A stretch of DNA of 64,000 bases, taken from positions 23,376,721 to 23,440,720 of the forward strand of contig NC_090414.1 in assembly GCF_036365525.1 (NCBI RefSeq), read 5' to 3'. The translations under genes and the position numbers were made by a program. This document shows, piece after piece, positions 1 through 64,000 of this stretch. The notes beneath the pieces are model-generated. The model ran no database searches. It had not been told where the DNA came from and was given only the letters and a program-made list of their open reading frames with translations. Each line of letters starts with the position of its first letter. Positions within the stretch are counted from its first letter, which is position 1. This stretch comes from Heterodontus francisci (taxonomy: Eukaryota).

Positions 1-1729
1 TGGGATCCCCAACCAACTGAAGAATCTATTGAATATAAAAGTAATTTACCTTTATGAAAATTATTTAGATGAGTTCCCTATAAATCTTCCTAAATCTCTG
101 AAAGAGTTGCATCTTCAGGACAATAACATTAGGGCCATTACACATGATGCACTTTCAAGGATTCCCTTGTTGGAAAAGTTACATTTGGATGATAACTCAG
201 TGTCAACAGTCAGCATTGAGGAAGATGCTTTTGCTGACAGTAAGCATCTCAAATTGCTCTTTTTATCCAGGAATCATTTAAGCAGCATTCCCACTGGCCT
301 TCCTAAAACGCTGGAGGAACTGAGGCTGGATGACAACCGGATTGCAACCATTCCGCACTATGCTTTCAAAGGCTTGGTCAGTTTAAGGCGCTTGGTACTG
401 GATGGCAATCTTTTAGCTAATCAAAGAATAGCAGATGAGACTTTCAGCAGACTTCAAAACCTGACTGAACTTTCTTTGATCCGAAACTCTCTCATTTTTC
501 CACCACCTAATCTACCTGCTTCAAACTTACAAAAGCTGTATCTTCAGGATAACCTCATTAGCTACATTCCAGCCAATGCTTTTTCTAAAATGAGACAGAT
601 ACAGCGGCTGGACATATCCAACAACAATTTAACAACTTTGCCCAAAGGAGTCTTTGATGACCTGGCAAACTTGAGTCAGCTACTCTTGCGCAACAACCCT
701 TGGTATTGTGGCTGCAAAATGATGTGGCTCAGAGACTGGTTACAAACAACTGCATTTCACATCAATGTGCGAGGGCTTATGTGCCAAGGGCCTGATAAAG
801 TTCGAGGAATGGCAGTCAAAGACATCAATACAGAAATGGATGAGTGCTTTGAGATCAACTTGCATGGCAGCAACACAGCTGTGAAAACAACCCCAATTGT
901 TCATACAGCTACTGCCACTCAAGGAATGCAATTCACATATAAACCAAGACGACCAAACCTGAAGCCACCAGATTCAGCTGTGGACTATCCTTTGTCAGGA
1001 AGATCAGGAGCAAAGCCGATAATCATTAACGTGATGCCTTTAACTGCTGACAGCATTCGTATAACATGGAGGGCAACGCTACCAGTCACATCCTTCAGGC
1101 TCAGTTGGCTCAGACTAGATCATAATCCATCAGTAGGTTCCATCACCGAAACCTTGGTACAAGGAGACAAGACTGAATATCTTCTCACAGCCCTTGAACC
1201 CAAGTCAACCTACATCATATGCATGGTTACAATGGAGGCCAGCAACTTCTATGTAAGGGATGAAACACCAGTCTGTGCTAAAGCAGAGACTGCAGACATA
1301 TATAGTCCTACCACAACGTTAAACAGGGAGCAAGAGGAATCGGACCAAGTAGGCCTTCCATTAGCTGGTATTATTGGAGGCGCAACAGCCTTAGTTTTCA
1401 TTGTTGTTGTCCTTGCTGCATTATGCTGTTACATCAATAATAGGAATGTTTTTTCACATGATCAGGTGTACAACAGAGGTTGCAGGAAAAAGGATGATTA
1501 CGCAGAAGCAGGGACAAAGAAAGATAATTCCATTTTAGAAATCAGAGGGAGTGGCTTTCAGATGATTCCACTCAACAACCAACAGCGACCAAAGGAGGAA
1601 TATGTGATTCACACCATATTTCCATCCAATGGGACAAGTCTTTACAAGAACACTCATAATACAGCCCTCAGTAGTAACCGAGGTTACAGAGACGGTGGGA
1701 TACCAGATGCTGAATATTCTTACACGTGA
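1..1729 (+). CDS. FLRT1: Fibronectin leucine-rich transmembrane protein 1; single coding exon, 5' end lies upstream of the window
   Basis: Frame is open from base 2 ([20 protein letters not shown]...). It encodes LRRs (LQDNNI, LDDNSV, LSRNHL), LRRCT (NPWYCGC...CQGP), FN3 (SIRITW...[12 protein letters not shown]), a TM helix ([20 protein letters not shown]) and the FLRT tail KKDNSILEI...[19 protein letters not shown]1-type residues ([13 protein letters not shown]-like, ANQRIAD) and the antisense position inside MACROD1 intron 3 fit known synteny. Confidence 0.95.
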
Positions 1730-4700
1730 TTGCAGCAATGCCTCATAGTGTGATCATCGCCACTGCACTGCAAACAAAAGATATTAAAAAAATCAAAAAT
1801 GTTAGGGATAAAACACACAAAGTCCAGCAGAAAATGCCTGGCACATATTTTGTACATTTGTCACATAATTTATATTTAATATGCTTAAATGATTAAAAAA
1901 AAAGCTGGACACTTAGAAAGAAAACACAGCTACCTAATTGTGTACAAGCCAGTTTTTCTTTTTGCATTTTGGTTCGAAGTGGGATAAAGAATGAACAGCC
2001 TACTTTGGAAATACAGTCCTAAGGCAATCTAAAGACTCCAAAATCCTTTATCACACAGGTAAATATCTTGAAGAAGAGTTCATAAGCAATTATTTCCCCC
2101 TCCCCCACCCCACCTGGAGATTTACAGTATACGGTCAAGCAAAAAGCTCAATACACATACATATAGTCCTGTTTCCTTGTGCAAGATTTAAGGCTTTACC
2201 TCCACTTCAATCAGAACCATTTGTTGATGTTTTGTTTATTTTTTTATTCTGCTATGACTTTTTTTAAAAAGAGAAAAATAGTTTTAAATATTTAGTTCTT
2301 TGCTGTCTTGTTTTAGGACTTTATCTTAATTGGAAGGAGAGATAGACTTTCATAGTTATTTTTCAAGACAATTTTACTTTTTAAGTTTTGAGTTCGACTT
2401 TTGCCTCTAGTTAAAAATGTGTGTGTCTAAACCACGAATTTCATGTCAGGCCAAAATGGATGTTCTGTCGTTATCAGGCCAATAACACCGTTAATTTTAT
2501 CCTCAATTTAACCCTTTGAGGACAACCATGGGAAGAATTTCAACTAAAACATTTTCTTAACATAAAAAACAATTTTCACATTTTTTTTGAATAACACTGT
2601 GAACCTCATTGCTGTCCTGGGGTTGCATATTGTCCCATAAAACAAACTGTTAAAAAAAAAATTCATGTTGTTGCATTTGATTTGGACAAGATTTAGCTAA
2701 AACTGCATTGGTTATGAGTGGAAATGCCCTGCTTTCTATTTTACAAAAAAAATCACAGAATACTTGTTCGAAAGAAAACAACGGAGTTACAAAAGTGACT
2801 AGGAAAATCAATACTCAAAGGGTTAACCAAGAACAAAATACTCTCCCCCTTAAGAAGTTACATTGAACATTGTGAAACGAACAATCTCAAAATGGAATGG
2901 GTGCTAAAGGTTACACTTTTGATGGAAAGTCTCTCTTGAGATACTGAGGGTGTGCAAGCGTCTGAGTTCTACTAACCTAAGATCTGGAGTCCTGTGCTCT
3001 TCATTTTAAGGTCAGTCTTTTGACATCTTTACATAGGATGACAGGGTGCAAAGGTGATACTGGAGACTATCCAGAAATGGAGTTCTGCCATACAGAGATT
3101 TCCTTCTGTCTTCATTCAAAGATCCCCATCCTCCCTTCCAAAAGGCTTTCACTTGATTGCTACATATTGTTGATGGGGCTTTCCTGAATATTTGAGCCAC
3201 GAGCCTCAAACCCTTCTACACTTTTGCCTACCAGGCATATCAGTAACCTGGGTTGGAGAATAACTGAGAAATCATTTGGAGCTCTGATAATGATTTTCCT
3301 GTAAATATTTTTTTTAAATTGTGTTTATCGAGTTACAACCGGCCTTTTACATAAATCAATCTTAAGATGTGAAATGTTCTAACATTTGTATGACCCCTAA
3401 ATATTGGAAATGAGAAATAATATTTTCACACTAATGATTGTGCTATTGCAGTTGTTATCTAACCTGTTACTACCATTGCCCAGACTTAATTTGTTTTTAA
3501 ATAACCATGAAGTATTGATTTTTTTTAAATCAGAGCATTTTAATGAGAATAATGATGACTTCCCTGCTGACCCCACCCCCCCCCCCTACCCTCAGTACTT
3601 TTAAATTACTTTCAAAATTGAAATTAACAAGGCTGACTGTAATGTAGCAGAATGCTGCTGAGAGTGTCAAGATATGCATTTACATTCTCCATAGGCTGGA
3701 TGTTCTGCAGTTTGACTGTTCAGTTCATGATATACATGATAGGTTTAGACAGTTGTGTCTAAACCGTTGCGTCTGTCACACCAGTTGGTCTAGACAGAAG
3801 TAGAACCATCTGAGTTAGAGGCATATTACAGCAATTTTAGCATATATACATTTTTTATATAAGTGTCTTCAGAAGAGATGAAAGGATAATAAACTCTTAA
3901 ATTAAAACAGTTTTTTGAAAGTGCATCACTGAAAGAGACAATTAAGGGGAATGTTATGCAAAACATTTGTCTCAGCCACCCAGAATGTAATTAAAACATT
4001 GTGCACAGTACCCAATATTACAAAGAGTAGTACATGAAATAAAATATTGATTCTGATTCTCAGCACCATTATTTGAGGGAGATGTGAATTTACGGCTTTA
4101 AACTGGTAACATACCTCATTGTGGTGTGGTGCTTTTTCAAAAACAGAAAAAAGAGAAAATGAACCATTAATAATCTTTACAGCATCACTCTACCAAACAG
4201 GAAACCCTCCAGATGCTTCCACTGGTCTGATTTACAAACAGTACCTAGCAGTCAAGCGCGAATGATAACCTGTACCAATACTACTTGCATATCTTAGCGC
4301 CCAGTTTCAAAGTCCTTGTTCATGCAGTAACATTGGCCATGAAGGCCATATCTTAAAATATCATGCTACTGGCTGACAAAGATAGAACAAAGGCACTTTT
4401 AGTGCAGTGACTGTAAGCATCCACTACTATAATGTCGAACTCATCCTTGAGCTCATGCTTTAGCTTAATCATTTTGAAAATCTCATATGCCATGAACAGC
4501 ATTTGGTGTAATATTAGTTAAATAAACAGAAAATAAATGTTACCCCCTCAATGTCCCAGTGAGTTAAATGAGCCGTACAAGTTAAGACAATCCCAAGCTG
4601 GCCTTATTACAGAGAGGCAAAGTATGTGATGTACCTCACAGTCAATTTATCGGTTGACGTTTCCTCTCCAGGTTGGCCATGGACACTTGGAGAAGGTAAC

Positions 4701-7700
4701 TAAGGGTACCTGGCACAGCTGCAACAGCATCTAGCTCAGCAGAAGGGACTCCCATCAGAAAATGAGAGGATTTCTTAAATTTCTGCTTGAACAAGGAATT
4801 CTAACTTGAAAACTACAGATCTCTTACGGGCTGGAACTAGACATGCTTTTGATTTGATTGACTTGACATTTATTCCTCTCCTCCTAAGTTCCCCCAATGC
4901 AACACATCATTTTGCACTCAAAAAGGTCAGTAGATAATTTATTTCTCATCACATCCTGCAGCCAGGAGGTATGCTGCACAGTAGGATGATTCACCTCCCC
5001 AATCTTCCTTCCCTCTCACAGAGTGAAGACTACCATCTATTTAGCAACCACCCCGGCAGCACAACCAAAGTCAGGAACTGAACCTATGTTCAAACACTAT
5101 CCAGCACAGCACATTTCAGTTTTTAACCTGTCAATTCAACACGTACTGTAACCATATGCAACCAAATGACTACTCTACCCAAAATACATTATCTTCAATT
5201 TTCTTATACTGGTACTAAAGCATAACAAAAAAAGTCATATTTACAGCCAATTAAATGTACTTATCAGCTCATAACGTTAAATTGCTCCCACCACCACTAC
5301 CACCACCACCACTGAAAGATCCATGATCACCACTGCATCAATCTCAAGTTATACACATTAAAACCCTCTCTTCAAAGACAACTCAAGTTTGGCAGGGAAA
5401 AATCTGTAAAGTGTACAGTGGGATGTACTTCACATGAAGTATAAACATGTACTCACTCACCATATGTTTTACTGAAATTGTGATGACAATGCTGGTGTTC
5501 ACAAAAGTGTTTCCTTTTCTTCCATTTCCCCTTCCAATGACTGTTGAGTTTAAAAGAAATGCACAATCCAACCTTTATTGTTCTCCTTTCATCTGACTGT
5601 TCCGCCCCTTAAAACCCTTCCCAATCCCAAACACAGCACGTATTTATTCATTTATAAATCGATTTAAGCTCTGGTCGGTCTGTAACCAGGCAGATATAAT
5701 GTTTTTTCTTTAATGTGTTCCTTAAGCATACTGCAGCATTTACTCTTTGACCAGCTGTGGTGGACATTTTGAAATAGTGCAGAATTACTGACCTGTAAAC
5801 AGAAATGTAGATGTTTTTCTATGATGTCCTGAATCCAGTCTCCTCAATTGTCAAAATACTGCTGTGGTCGGCAATAAACTATCACGAAAGAATTGCAGAG
5901 CAAACACATTGCCCACTAGATCAGTCATACCACCATCATTGTAGTTCACCTACTAACAATAATGTTGCTTTCTCTCAATTACTTGGAAATGAATAACACC
6001 TACTTCACGTGAACTCAAGACCATCAACCCTGAGGTGACACAAAATAAAGAAATAATCCACCCAAAAATAACAGTCCTTACATTTTGTGAAGAATTACTG
6101 TTCTGTCTTTGTAAATCTCTTGAAAAATGTCCATGGTGAGCAGACTCGTTTGTTTTTATATGGCTGGGGCCACAATGGCAATAGCACATGTATGTAAAGT
6201 CTACTGCAAAAACAGTAGTGTGCAGCTCAGCTGAGCAGGTGTTGCCCAGCATACGTCTATCCTGTCACAACATACGGTGTCAACATTACACAAGGTAACG
6301 CCTTTTTTCCTTACCAAGGAATTTTTTTTAGGAGCCGCTTACTTTGAAATAGAAACACGAAGAGTAATTAATACCATTGAGCCTCTCAGTGCACGCACCA
6401 AAAAGCACCAGAGGAATCAAGGGCTGCCACCTACCAACTTCAACACAGAAAGTCCACTTTCGGAGCAGATTATCTGGACATTCCTGAGAGGTAAATCAGA
6501 CACCAAAAATTTTATTTTTAAGATAAAAGTTAATATTTTCCATATATTACTGTGACTACTGATTATCCTTCACTTTTTAATCATTTTACTGAAAGCGAAA
6601 TAAAAATTGGGGCTTACACTTGGGAATAAGGTAGAAGCTGAAATATCAAACAAACTTTTTTAAAAATGATGATTCTAAAAATCTGTGGAATTTACAATAA
6701 TGGAGACATTTGACATTCCACAAATATAAAATTAGTTTTTCAGGGCCAGAGAGATTGTTCAGCAGTAATTATGAACATAGTACACCATTAAAAACCCAGT
6801 TAACCCTCATTCAACAAGATATAACTTTTTCAAAGGTTTTAACAGCGAGCCTGATAATATAAAAGTGGAAGATCACATCAATTCAAGTGGTTTCAGAAGA
6901 TTTCCATCTGTGACAATTTTCAACGGCACACCCTATGGAGGAGCAAGGCATCACTGACAGCAACTTCTGGATTTCCATGTTTAACTGCGCATGTGCTAAT
7001 GCCAAAATTTGCTGTCAGTTTCACAGTTGTGACGACGGTGAACGTTTTGTCATCATTACAACTGCAAAATCCAGGCTATATCATTGCATATCGCTATTTG
7101 CCACACTCGGCCTATTCTGGACAAATATACATTTTGGCAGAAAACAGATTTTTTTTCTAAAATTAGTTAAAAGGTGCTGTGTGCTAAATATCACAGATGG
7201 CCAAAAAGTCAGTATGAATACTGTCTGTCCCCATCATTCTAAAATATTCTATTGAAATCTCAGAGTGGAGTTTGAGGGACAAGTAACGAAAACATAGAAA
7301 ATAAACTTCAGAGAACATGGGTCAAATACTGGAATTACAGAAATACAAAGTTCCTGTATACCGTACTCACTTCCTACGAAGACTAGCTTTCAAAAGGTGA
7401 ATTATCAGCAGCTCCAGCATCTGTTGCATAATGTGAATAATTACATTCTGCACAACACAATAAATCAAGGGGAGCAGGTTAATTAGTTAAGCTCAATAGC
7501 CATGATAAAAAAAAAGATAGTCATTTCTTTTTAATTTTCTAGCTGTTGTATTGTTTAGGGTTGGCTTGCTGTGTTTTTAATCATGAGAATTACTCCGCAG
7601 AAATGAGGATTTTCAGAAGATAAAACCAAAGTGCATTGTGAAGCCCTTTGGCCTCTTTTTGTAGGTGCCTTGAAATTTTAATGTTAAGTGCGTGTTCAGA

Positions 7701-7859
7701 CTTAAACTGCTGACTTTTGTTTCTTGTACATATAAATGTGAAAATTTCTTTGTTCTCTTCAAAATAAAATTTAAAAAGTAAAGACTCAGTGCTTACTACC
7801 ATCTACTACCATCAAGTTACTAAAGTAACTTAACTTTGTGAATTACATTTTTACATACA

Positions 7860-9480
7860 TAATAGTATATACAGCACAAAGACAGGCCATTCGACCCAAT
7901 CAGTCCATGCTGGCACTTATGCTCCACTCCTCCCATCTTTCTTCATCTAAATCTATCATCGTAACCCTCTAATCCCTTTTCCCTAATATCCTTGTCTAGC
8001 TTCCCCTTAAATGCATCTATACTATTTGCTTCAACCATTTCCCGTGGTAACGAGTTTCACATTCTCATCACTCTTTGGTAAAAAGAAGTTTCTTCTTAAT
8101 TCCCTATTGGACCTCTTGGTGATCATCTTAAATTGGTGGCCTCTAGTTATGCTCTTCCCTGCAAGAGGAAACATTCTTTCTGTACCCACTCTATCAAAAC
8201 CTTTCATAATTTTAAAGACATTTATGAGGTCACCCCTCAACCTGTTTTCAAGAGAAAAGAGACCGTTCCTTTCCTTTCCAGATATGTATACCCACCCATT
8301 TCTGGTATAATCCTAGTAAACTTTCTCTGCACCCTCTCTGGTGCCTCTATATACTTCGTATAATATGGCAACTAGAACTGGACACAGTACTCTAAGTGTG
8401 GTCTAACCAAGGTTCAATACAGGTTTAGCTTAACTTTCCTACTTTTCAATTCTATCCCTCTAGAAATAAAGCCTAGTGCTTGGTTTGCTGTTTTTATGGC
8501 CTTGCTAACCTGTGGCACAACTTTTAGTGAGTGATATATTTGTACTGCAAGATCCCCTTGTTCCTCTACTCCATCAAGACTTGCACTTTCCAAGTAACAA
8601 GTGACCTCTTTACTCTTCTGACCAAAATGTACAACCTCACATTTCTGTGTGTTGAACTTCATTTGCCAGTTCTGCAAGTTTACTAATATCCTCCTGTAAT
8701 TTGTTGCAGTCCGCCTCAGTATTGACTATCCTCCCCAATTTGGTGTCATCTGCAAATTTAGGAATTGTGTTTTGATTCCAAAGTCCAAATCGTTAATGTA
8801 AATTGTGAACAGCAGTGGTCCCAGCACTGATCCTTGTGGAATACCCCTTTCTCCCTTCTGCCATTCTGAATAACTACCCTTTACACCCACTCTGCTTTTT
8901 GTCATAAAGCCAGCTAGCAATCCATTCTGTCAATTGTCTCCTGACGCTGCATTCTCTGACCTTATTCATTATGGGGCACCTTATCGAAGGCCTTTTGAAA
9001 ATTCAGATACGTTACATCTACAGCATTGCCACTGTCTACTCTCTCTGTTACCTCCTCAAAAAAACCCAATCAGGTTGGTCAAGCAAGATTTTCCCTTTTG
9101 AAATCCAGGCTGACCTTTTATCATTATATTTTTCTTTTCTACATATTCTTCTATTCTCTCCTTTAGTAGGGATTCCATATTTTTTCCAACCACTGATGTT
9201 AAGCTAACTGGTCTATGATTCCCTGGGCATGTTCTGTCCACATTCTTAAATATAGGAATTATATTAGCCATCCACCAGTCTTCTGGCACTACACCTTTTT
9301 CTAATGAATTATTAAACCTGTGTAGTAATGCCTCTGCTATCTCTTCCCCAGATTCTTTGAAAATACATGGATGCAATCCATCCAGACCAGGGGCTTTATC
9401 TACTTTGAATTTGCTTAGTTTATTCAATACACTCCCTTTTTTTATTTTAAATGCACTTATTTCATTTTTTTCCAAAGTCA
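7860..9480 (-). mobile_element. CR1 LINE RT and 3' fragment
   Basis: KAPGLDGLHP, RPVSLTSVVGK, GFQKGKSCLTNL, GIPQGSVLGPLLFTIYINDL, RGDLINVFKIM, plus a CR1 3' UTR with the AATGGCCTG motif. Confidence 0.9.
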
Positions 9481-9581
9481 TAAAATCATAGAATAGTTAC
9501 AGCACAGAAGGAGGCCATTCATCCCATCGTGCCCCTGTAAGAGCTCAGCTAGTCCCACTCTCCCACCTTTTTGCCATAGCC

Positions 9582-11104
9582 ATAGAAACATAGAAAATAG
9601 GAGCAGGAGTTGGCCACAGTGGTGCAGTGGTTAGCACTGCAGCCTCACAGCTCCAGCGACCTGGGTTCAGTTCTGGGTACTGCCTGTGCGGAGTTTGCAA
9701 GTTCTCCCTGTGATCACGTGGGTTTTTGCCGGATGCTCCGGTTTCCTCCCACAACCAAAGACTTGCAGGTTGGTAGGTAAATTGGCCATTATAAATTGCC
9801 CAGAGTATAGGTAGGTGGTAGGGGAATATAGGGATAGGTGGGGATGTGGTAGGAGTATGGCATTGGTGTAGGATTAGTATAAATGGGTGGTTGATGGTTG
9901 GCACAGACTCGGTGGGCCGAAGGGCCTGTTTCAGTGCTGTATCTCTAAATAAATAATAAATAAATAAATTTGGCCCTACGGGCCTGCTCCACCATTCAAA
10001 AAGATCATGGCTGATCGTCTAATTCAGTACCCGGTTCCCACTTTCTCCCCCCATCCCTTGGTCCCTTTGGCATTAAGAAATATATCTATCTCTTTCTTGA
10101 ACATATTTAATGACTTGGCCTCCACTGCCTTCTGCGGTAGAAATTCCACAGGTTCACCACCCTCTGAGTGAAGAAATTTCTCCTCATCTCGGTTCTAAAT
10201 GGCATACCCCGTATCCTGAGACTGTGACCCCTGGTTCTGGACTCCCCAGCCATCGGGAACATCCTCCCTGCATCTAGCCTGTCTAGTCCTGTTAGAATTT
10301 TATAGGTTTCTATGAGATCCCCTCTCATTCTTCTGAACTCTAGTGAATATAGGTCTAGTCGACCCAATCTCTCCTCATATGCCAATCTTGCCATCCTGGG
10401 AATCAGCTTAGTAAATCTTCTTTGCACTCCCTCCATGGCAAGAACATCCTTCCTCAGATGAGAACAAAACTGCACACAATACTCCAGATGTGGTCTCACC
10501 AAGCCCCTGCATAACTGCAGTAAGACATCCTCGCTCCTGTACTCAAATCCTCTTGCAATGAAGGCCAACATACCATTCGCCTTCCTAACTGCTTGCTGCA
10601 CCTGAATGCTTGCTTTCAGCGACTGGTGTACAAGGACACCCAGGTCTCGTTGGACCTCCCCCTTTCCCAATCTATCACCATTCAGAGAACAATCTGCCTT
10701 TCTGTTTTTACAACCAAAGTGGATAACCTCACATTTATCCATGTTATACTGCATCTGCCATGCATTTGCCCACTCACCCAACTTGTACAAGTCACATTTG
10801 CATCTCTTTGCATCCTCCTCACAGCCCTCCCCAGCTTTGTGTCGTCTGCAAATTTGGAACTGTTACATTTAGTTCCCTCACCCAAGTCATTATTATATAT
10901 TGTGAATAGCTGGGGCCCAAGCACTGATCCCTGCAGTACCCCACTAGTCACTGCCTGCCATCTGGAAAAAGACCCGTTTATTTCTCTCTGTTTCCTGTCT
11001 GTCAACCAATTCTCAATTCATGCCAGTATATTACCCCCAATCCCATGTGCTTTAATTTTACACACTAACCTTTTATGTGGGACCACATCAAAAGCCTTCT
11101 GAAA
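9582..11104 (-). mobile_element. CR1 LINE fragment nested in another CR1 (outer parts 9481-9581 and 11105-11775); itself carries a V-SINE
   Basis: SGVLQGSVLGPQLF, KFADDTK, LVRPHLEYCVQF, RGDLIETYKI; 6-bp direct repeat ATAGCC at 9576-9581 and 11105-11110. Confidence 0.85.
9612..9968 (+). mobile_element. HE1/V-SINE
   Basis: tRNA-like head (CAGTGGTTAGCAC...GGGTTC), V domain GGAGTTTGCAAGTTCTCCC...CCGGTTTCCTCCCAC, CR1-derived tail GGGCCGAAGGGCCTGTTTC, (TAAA)n. Confidence 0.9.
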
Positions 11105-11775
11105 ATAGCCCTGGAAATTTTTTCTCTTCAGAGAATTGTCCAATTCCCTTTTGAATGCCACGATTAAATCTGCCACCACCACACTCTCTGGTGGTGCATT
11201 CCAGGTCTAACCACTTGCCGAGCAAAAATGTTTTTCCTCATGTCACGTCTGGTTCTTTTGTCAATCATCTCAAATCAGTGTCCTCTGGTTCGCAACCCTT
11301 CCGCCAATGGGAACAGTTTCTCCCTATCTACTCTGTCCAGACCCCTCATGATTTTGAAAACCTCTATCAAATCTCCTCTCAACTTTCTCTTCTCTAAGGA
11401 GAACAGCCCCTGCGCTTCCAATCTATCTGCGTAACCGAAGTCTCTCATTCCTGAAACCATTCTCGTAAATCTTTGCTGCACCCCCTCTAATGCCTTTACA
11501 TCGTTCCTATAGTGTGGTGCCCAGAACTGGACACAATACTCCAGTTGAGGCCAAACCAGTGTTTTATAAAGGTTCCCCATAACTTCCTTGCTTTTGTACT
11601 CTATGCCTCTATTTATAAAGCCCAGGATCCAGTATGCCTTCTTAACCGCTCTCTCAACCTGCCTTGCCACTTTCAACAACTTGTGCACATATACCCCCAG
11701 ATCCCTCTGCTCCTGCACCCCCTTTAGAATTGTATCCTTTGTTTTATATTGCCTTTCTTCATTCTTCCAACCAAG
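11105..11775 (-). mobile_element. Outer CR1 LINE 3' fragment
   Basis: QRDLGVYVH...LEYCVQFWAPHY...RGDLIEVFKIMRG. Confidence 0.88.
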
Positions 11776-12319
11776 GATGTCTCCTCACATCACAATAACC
11801 TCCCTTTGACCAGAAAATTTTGGATCTGCTCCCAGGCTCTACTTACAACACTCTATGGCCAGGTTTACAAAGTGTCTGAGAGTAAAGTGAGATGACTCGT
11901 CCACTGAGATAAAGAGACTTGGGACATTTTACTACATTAAAGGCTCGAGATAAATGTTTTTGTTGTTGAATCTTCTATTTTGCCTGTAAGAAATGCCTGG
12001 CCTCCTCTCAGCAACTCCCTACAACTGCATTTTCAACTTTCAAATCTGCCGTAATCACTCTCTTTTCAAAAAACCCACCCTCAACTCTTCTGTCCTTGCA
12101 ATCTATCTTCCTTTCCTCTCCAAAGTCCTTGAACATGCTGTCACCTCTCAAATCTATGTCCATCTCTCCCACAACACTGTGTTTAAAACTTTCCAATCAT
12201 GTTTCCACCCCCTCCACAGTACTGAATCGGCCCTCACCAAAGTTACAAATTACATCCTCTGTGACTGTAATATTGGTGCACTGTCCCTTCTTATTCTTTT
12301 CAATCTGTCTGCAGCTTTT

Positions 12320-12636
12320 TAGTTTAGTTTAGAGATACAGCACTGAAACAGGCCCTTCGGCCCACCGAGTCTGTGCCGACCATCAACCACCCATTTATAC
12401 TAATCCTACAGTAATTCCATATTCCTACAACATCCCCACCTGTCCCTATATTTCCCTACCACCTACCTATACTAGGGGCAATTTATAATGGCCAATTTAC
12501 CTATCAACCTGCAAGTCTTTGGCATGTGGGAGGAAACCGAAGCACCCGGAGGAAACCCACGCAGACACAGGGAGAACTTGCAAACTCCACACAGGCAGTA
12601 CCCAGAATTGAACCCGGGTCGCTGGAGCTGTGAGGC
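12320..12636 (-). mobile_element. HE1/V-SINE, slightly 5'-truncated
   Basis: Same family motifs, (TAAAC)n tail; GCTTTT on both sides. Confidence 0.88.
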
Positions 12637-13027
12637 TTTTGACACGGTTGACCACACCATCTTTCTCCTGTTGTTCAGATGACCTCACCTGGTTCCTTAT
12701 CTCTCGAGTCATAGCCACAGAGTCTCCTGCAATGGCTTCTCTTCCCAGTCCCACACCAATACTTCTGGGTCCCCCAAGGATCAACCTTGGTTCCCTCCTT
12801 TTGCTCATCTACATGCTTGGCAACAACCAAAAACACGCCATTTCCACATGTGCGCCAATGACACTCAGCTCTGCCTCACGATCAACTCTCTTAACCCTTC
12901 TGTTGTCTCATGATTTGTCACACTGCATGTCTGACATCCAGTATTGAATGAGCAGAAATTTCATTCAAATAAATACCGGGAAGACCAAAGACACTATCTT
13001 TGGCCCCTGGGCACAAACTTTATTGCC

Positions 13028-13348
13028 CTGAAACAGGCCCTTCGGCCTACCGAGTCTGTGCCGACCATCAACCACCCATTTATCCTACACTAATTCCATA
13101 TTCCTACCACATCCCCACCTGTCCCTATATTTCCCTACCACCTACCTATACTAGGGGCAATTTATACTGGCCAATTTACCTATCAACCTGCAAGTCTTTG
13201 GCATGTGGGAGGAAACCGGAGCACCCGGAAGAAACCCACGCTGACACAGGGAGAACCTGCAAACTCCACACAGGCAGTACCCAGAACTGAACCCTGGTCA
13301 CTGGAACTGTGAGGCTGCGGTGCTAACCACTGCGCTACTGTGCCGCCC
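13028..13348 (-). mobile_element. HE1/V-SINE
   Basis: Head GGGCGGCACAGT...; V domain; tail truncated. Confidence 0.88.
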
Positions 13349-14021
13349 GTCTAGATCTTCTAGATCTGTGGTCCTCCAATTCTGCCCTCTAGTGCATCCC
13401 CGGTTTCCTTCATCCCTCAATTGGCAATCATGCCTTCAACTGTCTCGGCTCCAAACTCTGGAATTTCTTTCTAAATCTCTCCGCCTCTGTCCTCCTTAAA
13501 ATATCTCTTTGACCTTGTCGTCCTAATACCTCCTTCCATGGCTTAATGTCAAATTTGGTCCGATAACATTCCTGTGAATTGCCTTGGGATATTTTACTAG
13601 ATGAAAGGCACTATATAAATGTAAGTTGTTGCTATTACATTTCTGAAGCTAATTAAGTTCTCGCAATAGGAATAGAATAGAAATCTACTTCCCGTCACAT
13701 TGTGGTGCTGTAGACTGGTGTTCTAACATAGTCCACTGCGCCTTTGGTCAGTTGTAAGCTTGATATAATCTACTCTTTATGTCTCCTCTTACCCCTATTT
13801 ATGACTCCATCACTGGCCTCACCATTGGATGTCAAACACTAGTTTAAACTAGACAGAACAATCAGATGACCTGCACGTCTCGGCCTCCATCAATGCCAGA
13901 ACCAATCACAAGGAGATGTGGTACATTAGTCTTGAAAGGGGAATTCAATCTCCTCCTGCATTACAGTTCCGGAGATACTGGTAGAATACCAATACCTCAT
14001 CCAACCCTCCTTACTGCTTGT

Positions 14022-14070
14022 ACACACACATGAACACACACATACTTACACACACAAACACTCTTACACT
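14022..14070. repeat. Imperfect (CA)n microsatellite
   Basis: ACACACACATGAACACACACATACTTACACACACAAACAC. Confidence 0.7.
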
Positions 14071-17000
14071 TCTAAGAATGGTTACTGGATATTAATCAAG
14101 AGTCAGAGCCTAATTCACTTTTCCCCTCCGTGGACCGTGACACAGAGACCAATTGCATTTTTCCATCAATGACTCAGTTGTTATCAGCTAGCTCAGCACA
14201 GACTGGGGATTAAACCTGGGATCTTACTGGTCTACACAGCTTATCCTCTTACTAGGCTTCATCCATGAAGGCAGTGAAAGAACAGTGACACTCCCCAGTT
14301 TGCATTTTCACCTGGAGCCCGTCTCTGCAGCCAGATCAAAATCAAGAGTCCGGCAGCAGTTTACAAGACCTGCCAAGAAAGTGAGTATCTGCTGCTGCCC
14401 AAACACTTAGATTTCTAAATGCAGCTGATGGCAAGAGAACCTTGCAATGCCACTCACTGGCTGCAGGTTTATTATATGAAAGTAGCTGGCAATATTTCAG
14501 AAGTGAACATATCAATAAATTATAATGGCATGTAAATTACAACAGAGCGCTCCATCCACATTAATTTCACAACTCCAAAGTAATATAACATATTCTTAAC
14601 ATACAATTTCCTCGTACTCAGCTGCTAATAATTCCTCCATAAATCTGCAGTAATTATGTCATAGACAATTTTTAAAATACTGTTTTATTAACTACACTGT
14701 CTTCAGCTAGCCATTTAGCACAAAAATCATTAACAGCACAGTACATCAAAAACTATAGCATACCCAAAAAAAATTAAAGGAGAATATATCAGATTGTGTG
14801 ATCACTCTTTATAATCATGATGAAGTATTACTGGAAAAAGACAGGAGACCTACAGAAAAAGAAAGAACTGCCATTGTTTTCTGTTCTGTCATGGGAGGCC
14901 ACATGGTTAAACTCATACATCTTTGATCCTGCATCTGAACAAATATTCAAGAATTAAACAATTTTCAGTGTTTATTCAAGGTTTTAAGGGATTCGCAAAT
15001 GGAATGCTCCATTACCCAAGAGAGTGGGTGGATATGACCTGCTCCCAGTGATTTTGACCCATCCACAAGCATCAGAGACAGGAATAAAAGTCTGTGAATG
15101 CTGGCTAAATATTTGAAATAAAAGCAGCAAATTCTGAAAATGCAATGGTCTATCAGCATCTGAAAGACAGGTTAATGTTTCAGGTGAGATCAGAAACCAG
15201 CACTGAAGAAGGGTCTCACCCAAAATGTTATCGGTCTTTTCCTCTTTCAGACATTGGGAGTACAAACTCAGTATTACCATCATGTTCTATATTTAGTTCA
15301 CAAGAATAGCCAAGACTAACTCAATCCCTTGATTTTTTCCCCTCCTTTCCTGTGGGAAAGTACCCTAACCTCTGATCAGTAAGTATCTCAGCTCCTCAGT
15401 TGTAGCAATGTTTGTAATTCACCATTAGGAAATAACAAGCATCAACCTACCATTCTTTGGCACTGTGCATGACAGCAACAAACTGTGCAACCTAATCCCA
15501 TCTCACAATCTTGGCATCATCTAATCACTACCTTTTCATTAATCATTACCTTTTTCTTCTATCCGATATTATTTTTCAATCTTGGTAATGTCCCACACTA
15601 TAAGCATTGGTTGCTCAGTCAGGTTACCCAGTTATAGGAACATTTATGGAACACTTGCTCAGGATTATAAAGGCAAAAAAATGCAAAGCTCTGTTGCCGA
15701 TGCACAGTTTCATCAGATCAGAAATAGGGCAACAACATTGTAACCCGAATTCTGCACCGATTTCGAAAGGCATTCGACCAGCAGCAAAGCCTCACAATTT
15801 CTGCCCTAATGTGTAAAATCGAAGAAAAATAACATGCGTTTTTTTACTTCATCAAAACCCAAGTTCATTATTAAAGAATCTTAAAGAAGCCCTTGTCACT
15901 ACTGCTGTTACTTTTAAAAATGAAGAAGGATTTATTCAGAATTCCAATTCCCCAGAGATCAGTGGGTACAACTCTCACTTCAAAGAAATATCTAAATAAA
16001 TGGAACACTTCAGACTGTTGCTGAAGTCCCACCCTCTCCAACGGATTAGTCGTGGAAACCTAAATGAAACCTTTTATTTCATCTCAAGTCTACATTGCCG
16101 ATGAGCAATGCTGAAGGCGTACATCAATGCTGGTGCTAAGCACACAGAGCAAAGCTCCACAAATAATTTGTGCAGGCAACAGGGACATGTTTCTTGGACT
16201 GCACACAGTTTAAAATTGCATTAACACACGTGAGGATTTCTGCGGAACTGCTAAATATAAAGTGGTCTGCAAAGTCTTTCAGGGATTATTTCGTACCTGT
16301 GCAAACAGCAACAAGATAATTCACAAATGTAAATTATCCCTCAGCAACAGGGTGTTCTGTAATTCATTTTATTCCCCGTTTATCTTATAGGAGGCACTTT
16401 CACAGCATAAACTATGCAGCAACAGTGCCATCAAAGACGTCAAAACCCTCCTCCTCAGGGGATTATTTAACTCTAAAAGGAGTGAAAGTGCTCTTGATGG
16501 CACAGGTAAATTGCTGTCTGTGGAGGCACTTGCTGCTGGATCTCCCATTTTGATCTGGTCCTGGACAGGTTACATGTTTGACATTGCTGGGTCTGTACAG
16601 ACCATGCTCCAACATTGTGGCCAGAACAATAAAAAGGTGCAAACATGACTTACTGCATGCATACACCAATTGTGCCAGTATTGCTGAATCCGTTTTGTAT
16701 AAACATGGAGAATGTGCGACCTTGATTTTTCAGATGTTAACCATCTGGAGACACCAAAGGTTAGATGTTACTCATACAATATTATGAACTGGAGACACAT
16801 CACCTAAGGCAGTTTCACACAGCTCTTAGCAGTTACTGGAACTTTTACATTGGTTCTTGTATTCCAGGAAGGCCATTGCTTAAATAGAAACCCACAATCT
16901 ATGAACAATATTCTTCCCTTTTACTGCATCTGTGAATCTTGTCAATCAGTTGGCCAACATTAAGGTTGGAACCATCTATGTCATTCAACTGTACTCTGAT

Positions 17001-17829
17001 GACATATGAAAAGGTTCCAGGCATCTTCAAAGGTAGTGTGACAACTTTCATATATGCATTTCTAGCACTGGCATAGGGGTAAGGCAGAGTTCGATGATTA
17101 TTGGGGCAAGTATGGGGATCACTGATGAATCCTGCAATCTGGCAGAAATGGAGAAAGAGGTCTCAAGATCTGGAGGGAGCCTTACAATCTAGGAATGGGA
17201 GTGTGTGGTTGGAAAAGAGGGTTTGTGGATTTGAGCAGGACTGGGGAACAGGTTTTGGAGCATTGCAGTGCATGCTCCAAACATTACCACTTTAATAATA
17301 AGTATCAGGCAGGCTGAGAGGCAGATCATGGGTATTTAAAAACATGCTAACAATTAAAGCTGGGTTTGTTTGAGTCTTTCCCTCTGGGTAACTCTTTGAC
17401 TGTTTCTCCCACAGTTTCTATCATTTTCTCCAACTATTTTGTACATGCATTTCTAAGTATGTGCACTTGTGACTTGTTGGTTTGATATAGTATGCAACAT
17501 CTAAAGCATGATGGAGACACCTAAAAACATAATAATGAAACTTATTTGCTGTTCCTTAATCTATTCATCCCCCTTGTGTTTATCACTTAATTTCAAAATC
17601 AAACACCTTTCAAAAAAGAAAAACAACTATCTGAACTGATAGCAGTCATCCATTCCTTTTGCTGTCTCTCAGATATACTATTATACTATTTAGTTCTTAC
17701 TATGGCCCAACAGTCTGAATTATTCACCACACCAAATCACTTGACTCATATCTGCCTTAACACTGTTCAAAGAGTAATGCACCACTATTAGAAACAATGT
17801 TACCCAAAGTAGAAAATAACTAATTGTTT

Positions 17830-19130
17830 GTACTAAAGGATTGACGAGGAAAGATTACACAAACTAGCTTGTATGTTAAGGAGTGATTTAATCAAAGTTT
17901 TCAGGGTATTCAGGGGAACAGATAGGGTAGAGATAAACTATTTCCGCTGGTTGGGGAGTTTAGGACTAGGGGCAGTGTCTAAAAATTAAAGCCAGACCTT
18001 CTACATGCTTCTACATGCAAAGGGTGGTAGAAGTTTGGAACTCTCTCCGCCACAAACAGCAAATGATGTTTGATGAATTGTAAATTTTAGGCCTGAGATC
18101 GATAGATTTTTGTTAACTATCTTGCAGACCCCCCACCTGCCAAGAATGAAGCATATTAATTTCATCATATGAACATTAATTTTAAACTGTTGCTGGAGTG
18201 AAGAAATGACTTGTTAAAGAGATCACCAGACATTTGGGCTGGAAGGACATCTGCATACTAAGAGACGCTGCTTGTGGAGACAAAGGACAATTCCCTGATC
18301 CAACGAATCCAAACGGATTTTGATCACCAGACATTGAAGGTGTAAGGAAGCGCATTCCAGGAACTGCTAAAATGATACAATCCACAAACGCAGGAGTGGT
18401 TAAGTCACATAACTAAACTGCTGGGCAACCTGGGGTTTTTTGATTTGTGCCACACAGAAAGGAACAGAAGGTAGTTTTGCAATTGAAGCTGGAACAAGCT
18501 TCTCTCCTGGCTGTCTCTCTCTCGCCTTCTCCTAAGCCACCAGACCCATGGAAGACACATACACCTCAAGAGAGAAAAGACTCCGACATCGAAACAAGTT
18601 GAAGCATGAACTGGGCCCCAATGAATAGCAGGACATACCGGCAACCAAAGACTTCACACTGAACTCAAAGGACATAAATAACTAACAGATTTTGCCTCAA
18701 ACTTTTACCCTTTATTCTTCCTCTTTTTTTCTGTCTCTATCTGCGTGTGTGTTTATCGCATATACATGCTAGCGTGGTCGTTATTCATAGTTGTTAACAG
18801 GATTAGAGTTTAAGATTAATAAACTTCTACCTTTCTTGTTTAAATCTAAGGAAACCTGTCTGATTTAATTGCCTTACAATTGGAGCAATGAACAAGGATT
18901 CACTGAAGGGGGAGCTAAAAACACGGTGTTTCTAAAATTAAACCCTGTTACTGTTAAACCAGGCAAAAGTTGAGAGGGAACCCCTAAGACCCCTTCTCAC
19001 CTGGTCGTAACAGAACCAAAGGTATTAAGGGTTATGGAGCAAAGGCGAGGATATGGAGTTAGGTCACGGATCAGCCATGATCTCAATGAATGACAGAACA
19101 GGCTCGGGGGGCTGAATGGCCTCCTCCTAT
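17830..19130 (+). mobile_element. CR1 3' end, host of the 18118 solo LTR
   Basis: GAGTGATTTAATCAAAGTTTTC...GGGTGGTAGAAGTTTGGAACTCTCT...GGGCTGAATGGCCTCCTCC tail. Confidence 0.75.
18118..19012 (+). mobile_element. Solo LTR (Gypsy-like) inserted in a CR1 3' end
   Basis: Splits the CR1 motif TTTGTTAAC|CAAAGGTATTAAGG. Ends ...GTCGTAACA; AATAAA at ~18817; near-match 4-bp TSD TAAC/GAAC. Confidence 0.7.
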
Positions 19131-20869
19131 ATTCCGATATTTTAATACTCATTTTCCAGGTGGCGCCACATCTCTTATCCAACATTCCACCTCACCAAGA
19201 AAATAGTTCCTTTTTGGTGATAATGAAAAATGGGCATCAAATGAATTTTCATGTCAAATATTCAGCAAACTAATAAAAATATATATATTATCCACTTATT
19301 TTGAAAAAGTTATTTTTTCTATTTTTCAGTTAAACAAAAGTAAATAAGACATACAGTACTCATTGTAATTGAAAAATTCAACAAATTCTAGAGGAAAAAA
19401 ATGTTAAAAATGTAACTAACTCTAAAAAAAGAGACACTTTCTAAATGGATGGTAATAGGCAAAACAGTTACTTTGTCTTCTTACAAAGGCTTTCCAGTAT
19501 AACTACAGATACATGCCTGTTAAAGTCAGCCGCACACATTGTTAAAGAGTAGGGGGTCCAATAAATCCTGAATGACACCGGAAGAGGGAACTTTGTTGTG
19601 ATGTGCTGAAGCTGAACGCACTCTCAGTTCATTGTGCGTAACCCTCAGCATCCCTCGTTTTTTAATTAAAAGGGCTTTAAATGCAGTGACATCTGCACTT
19701 AGTCTTTCAAGCCCCTCAATAGCCATCACATCGTTAACCATCTGTATAGCATTAGCCCTGTCATGCCCATTATTTTGCTACAACCCTTTTCTCAAATTCA
19801 ACCAATTGAACCCAGCTCACAGGACTATAGGTCCAAGGTCCCCTGATCTTTTAATCCTTCACCGTTTGCCATCAGCAATTTTTTTTTTTAAGCACGCCCA
19901 ATTCAACAACAGAAGAGGAAGTTCTTATTTGCTCAGGACCTGTTTTTTTCCATGACTTTGAAGAAGAAACTACTTATTTATAAACCGTTGTGATAATGGT
20001 ATTCATGCCACCAAATCTGGGAAATAAATTAACATTCCTTTCATCTGATTTCTGATTTTATCTTTTTTTAATGGTTTTAGCCAACTCCCAATTGAATTTT
20101 CAGAGCAGGAACATCCCCAAGAACCGGAGATGCACAAGAATTAATTCCTTCCCCCACAATGCACAATAACTTCCCTCCGGATGGGAACGAAGCGAACACT
20201 CACTTAACTTGCCTTTTGGTGTAAATGAACTAGAAATTGTCATTTCTGTTCAATTAGAAACATGGTCCAGTTCATTTATACCTTCTTTACACTTAGATAA
20301 AGGGTTACACTGCCTTGGAAATCAGGGACATGGATGTAGGGTTAGGGAACTGATGAAGCATGACAAATCAGAGATTAAATTTCAAGTTACAATTTGAAAT
20401 AAGTATATTCAATGCATCATCAGCATAACATGCTTTGCAATCTTTTAAGTGCCGTGATGATTCATCCAAATAAGCAAACTTTGAACCTGATGATTAAACA
20501 TATATATAAAAAGATAAATCATACATACAGAAAATCATGACTGAATATTTAAAACAAATAGCTAATTTATGTATTGATGTAGGCAATCATGGACTCTCAT
20601 ATGTACCAATTCTCGAATTCAGCCATATAACTGGAAAAATCTGGCACTTCCCCACAGAATGGGAGAGAAAACAAAATCTCAGTTCATCAATGCACACCAC
20701 TTTCTTTTGCGTTTTCCACCTAGGCAGGGAGGAAATGAAAGCCCCATTAACAGAAACCTGTTGCCTGCCTGTCCTCTCAGCCAAATAATTCAGTTTCTGC
20801 TTCTTTTCTTAGTCCCTGTGTTTTTCTCTCTTTCACTTAGGAAAATCTCACAGTAAATTACAAGATGAT

Positions 20870-21960
20870 TACACATGAGAAGGGACCTTTAGATCATTTT
20901 AATTCATCCGTCCAGAAAGACCCAAAGTCACCCAATTGCAGTACCCAATCATTTCTTAAATGATTCCAAGGTTTTCAACTCCACTGCTCCGCCTCGCGTC
21001 CATTCCTTCTGCGAATTATAAATTCCTCACATCCGCCATAAATTTACCTTTTACTAATTTAAACCTGTGTTACCCTGTACTACTATCACAATTTAATTTT
21101 AATATCCCAGGGTTTCCTTTTCCACACACTTAATCCTTATAAATTTGAGGTGCAGAGTACATTTCCTGTGCCTGAATGGTGAGGCCCAACACTCCACCAA
21201 TATTGGGCATCGAGCATCATTTCAATGCAGGCAGCCAAGTGCAAGATGGGGCAATTGCTGGCATTGCAGAAGCTTTCAGGCTTTGGAGTCCTTCGACCAC
21301 CTACCTAACCTATTTGTAAATGTTTAAGTCAGTCTCCGCTTCAAAAACTAACATTCCACAGTCTCATAATCCTGTGTAAAAAAAAGTTTCACCTGCCTTG
21401 TTGTAGACTCCTCAATTACTGCAAGTAGTCTGTTTCTAGCTGCTCTGTTCCAATTGGCTTTATTTCCACCCAATAATCTCCACTGTTCTAAAGAAAACAG
21501 CCCTGAGTTATGCATATTTGTATTTCTTCATACTAGGCAGCATCCTAGTGAATCTGCATTGTACCTTTTCCATTGCCTCTACATTCTTCCTACAGTAGGG
21601 AGCCCAAAACTGCACAAAGTACTTCAAACCCCGTTTCACTGAAGTTTTACATACATTTAGCATTACATCCTGATTTTAATATTCTATACCTATTGCCATA
21701 AAACCCACTAATCCAGCAGCTTTTTAAAATTCCTTTATCCATAGAAATCCCAAATTTTTCTGCTCTTCCACAAAATCCAGCCTTTTCCCATTCAAAGTAT
21801 TACTCCTTTTTTAACCACCTCACACTTACTAAATTCCATCTACCACTTTTCTGCCCACTCCACATATTCTTATTTGCTTGGAGCTTTCTTTGGTCCTCAA
21901 AGTTATTTCCTATGCCTCCTACTTTACTATCCTCTGCAAAGTCGGACATAAAATGCAAGA
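20870..21960 (-). mobile_element. Old CR1 fragments
   Basis: SDFAEDSKVGG...KLQAN and other CR1 3'-region similarity; highly decayed. Confidence 0.6.
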
Positions 21961-22739
21961 TGAAGGGATATCTGAGGGAAATAAGGAGGTTCACAGTTTT
22001 GAGGTCCTGGGAAAGAATGAGTTAAGGATAAGAGACTGTTTGATAGCAAAATACTGAGAATACTGGAAATCTAAAATATTAAGAGAAAACACTGGTAATA
22101 CTCAGCAGGTCAGGCAGCATCTATGGAGAGAGATACTTAAAGCCTCATTTGATCCGTGCCTTCCTGTTTTCCATTTCAAGCTTATGTTATTGTTGGAGGT
22201 AAAATTAGACAAGACAACACAAGAGCCTGTAGTGCTTTGCAATTTTGCTGCATCGCTTGTCAAATAGGGTTTCTCCCTTACAATGGAAAACCCATCTCTA
22301 CCTTAAAATATATATTTTTAAAAACACATTAAAATAAAGAATAGAAAATAGCTTTGAACTGCTTGTCTGCACTTCAAAACAGCATTTGATATTTACAGCA
22401 AACAGTGGGAAAAGGCCTTGACAAGCTTTGGGGAGCATATAAAAAGGCCTGCTCTCAGCGACACTTCTATTGTTGTTTTGCAGGACTTAAAACATTAACC
22501 ATGACTGAGCAGCAACATCTACAAAAGATTACTGTTCTACTGCTGATGGTACTTGGTAAAAAAAATTAAGGGATGTTTTACGACATTAAAGGTGCTATGT
22601 AAATGCAAGTTGTTTAATTCAATTTTCTTCAGATCTATATGCTTAATAAATATGTGATTTAACATACCATATATATGTTTATTTTTAGTATTTATTTCTT
22701 GTGGTCCAGAAAAAAATACAATTACAACATAGAAAATAT

Positions 22740-23470
22740 ATTCTAGGATGCTTCACGGAGCTATAATCAGACAAAAATGGATATCAGGAGGGGTAATCAA
22801 AAGCTTGGTCAAAGAGGGTGAGTTTTCAGGAGGGTCTTAAAAGGTGGAGAAGCAGAGTGGTTTAGGGAGACTATTTCAGAGAATGGCGCCTTGATGGATG
22901 ATGGCACAGATGGCAATGGTGAGGCAAAGAGAAGGGGCATGCCCAAGGAGCCAAAGTTAGAAAAATTGAGAATTCTGGGGGAGTTGTAGAGCTGGAGGAG
23001 GTTACAGAGATAGATAGAAGGAAGACCATGAAGGGATTAAAACACGAAGCTGAGAAATTTAAATTGGAGGCCTAGGGGACAGGGAGCCAATGTAGGTCTG
23101 TAAGCAGTGATGGATGAGTGGGATTTGGTGTTGGACAGGATATGGAAAGCAGAGTTTTGGTTTAGGTGATGTTTAGAGCATGGAGGATGCGAGGCTGGCA
23201 AGGAGAGCATTGAAATAGTTGAGTCTGGTGGTGAAAAAGGCACAGTTAAAAATTTCAGCAGCTGATGGTCTGGGGCAGGGGCTAAAGTGGGCAATGTTAC
23301 AGAAGTGTAAGTAGGTAGTCTGTGGAACGGAGAGGATATAGAGGGGGGTCAGAAACTCAACTTGCCCATGTCTTTGAATAAAGTTGCCAAGGGGCAGAAC
23401 ATAGATGAAGAGGAGGGGAAGACTTCAGAGGTAACATTGCGGGGTGGAGAGAGGAGCCACTGCTGGAGAT
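22740..23470 (-). mobile_element. Old L2 fragment
   Basis: Purine-rich plus strand; QNSAFHILSNTKSHSSIT...LQFKFL resembles the L2 ORF2 C-terminus. Confidence 0.65.
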
Positions 23471-25294
23471 ACAATTGGAAAGAAATTGTTCTTGAAATGA
23501 ACATGTTTTTCCTTTTATGATAACGTTCTAAGAATTATGTTAGCAAGTTGTGGGTGTAATAATAGGATACCTATTAAAATTGACAAGCTTTTTGTTTGCT
23601 TTTTTGCAGCAAAATGCTGCTACATCAGTATCTTGCGTGTTATTATTTTTCAATTTTAATTATATGCTGCCCAGAAGTTGTTAGCAGCTTCTGTATTATT
23701 TTCCTGCCACTTTTCACTGTTACAGTTTCTTTAAGATATAAACACGTAGACCACACAGTAACGGTCCTCAGAAACTCGATCAATCCACAACAGAATCCAT
23801 GTTCTTTCTCAACGGAGCTTGGTTAAGCTGTCACAAAAACTGGTCTAGAGGTAGCATGGAATTGTAAAAAACAGTAATGAATGAGCTTCAGTTTCTTTTT
23901 TTAAAAATCCTCCTTCTGTCAATCTTCCCTCTCTTTTCTGGGTTAGAGCACCGTGGAATCATCCAGTTTCTGGCAGCTTGTCCGAACAATCATTTTTCAC
24001 ATGCAAGCTTAGACAATGAGAATCAGCAGGATAAGCTCTCACTTGGTTTCTAGCATGCATCAAAGTATAATAGACCAGAAACAGGAAACCTAGATGAATT
24101 TCTCACTAGCCCAGTAATGCAGAAGACAACTGTAATGTACTTACTATCACCCCGATTGAGATCAGCTAATGCAGCACAGTCTGCTTATCTTATCTGGGCC
24201 ATTCCTGGTCTGGATAGCGCAACCACTCACTACCTTAAACAGCTGAGCCATCAGGGGAGCCTGGCACATACATCTGGCACATTGCAGCCTTAATACAAAT
24301 GTCAAATCCTATTTGCAGACATATTGCGGAAAGGAGAATTGGGTCTCAGGGATTCACTGAAAACACTTAACAGATCAAATGGAAAAATACATGACAAAAG
24401 GTATGGTAAATAGTCCTGAAGCTATCCAAGCAGGCTCACAAATATTCAGCAGCATAAAGTCTACTGCCGTAGGCAAAACAAGCTAGTAAGAAAGCGAGCA
24501 GGAACTCTGGGATGGAATAATCATTTTCAAATTATCATTTTTGAGACACACACATCTGTAGTCAAGAAGTAAAAATAGAAAATCACCAAAGTGCACAAGA
24601 GATCCTCAGTCTGACTTTACCTTTCAGATGTTGATCAAGGGAAAAATGTGGAGAAATAATTTACACAACAAGTTGTTCTGATTTGCAATGCATTGCCTGA
24701 AAGGGTGTTGGAAGCAGATACAATTAATTCAAAATAACAGGGAGTGGGACCAACGGAAGAGATTTTTCAAAGAGCCAGTGCAGATACAAGGGCAGAATGG
24801 CCTCCTTTCAAGCCATAAGATTCCAAGTAACTATGTTACTGTGAATTTTCAGAATTTTGTATTTTTTTCATATTTTCCACGCTAACATCCCTCAACTTGA
24901 TGAGCGCAAAAAACATTTTAAAAAGAGTAATCTGGACTGAGATAATGGCGAGAGTCAATCGGGAGCAGACATTAAGCAGCAGATGAAAACACAAATCCCT
25001 TCAAAGTATTTCTCACCAAGAAATCAATTTTGAAAGTTACCAAAAATTGTAATTCTACTGTAACCATAGAAGACGTTAGTTTGGGGGGGGGGGGGCGGAG
25101 GGGCGGGGGGGAACAGTGTTAAATAAGGTACTGAAACAGGATAATTACTAAAATGCAAACAGTTGAAGCTGAAGGGCCCCTGCTTGTTGCTCACACCGTA
25201 AGTCTCAGTGACTGATTCCAACATGTTAAGGTCATCAATACTCACTATTTAAAAAATATATATTCTTGTAACAACATTGAAGTACTTGCTGGTA

Positions 25295-25752
25295 AAGAAA
25301 GACTTGCATTTATATAACACCTTTCACACCCTCAGGACATTCCAAAGCGCTTCACAGTCACGAAGTACTTTCTGAAGTGTAGTTACTGTTGTAATGTAGG
25401 AAACACAGCAGCCAATTTGCACACAGCAAGATCCCACAAACAACAATGTGATCATGACCAGATAATATGTTTTTGATATGTTGATTGAAGGATAAATATT
25501 GACTAGGATACTGGGTAGAACTCACTTGCTCTTATGTTAAATAGTGCCATGGGATCTTTCACAACCACCTTAAAAAACAGACAGGGCCCCAGTTTAACAT
25601 CTCATCTGATAGAGGGCACTTACCGACAGTGCAGCACTCCCTCAGTACTACACTGGGTGTGTCAGCCTAGATTTTGTGCTTAAGTCTCTGGAGTGGGACT
25701 TAAACCCATAACCTTCTGCCTCAGAGGCAACAGTGATATCAATTGAACCAAA
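25295..25752 (-). mobile_element. DeuSINE (SacSINE1-like)
   Basis: tRNA-like head (CTCTGAGGCAGAAGGTTATGGGTTTAAGTCCCACTCCAGA) and Deu domain (ATTGTTGTTTGTGGGATCTTGCTGTGTGCAAATTGGCTGC...CAACAGTAACTACACTTCA). Confidence 0.8.
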
Positions 25753-28741
25753 GCAGGCACTTTTATGCTTTGATCATTACATTCCACATGCCGATACATT
25801 ACATCAAGCATTTCTTCCCTCTCCATCTCCCCATCAGAAATGCCTTAGACAAAACCTAAGTGTGTGTGTATGTGTGCATAAAGAAGGTTGTGCACAGCTT
25901 GCTGTGTGTGTGCACGGACTGCACAGGGCCTAACAAGGTTCCATTCTTGCTGCGTATTTCGGAGCCATTACTTGCAGAGTAACTGTTCTGGGTTACCGTG
26001 CAAAGAATCTCTAAATGTGTTAATAAAAATGAAATGCGCGTGAAAGAATCCATTTCTTCGAACCTGCCTTTAATTTCCCCAAATGGCGAGGGACTCTGGA
26101 TGCCAATTACTATGCAACCACCTCACACTACATTTGCACAGGTGATGATTTATAGCAGACCTCGATACATTTTCTGTCTTGACATTTTGCACTTCTATAA
26201 TCACTGAAAAAAATAATGGTCTTGAGAACAGGATGGTTTAGAATTTGAAAAGAGTAATACAGGGCCAGCCAAGGGAATGGTACTTTTTTTTGTCAGTTCA
26301 ACAGCACCACCAGCAGGCATTTGACAGTATTTCCATCATTTGGAACAATATTCCAAACGTTTCTGAAATTAATACATTCAAAAAAAGAGGAAAAGATTGA
26401 AAACAGAAGCCAAACGAGAAGCATAAGGAGACTAAGCTTAAATTAAAATAACACCTGCGATAGTAATGAACAGAACAGAAAGCAATAAAAGATTTTGGGT
26501 AACCAGAGGTTAAGTTCAGACCAATAAACTGAAACTGTCAAGCATATTTTAGATTAGATGTTAAGAGTAGAGAGCACATAACATATGGAAACCAATGTTG
26601 AAATTTCTTTTGAAAGACATAAAAGCATGGTGACCTCTACAGGTAGAACGAGGATGCAACAAGAACCTGAGAGGGGTGTAAGTATAATGGGAGACCAAAA
26701 AAAATTGAAACAACTGAAAATAAGATGGGGACAGGAGGTGGTCATTTTGCCCCCAAGCCTGGCCCACCATTTTATCAGATCAGGGCTGATCTATACCTCA
26801 AGTCCATTTACCTGCCTTTGCTTCACATCCCTTTATACCTTTACCTGACAAAAATCTCTCCCTCAGTCTTGAAGGCTCCAATTGTTCCAGCATTCTTGGA
26901 AAGAATTTTCTTGTTTTCTGCTACTCTTTGTTTGTGATAAAGTACTTCACGATTTCCTTGCTGAACGGCCTAGCTCCATGGATAGAAACATAGAGACAAG
27001 CAGGAAAATATGGTTTACAAGAAAGGGTATTCAGAGAAGAGAAATGGGTAAAGGATGCTGGGCAATATCTCACAGAATTGGCATAAGCAGAAAACCTTCA
27101 CATGCTGAAAATCAGAGATAAAATTACAATGCTGAAAACGGAAAACACTCAATCTGGTCATTATTTGCTTTTCAGAGATAGGTGCATTAAAGTAGTGTAG
27201 ATTTTTTAATTGATATTTTTAAAGTTTCATCTTAAATTAATGAGTTAGCAGCCCTGGGTTATGTGTATTCTACAGCTCTATAGAATTCCTCGCTTAAAGT
27301 GCCTAGGAGAGGCTTGATGCTTTACTGTAAAATTCAAGACATGGTCATTCCAGGAGTTGCTTCTATGGACCTCCGAGTGAACAGTTTTAGAGCGGTGCAG
27401 AAGGAGCCCTGGGAGCAGATTGCCTGATCAGCCTCGTGCCCACGTAGCTTGGACAGAAAAAAAACAATGTCTCCCTCACAAAAAGGATGCTGAAAACAAT
27501 GACTGAGGCACCCTCTCTCAGAAAATCTGCTATCTGTCAAGTGGTAACAGATTGGTACAGCCATGGAATAGTGAGACTGAAGATCTGACAAATGATGTTG
27601 CGTTGAGAAAAACAGTGATGAATGCCGCAAGTGATAGTAAAATGAATGAAATACTGTCATTTGTATTCATTACTGCTCACAATTTCTCTTTTTGGTGACA
27701 GTACCAATTGCAATTATAATATTATTTCTGGTCAGGTTAGCAGAATTGCACAGAAATAACCCATGTACTCCAACTCTATTATCAGTTTCAATCTTATCCA
27801 ACAGAAATGTTGAAAATGAATAAGTCAGTCAATGCCTGAAATAAAGAGAGAGAGACACACACACATCAATGTTTCAGATGGAAGCCAGGTTTGGGCAGCC
27901 TGAAATACTTTCCATCTCCAGCTTTTGCTGTTGTGATTTCAGATTTTTAGCATGTGTGGTTTTTCTCCTTATCCCAACTTTGCTAATATGGCCCAGCACC
28001 GATTCTCCATTCCTCCTCTCCTTTCAGTAGCCTTTTTTTAAAAGAATCTTTCATGGGATGAGAACATCGCTGACAAGGCCAGGATTTGTTGCCCACCCTT
28101 AATAGCTCTTGAGAAGTTGGTGGTGAGCTGCCTTCCTGAATTGCTGCAGTCAATCTGGTGTAGGTACACCCACAGTGCTGTTAGAGAGTGAGTTCCAGGA
28201 TTTTGACCCAGCGCCAGTGAAGGAACGGTGATACATTTCCAAGTCAGAATGGTGTGTGACTTGGAGGGGAACTTGCAAGTGGTGGTGTTCCCAGCATCTG
28301 CTACCCTTGTCCTTCTAGGTAGTAGAGGTTGCAGGTTTGAAAGGTGCTGTTGTAGGAGCCTTGGTGAATTGCCATGGTTCAGCTGGTAGCACCCTCACCT
28401 CTGAGTCAGGAAGTTGTGGGTTCAAGTCTCACTCCAGAATTTAGTCACAACATTCTAGGCTGACACTCCAGTGCTGAGGGAGTGCAGTGCTCTGCTCTAT
28501 CTGCCCTTGCAGGTGGATGTTAAAGATCCCTTTGCACAAACCATGGTTTCCAGCATGTCCTCTGCATTTCTATCCCTTTGGCAGTCCATTTCAGGTTCTA
28601 TTCCTCCATTATCTTTCTCAACCATGTAAGGTTCTTGTTGCTTTCTCTTTCAAATGAAGAGGTTGTCTTGTTTCCACAAGCCTTTCAAAAAAACTGTGAG
28701 TAACTTCAACATCCCTTTGATTTTCAATCTATAATTTGCAA

Positions 28742-29492
28742 TCTATAGATGATTTTTGAAAACGGAGGCTAGGTCTCAATTATTCGGTGGTAATGTACAA
28801 TGTGGTACCAATTTATCAAGTTCCAGCCCTGGTCTGTGCTAGTGACACGACTGATCTCAGTGCCTCAGTTTAGGGAAGGAGATCTCTGTATAGCATTCAG
28901 GTGTGGGAACCATGACTGAATTTTCCCTTTCCTAACCCAGGGACACTCAGACAAGTATTGTATACCTACCACCATCCTAAATGGAATCAGCACAAGCTTA
29001 TTCCTAGTCAGTGCTGAGTTGGCTGATCACAGCTTGGATAGTAGAGAGGGTGCCACAATTCACCTCAGTGATCCTCCGTCAGGGACAGGGGGAAAGGTTT
29101 TCCAAGATTCCTACTGCCATTCTGTGACATCTGCTCAGATATACACACAAAGGGCGGCATAGTGGCACAGTGGTTAGCACCGCAGCCTCACAGCTCCAGC
29201 GACCCGGGTTCAATTCTGGGTACTGCCTGTGTGGAGTTTGCAAATTCTCCCTGTCTCTGCGTGGGTTTTCTCCGGGTACTCCGGTTTCGTCCCACAGCCA
29301 AAAAAGACTTGCAGGTTGATAGGTAAATTGGCCATTATAAATTGCCCCTAGTATAGGTAGGTGGTAGGGAAATATAAGGACAGGTGGAGATGTTGTAGGA
29401 ATATGGGATTAGTGTAGGATTAGTATAAATGGGTGGTTGATGGTCGGCACAGACTCGGTGGGCCGAAGGGCCTGTTTCAGTGCTGTATCTCT
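28742..29492 (+). repeat. Left arm of a 751-bp inverted duplication (partner 46672-47422)
   Basis: Reverse complement of 46672-47422 with no net indel; about 2 mismatches seen in the 410-bp non-SINE part. Confidence 0.93.
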
Positions 29493-29511
29493 AAACTAAA
29501 CTAAACTAAAC
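29152..29511 (+). mobile_element. HE1/V-SINE, putative donor of the inverted duplication
   Basis: Full-length with (TAAAC)4 tail; private variants shared with the 46672-47012 copy. Confidence 0.9.
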
Positions 29512-31559
29512 ACATGAACGGGATAAAGTTCAGCTGCGAAGCCCCCTACTGTCAAATAGCCATAACAACTAAGTTCACACATGAAGAGTGGCAACTTGAG
29601 TTAAGGTACCAGACAGCTGGTATCCAAGGAGTTGTGCACCAGCAGGAAAGGGTGAAAAAGGTAAACAGACTGAAAGGTGAACATATCTTAGTAACTATCA
29701 GTTCAGCTGAGGTCACAAGACATCTCAGAAATGAAATACAGCATAATCCCTGAACTGAAAATGTTCTATTAATTATTTTTTTAAAATATTTTAAACCTGA
29801 TTGTCAAGTTTCAAGGTATTAAATGCAATTCATTTTAAGATATTAAAATCATAAATTATTTAAATAAATCTATTAAGTCCACAAATTTCTCACAATCTCA
29901 CAGCTCAAATTTTCTTTGAATTCTAGAAGTCTTCAAAGTAAAATTTATTTTTTCAGAAGATTGGATCTGAACTCAAAGAAACAGTTGCGATCTTCCAAAC
30001 CTGCTTTACCTTTTAGTGTTCATTATTCAGGGTAACCAGTAACTGCATTCTGTTATCTTTCTCCAGCAAACACAACCACTGACAACCTTCGAGTAACAGG
30101 TGACAAGGGGTAGGTCAGAGCTAGAAGATCGCAACCCTTCATCTACATTCAGAGCCAACCTCCTGACTATAAACTGGAATGTTCCGGTCCTTAATCTTAA
30201 AACAGGATCAGAATTAAAAATTAATCCGTCCCAGAGAACGGAAAATTAAATATATATTTAAAATATAACTTGGAAGGTTGTGTTAAATTTATTATTTTAA
30301 AGTTACTATACATTAAATAAATAACCTTTTAATTAACCGCTTCAATTCAAAATACCTGCTGACTCTACGTTACTGAAATTGCTGCTCTGGACTGAAGTGT
30401 CACATGTTCACCTCTTAGTGACATGAGATGTGGGTTGGAAGTGTGAGGTAGACATCAGGACTTTGTAAGAATAAAGATATGGAACTTTTTAAGAAGCTTT
30501 GGCATAAAAGAAACAGAAACTAATGGTGTGATCATGGTAATAAGAGTACAGCGGAGAGGACACTGCAGTGGATTGCTAAGCAAATGTATAGGGCAAGGAG
30601 TGTTATGCAGGGCTGATGAGGTCCTCTGTTCACACCCCATCTAGCTAGAACATCACTCCTCCGTCCCACCACCCACCCCAACCACTCACTTTCCCAGAGT
30701 GCCAAAATCTCAAAGATTTCGACACTTTATAACCTACATGGTGGAAGCATCAACAGTTTTAGCTCTCTCGTGATATACAGGGTTGTCACCTGTTGCCAAG
30801 CTGAAACCAGTTAAAAGATTTTTTCTTTGCTGTTGTTAACTTATTGAAAATCATAATCACTAGTTCACACCTCCATATCGAGAGACACAGATGTAAATGG
30901 AAAAATGTATTTATTTTCAAGATCAGATTTTGTATCTGGACTATGTTTAGAAATTCCAGAAAGGGTTCATCAAAAAATCAGACTGCCTGCTACAAAACTG
31001 CATGGCTGGCAAATCCACATCTGCATAACTATTCCAAGAGTTAAACTATTATCCAGTATTTCAAAGCACAGGGTGTTGTGCAATGTAAACATCACCTTCC
31101 TAGCTTGACTATAATTTGAATGGATTGTTATCTCAGCTGGTTGGCATCCTTCCATCTACGAAACATGGTGAACACGCAGCAAAAAATCCATTTAGGTGGG
31201 GTGTCTTCTCTTGGTGCATGTTGGTTGATGGCTGTGAAGGCCAATCCTCGAGAGGCAGGTTCTGCCACAAGTGCTGCAGAATGGATTGTGCACTCAGTGC
31301 GACATAACAAATTTCATCAGAGCTGTCCATGGTACCAGACAGGTGTTTGCATTACAATTAAAATCCAGCTTAGGGGGAATGTGATTGAAGATTTTTTTTA
31401 AATTATGTGGGGATTGGACACACTCCAATTAGATAGATTATTTGAAATGGATAGGAATGATAGGAGTAGAGGTCATGGAAAAGAATTAGGTCAGATACCA
31501 GTCATTACCATCTGGAAAAAGTTTCTATAGTCCTTTAAAATGCAACTTGACAAGTGTCT

Positions 31560-33120
31560 AAGAGGACAATTCCAGTTACAAAGAATTACACAGATATTAA
31601 AATACAATCCAGTTGGTATTTATCCTCTACAGGAGCAGTAGTCCAAATCCTTTGTGCCCTCTCAATTTACAAATCCCCATTACTTTAACAACCTATCTAA
31701 CCTAATTTAAAAATTGACATGGTATCTGTTTCAGTTGCTAACTCTGATACTGTATTCCACAGCCTTACAACTCCCTATGTAAAAAGGTTGCTCCTGTCCC
31801 CTATCCATAAATACTCACATTTAACCTTATAGCTATGTTCCCTCATTCTAGACCTCAATCATGTGAAAATGTTTCTACCAACTCTGCCCCATTCCTTCAT
31901 AATTTAAAACATCTCTATTAAAATTGCCCCATGATTTCAATTATTCTAAGAAAAACAGCCACAATTTTTCAAAATCTTTATGTGTATTGCTATGTGTTTC
32001 CTCATGCTGCACTAGGCAGCATCCTTGTGTATCTGCATTAATGCCTCTTTATTACCTCGACATCCTTCCTACAGTGCAGGGCCTAAACTGCAAATAGAAC
32101 GCCAACTCTCGTCTTACAAAGGTTTTACACAGATTCACCATTACTTCTTGTTTTTTTTTTCTATATTCTATACCTCTCACTATAAAACCCAGGATACCTC
32201 TAGCATTTTATGGCCCTATTCACTTGAGCTGTTCCTTTTCAAGGGCTTATGAACCTGTAGCACCAAATCCACATCGCCCAACTTTTCCCCATTGAAAGTA
32301 TAATCACCCGGTTTTCACCTCTTTTTAACCATCTCACATTTACTGATATTAAATTCCATCTGCCACTTCTTTGCTCATTCTACTCTTATAACTTCCTTTT
32401 GTTCTCAGGATTATTTGCCATGCCTCCTATTTTAGTATCATTGGTACATTTCGTAGCACTCCCTCTGGACCAATGTAGCCAGTGAACAGAGGCAGTCCCA
32501 CACAGAAACCTGTAGGACACTGCCGCATACGTCCAACCACTCTGAGAAATCGCCCTGAACTTCGACTTTTCATTTCCTTATGAAGTTTTTAATCCAATTT
32601 GTTACTCTCTCCCTGACTCCAACCCCTTTCATCTTCTCCAATACTGTTCTATGTGATATCAAAAGCTTTCTGAAAGTATAACGCATCCACCATATCTGTC
32701 AACTCTGCAAAGAATTCTTTTGTCCAATGATTCAGGTTTTGAGCACAATTTTCCTTCTGAAATCCATCTTGGCTGCTTCTAATTATTTCCTCTTCATCTA
32801 GAGGGGGAAATTGTTTGGAGATTAAAACTAGGGGGCAAAGTTTAAAAATAAGGGGTCTCCCATTTAAGACAGAGATGAGGTGAATTTTTTTCTCTCAGAT
32901 AATCATGAGTGCGTGGAACTCTCGTCCCCGGAGAATGGTGGAGGCAGGGTCATTGAATATTTTTAAGGCAAAGGTAGACAGATTCTTAACAAAGAAGGGA
33001 GTCAAAGGGTATCAGGGGTAGGAAGGAAAGTGGAGCTGAGCCCACAAACAGTTCAGCCATGATATTATAGAATGGCAGAGCAGGCACAAGGGACCAAATA
33101 GCCTAAGCCTACTCTTCATT
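31560..33120. mobile_element. Old minus-strand CR1 (to ~32800) followed by a plus-strand CR1 3' end (32820-33120)
   Basis: CR1 nucleotide motifs such as ATTAAATTCCATCTGCCAC and CCATTTAAGACAGAGATGAGG. Confidence 0.6.
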
Positions 33121-33697
33121 CGTATGTTTGTTAGCAGACTGGCATGAATTATGCGTACCGACATTCTTCTGTCGACTGCTTGGTTATTTTAGGGTGGGGA
33201 AACTTTCCTCTTCATGCAAATAGATTCATATAAGAGTTTGAGTAGCCAGACATAAAGTTGAAATCCACACTCACATTAATTTTCATTGAATTCAAGTTGA
33301 TGATGCTAACAGGTCTTGATGTCTTGATTTAGGAAATGTTTTAATCCAACAATGAAACAACAGGACTAAAAATGGTTCTTTCCACAAAACTACGAACAGG
33401 GCACAAACAACAAGTAAGCAGCATAAATCGGACTGAATTGCCTTACCGTTGACATCCAGGTTGCCAGAGACTAAAGGCCAAGTCTGGGATGACAGCAAAC
33501 TCCCAGTTTTCCTGAATTTGTGAAAGGTTTTTCTCTACTTTTTGTTTTACCTTTAACCAGGTGGTTGCTTTCATAAGATTATTACACCATTGACTGGATG
33601 GGGCAGGCTTGAATCTAGTTGATAGTGCAGTGTTAATTACTTTTGCTTGCCATTCTGTTTGTGTGCTTGCATGTCAAATAGCTGCCAATGTACCAAC

Positions 33698-33814
33698 CTG
33701 CATTGACTATTGCATCAATTTCCAGCTTGGTGATGTCCTCCTGCAACAGTGAAAGCTTTTGATTCATGATATCGTCCTTCTTGTAGTGGGATAACGGCTG
33801 TTTAAACATTTGTT
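33698..33814 (-). CDS. MACROD1: MACROD1 coding exon 3 (117 bp), start of the macro domain
   Basis: Acceptor ttttgtttatgcag| and donor GCAG|gttggt, phase 1-1. Reads EQMFKQPLSHYKKDDIMNQKLSLLQEDITKLEIDAIVNA, the macro-domain DITKLExDAIVNAAN motif. Too short for the ORF track. Confidence 0.93.
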
Positions 33815-34919
33815 CTGCATAAACAAAATGTAGGAAAAATTAGATAATTACTTTACAGAACCATCACAAAGCTAAATCAGGAGTGTTCAACTGCTTTTTG
33901 AGCAAAAGTCTCTGGGCACAAACAGCAAACACTTGCCATACTTTCCACCAGAACAATTTAATAGAAAATTAGCATCTTACACTTTCCAACAACATAACTA
34001 GACAGCAACTGTACGAAAATTGAATGGTCTTACAGAGTAGAAAGAGAACCTTGCTTTTGTATGGTGTTTCTCATGTCCTCAGTACATCCCAAAGCATTTT
34101 AAAGTCAATGAAGTACTTTTAAAATTGTAGGCAAACGCAGCAGCCAATTTGCATGCAGCAAGGCCCCACAAACAGCAATGACATAAATGGCCAGATAATG
34201 GGATCATGCTGCACCAACCTTATAGGGATATAATGTGTACCTAAGGGTCCAAAAGGCGGGTGCCGTGTACGTGTACATTCCACACCAGAAATGCGTCACC
34301 TGCCACATTAGTAATGGTTCCTTTGTGGATGCACAGCTGACAGAGGATTAGGCCCTTTCCATATGCAAAGAGATGGGTCTCACACCTGTTCAAAGCTCCC
34401 TTTGCAAAATTTGATTCTCATGCTCTAAGCATGCCGCAGTCAGTTTCTTCAGGCATTTGGCAGCCAAACCAGAGATCCTTAAAGGAACTGCTCAAGACTG
34501 CCACCAGAAAGTTAAGTTTGGACTGTTTTACTTATTAAATCCAGGGTTGCCTGCCAGCCATCGCTCACCCCACTCCCAAACCCTCCCCTCTCTCAAGCCT
34601 TTCCTAATTATTTTGCTGCCTTCTGGGACTGGAGAGCTGCCTTGGGGGCTGCAATCAGCATTTATAGTTAGTTAGTAACAAGAAAATGAGGCCAATAGAC
34701 CAATTGGCTATGGTCCTCCACCAGCTTCATTAGATATATGTAGTATGCGCTGCACCAGATCCAATTTCTAGGCCAATCTGTTTTAGTGATCTTGGTTAAG
34801 GGATAAACATTAGCCAGGTCACCAGCAGCCTGCTCTTCCTCAACTAGTGACATGGGATCTTTTACAACAGGGGCAGACGGGCCTCCAAAAGATGGCTCCT
34901 GATGATACAGCACTGAAGT

Positions 34920-35320
34920 TTTTTTTCCCTTATTCTTTCATGGGATTTGAGCGTTGCTAGCAAGGTCAGCATTTGTTGCCCATCCCTAACTGCCCTTGGA
35001 CTGAGTGGCTTGCTCGGCCATTTCAGAGGGCAGTTAATAGTCATTGCCGTGGGTCTGGAGTCACATGTATGGCAGATTTCCTTCCCTAAAGAACATGAGT
35101 GAACCAGATGGGTTTTTAAGACAATCGATGATAGTTTCATGGCACCATTTCTGAGACTAGCTTTCAATTCCAGATTTTTATTAATTAATTGTATTTATTA
35201 ATTAATTGAATTTAATTCCACCAGCTACCATGGTAGGATTGGAACCCATGTCCCCAGGGCATTAGCCTGGCCCTCTGGAATATTAGTCTAGTGACATTAC
35301 CATTATGCCACCGTCTCCCC
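34920..35320 (-). mobile_element. tRNA-derived SINE of a third family; further copies at ~37440-37745, 51985-52232, 55465-55925, 55955-56315
   Basis: Head GGGGAGACGGTGGC...GGGTTC; shared core AAAACCCATCTGGTTCACT...AGGGAAGGAAATCTGCC; tail AGGGATGGGCAACAAATGCTG...GAAAGAAT, also seen at the LINE-like end near 28035-28370. Confidence 0.7.
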
Positions 35321-35365
35321 GGTAGTAGAAGCCTAGCTCATGTGCTCAAATCGCTGGAGTTGGGC

Positions 35366-35700
35366 TTTTATTTATTTTATTTTACTTTTTATTTAGAGAT
35401 ACAGAACTGAAACAGGCCCTTCGGCCCACCGAGTCTGTGCCGACCAACAACCACCCATTTATACTAACCCTACAGTAATCCCATATTCCCTACCACCTAC
35501 CTACGCTAGGGGCAATTTACAATGGCCAATTTACCTATCACCTGCAAGTCTTTGGCGGTGGGAGGAAACCGGAGCACCCGGCGAAAACCCACGCGGTCAC
35601 AGGGAGAACTTGCAAACTCCGCACAGGCAGTACCCAGAATTGAACCCGGGTCGCTGGAGCTGTGAGGCTGCGGTGCTAACCACTGCGCCACTGTGCCACC
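35366..35700 (-). mobile_element. HE1/V-SINE, shorter subfamily
   Basis: Head, V domain, tail and A-rich end. Confidence 0.9.
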
Positions 35701-37959
35701 CAAAAAATATGCGGCTTGAACCCACATATTTCCTAAACTTTAAACTAGCCTAGAAAAAACATATTTCAATCAAAATGGAGTCAAGTTTGACTTTACCAAA
35801 GTACACAATAATTTACAGTGCACACACAGAGTTATGTTCGCAGAACTAGATGACACCACCTTTTGGTCTACCATGAAACTGCAATACAAAGCAATGATTG
35901 AAACATTCCACTGTCAATTTTTGTAAATCAAATAATACCCCTGCTGCCCCAACCCCATTCTATAAGTTTGTACTATCCAGCAGGGGGTCATTGCATTGTG
36001 GTCAGTGTTAGGAACCCCAGCTGATATTTATTTTTCCCGTGTAACCCATGGGCACTGAAGCAAATAGTCATACGCTCACCACTGTTCCAGCTAAGATAAC
36101 TATTAACTTAAGTCAACCTATTCTGCTACCCACATTAAAAGCTCTGCTCCCCAAAATCAAAAACACTAATATTTCTAAAAGAAACTATTGTGAGATTGAG
36201 GGTTTACTGTTGTAGGCAAGACAGACCTATACGTCTGTCAGTAAGAACAGACTTTTAATTCCTGACGGTACATTTAATTTTTTTTTAGGAGAAACTCTTG
36301 AACTGTGAAACTGTGAGACTGTGATGGTAAGACAATTAAATAAAATTCTCATCAGAATGGCTCTCTAATGGTTTCTGTTCAGCCTTCCACAAGCAATTTG
36401 ATCAAATTAACAATGTCATTGCATTTATATAACAGTTCTTAAACTGTGGAAATCTCTCAATTATTACCAAGTGATACAAATGAGTCTATAAGTGGTAAAA
36501 AAAATATCCATTTTGCATTTCATTAAGTGGTTTAATAAAATTCTAAATCTCTTTACAAACATTTATGGGAAATCCTTTCTTTATTACTGAGTGAAATGAA
36601 AGTAGTTATAGAAATGATAAAGCTGGTGCCCATCTGAAAGTTTAAAAAATGTTATCTATTCTTTATTGTGCAGTTAGTTGAATTATACTCTGATCCATGC
36701 TAACTTCTAACAGTATTTTCCCTCCACATTGTTTATTTTCTCCCTTGCGCTCTGCAGCAAAGGTGTGAGCAGGAGACAATTTGGTGAAGCTAATCTCAAT
36801 CCAAGGGCAATTCACAGAATCGTAAAATTGTGACAGCACAGATGGCGGCCATTTGGCCCATCGTGTCTGCACCGGCTCTGCGGCCGAGCAATTCACTTAG
36901 TGCCATTCCCCCGCCTTCTCCCCATAACCCAGCACATTCTTCCTTTATTATCACTTATTATTATAGTTATTATAACTTATACAATTCCCAAAACCAATAG
37001 AGTGAGAGCAATGAGTAAATGATTGGGAAAAAAATTGAAGATTTGAACCAGTGGAATTGAAATCAATGTAAACAGTAGGTTATAATACCAACAGCACATA
37101 TTCTCAGCACATCTCTGCTTCTTGACAGCACTGATGAGCACACTACACCTCTGATCAGTTTGAAGTGTTGAGATGATTTTTTAAAGCCACTTCACACATG
37201 AATGATACTTGCACTGAACATCATGGTTCAACAAAAGCAATTGAATACAATGTTCTATTTCCTCGATTGTGATCCCTCATTATCTAGCTAAATACACGCA
37301 GAAAACATGATAAATACCATATTAACTTCTATTCTGTGTTTGAATGAATCACCCCATTCCGAGGAGACAGCACCATTATTGCACTATTAAGACAGCATAG
37401 AGTAAAAGGAGGGGATTCCCTATTACATTTGTTAGCTTAGTGGCAACCAAGAGATTGTGACTCCAAACCCCACCACGGCAAAGTGAAACTGCATTCAATA
37501 AAGCTGGATTGTGGGCTGTCACCAGGAGCAAAGAATGATCATGAAAGCTGTTGGATTTTCATAAAACAAATAGACTATGGTTCAGTAATGTCCTTCAGGG
37601 AAGGGAAACTGTTACTGCTACCTTGTTTGGCCCACATACAACTACAGTTCCACACTTTGTAGTTGACTCAATGTCTTCCTGACACCTAGAAATGGACAAT
37701 CCATACTGCCTTGCTTGTGTCGTCCATGGCCCAAGAACAAATAATTTTAAAAGTCTATCCCAGAAATCAATTTAATACATACTGCAAATAAAGACTTAGT
37801 TGATGTTCAGATGGCAACAGAATTATTTTTTCCTTTGACAGATTCTGCACCAATAAAAACGGGAACAAAGGAATTCCAAGCTTACAATGGCATGGTCGAA
37901 AATATTTTTTCTGTTCCTTTTTTTTGGACGAAAGGAAGGTTTGGTAGTGGAGTTTCCTA

Positions 37960-40900
37960 AGAGTTGGTGTTAAGGCCCTTGCTCTTCCTGATATATATTA
38001 ATGACCTGGACCCTGGTGCACAGGGCACTATTTCAAAATTTGTGGATGACACGAAACTTAGAACATTGTAAACTTTGAGAAGGATCGTGTAGAACTTCAC
38101 AAGGACATAGACAGGTTGATGGAATGGGTAGACAAGTGGAAGATGAAAATGAATACAGAAAAGTGTCAAGTGATTCATTTTGATAAAAAGAACACAGAGA
38201 CACAATATAATATAAAGGGTACAATTCTAAAGGGTGTGCAGGTGCTGAGCATTAATCTATTAATTGTATATCAATGGTTTGATTATATGCAGGTGGAGGG
38301 TGTTAATTGGGGTCTTACTTGAGCACTTATAAGCAGACACTTACTGAGACTGGTGGTTTTGAGTGAGGAGCTACATGTTTGTAATCCTTTTACTCTGCAC
38401 AATAAATGTGAAATTGAGTAAAGATAGGCTCCAGCATTATCATTCCATAACAAGCTTTCTGGAGTTTAACATGGTAGCAGAAATGGTTGCTGAAAGCTGG
38501 AAACTAGGAATTTTTTTTTAAACATAGAAAACTAAAACCTCAGGGCTATTGTGGAAAATATGGCATGAAGCAAGTGTAAATTATCAGGGTATGATTACCC
38601 TCTGATGTTCTGAGTCTAAAGCATATGACCAGTGGAAGAATGAAGTGGATGTGTGGACAGGGGTTACATCTCTCCCAAAGAGGAAACAAGGTATGGCCTT
38701 GGTGTTGTCACTTCCTACCAAAAGTAAAATCAGAAGTAAAGTGTTTTGTGAACTGGAAGCTCATCAGTTGGATCTTCTGTTAGAATTCTTGGATGAAATT
38801 TACAAGAAAGATAATCTATTGAATGTGTATGAGGCATGGTCAGACTATAATAAGATTTTGGAAAACAGTTATTCAATGGAGGAATATATCATGGACTTTA
38901 ACAGACTGTATAGAAGATTGAGGAAATTCAATTTGGAGATCCTTGGTTCAGTGCTAGCATTTAAATTGCTAAATTGAGCTAGGGTGTCACATATGGACAG
39001 ACTCCTGGTTCTAACTAGGGTTTGGTTCATGGACAAAGACTCCTGTTGGATCAAATGTCTGCTGCCTTAGAAAAATTCCTGGGGAAACTGTCATTTCCTG
39101 CAGCCCTGGTAGAATAAACAGGGCATTCTGTGGTGATGCAAAGAATGGAGGACTCAATGTTTACTAGATTTTGAAATGGTACAATGGAAGAGTTAAAGAC
39201 AGGGGGAATGAGGATGAAAGCACCTTTAGCAGGTCTCTTACAGTGGAAGACAGAATTGGAACAACAATCATAGGTGAATGAACCCCAGCAATGCCCAAGG
39301 AACAGTTAATAGGTGCTTATGATGTGACTCCAAGTATCATTTTGCAATGAACTGCCCTAAGTGGAGGGGCAGAATCCTTGAAATAACACATGATACAGAG
39401 AATTCTGAGGCAGAAGAGCAAGATACTGATGATTTGGAACAAATTATACTAGTCACAAGGTTTTAGTCCTGTAATGAATGTGTTAGTTGCAGATTTGTTC
39501 AACTGTGTGGTATTGGATAACGCTTGCATGTCAACAGTATGTGTACTTGGTAGTAAGGATCGATGCAAGGTTAAGGAGTGTAAAAGTACTACCAGCTTTA
39601 AGTTTGGTGATGACAACGCACTGAAGTTACAAAAGAACATAGTAATTCCTTGTAAAATAGCTGCAGTAAGCCACTTATCAGTACTGATGTAGTATCTAGT
39701 GAGATACCTTTACTGTTGAGTAAGCCTTCAATGAAAAAAGCAAAAATAGAACTTGATATGGATCATAAGGCAATTGTTTTTGGAAAGTCAGTGAATTTGC
39801 AGTTTACCCAGTCAGGACATTATTGTATACCCTTAACAAAGCCTGATATTTCTAGTCTGAGTGACATGAGAATGGCATCAGATGTTAAGAGTCAGATAAA
39901 AAGCAAATTGTCTTAAAGTTCCATACAATTTGCTCACCCTTCAGGTTGGGACAAAGACAAGAATATTTTCATTCTACATTGTATAGATCTAGCAACTAGA
40001 TTTAGTCTTTTTACAATAATAAACAGCAAGGGCAAAAGGGTGATTATAGATGAAATCATGGAGAAATGACTAGGAACTGGACTTGGGGCACCAGCTAAGT
40101 TTCTGACTGATAATGGAAGGGAATTTGCCAATGATGAGTTCAGAAACATGTGTGAAAATATGAACATTATAGTTATGAATACTGCAGCTGAAAGTCCTTT
40201 CAGCAATGGGCTCTGTGAAAAGAATAATGCAGTGTTTGATGAAATGCTGCATAAAATCTTAACTGACCAGCCAAACTGCAAGTTGACAACTGCCCTGGCA
40301 TGGGTGGTTCATGTAAAGAATTTGTTTCAGATGGTTGGAGGATATAGTCCCTATCAATTGGTCCATGGGCGAAATCCCAAATTGCCTTCTGTACAATGTG
40401 ACACTCCTCCTGCTCTAGAAGGTACGACAATTGGTTTCATTTTTTTCTGCATTTGAGTGCTTTACATGTGGGGAGGCGGGCTTTCATCAAGGCTGATGTC
40501 TGAGAAAATTCAGAGAGCTCTGAGGCATTGCATAAGGCCATCTGAGGCAGAATTTAATTCAGGAGATTTGGTGTATAATAAAAGAGAGGGTCATAGGGAA
40601 TGGAAGGGCCCTGGTAAGGTAATCGGTTGATGTTAAGATAGTAGTTATCAAGCATGGAAATCAAACTGTTAAGGTTCATTCCTCATGATTGTTAAGGGTT
40701 GATTATCAACTGCTCAGATTCTGAGATTTTGTAGAGGCAAACTATGCACCTTGTACCTCAAACACTAGTGTTTTGTGATGAAGGTCCTGAGGAACAGAAT
40801 GCGGTAGATTAAGGTTTGTATAGTAATGAGGGATCTTGACGCTCCAAGAGCTATCGCATCCAAAGGACAATTGCCCAATTTGGTACTTGAGTGACATATT

Positions 40901-43145
40901 CCAGAGGGGTCTAATTGATGGAGGCATGCAACAATTGTGGCAAGTGTATGAATATCTACAGGCACGTTTAAATATTGGTTTAAATGTTCAAGAAGATGGC
41001 AGAGAAGCAAGGTCCATGGACTGGCAGAATAGGATGAAAGAGTGGAGGGTAAGAAAGTGCAGTGCAAGTTCTAATTATAGGTCTGGAAGTGACTCTTGCA
41101 TAAGGAAGCAATCACGTACTGGAGAAAGAACCTCCAATAACATGCAAGGGAGATCTTCTAGCAGTAGTCCCGAAAGACAGCAAAGTGCAAACAGAGGTCG
41201 TAGTTTCAGCAGATTCCACAATGAAATGAAGGCTAGAGAACAATCTGAGAACAAGAAGCAAAAGTCCTCATGACTGTTAGGTTTTAGTGGCCGTCAATAA
41301 ACTTGAGGATAAACTAATGAGAAGCAAAACATAAGGAATTAGAGAGTTGGTGAGAGTTTGGAGTTTATTCTCAGGTACAGGGGCAGCTGACCTTGTCACA
41401 TAGATGGACTTGTACTGAAAAAGTCCTTCCTGATGGAACTTATAAGGCTAAAGTGAGGCTAGTCGCGAGAGGTTTTGAAGAACGACTGGGTGATATCGTT
41501 ATTACAGTGGACTCTCCTACGGCTGGAAAAGTAATTTTGAAAATCTTTTTAGCTCTTTTGGCCACATATTCATGGGAGTGTAAATTCTTTGACATAAAAG
41601 CTGCATTTCTGCAGGGTGATACTTTTCAGAGGGAAATGTTTCTGAAACCACCCAAAGAGGCAGTAGATGCAGAAGGAAAACTATGGAAACAGAACAAATG
41701 CATCTATGGCTTTAATGATGCTTCCAGGGTGTGGTATTTCTCGATGAGATCTGTTTTGTTGAAAATTGGTTGTGTTCACCTAAACGGAGTAACCATAATA
41801 TTTCTGATGGGTGAAAATGGGAAATGTTGTCCTTTAGCTTGGGAGGCTAAGAAAATAAAATGGGTCATTAAAAGCACTTTAGCTGCAGAAACACTGGGTC
41901 TTGTGGAGGCAATGGATATGGGGTTCTATTTGTCAAATATTCTGGGTGAAATTCTGAACAAAGGACATACTGAAGATAGGATATCCATTGAATGTTATGT
42001 GGATAATTGTTCTTTGTGGGATAATGTACACTCTACAAAAAAGATGAGTGAGAAATGACTACGTATTGACCTTGCTGGATTGAAATGAATGCTGGAGAGA
42101 AAGGAAATCTCCAAACTTAAATGGGTAGGTGCAAGTCATCAGCTATTCAATTGTTTCTCAAAGAAATTGTTAGGGGTGCTCGAGGAGGGGCATCTCACAA
42201 TGTAATAGTTGGTACCCAATATGGAATTTATTTTGAAATGTTCTTTGAGCATGTTAATCCATGTTGTATTATAAAAGAAGGAATCTGTTAATTGTGTATC
42301 AATGGTTTGATTATATGCAGGTGGAGGGTGTTAATTTGGGATCTTACTTAAGCATTTACAAGCAGACACTTACTGAGACTGGTGAAGGGTTTGAGTGAGG
42401 AGTTACATGTTTGTAATCTTTTTACTCTGTACAATAAATGTGAAACAGAGTAAAGATAGGCTCCAACATTATCCCTCCCTCACAAGCTTTCTGGAGTTTA
42501 ACACAGGGACCTGGGTATATAGGTGCATAAATCATTAAATGTGGCAGGACAGGTTGAGAATGCCATTAATAGAGCATAAAGCATCCTAGGCTTCATTAAT
42601 AGGGGAATAGAGTACAAAAGCAAGGAATTTTTATGTTAAACTTGTGTAAGACACTGGTTTAGGAAAGATGTGAAGGCATTAGAGCGAGTGCAGAAAAGAT
42701 TCACGAGAATGGTTCCAGGGATGAAGAACTTCAGCTACCTGGAGAAGTTGGGACTGTTTTCCTTGGAGAAGAGATTTGATAAAGGTGTTCAAAATCATGA
42801 AGTGTGTGGACAAAGTAGATAGGGAAAAACTGTTCCCATTGGTGGAAGGATCAAAAACAAGAGGGCACAGATTTAAGGTAATTGGCAAAAGAAGCAATAG
42901 CGACATGAGGAAAAACCTTTTTCATGCAGTGAGTGGTTAGGATCTGGAAAGCACTGCCTGAGTGTGGTGGAGGCAGGTTCAATCAAGGCATTCAAGAGAG
43001 AATTGGATTGTTATCTGAAAAGGAAGAATGTGCAAGGCTATGGGGAAAAGGCAAGGAAATGGCACTAAGTAAATTGCTCTTTTGGAGAGCCAGCACAGAT
43101 ATGACAGGCCAAATGGCCTCTTTCTGTGCTATAACAATTCTGTGA
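37960..43145 (+). mobile_element. CR1 LINE 3' portion split by the copia element (37960-38243 and 42504-43145)
   Basis: KFVDDTKL...EWVDKWKMKMN...GTILKGVQ on the left continues as RDLG...GFINRGIEYKS on the right; CR1 tail at ~43110. Confidence 0.85.
38258..42503 (+). mobile_element. Decayed Ty1/copia LTR retrotransposon, probably GalEa clade, inserted in a CR1 LINE
   Basis: Paired ~215-bp LTRs (38258-38471, 42286-42503; TGTT/TATT...AACA). PBS TGGTAGCAGA at 38472; purine tract at 42273-42283. Gag (QWKNEVDVWT), Zn knuckle (CxxCDSKYHFAMNC), protease (VLDNACMSTV), integrase (TDNGREFANDEF, AAESPFSNG) precede RT (KVRLVARGFEE, DIKAAFLQG, IYGFNDASRVWY) and RNase H (STLAAE, VDN), which is copia order. 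Many stops and an internal RT deletion. Confidence 0.88.
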
Positions 43146-44084
43146 AGGAAGTTTTTACAAAAGCTAAGTGAAGAGGTGCACTTTAACTGAATCAGACATT
43201 CTGTGTTGGTGCACCTAGATCTTGAAGTGTGAATGCTGGAATTCTAAAATTAAAATATGCTTGAAATAAGCAGCTACACCATCGGCCCCTACGACTCCAG
43301 TAATTGTATCTAATGCAAGCAACAAAGGAACCTTGACCTTACCTAGGAACACCTCGTAAGGCAAATCCTCCTGTTGACTTCTGATCTATTTGAACACAGA
43401 TGGTTAAACTGAAATATAGTCTCTGAATGTTCTCTGCAGTCTGTCCCTTTAAACCTACTGCAACCAGCCAGGTAGTGGTAGGACTGTCTTTAAGTATTTA
43501 AACATTAAATGTCATCAATGCATTAGATAAACCCAGGTATTAAAGTACACAAAGAAAGTACAACAAGAGGGCATAAAAAGAAATGAGTTGAGACTAAATT
43601 CAGAACAGATAATCAGAAGATTGTCTTTATTCATTATAAAATACAGGAACATAAGTCCTCAGAAGCAAACTATTACCTAATTAGTATATGCACAGCAGCT
43701 TTGTCCAGCTACCAACATAAAAGAATTGATCAATGCCTTGCATGGGGCAGAAGAGATGATAAAAACACTTTGGAAAAAGTCATCGGGAATTAGCAAGAGC
43801 TCATCTGAATTGCTCCTCTTTCAGGGAACAGGACAGAATGAAAACATGACTGATTCAGTTTTACTCACCTTGCTATTCCCTTGTTGCACAATTAGAAAAA
43901 TGAGAGCAAAGCTCCTTCATGCCAGACATCAATAGAGACAGTGGGCAGGGAAGAAAAGTGACCCAGCACAGTGGATTGCCAATACATTGCACTAGAGTGG
44001 CAAGACACCAGTTTCCAACACAATCCTCCATAGACTTTCTATTCTCAACCATGCCGCACTCATGGGCACAAATGCAGGAAGGGA

Positions 44085-44860
44085 ATTTTTTTTTCTCAAA
44101 TATACTTTATTCATGAAATTTGTAAAAGTATGTTACATAACCATCCAAATTTGATGGTACATAAAGTGCAATAAAGATCAGTTTCTATCAACTCATTACA
44201 TGTGCCTCATTACACTTGCCATTATAGGTTATATTTACATTTGACATTTCATGTCAAATATTCTCTGGTCGATACAGCCTGAGAGGCTTTACACAGGTTC
44301 CAGCCCATCAGTACACAATGGCGGGAGGACTTTAGAATTTCCCCTTGAACCTTTGTGGTGGCTGCCTCAAGCTTTAGTGCATCCCTCCATACATAGTTTT
44401 GGAACTTGGAATGTGCCAGTCTGCAACACTTGATCGTGGACAGCTTTGCACTGGAAAACCAGAAAATTTCAGACAGACCAAAGAGCATCTTTCACCGAGC
44501 TGATGGTCCTCCAGCAGCAGTTGATGTTTATCTCTGTGACCCTGAGAACAGCATGCAAATCACTTAGTCTTGCATTTTGGAGCTGCTGGGATGAACCTCG
44601 GCAAAAACCACTGAATCGCTTTCCATACCTGCTTTGTAAAGGCACATTCCAGAAGGAGGTTGGCGACAGTCTCTTTTCCTAGCACAGCTGCCTCAAGAGC
44701 ATCACAGCTTGGTGCTAAGACTCTGGGCGTGCAGGAAGTATCTGACAGGGAGGGCCCTTCTCACCACCAGCCAAGCTACATCTTGGTGTTTGTTTGAAAG
44801 TTCTGGCAGGGACTAAATTATCGCAGGTGACAGACAACCTTGGACATTTCCTCTGAACTA
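44085..44860 (-). mobile_element. Tx1/L1-clade LINE 3' fragment
   Basis: PELSNKHQDVAWLVVRRALPV, ETVANLLLECAFTKQVW, CCRLAHSKFQNYVWRDALKL; AATAAA plus a short poly(A) at 44086-44112. Confidence 0.8.
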
Positions 44861-46671
44861 TTTTTAAACCAGCATTGGCAGAATGGCTTCTCCTCTCTGC
44901 ATCCTTATGTGTTGAAACCAAAACTCAGAAGTCTGTTCTATTTCTTTCCCAGAATCTTAAGATTATGCAACTCTTTACTTCCTTCTACACTCAAAGATAA
45001 AATCCAAAATGCCATGCACTCTTTTCTCTTTACAGATGCTGACTAACCGCTGCATATTTCCAGCATTTGCAGTTTTTCCCTCTTTGTTTTACTGATTTTC
45101 ATAGTCGTTTAATCTTTTTAAATTTGATTAGGCCCTATATGATGGGCCTTGGGCCTTTGTTCAGGTTACTCGTTGCAAAATGACAGAACTGTTGACTTGG
45201 GAACACTAATATGGCAAAACAAGTAAACACTCCGAGCTCACACCACCAGTCTTCAGCTATTCAATTGTAAATGTGGGCAAACAGCTACCTGGAAGTGCGC
45301 TGGGTGAAATGGCAACTGATATTTTTGCCTTATTTTGCAATCGGAAGTTTTCCATATTACAACAGCGCCTACACTTCAAAAGGACTTAATTGGCTATAAA
45401 TGCTTTGGAATATCCTGAGGTTGTGGAAGATGCTATAGAAATGCAACACTAACAAGGTGAGAGTTAGAGTATGTGTTCTCTCTCTGTGGTTCTGGGATAG
45501 ACACAGTGTCAGATTCTAGTATAACCTGTGCATCAGCTGAGCTCAACAATCAAGTCAAGGTATAGTGGGGCCTGGTGTTGGATCAATGGACTTGGGTGGA
45601 GGCCATCAAGTCTAGGAACTTCCCAACAGGGGTCAATGCTTAGTAGCCATAGACAAGGCCACTGGGGAGACCAGAACCAGGGGCTATCAATATAAGATAG
45701 TCATTAAGGAATTCAGGAGAAATTTCCTTACCCAGAGAGTGGGGAGAATGTGGAGCTCATACCACAGAGAATGGTTGAGGGGAATAGTATAGACACAGTT
45801 CAAGAGCATTTAAATAAGTACATAAGGGAGAAAGTAATAGAGCAGTATGGTGATAGGATGAGATGAAGAAAGGCAGGAGGCTCGTGTGCAGCATAAACAC
45901 CAGCGTAGACCCGTTGGGACGAATGGCTTGTTTCGGTACTGTAAATTCTGTGTAATACTCTATGTAAAAATATTTCCTTTTTTTAAATTGAACTCTGCTC
46001 CATGCATCCTCCAATGGTATGGCGAAGATCATGAAACTGGCTAAGGGAAATTAAGCACTCAAACCTACACCCATCAGTTCAACACACAACATGCTGATGT
46101 ATTTATCCCCAGACCCATTTTCACAAATTTTTCAAGCAAACTGCCAGTAGCAATATTTTGAACAAAACTGTCAATCAAAATAGACTCCAGTCAGGTATTC
46201 AGCATTCCCATGCTTGCTCATTTCAGTTTATTGCTCGTCAATTCAGCTGAATCTGACACAGGCTGGAGAAGTGAGGACTGACTAGATTTAGAAATCAATT
46301 CCCCAACTTTAAAAACACATTTCAAATTAAATTTAATGGTAAGTATATTAAATTAATCGCAGCTAGATTCATTAGGGAGGCACTCTGCTCGGAAGCTGTT
46401 GGGTATAACTGGGAAGAAATGTCCGTTGATATGTAATGAGACAGTAGCCTGCATGAAATTACAGAGATTGTGTGCAGGATGTGTGCACTGAAAGGATGAA
46501 GATCAGAAACCTTGGGTGATGGAACAGCTCCCAGCTGGGAAAAGAACAAAGCTGAGACAGTGGAATGTGTATTTAAATGTAAGACTGTACAGACAGAATA
46601 CAGGATGGTGCAATCTTCGAACATCAATAGTTGTAACCGCCTCAATTCTCTGCCTAAAACAGCAGTCATAG

Positions 46672-47012
46672 AGAGATACAGAACTGAAACAGGCCCTTCG
46701 GCCCACCGAGTCTGTGCCGACCAACAACCACCCATTTATACTAATCCTACACTAATCCCATATTCCTACAACATCTCCACCTGTCCCTATATTTCCCTAC
46801 CACCTACCTATACTAGGGGAAATTTATAATGGCCAATTAACCTACCAACCTGCAAGTCTTTTTTGGCTGTGGGACGAAACCGGAGTACCCGGAGAAAACC
46901 CACGCAGACACAGGGAGAACTTGCAAACGCCGCACAGGCAGTACCCAGAATTGAACCCGGGTCGCTGGAGCTGTGAGGCTGCGGTGCTAACCACTGTGCC
47001 ACTATGCCGCCC
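46672..47012 (-). mobile_element. HE1/V-SINE, chimeric copy; an orphan 5' head lies at 47421-47460
   Basis: Shares private variants with the 29152 copy, but its 3' variants (GTTGTTGG, CAGTTCTG) match the 35366 subfamily. Confidence 0.85.
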
Positions 47013-47422
47013 TTTGTGTGTATATCTGAGCAGATGTCACAGAATGGCAGTAGGAATCTTGGAAAACCTTTCCCCCTGTCCCTGACGGAGGATCACTGAG
47101 GTGAATTGTGGCACCCTCTCTACTATCCAAGCTGTGATCAGCCAACTCAGCACTGACTAGGAATAAGCTTGTGCTAATTCCATTTAGGATGGTGGTAGGT
47201 ATACAATACTTGTCTGAGTGTCCCTGGGTTAGGAAAGGGAAAATTCAGTCATGGTTCCCACACCTGAATGCTATACAGAGATCTCCTTCCCTAAACTGAG
47301 GCACTGAGATCAGTCGTGTCACTAGCACAGACCAGGGCTGGAACTTGATAAATTGGTACCACATTGCACATTACCACCGAATAATTGAGACCTAGCCTCC
47401 GTTTTCAAAAATCATCTATAGA
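46672..47422 (-). repeat. Right arm of the 751-bp inverted duplication (partner 28742-29492)
   Basis: As for the left arm; followed directly by an orphan V-SINE head at 47421-47460 through a GA microhomology. Confidence 0.93.
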
Positions 47423-48199
47423 GCTGTGAGGCTGCGGTGCTAACCACTGCGCCACTGTGCTGAGTTTGTTGTGCTCCACCAGGGCATCATTAGGGGCATG
47501 ACACCTGTCCTCAGTACCCTGGAAGTGGAGTGAATCAGCCAGAGCTCCCACTTCCAATCTCTATCCAGGAATCTCTGCCAGAAAGTGTACATATATATTG
47601 GGTGAAGGGGGGTTCTGCTTGGCTGTGTTGGCCCAATAGCGGAATAGCCTATTAGGAACTCATTATCAGGTCCACTTGGCCGAGATGCTGGCATGCAGTT
47701 GTCACTCTTGTAACTGTACCTCAACATAAGTCAGAAATATCAGAGTGGAAAACTTGTGAAAAGAAAATTAAAATTAATAGACTATGAAAGAAGAGAGCAA
47801 GAAATGTTGATTCTAGGATTTCACATGGCCCATGATGGAATCAGAAAAGCTCTTTTGGAGGGGAAAAATCAGGCAGAAATCCTACTTCTCTGCTGTGTTG
47901 CTAAGTAACTGGGGCTTGCCAAACAGAACCCTGGATTGGTTTAAAGAAATGTCAATCAAACAACCCTCCTGTTTCCTGTCATGTGAAACTCAGGAGCACA
48001 AAGGGGAAGTGGGGAGAACAGTCTGCTGAAGCAAGTAATCAAACAGAAATCTGATCATTTTGTAGGTTTGTTATTTAATATACAGAGTGAAACTTTTCTT
48101 AAGCAAGCCATCTGTAAAACTGTAATTCTTCAGTTAGATGATCAGCTGGTTTCATTTTTAGTCTGACAGGGGAGTGAACAGACATTGCAAGAAAAATCC

Positions 48200-48775
48200 A
48201 TGGAGGAATTGAACCCTACATCAGTATTTGACAAAGATCCTTTTGAGCTCACAGCTGAAGATGTCTACGATATGTCTTATGTCATTGGCCGTGATTTATT
48301 CAAACTCAGCAGCTCAGAAGGCTGCCACAAAGTCTCCGAGCTGCAGTACAAGGTAATCAGAGTACTAGAAATGATCGAGTCTCTAGTGGACAAGCAGAAT
48401 TTAACAGTAGAAACGCTGAAAATTGAACGGGACAATCTCAAAACTGAAACAGAAAGGCTGCGCAGAGAACTTCAAGAGGCAGTAAGCAATTCAGAGAAGC
48501 AGCAAAGCATTGGGCTGGACAAACTTGTGGTAGATGTCAACGACCCAGATCGCCCACGTTTCACACTCCAGGAACTGAGGGATGTGTTGCAAGAACGCAA
48601 TAAATTGAAGGCTCAGTTGCTTGTTGCACAAGAAGAACTTGAGTGTTACAAAAGCGGATTAATCTCAACCGACGAATCTCAAAGCCTAGAAATGAAGGAG
48701 TCACATGCAAATCGTGGAAGTGAACGAACTATGATTAAAAAACTGTTTTCTCTTAAACATAGAAAAAATCCTTAA
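48200..48775 (+). CDS. RILPL2: RILP-like protein 2 homolog, intronless ORF of 191 aa nested antisense in MACROD1 intron 2
   Basis: ATG at 48200 (tccATGG). RH1 region PFELTAEDVYDMSYVIGRDL...KVIRVLEMIESLV; RH2 region DPDRPRFTLQELRDVLQERNKLKAQLLVAQEELECYKSGL; RILPL2-type tail TMIKKLFS. No stops or frameshifts. Candidate splice acceptors at 48160-48169 and AATAAA at ~48974. Confidence 0.88.
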   Translation: MEELNPTSVFDKDPFELTAEDVYDMSYVIGRDLFKLSSSEGCHKVSELQYKVIRVLEMIESLVDKQNLTVETLKIERDNLKTETERLRRELQEAVSNSEKQQSIGLDKLVVDVNDPDRPRFTLQELRDVLQERNKLKAQLLVAQEELECYKSGLISTDESQSLEMKESHANRGSERTMIKKLFSLKHRKNP

Positions 48776-50069
48776 GCTCCAGGGACATGCAGATCTTCCA
48801 AAGGTTTTCCGGGCATTAACTCATTGTTTTGTTAAACAGAATTACGGTACTCTAGAACAACTGTATAATGTTATGACACAAGAATTTTCAACGTTTACTT
48901 TTCTACACAAACCAAAAAATTGGTTTGCTACATGTAAAATACAAGTTACGTTTGTTTTTCTAACTGAAAGAGGAATAAAAGGACTGCAAAAAGAAATTAA
49001 AATAGATTTAATTTCTAAGCACTTTAGGTCGGGTCCAATCAAATTCACAGCCATGAAAAATGTGTCACGGACCATGAAATCTGGGGTCCTCTGTGAAATC
49101 AGCCATTTTGCAAACTTCACACGTTTTATTCATTGACACATGGCTCACTTCGCTGATTGGTAGAAGAGGGCCTCTGGTGCAGTTTTGAGAGAAGCAGTCT
49201 CAAGTATTAGCAAGCAAGTGAGAATGCCAGAATGAGCAATTCAAAAATGGCCACATCCATTACTGCAGCACGTCAAGTGGAAGAATTTGGAAGCCAAATT
49301 CTGCATAACGATGGTGGAATACTGGTTTGTACGAGCTGCAATGTTTCACTGGTTCAAACACGGGCAACGTTTCAGTGCCACTTAAGTCCGAAAGCCAGTG
49401 CAGCAGAAAGCGAGCATCCCACACCACACTGTTGGAAAATAAACGCACAAAAAAGACAAGCAACAATTTCATCTCTGTATTGCTGAAAATAGAGACATTT
49501 TGTCAAAGTTTTTCATCTCTTTTTACAAATTCAATAGAAAGCTCAGAAAATTGTCAGTTGGTTACAACGGAATTTATGATGCTTTTGCAAGCACCACCAT
49601 ACCACTAGAAAAATTGGATCACCCAAAGATGCAGACATTCATTCAATGTAATGTGCAATATGGTGTTTGCTTGCCAAGTGTGAATAAACCGCGACAGGAC
49701 TACCTACCAAAGGTCTTTGCTACCCATTGTGAGGAGATGAAATCTGAGATTAACACATGAGAGTCTTGTGCAATTATTTATTATGAGCAAGCACCGATAG
49801 GCAAGACAACTATATGCTGCATATTTTGTTTGTATGTCTGGTAAGGCAGAAGATGTACGTCAGGAAAGCTAACAGTACCCACGGACTGCATCCACTTAGA
49901 AGCTGTTAATTACACCACAGTTTCGCAAGTGATAATCAAAACCGTTTCAAAATACGGTGCAGATTTCAACAAAATGTCTGCGTTCATTCGTGACAATTCA
50001 ATTTACATGACAATCTTTCAAGCTGTACTCCAAGGCGTAATGCCTAATGCTATCTATATTACATGTAAT

Positions 50070-50575
50070 ATATTACATGTAACATGTAGTAATAATGTAC
50101 AGCATATACACCCTACTAAGCCAGCGGCGCCTGAGATGGCTTGGCCATGTGAGCCGCATGGAAGATGGCAGGATCCCCAAGGACACATTGTACAGCGAGC
50201 TCGTCATTGGTACCAGACCTACCGGCCGTCCATGTCTCCGCTTTAAAGACATCTGCAAACGCGACATCAGGTCCCGTGACATTGATCACAAGTCGTGGGA
50301 GTCAGTTGCCAGCGATCGCCAGAGCTGGCGGGCAACCATAAAGGCGGGGCTAAAGCATAGCGAGTCGAAGAGACTTAGCAGTTGGCAGGAAAAAAGACAG
50401 AAGCGCAAGGAGAGAGCCAACTGTGTAACAGCCCCGACAACCAATTTTATCTAGAGTCTGTCACTCTAGAATTGGCCTTTATAGCCACTCCAGGCGCTGC
50501 TGCACAAACCACTGACCACCTCCAGGCACTTACCCATTGTCTCTCGAGACAAGGAGGCCAAAGAAGAAGAAGATG
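50070..50575 (+). mobile_element. 5'-truncated RTE-clade LINE inserted in the hAT transposase
   Basis: ORF C-terminus RRLRWLGHVSRMEDGRIPKDTLYSEL...RPTGRPCLRFKDICKRD...WESVASDRQSWR; (GAA)n tail at ~50562-50573; 12-bp TSD ATTACATGTAAT at 50058-50069 and 50576-50587. Confidence 0.88.
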
Positions 50576-51496
50576 ATTACATGTAATGCACATATAACTT
50601 CTCGTCAGTGAGCTGTGGAAAAGCAAGTTTGGTAAAGTCGACAAACTGGTCAGCTACATTAAAAAGATCTTCAAACACTGCCCGAGCTTCAATACAGGCA
50701 GCACATTGCAATTGAGGCTGAAACTAGAGAACAAAACATCGTCCTTCCTCCAGAGCCAGCAATTACACGTTGAAATTATTGATTTTCAGGTAGTACAGTA
50801 TCATGCAGCTCACCTGAAATACTACTCAGACTTGCTCTCACAAGAGCTCAAACTGACACCAAAAACATAGATTTTAACAGACATTGTAACCCTTCTAAAC
50901 AATGCTTAGCTTAATGAGGAGGTTCAGTTTGTTGCCAAGAATGCTACACGACTGATGGATTTAATCACTTGGTTACATACAGCGTCACAATCCACAAAGC
51001 TTACAATAAAGTAATGGATGTACTGTTCTGGGCTGAAGCACAGACAAACGAACACTCCAATGACGCTGAATTAAAGAACTGTGCTCAATAGGTGTTTTCT
51101 TGCATGGCAAAGAAACTCAAACAATATTACTGCTACAGGGAAAAGTCAAGCAGTGAAGAAAATGCAGCTCAGAGGTTTCAACAACCTTCTGCAGCATTCC
51201 TGAAAACTGTGCATATCTTTGACCCTGCACAAATGTACCTGTTGATGGTGGATTTAAACTCTTTTGATGTGAATCCTGGCTTTGAAAAGAACTGTAGGTT
51301 GGAGATTCCTGCTTATAAAAGCATTGCAAAAGAAGATTATTCTTTGATTGTGCTGCAGTTTTGGAACTCTGTGGAATGTAGAATCCCCCAGCTTGCAATG
51401 CTAGCACGGCGCTGTCTGACAATTCCAACAAACTCTGTGGACATGGAGAGAGCTGTACCTAAACAAAGACAGGCGTTCACAGCACAGGGACTGGGG

Positions 51497-51687
51497 ATTT
51501 ACCTATCACTTGCCAAAGACTTGCAGGTGATAGGTAAATTGGCCTTTGTAAATTACCCCTAGTGTAGGTAGGTGGTAGGGAATATGGGATTACTGTAGGG
51601 TTAGTATAAATGGGTGGTTCTTGGTTGGCACAGACTTGGTGGGCCAAAGGGCCTGTTTCAGTGCTGTATCTCTAAATAAATAAATAG
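51497..51687 (+). mobile_element. 5'-truncated V-SINE with a fold-back junction, inside the hAT element
   Basis: CAAAGACTTGCAGGTGATAGGTAAATTGGCC...GGGCCTGTTTC...(TAAA)n, preceded by an inverted 17-nt copy ATTTACCTATCACTTGC. Confidence 0.8.
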
Positions 51688-52634
51688 ACAGTTGAAAGTT
51701 GCTTCATACTCACATTCAACTGCAGACTTCAGTGAGTAAAGAATGTGACCTGTTCAGAGTCAGCTTTTTACAATAATTTTTGAGCATACAATAAATGCCA
51801 TTTGAAACCAAAAATCTCCCTTCTCTTTTTATTTGTTTTAAATACTTCATTTTCATGGTTTGTTGCGACACCACGAAATTTATGATTTAAATGTATGAAA
51901 TTCACGATTCTTAAAATGCTGTGACCATGAAATTTGTTGAATTTGGTAGGCCCCTAATTATAGGGGTAAGGTGCCAGACAGTCATAAAAATCCATCTGGT
52001 TCACTAATGGTCTTTGGGAAAGGAAATCTGCCATCCTTATCCGGTCTGGCCTATATGTGACTCCAGACCCACAGCAATGTGGTTGACTCTTAATTGCCCT
52101 CTGAAATGACAGAGCAAACCACTCTTGTATTCAAGGCAGCAGCTCACCACCAACTTCTCAAGGGCAATTAGGGATAGGTAATTAATGCCAACCTTGCCAG
52201 TAAGGCCACATCCTGTGAATGAATTTCAAAAAAGCTGGTAAACCATTGCAATTCCTGAAAATATTTCTAAATATTACATAGAATTACGATGAAATTGTAA
52301 CACAGAAATGGATCATTCGACCCAACCAGTCTGTTTAGGCATTTATCCTTCACACGAGCTTGTATAAAAAGTAATTCCATCATACAGCTGAGCTTATAAG
52401 GCATGACTTAAAATTAACAGATCTCCCAGAATGAGATGATCGGACTTAGCAATGGGGCAACAACTGTGGTGACATGATTTTATTACAAGTCCCAGTTTGA
52501 GACAGGTTCTTCCCACTGCAATGATGAGGAGCAAGCAAATCTCAGAACATAAAGTCTGATAATTTAAACCATCTAACACGTTTTTAAACTACTTTAATGG
52601 TAATTAGTTATACTATAGCTATTGTGAAGCAAAA

Positions 52635-53118
52635 AAAACCTTGCATTTATGTAGCGCCTTGTATTCATGACCACCAGATGTCCCAAAGCGCTTTACAGCC
52701 AACAACATACTTTTTGTAGTGTCGTCACTGTTCTAATATAGGAAACGCTATAGCCAATTTGTGCACAGCAAGCTCCCAAACAGCAATGTGATAATGACCA
52801 GACAATCAGCCTGAGTGATGCTGATTCACGGGTAAATATTGTCCAGGACTCCTGGGATAGCTCGCCTGCTCTTCAAAATAGCAGCCATGGGATCTTTTAC
52901 ATCCACCTGAAAGGGAATATGAGGCCTCGGTTTAACGTCTGATCTGAAAGGCTGCACCTGACAGTATAGAACTCCCTCAGTACTGCCCCTCTGACAGGGC
53001 AGCACTCCCCCAGTACTGCACTGAAATGTCAGCCTTGATTTTTGTGCTCAAGTCCTGGAGTGGTACTTGAACCTTGTGACTCGAAGGCAAGTCTGCTACC
53101 AACTGAGCCATGGCTGGC
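52635..53118 (-). mobile_element. DeuSINE (SacSINE1-like); other fragments at ~28375-28530, 34045-34200, 34760-34915, 45330-45445, 62935-63065
   Basis: TGGCTCAGTTGGTAGC head, Deu domain, AAAGCGCTTTGGGAC tail. Confidence 0.8.
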
Positions 53119-54133
53119 ACAGTAAATATGTCGACCAAAGCAACGTGCAACCATTTCCTGGAAATAGGCTCAAATCACTTACCTAAATCTGTTTCGGGTG
53201 ACTTCACAGAATCGTTATAGCACAGAAGGCTATTCGGCCCATCATGTCCGCACTGACTCTCCGAAAGAGCAATTCACTTAGTGCCACTCCCCCGCCTTTC
53301 CCCCGTAAACCTGCACATTCTTCCTTCTCATATAACAGTCTGATTCCCTTTTGAATGCTTCAATTGAACCTGTCTCCATGTCACATCACAATGAAAAACT
53401 GAAACTGCTTGAAATAAATGCAAGCCGTGCACTATAATTAGCTCACAGTACTGAATGCATGGCAGGGGCTGGTACTTGATTTCCAATGCCATGCATTGGT
53501 CTTTTCACTGCATTCCCACATGCTGAAAAATACAATCTTTACAAAGTGCCTGTAGCTACTGAATGGATAATATAAACTAGACAATGTTTTGTATACTTAT
53601 CGGCCAGGTTGTGTTTTATAAACAATATATGAACCACTGAGTTTTGTCAGTTACTGGTTCTGCAGCTTTCAAGCTCTTTCAAGTAGATATAATGTCAGTG
53701 TCAAATATTTATACTGCCTTTGATAGATATTATTAAATACATGTATTATTTAATAGTCTCTCGTGTGTCTATAACATGTATTTGAAGGAATTGGGATTAA
53801 TTTCCTGCTCAGCTGTCAGAACTGAATAAGTCCATGTTTTTCAATGGTTTAATCATATTATACACATTTCTTCCTGTTACCAAACACATACATTTTGTAA
53901 TACTTAGGTGAACTCTGAATTTTCATTGATTTTAATTGCAATTCTATTCTGTCCACCCTGATAACTTTCTTGCATCCCCCTGTGAGGATGCAGAACATCA
54001 CTGGGAAAAGATTCCAGTACCTTAATGAAATGGTGAACCAAGAGAATAAAAATCATCCATCTATTTGGACAGCACCACAGCCAAGTCCAATCCTCTGCTC
54101 ACCAAACTTCCGCACACACACGCTTGCAGCAAG

Positions 54134-54505
54134 GGTTAATTGTATATCAACCAGTTCTGATGATGATGAAAGACCACAGATCTGAAACGTTAACTCTGTT
54201 TCTCTCTCCATAGATTATGCCAGACCTGCTATTTCCAGCACTTTCTGTTTTTATTTCAGATTTCCAGCATCTGCAGTATTTTGCTTTTATATTAATTGTA
54301 TATCAATTGTGTTTAATTATATGTAGGTGGAGGGCATTCATTGCAGATTCACTTGAGCACATGTGAAGAGACAGTCACTGAAACTGGAGTGTAGTTGAGT
54401 TCGGAGGTGTGTGCTTGTAATGTTTCACTCTGTAAATAAATGTTAGGCTGAGTAAAAATTTGGCTGCAGTACTATCCTTCACAAATGGCTTTCTGGAACG
54501 TAACA
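54134..54505 (+). mobile_element. Solo LTR related to the copia LTRs at 38258/42286, interrupted near its 5' end by a Penelope-like insert
   Basis: Shares TTAATTGTATATCAAT...TTATATGyAGGTGGAGGG...AATAAATG...GCTTTCTGGA...TAACA with the copia LTRs; more diverged from them than they are from each other. Confidence 0.8.
54151..54291 (+). mobile_element. Short Penelope-like insertion headed by a hammerhead motif
   Basis: CAGTT-CTGATGA(TGATGA)-AAGACCACAGATCT-GAAACGTT-AACT; 15-bp TSD TTAATTGTATATCAA (54136-54150, 54292-54306). Confidence 0.75.
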
Positions 54506-54894
54506 GTAACTAGATAATAATCAAGACCAGGAACCTTAGCTGATTGTTTGCTCCACACCTGCCACCCCCACCCCTTCTTTTCATGTACTTGCTTATAGAC
54601 TGTTCAATCTCTAACTTCTTCCAGGCCTGATGAAAGGTCAAGGACCTGAAATGTTAACTCCGTTACTCTCATCACCTGACCAGCTGAATACTTTCAGCAT
54701 TTGCTGTTATTTTATTGTTTCCTGATTCGGGACACTGAAAGGAACTGGTAAACCACCCCCAGCCTCCTCCCACTCTTCTCCTGACTGAAAGGAAACATAT
54801 GGAACACGTTTAACCATTTAGAGTACTAAATTCTTGAGGTACCTTCTCCTTCAAGTTTATTTTGTTCTTTTAAATACAAAAATATATTACTGAC

Positions 54895-54996
54895 CTTGAG
54901 CAAAGTCTTTCCATGTCTGAATCTCATCAAGGATAACAAACCTTTCAGCTTTGTAGTAAATACGTCTCTCTGTGCGATCAATTTCCTCGAGATGCT
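54895..54996 (-). CDS. MACROD1: MACROD1 coding exon 2 (102 bp)
   Basis: Acceptor tttttctaataaag|AG and donor CAAG|gtcagt, phase 1-1. Reads KHLEEIDRTERRIYYKAERFVILDEIQTWKDFAQ, like human LSDKQREEHYFCKDFVRLKKIPTWKE. Splices in frame to exons 1 and 3. Confidence 0.9.
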
Positions 54997-55629
54997 CTTT
55001 ATTAGAAAAAAAGACAAAGAAAGAGGTTCTGTACTGTTGGCCCTGATTTTCCTCCAGGATTTTCCATTTCATGCCACATGTCCCACTCCTGACCATAAAC
55101 AGGCAATCAACCTATTCCAAGGCTTTAGCAATCTTTTGACAGTTCCTTCTATCTGCAGAAGCATGATGGCTCCAGTCAGACAGTCAAGATCACAAATTCA
55201 CAGGGGGCAACATATCCAACTGCTCCTGAGCACAATATACCAGTGAACAGTTCGTATGAGGACATAAGTTACTGCAAGTTGCAAACTGCAATCATCTACT
55301 TGTAAAAAAAATTTAAATATACCTGAGCTACATCTCTCATTTGACATACCCTAAACTCCAACAAACAGAAGTTGTGTCATGTATTTTATCCACTCTCTTT
55401 CCCTTCTTGCTAGGGGTACAGGTCCACAGGTGGCAGCTGCTCTGCAGTGGCTCAAACAGCCATTAATCTTTTTCTATTCATTCTTAGGACGTAGGCATCG
55501 CTGTAAAGTCTGGCATTTATTGCCCAACCCTAAACTGAGTGGTTTGCTGGGCCATTTCAGAGGGAAGTTGAGAGTTAACCAGATTGTTCTGAGTCTGGAG
55601 TCACATAGGCCAGACCAGGTAAGAACAGA

Positions 55630-55718
55630 AATATAAACAAGAAATGCTGGAAATACTCAGCAGGTGTGGCAGCATCTGTGGAGAGAAGCAGAGTTAACGT
55701 TTCGGGTCAGTGACCCTT
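55630..55718 (-). mobile_element. Short Penelope-like insertion in a SINE; other family copies at ~15105-15250, 22045-22135, 54560-54720, 59595-59805
   Basis: AGGGTCACTGACCCGAAACGTTAACTC...; 14-bp TSD CAGGTAAGAACAGA (55616-55629, 55719-55732). Confidence 0.75.
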
Positions 55719-57039
55719 CAGGTAAGAACAGATTTCCTTCCCGAAAGAACATTAGTGAACCAGATAGATTTTTATAATAATCCAATATTTTCATGGTCAC
55801 CGTTACTAATACTAGCATTTTATTCCAGAGTTATTTAGTTTAACATCTGTTGCTGCCACGGTGGGATTTGAACTCATGTCTCCAGATCATAAGTCTTGTA
55901 ACACAGCCACTATGCTACCATGCTCCTAAGTGCTAAGGGAGTGCGGACATACATATTTTTAATTCTTTCATGTGATGTGGGCATTGCTGGCAAAGCCAGC
56001 ATTTGTTGCCCATCCCTAATTGCCCTTGACAACTGAATGGTTTGCTGTGATTCTGGAGTCACATGTGGGCCAGACCGGGTAAGGACGGCAGATTTCCTTC
56101 CCTAAAGGACATTAGTGAACCAGATGCGTTTTTACAATGATCCATGATAGTAATAGTGCCATGAAGTTGAGACTGGCTTTCAATTCCATATTTATATTAA
56201 TTGAATTTTAATTCCACCAGCTGCCAGGGTGGGATCTGAACCCATGCCCCCAGGGCATTAGCCTGGACCTCTGGATTACTAGTTCAGTGACAATACCACT
56301 ACGTCACCATCTCCCCTATAGAACATAGAACAGTACAGCACAGTACAGGCCCTTCAGCCCACGATGTTGTGCCGAACCTTTAACCTACTCTAAGATCAAA
56401 CTAACTACCTACCCTTCATTCTACTATCATCCATGTACCTTTCCAAGAGTCGCTTAAATGCCCCTAATGTATCTGCTTCTACTTCCACCGTTGGCAGCGC
56501 ATTCCACGCACCCACCACTCTCTGTGTAAAGAACCTACCTCTGACATCTCCCCGAAACCTTCCTCCAATCACCTTAAAATTACTTGTACTCTAATTTGGA
56601 TTCAAATCCCTTCATTAAAGGAGCAATCTCTTCATGAAAAAGTTCTTTGCTTGAGGAGGTAAGATCGCCTGAAAAGCGATACATTTTGTCATGGTGCCAT
56701 AAGCGATTGGCTGATGCATTTCAATAAGATTTATGTCATTGCATTGTGCATTTCAAAACAATGGGGAAAAGACTAGATAATGACGTAATCATGAATATGA
56801 TGCACCATTAACATTTCAAGATTATGAAATATTTGTAATTCCAGTGTCTATGTATATAGTTTAGCTTAATCCTGCCCTCACCCCATTCAGCAAAAGTTGC
56901 CGGACATCAATCAGTGCTAGATGCCCTGGCCAATTTTTCTTCCCCAACCCAGAGCAACCTAGTGTCTTGCAGCACCACTAACCATTGCTCTGGCTGACGT
57001 TACAGCTAACTCAGTGTGAATGGGGACCAAACAAATGAC

Positions 57040-58550
57040 TTATCACACAATAAAATGTTTCCTTTACTGTATTTTAATATGTTCTTGAGACCAAGTGATA
57101 GTGTTCCACTTAGGTGCCCTGTTGTAGATTTTACTTTTGACTATTTCCATAAACTTTAAAAAGGTTCGGAGGGAGACAAAGAGGAAGGAAGGAGGAGGTG
57201 AACAGGTTGAGGAGTGTACATTAATTTTAAGCCAATTTTTGTTGATAGCACTGAACTTAATAGTTTAATAGTTCCAGTCAGGTTTTGACATTTTACTGTA
57301 AAGTAGTAAACGACATTGCTTTGTTAATGAATACAAGTTTTTTTATAAATATGCGAGAAGGCAAAAGGAGACTTCAGAGATTTGTTCCACAGAGCTTAAG
57401 CCTGTAACCAGATGGCGATAGTGTATATAGTGTTGAGTTTTTTTATTGAAAGCTTAGAATTGTGTGTTTTTAAAAACTGAGAAAAAGGATTTTTCTCTGA
57501 ACACTTAATGTTGAAATTTGGTGTTTGAACTGAATGACACAGACTGCAAGGCACCTGTTTCTAAATAATACAGCAGTGGGAAATGTCAGGTCATATGACT
57601 TGATTGTTGGAATTTTGGTCTCACTTTTGCATTGTGAAAGACCAGTGAGCTGAACAAGCAGCATGCAGTGAAATCTGACTGGGACCAGCTTGAAGACCAG
57701 AGAAAAGACCTACTCTCTATAAATAAAGACTTGCATCTCTTGGAAAGAAATCCTACATTTGAGGTGTGGCTGTGTTCTGCCTGGAGAGGGGAAAAGACCC
57801 CTGGAGAGAGGAGTTGCTACTCTCTGTCGAGGAAGATTGCTGTGCAGAGAGGAAGCCCTGCATTTGAAAGGTAGCAGATTCCTATTGCCTCCAGTCTCTG
57901 AAGAATCCCTACCTTGAGTGATTCCTGTTGTTTCTTGTGTTTTGGGAGGTCCTGAATCTCAAGAAAACTTCTATTGCTAGACTGCTACTTCAAAGCTCAA
58001 GCAGACCTGTTGCTACACCCTTTGCTGGAAGACCTGTGTGATGTCTGCTGCAGACCAATTGCCTTGAAAGCCAATCCATCACAGACTGTTCCACAACCTC
58101 ACCTGGAGAGAGTTCAAGTGGCATCTGACTATTCGACCCTGGGACACCTCACCTTACCGGAAACATCCTACCAGAACGTAATAAACTCAATTTTATTTTT
58201 TCCTTTTTATTCCTAAGAAACAGCTGTAAACCAAAACATACTTTTTTCCCAGTTAACCGTTTTTTTTCTCTAATGTATGTGTGTGTGCATGAGGGTTAGG
58301 AAGAGTAAGAATTTTGAAAAGGATCCTTTCAAATATAGAATTCTCATTATTGTTTAAGACTTAGTTTATTAATAAATAGATAATTTTGTTGTTGTTTAAA
58401 GAAACCTGGTTTGTGTGCTTTATTCTGGGGGACAAATATAGTGTTTAATTTGGCTATTCTCTGGTAGGTGGGAAACTTTACTGATATGCTGTGATCTGTG
58501 GAGTTGTGGGACTGAATTAACAGCGCATTACTCCCGCCTTGGTTATAATA
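57040..58550 (+). mobile_element. Probable long solo LTR (left boundary uncertain)
   Basis: 3' part resembles the 18118 LTR architecture: (TG)n tract, AATAAA at ~58371, AAAGAAACCTG, terminal TTATAATA resembling a TAACA end. No clear TSD. Confidence 0.45.
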
Positions 58551-58809
58551 GTAAAACTGAATGGCAAATGGCAATAGTGACCGTGATAGTAATCGTGACC
58601 TCTTGCCCTTCCCTGATTTCCGGTGCCTCACCATTGCCTTCAGCTGCCTAAGTCTTATTGTCTAGAATTCCCTCCTTAAACCCCTCTTTTCCTTTAAGAC
58701 ACTCCATAAAACATAACACTTTTACCAAACTTTTGGTCACCTGTCAAATATCTCTTTATGTGACTTGGTATCAAATGTTGAACTTTCAAAAGGCAACTGG
58801 ACATATGTA

Positions 58810-59470
58810 TGAAGAGGACTAATCCACAGCTGGAGAACTGTGTACAGTTCTGGTCACCACACTATAGGAAGGATGTGACTGCAATGGAGAGGGTGCAAAG
58901 GAGATTCACCAGGATGTTGCATGGGCTGGAGCATTTCAGTTATGAGGAGAGACTGGATAGGCTGGAGGAGTTTTCTTCAGAGCAGAGAAGGCTGAAGGGG
59001 GAACCTGGTTGAGGTATGCAAAATTATGAGGGGCATTGATAGGAAGAAACTTTTTTCCCTTAGCGGAACTGTCAATAACCAGGGGGCATAGATTTAAGAT
59101 TAGGGGCAGGAGGTTTAGAGGGGAGTTGAGGAAAAAGTTCTCACCCAGAGGGTGTTTGGAATCTGGAACACACTACCTGAAAGGGTGGTAGAGGCAGGAA
59201 CCCTCACGACATTTAAGAATTGGATGAGCACTTGAAACACCATAGCATACAAGGCTGCAGTCCAAGTGCAGAGAAATGGGATTAGTTTGGATGGGTGCTT
59301 GATGGTCAGCGCAGGCGCGTTGGGCCAAAGGGCCTGTTTCTGTGCTGTAAAACTCTATGACTCTATCTAATTTGCAGGGCGCTAGGGGAGGGGCATTAAG
59401 TTGAACAGCTCTTTCACAATTGGCACAGGCATGATGAGCTGAATGGCCTCCTTCTGTGCCGTCAAATTCT
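58810..59470 (+). mobile_element. CR1 LINE 3' fragment
   Basis: PQLENCVQFWSPHYRKDV...RRFTRML; tail GGGCCAAAGGGCCTGTTTCTGTGCTG. Confidence 0.85.
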
Positions 59471-60135
59471 AATGCTCCTGCATTCTCATGCTGCTGCAAA
59501 CTGTACTGGTGGAATATTTTTCTTCAGCTTCTGGCACTGTCTATTTAGTGACTTCTTCCCATAAATTGGGAGAACAAGACGTCAAATTTAGACACACAAA
59601 CAAGAAATGCTGGAACTACGCAGCATCTGTGGAGAGAGAAGCGGAGTTAACGTGTCAGACCAGTGACCCTTCATCAGAACTGACAGATATTAGAACTGTA
59701 AAAGGTTTTAAGCAAGAGGGGGAAAGCAAGAAATAATAAAAGAGAAAGTGTTGATATCGGACAAGGTCACAGAGAATAACTGACCAGAATGTCATGGAGC
59801 AAAGGCACCATTTTAGATAGCTTTGAGATGTGGCTACGATAGAGGGAACATTTTAACTAGGTTTTAAAGGCGCTATATAAATGCCACAACGTGTCAGAAA
59901 ATTGTGAAGCAAATGAACTGCAAAAAAAAATTATTGCCAACATACTGACGCGTTCAAAAAGGTCACCTTATAAAGACTGGTAGGAATAAGATTTAAAGTT
60001 GGACATTTCTGGGAAATATTTGGTCAACTTTACCTGTGACAGAGAAATAAATATTCTTGGAATTCCCCCCCCCAGTGGAAATATGTTTGTAAACTTGGAG
60101 CTTGTGTGTTTGTGGCAAGGGGCGGGGATACTTAC

Positions 60136-60466
60136 TTTTCGCCACTTTCCAGTCGGTGGTAGGGTAAGTGGGGTTAAACTCCTTGGAAGACATGCTGGCG
60201 GCCGACGTGGAAAAGGCTGCAGCCGCCGCGCTCGACGGCAGCAAGTGAGGGCGGCGGGGGCCCCGGCCGCCGGACAGTACCCAGCGCGCAGGCGTCGACC
60301 CGCCGGCCGCCGGACAGCACCCAGCGCGCAGGCGCCGGACCGCCGGCCGCCGCGACCGTTGGACCTGGTTCGAATCGGGCGTCGCGTGACAGCTGGCGCG
60401 CGCCCACTCCAACGGTCGCCCGGTCCAGCGCAGGCTCCGGCTGACCATGGCGACGAATTTCTCCAT
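60136..60466 (-). CDS. MACROD1: MACROD1 (ADP-ribose glycohydrolase) coding exon 1, with an Arg/Ala/Ser-rich mitochondrial-presequence-like N-terminus
   Basis: ATG at 60466 (alternative strong-Kozak GCCATGG at 60448). Translation ends ...FSTSAASMSSKEFNPTYPTTDWKVAK, like human STDWKEAK. Donor AAA|GTAAGT after 60136, phase 1. Lies in a CpG island. Confidence 0.85.
60263..60352. repeat. 40-bp tandem repeat (~2.2 copies) within MACROD1 exon 1
   Basis: CCGGCCGCCGGACAGyACCCAGCGCGCAGGCG recurs at 60263 and 60303; CCGGCCGCCG recurs again at 60343. Confidence 0.9.
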
Positions 60467-61299
60467 CGGCTCCGCTTCCGAAGCGTGTGTTGGGTGGGGG
60501 TTGCAAACTTGATTTTTTTTTCCCCTTTTTTTAAATCCCCCCTCCAAGTCGGTTGGTTGCAATATTGTTATTGTTGCGTTCTGCGCTTCAGGGGCCGAAT
60601 CTCGCAGCGAAGGAATTCTTCCGGGGGCATAACCTCCACCCAAAGATGGACCAATCAGAGAGGGGATGTGGATGGTAGGGGAGGGGATACCCGGCGCAGG
60701 GGCCTCTGGGATTTGTAGTTTTCTGCCCCTTCTTGGTTATCTGCCATATTTCAATGGATGCCCTTTCCACTGGCACAAAATACTAACTAAGAGCTTGTAG
60801 AATCATAAGATAGTCATGGGCCTTGTTTAAAACAAAACATTTATAGAGCACTGCTAAAGTAATAAAACGTCGCCAAGGCACTACTTCACAGGAGAGTAAA
60901 TCAAACAAAAATTTGATGCCAAGCCACGTAAGGAGATGTTAGGGCAGTTGGTGAAAAACTCGGTCAAAGAGATCAGTTTTGAGGAGGAGGAGGAAGGAAG
61001 GAGAGGTTTTAGCGAGGGGAATTCCAGAACCTATGGCCCAGGCAGCTGATGGAAATGGGAAGTTCTCAAGCTGCCAGAATTGGCGGAGCGTAGAAATTTC
61101 AGAGGGTTGTAGGGGCTGGAGAAGGTTACTGAGATCGGGAGGGGGAGGGGTGCATGGTGGGACTTTAACTCAAAGGATTGGAAATTTAAAATTGAGGCGT
61201 TAAAAGAGGAGACCTGAGTGTAGTTTTTTAAGTTGTTAATGGGTTTCATAGGATAGCAGTGGAGGGAATGTTTCGACTTGCGTGAGAATGCAAAACTTG

Positions 61300-62130
61300 G
61301 GGCCATAAATCCAAGATAGTTACTAATACATAGGGAAATAAGGAGGAATTTCTTTGCTCAGAGAGTGGTTAAGATGTGGATTGTGCGACCACAGGGAGTG
61401 AGTGAGGTGAGGTCAAATATGGGGGGGGGGCCACAGATTTAAGGTGATTGGTGGAAGGATTAGAGAGGACATGAGGAAAAGCTTTTTCACACAGAGGGTG
61501 GTGGGTGTCTGGAATTCACTGCCCGGATCGGTGATGGAGGCAGAAATCCTCAACTCATTTAGAAGGTACCTGGACCTGCACCTGAAGTGCTTTAACCTGC
61601 AAGGCTACGGACCAGGTGCTGGAAAGTGGGATTAGATTGGGCGGCTAGTTTTTTCAGCAGCTACATGATGGGCTGAATGGCCTCTTACTGTGTTGTAACC
61701 TTTCTATCGTTCTTCTCTATGGAATCACCTAGATGCTTTCAAAAGGAAATTAGGCAAGTACATGAAACAAAAAGGAATAGAAAGATATACTAAAAGACTG
61801 AGATGAGGTAGATTGAATAGGAGGAGACTCACATGGCGTATTAACAGCAGCACAGACTAGTTGGGCTGAGCGGCCTATTTCTGTGCTGTATATCCTATCT
61901 AATTCTCTAACACAGAAGGAGGCCATTTGGCCCATCCTGCTTACACCAGCTGTTTGTAAGAGCTATTCAATTAGTCTCATTCCCCTGCTCTTTCCCCAAA
62001 GCCCTGTAAATTTCCCCCCTTCAAGTATTTATCCAATTCCCTTTCCAAGTTATTATTGAATCTGCCTCTACCCTCTTAGGCAGTGTATTTCAAATAATAA
62101 CAACTCACCGTATAAAAAAAATTCTCATTC
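61300..62130. mobile_element. Cluster of CR1 3'-end fragments
   Basis: FFTQRVVGVWNSLP; several CR1 tails in both orientations. Confidence 0.7.
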
Positions 62131-62285
62131 CAAAAGTAAGATAGTGAGCTAGAGATAACAAATAAACTGAAAATGTATAATTGAAGGTTATTTGATTTTG
62201 TATTTCCTGCGCTTGTGTTTTAGATGATACAATTTAATACCATTTGCGAATGTGCATTTTGCCAGACATATAAGGGTCTCGACTA

Positions 62286-62745
62286 ACACCTAATCTGTAC
62301 TAATATAAAAGCAAAATACTGCGGATGCTGGAAATCTGAAACAAAAACAAGAAATGCTGGAATCACTCAGCAGGTCTGGCAGCATCTGTGGAAAGAGAAG
62401 CAGAGTTAACGTTTCGGGTCAGTGACCCTTCTTCGGAACCTAATCTGTACTAATGCTTTGTCTTTCAACACACCATTAACATATTGTTTGCCTTTCCTCC
62501 TTGACCTTTTGGTCAGCTATGTGGCCTTGTCCTATCTGCTCCTCCTTTGTTATCTCTTGTCCCAACCCCCGCCTCACTTGCTTATAACCTGTGACATTTC
62601 TATTATTTGTCAGTTCCGATGAAGGGTCACTGACCCGAAACGTTAACTCTGCTTCTCTTTTCACAGATGCTGCCAGACCTGCTGAGTGGTTCCAGCATTT
62701 CTTGTTTTTATTTCAGATTTCCAGCGTCCGCAGTATTTTGCTTTT
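62286..62745 (+). mobile_element. Penelope-like 3' fragment (pseudo-LTR) containing a nested inverted copy at 62305-62437
   Basis: Outer 18-bp TSD ATATAAGGGTCTCGACTA (62268-62285, 62746-62763); inner 17-bp TSD ACCTAATCTGTACTAAT (62288-62304, 62438-62454); hammerhead motif in both copies. Confidence 0.75.
62611..62648 (+). ncRNA. Minimal type-I hammerhead ribozyme motif (Penelope type)
   Basis: AGUU-CCGAUGA-A-GGGUC-ACU-GACCC-GAAA-CGUU-AACU: stem I AGUU/AACU, stem II GGGUC/GACCC, palindromic ACGU stem III. U4C core variant. Activity is not demonstrated. Confidence 0.65.
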
Positions 62746-63289
62746 ATATAAGGGTCTCGACTACTGATTTCGCACATACTCTGCTCTCAATTGCACAACA
62801 CTGAATGAAGGTCGAAATTTCCCCACGGTAAGGAAAATAATTCGGAGCACAGAGCAAGTCATCCCAGCAGCTAATCTTATTCACCTCTAGGTGAATGGTG
62901 AGAGGCAACTCGGAGCTAACCGCCAAGCCCCACCTTTATCCCTCAATCTGCAAAATTGTTTATTTGATCTCCTCTCATCTCATTGTGGTTTGTGGGATCT
63001 TGCTGTGCGCTTACTCCATAACAGTGACTACACTTCATAAGTACCTCATTGGCTGTAAGGATGTGGAAGTATTAATTCTTTAGTCCATGTGAAAATAAAT
63101 TGCCAAAGGGTGGGGAAGGAAGATGGGGGTATCGAGCCTGAGGTTAATTAAAACGTTTAAAAAATTCCAAGGTTCAAATTATTTTGCATGCATTTTCAAA
63201 TTTGCAAAGTGCACACCGAGCCAGGTATATAATTAGCTCTTAAAAAATGAACTGGCCCCCCTTAGTACAGCTCCAGAATGTCCCTCACC

Positions 63290-63790
63290 CCCGCCCCGCA
63301 TTTAAAACCTGTCAATCACTCAGTGATTGACGGCGGACGGAACCAATAGGGAGGCGGCAGGAGGTGGCAACCAATCGCAGGCCTACTTTGGCGCGGGGAG
63401 GCGGGGGGGGTGGTGGTTGGGCCTTACCTGCAGGGGCGCTGCCAGGCGGCGCGAGACGTCATTCAGACGTGGCTCGAAGCCTCTGATTTGTTGGCGGTTA
63501 ACCGTCACGGAGCCGGCGCTCTCTGGGGTGGGTGGGGAAACCGATTACTATTGGTCGCTGCCTCTTGATTGATAACGCCGCCCTGCCGCTTCTCGACCAA
63601 TGAGCGGCTTCCCTGGGCGGGATTTCCTCCCGGACAGTGATTGACGGGTGAGCGGGCCAATCATCAAAGAAAGAGGCCGAAAGCGGTGGCCAATGGGAGT
63701 GGGCGAGGGTGGGACGTCCGGCGCGGAGTTCTGGTAAGTTCGAGAAGGCGCATGGTGAGGTGCTGATGGATCAGACGAAGGTAATAGCAA
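63290..63790. promoter_or_regulatory. Second CpG-rich promoter with multiple CCAAT boxes, GC boxes, TALE (PBX/PREP) decamers and splice donors on both strands
   Basis: CCAAT at 63343, 63371, 63597, 63657, 63690 and ATTGG at 63550; TGATTGACGG at 63324 and 63638; CRE-like TGACGTC near 63455; minus donor CAG|GTAAGG at ~63428; plus donors CTG|GTAAGT at ~63733 and AAG|GTAATA at ~63780. Confidence 0.75.
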
Positions 63791-64000
63791 TTAAAATATC
63801 CAAACAACCCTTTTTAAAAATATAAAAAACAGTTCATTATCAAGTATAGAGTGGTCAGAAAATATTGTGAGTAGTTAGTTGTGATTTACATTCCAGTGAT
63901 TGATGGGGTGGAGCTCAATCGCATTAAAAGGATAAAATAATCTTTCAGAATGGACAAATAATCTTTCATTAACTTCTGATAAATTGTTCAGCTTCAATTT

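Follow-up and report, generated by a model that had tools for sequence, protein, structure and literature searches.

How does an uninterrupted RILPL2-type coding sequence come to lie, free of introns, inside an unrelated gene of the shark Heterodontus francisci, and what became of the gene from which it was copied? A preliminary description of this locus had proposed a retroposed and possibly functional copy within a 64,000-nucleotide stretch of DNA (hereafter the window), and had left it either as an extra paralogue or as a replacement of its parent. We conclude with good confidence that the sequence is an RILPL2 copy, intact, transcribed and devoid of introns, which likely goes back to a spliced mRNA that was reverse-transcribed and inserted into intron 2 of MACROD1 before the divergence of chimaeras and elasmobranchs. 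In most cartilaginous fishes it is likely the principal or sole RILPL2. As the 191-aa protein is already contained in NCBI and UniRef, the gene does not lack annotation, and the question here concerns its origin and fate, not its existence.

The coding sequence (48200-48775, + strand) contains neither a frameshift nor an internal stop, and both domains originally ascribed to it were recovered in Pfam searches above the curated cut-offs: RH1 at residues 21-81 (E = 2.6e-13) and RILP/RH2 at residues 122-182 (E = 4.2e-21). The protein matched just three PDB sequences, all of them RILPL2 chains. As a short protein with an N-terminal RH1 and a C-terminal RH2 it groups with RILPL2, not with RILPL1 or RILP, and RILPL2 was separated from the outgroups with a support of 100/99-100 in rooted trees of 47 and 31 rows. 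At the DNA level the reading frame is single-copy in this genome. Frames derived from transposable elements nowhere exceed about 250 aa in the window, in agreement with the initial remark that those nearby are all broken, and no Rfam families were found at 44000-56000. The features are listed in Table 1.

Table 1. Features of the window, numbered from its first nucleotide.
Feature	Position	Strand	Evidence and remarks
MACROD1 exon 1 (coding part)	60136..60466	-	CpG-rich stretch; AG/GT ends, open spliced frame
MACROD1 exon 2	54895..54996	-	AG/GT ends, open spliced frame
MACROD1 exon 3	33698..33814	-	AG/GT ends, open spliced frame; best match human MACROD1
Membrane-protein ORF with LRR and FN3, FLRT type	2..1729	+	Domain search; antisense in MACROD1 intron 3
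RNA-contig cover	47984..49400, on past 49400	+ (strand inferred from ORF)	Unspliced; 5' ends 47984-48011
Acceptor-like pyrimidine tract	48140..48169	+	YAG at 48159-48161 and 48167-48169; unused in the RNA contigs seen
RH1 domain	48260..48442	+	Residues 21-81; Pfam, 4KP3_C match; myosin-Va-binding module in mammals
Y50 and I53 (mouse F56 and V59, myosin Va contact positions)	48347..48358	+	Mapped via 4KP3_C
Site of lost parental intron 1 (13,870 nt, phase 0)	48502..48503	+	Parent/copy alignment
RH2 X-cap and helix, R118/R120/F121/T122/K137 (human R130/R132/F133/T134/K149)	48551..48610	+	Intact
Site of lost parental intron 2 (1,255 nt, phase 2)	48654..48655	+	Parent/copy alignment
Site of lost parental intron 3 (1,633 nt, phase 2)	48744..48745	+	Parent/copy alignment; within the IKKLF motif, between L and F
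AATAAA	48974..48979	+	198 nt past the stop; read through in three of four runs, the fourth ending short of it
Decayed hAT-type DNA transposon (boundaries approximate)	49020..51600	+	Dimer_Tnp_hAT, E = 7e-6
Further AATAAA	49438; 49683	+	Sequence

The three MACROD1 exons are joined by phase 1-1 junctions. Exon 3 matched human MACROD1 (2X47) at E = 9e-8 and MACROD2 at E = 0.03-0.05, and more Macro-domain exons follow downstream on the same strand of contig C44. Since the host exons are on the minus strand and the RILPL2 frame on the plus strand, the latter lies antisense in MACROD1 intron 2, exactly as first described. That MACROD1 would hold two antisense genes here was also correct, the other being the FLRT-type frame in intron 3, which from its position we take to be FLRT1. 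FLRT1 is nested in MACROD1 and FLRT3 in MACROD2; this nesting is common to both paralogues and hence older than the MACROD2 paralogue. The RILPL2 copy resembles the FLRT genes as an antisense gene within a MACROD intron but differs from them in having no counterpart at the second MACROD-like locus, on C13, where the genome search found no RILPL2 copy. On its 3' side the RILPL2 transcript runs into the decayed hAT transposon, and a LINE fragment lies near 50100-50570 within that stretch.

A six-frame search of the genome yielded seven matches among 49 scored candidates: the window frame, two genes on C23 (an exon-split RILPL2 and one resembling RILPL1), and one on C30 that resembles RILP. The intron-bearing parent sought beside RILPL1 is therefore present, as a RILPL2 of four coding exons (C23:2737735-2738043, 2751914-2752065, 2753321-2753413 and from 2755047) located between RILPL1 and KMT5A. 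Its joined exons encode a 193-aa protein identical to the Heterodontus record P0222. RILPL1-type exons precede it and a KMT5A exon follows at a distance of 5.5 kb, and the order RILPL1-RILPL2-KMT5A is that of the human genome; no RILPL1-, RILP- or KMT5A-like neighbours were found near the window copy. Copy and parent agree at 120 of the 190 residues that could be aligned and are 67% identical in bases (dN 0.27; dS 2.3, near saturation). All three parental coding introns are missing from the window copy, and each junction aligned without a gap. A copy stripped of every intron and placed within an unrelated one is what retroposition characteristically leaves, so the window copy is a retrocopy, as had been proposed. 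Inspection of the 3' flank by eye revealed neither a poly(A) tail nor a target-site duplication; at the great age indicated by a dS of 2.3 neither is expected, their survival being improbable. The UTRs of the two genes displayed no significant similarity. A single 37-nt match, considered as UTR homology, was rejected when its E value went from 0.008 to 0.12 in a larger search space and shuffle tests were marginal.

Twelve sequencing runs from four studies matched the stretch, none of them recorded as RNA, and four (X1, X3, X6, and X8) were compared over 47200-49400. Their RNA nature was judged from splicing of the parent in contigs of X3 and X6 and from the unique flank 47496-47939, which had zero cover in all four. 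Runs X1 and X3, from one sample of organism A, gave single contigs at 47989-49206 and 48011-49202 with 0 mismatches, and adjoining 0-mismatch contigs extended beyond 49400 in both. The contig of X6 (organism B) covered 47984-49205 and that of X8 (organism C) 48128-48391. Such contigs show neither strand nor tissue and drop rare forms; the main transcript is one unspliced exon from about 47,985. There is no CpG island at this apparent start (2 CpG in 700 nt). For the parent, exon 2-3 junctions were spliced in X3 and X6, and a GT-AG joint of exons 3 and 4 was present in X6. These junctions demonstrate that the runs contain mRNA and that both paralogues are expressed in the genus. Parent exon contigs were absent from X1 and X9; the runs were chosen by the retrogene, and their depth cannot rank the two genes.

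The preliminary description had pointed to an acceptor 30-40 nt before the ATG and an AATAAA about 200 nt after the stop, and had suggested that the copy acquired an upstream non-coding exon. Both signals are there as sequence: a tract that is only 65% pyrimidine contains two YAG sites whose last bases, 48161 and 48169, precede the ATG by 38 and 30 nt. Their use was not confirmed, the contigs being unspliced and the AATAAA read through, and the acceptor-like YAG is one of 12 YAG sites in 47901-48199. Splicing into 48162 or 48170 was rejected, as contigs were continuous across these positions in all four runs, with no joint among those listed. The upstream exon accordingly lacks support in these samples, with three of the four runs having contigs that start at 47984-48011. 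A newly gained 5' non-coding exon is common in old retrogenes and is not required. The acceptor-like tract also overlaps a 7-codon uORF at 48138-48161. TBLASTN searches for upstream exons, performed with stingray N-terminal extensions against the window and 120 kb of neighbouring DNA, gave nothing convincing, and two stingray isoform records have just three residues in common upstream of the start methionine. Identical proteins with several transcript accessions are recorded for Pristis, Mobula, and Callorhinchus; going by such annotation, alternative 5' exons may be used in other lineages or tissues.

The retrocopy is under purifying selection. Organisms A and B differed at eight listed coding positions, six synonymous and two non-synonymous (omega about 0.09, binomial P = 0.002). 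For the X6 contig 15 of 18 differences are listed, and if the remaining three were all non-synonymous, omega would be 0.23 (P = 0.018). The omega range of about 0.09-0.23 between relatives, with RNA contigs from three organisms, upholds the suggestion of a functional copy. With cluster members counted, retro-type proteins occur in at least 23 named species, the window included, comprising sharks, rays, and the chimaera Callorhinchus; the close homologues were 66-85% identical (best 120 of 591). An origin specific to one narrow lineage is thereby left without support. In an ingroup tree of a 29-row subset (13 retro-type, 3 parent-type, and 13 bony), the retro-type clade including Callorhinchus had a support of 99/97 and the parent-type clade 100/99, and both alternative placements of Callorhinchus were rejected (p-AU 0.014). 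Because Callorhinchus falls inside the retro-type clade, the copy is older than the chimaera-elasmobranch split, which dates to about 410-420 million years ago.

Trees with outgroups placed the event earlier still. The shark parent joined bony-vertebrate RILPL2 with a support of 99/97 when the tree was rooted on RILPL1/RILP (47 rows) and of 98/96 when it was rooted on RILPL1 and cyclostome proteins (31 rows), so that the duplication would precede the bony/cartilaginous divergence. In both trees, however, the root fell on the Callorhinchus branch and the outgroup branches were long; an origin confined to cartilaginous fishes was not rejected (p-AU 0.113 and 0.133), and neither was retro-type monophyly (p-AU 0.126). 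As to whether the orthologues are likewise intronless and within MACROD1, indirect support comes from flanking resemblance: an N-terminal read-through peptide of a whale-shark record resembles the 5' flank in the window (1 of 536 control windows scored as high), and that of a skate record does so weakly (26 of 536).

Mouse residue numbers were mapped onto the protein through 4KP3_C, assuming a 6-residue tag offset. According to PMC7139218, R130, R132, F133, T134, and K149 are the RH2 determinants for LRRK2-phosphorylated Rab8a; the equivalents of these X-cap residues and of K149 were kept in all 23 retro-type proteins. For RH1, PMC9284427, citing Wei et al. 2013, reports that binding of myosin Va depends on mouse F56 and V59 and is abolished by F56P and V59Q; RILP and RILPL1, with Pro at position 56, are stated to bind dynein light intermediate chain in place of myosin Va. 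Position 56 was Phe in 180 of 180 bony-vertebrate sequences and in 4/4 shark parents, and Tyr in all 23 retro-type proteins; position 59 was Val in 178 of the 180, Leu in the four shark parents, and Ile throughout the retro-type. The retro-type thus departs from Phe 56 and Val 59, although Tyr and Ile are conservative changes, unlike the abolishing Pro and Gln. Judged by these residues, the protein would most likely link phospho-Rab to myosin V as mammalian RILPL2 does, perhaps with an altered affinity. That positions 56 and 59 are fixed on both sides would be the best lead to why both copies have persisted.

The fate of the parent was followed in protein searches covering lengths of about 105-338 aa. 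With the parent as query, parent-type sequences were found in Heterodontus, Pristiophorus, and Heptranchias only (79-100%; best 120 of 706), as three clusters ranking above the retro-type ones. A search with exon 1 alone, with 17 matches among 26 candidates, added a sawfish (Pristis) protein, P0377, which is absent from both best-120 lists (of 591 and of 706). Among the matches listed, 4 of the 23 species with a retro-type protein therefore have a parent-type record. The sawfish protein belongs to the parent clade (100/98) on a long branch, is 166 aa long, and has Cys for X-cap R130; between Heterodontus and sawfish the parents are 62% identical and the retro copies 76%. A C-terminal IKKLF-type motif was present in 22 of 23 retro-type, none of the four parent-type, and, with a looser pattern, 141 of 180 bony proteins. 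In the sharks with both genes, core identity was 83% for parent versus 82% for retro copy, and 79% versus 77%; departures at conserved columns in the three such sharks numbered 10, 12, and 7 for the parent and 9, 8, and 8 for the retro copy. With a core as conserved as that of the retrogene, and with expression in Heterodontus, the parent is not dying there.

On the 47-row gene tree, the 19 species lacking a listed parent record probably imply about four losses: in the chimaera, in skates and the electric ray, in stingrays and mantas, and in galeomorphs other than Heterodontus. In the last group replacement of the parent is likely, since an intact parent should head the list obtained with the parent query; we are less sure of it outside the galeomorphs, and further parents that have decayed or lack annotation may have gone unnoticed. 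The either/or of the preliminary description consequently divides by lineage. The copy is an extra paralogue in this genome, with its parent intact and expressed, and a probable replacement in most other cartilaginous fishes, no parent-type being among the matches listed for 19 of 23 species.

The history we favour would run as follows. A spliced RILPL2 mRNA was presumably reverse-transcribed and inserted in MACROD1 intron 2 before the chimaera-elasmobranch split, and the copy would have found a promoter just upstream, within the host intron. Its protein is predicted to be a dimeric adaptor that recognises kinase-phosphorylated Rab8/Rab10 through its RH2 X-cap and couples this Rab cargo to a class V myosin through its RH1, F56Y and V59I possibly shifting affinity or isoform preference. 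Once the retrocopy covered the essential function, the parent may have become dispensable; the IKKLF motif at its C-terminus would then have disappeared, and the parent itself would have decayed in sawfish and probably been lost about four times. A bolder version of this scenario, which we offer as speculative and rather unlikely, places the retrocopy in the ancestor of jawed vertebrates and has the pair sorted reciprocally: bony vertebrates would have kept the intron-bearing gene and lost the retrocopy, chimaeras, skates with electric rays, stingrays, and most galeomorphs would each have dropped the parent independently, and replacement would be seen still under way more than 400 million years on, with a split myosin-V pocket (Tyr/Ile versus Phe/Leu) assigning different motors to phospho-Rab cargo.

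Whether the parent was replaced at all separates the favoured history from one in which the retrogene, functional and ancient, is an extra paralogue and nothing else, the parent persisting in most cartilaginous fishes, unannotated, truncated or diverged, with the work divided. Both copies are intact and expressed in Heterodontus, both genes persist in Heptranchias, Pristiophorus, and Pristis, the myosin pockets differ consistently (Y/I versus F/L), and the sawfish parent was missed by both best-120 lists, all of which fits such a division. However, an intact parent in the other galeomorphs, the nearest relatives of Heterodontus, would be expected at about 80% identity and should lead the list, and none appeared for nine species with an annotated retro-type (best 120 of 706); moreover, 0 of 153 further proteins, mostly 50%-cluster representatives, were nearest to a parent-type sequence. 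We regard persistence of the parent in most lineages as possible but doubtful.

Intron absence alone would also be compatible with a young processed pseudogene whose decay is yet to come. That reading is ruled out to near certainty by the dS of 2.3 from the parent, the omega values, intact orthologues in 22 other species, and the RNA contigs from three organisms. A duplicate made at the DNA level, either an ohnologue or a transposed segment, whose introns were later lost by recombination with cDNA, would suit the rooted trees, which put the split before the bony/cartilaginous divergence (99/97; 98/96), the period to which the vertebrate genome duplications date. It would also suit the lack of a visible poly(A) tail or target-site duplication and a faint resemblance of the 5' flank to that of the parent (11-27 of 1000 controls in global alignment at 60-100 nt; not significant locally or at 200 nt). 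Yet the copy sits within an intron of an unrelated gene, away from any RILPL1-, RILP- or KMT5A-like neighbour, and 3/3 introns would have had to go. The C23/C30 paralogon markers PITP and coronin have no listed match on C44, a weak argument as some matches are on small unplaced contigs, and the root rests on long branches, with a chondrichthyan-only origin not rejected (p-AU 0.11 and 0.13). Such a duplicate is in our estimate quite improbable, and we retain retroposition followed by replacement in most lineages.

If replacement is true, the RILPL2 of catshark, skate, bamboo shark, and elephant shark is a retrocopy and not the positional orthologue of the human gene. It would be driven by a promoter of its own and carry two fixed substitutions in its myosin Va pocket, which bears on comparative studies of cilia and of the LRRK2-Rab pathway. 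Slowly evolving genomes would then offer rare natural stages of a takeover (both copies intact; parent truncated; decayed; not found). F56Y/V59I and V59L are natural variants for testing motor choice by RH1. The surprise is moderate, the class of event being well known and the protein already in public annotation. The classes concerned (retrogenes, antisense genes nested in others, and orphan retrogenes) are established, and the literature found does not describe such a replacement for RILPL2. The open-access literature on RILPL2 combined with shark, cartilaginous, retrogene or duplication contained no account of an RILPL2 retrogene, subscription journals being outside this scope; the text and some supplements of VGP Phase I do not mention RILPL2, and full retrocopy tables are perhaps elsewhere.

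Compared with mammalian RILPL2 (PDB 4KP3, 6RIR, 7LWB), the shark copy has the same RH1 and RH2 within about 190-210 aa, with X-cap and K149 conserved, and it is about 52-56% identical to tetrapod RILPL2. It differs from the mammalian gene in having no coding introns, in lying antisense in MACROD1 instead of beside RILPL1/KMT5A, and in its myosin Va pocket, where Tyr replaces F56 and Ile replaces V59. Among orphan retrogenes, PMC4772013 reports CpG-island promoters for 9/10 and describes new 5' exons, whereas the apparent start of the RILPL2 copy has no CpG island. Most parents of orphan retrogenes were lost before the next major split, according to PMC3548309. In contrast, the two RILPL2 genes have existed side by side at least since chimaeras and elasmobranchs diverged, and in the Heterodontus genome the copy is not an orphan, its parent being intact and expressed. 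The closest parallel is CHMP1B of placental mammals, described in PMC3548309 as a retrocopy under purifying selection whose parent was kept in some lineages and independently lost in others; the same patchwork of parental survival and loss is probable for RILPL2 in cartilaginous fishes.

Within what appears to be the 5' UTR, a single ATG precedes the retrogene start. It begins a short uORF, and the stop codon of this uORF is the TAG (window 48159-48161) of the acceptor suggested in the preliminary description. In organisms B and C, two of the sources of the RNA contigs, this triplet is CAG (48159 T>C): YAG is retained and the uORF stop is gone. Because this substitution abolishes the stop, the uORF and the main start of the retrogene would, as read from the sequence, overlap in these two organisms. 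Further upstream lie TTCCTGT and TCATGTGA, which are ETS-like and E-box-like, respectively; they are possible promoter elements of the retrogene.

Features of the window around the retrogene and in its host gene
Feature	Window position	Strand	Remarks
LTR-retrotransposon-like element, broken, in fragments	38606-42058	+	Integrase- and reverse-transcriptase-like peptides by eye
ETS-like TTCCTGT and E-box-like TCATGTGA	47968-47988	+	Exactly where RNA contigs have their 5' ends
uORF	48138-48161	+	7 codons; out of frame with the retrogene ORF
hAT-type DNA transposon, decayed	49020-51600		LINE fragment within; dimerisation domain ~51340-51480
MACROD1 exon 1	60136-60466	-	CpG-rich stretch of 110 codons

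At the other end, the 3' UTR of the retrogene extends into the decayed hAT-type transposon, where an AATAAA at 49438 or 49683 may serve it. Exon 1 of MACROD1 encodes an internally repeated Arg/Ala/Pro-rich segment and has a second in-frame ATG near 60192; long frames overlap here on both strands, probably a side effect of GC content.

Among the orthologous proteins, those of skates (P0207, P0209, and P0008) differ in the RH2 helix, where His replaces a conserved Gln and Ile a conserved Asn (QERN to HERI), a change adjoining the Rab-binding surface. The four-exon parent RILPL2 has a Pro where Leu is conserved in the coiled coil of RH1, and a Gly in place of the conserved Lys that follows RH2. 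Its last exon has two annotated acceptors, which go with proteins P0222 and P0016: G000:C23:2755047 (L046:3448) and 2755434 (L046:3835), the first of which is backed by RNA contigs. Between RILPL1 and this parent (G000:C23:2715001-2737000; L033, L026, and L027), no conspicuous SNRNP35-like long ORF was seen among frames of at least 130 aa; in human, SNRNP35 lies between RILPL1 and RILPL2.
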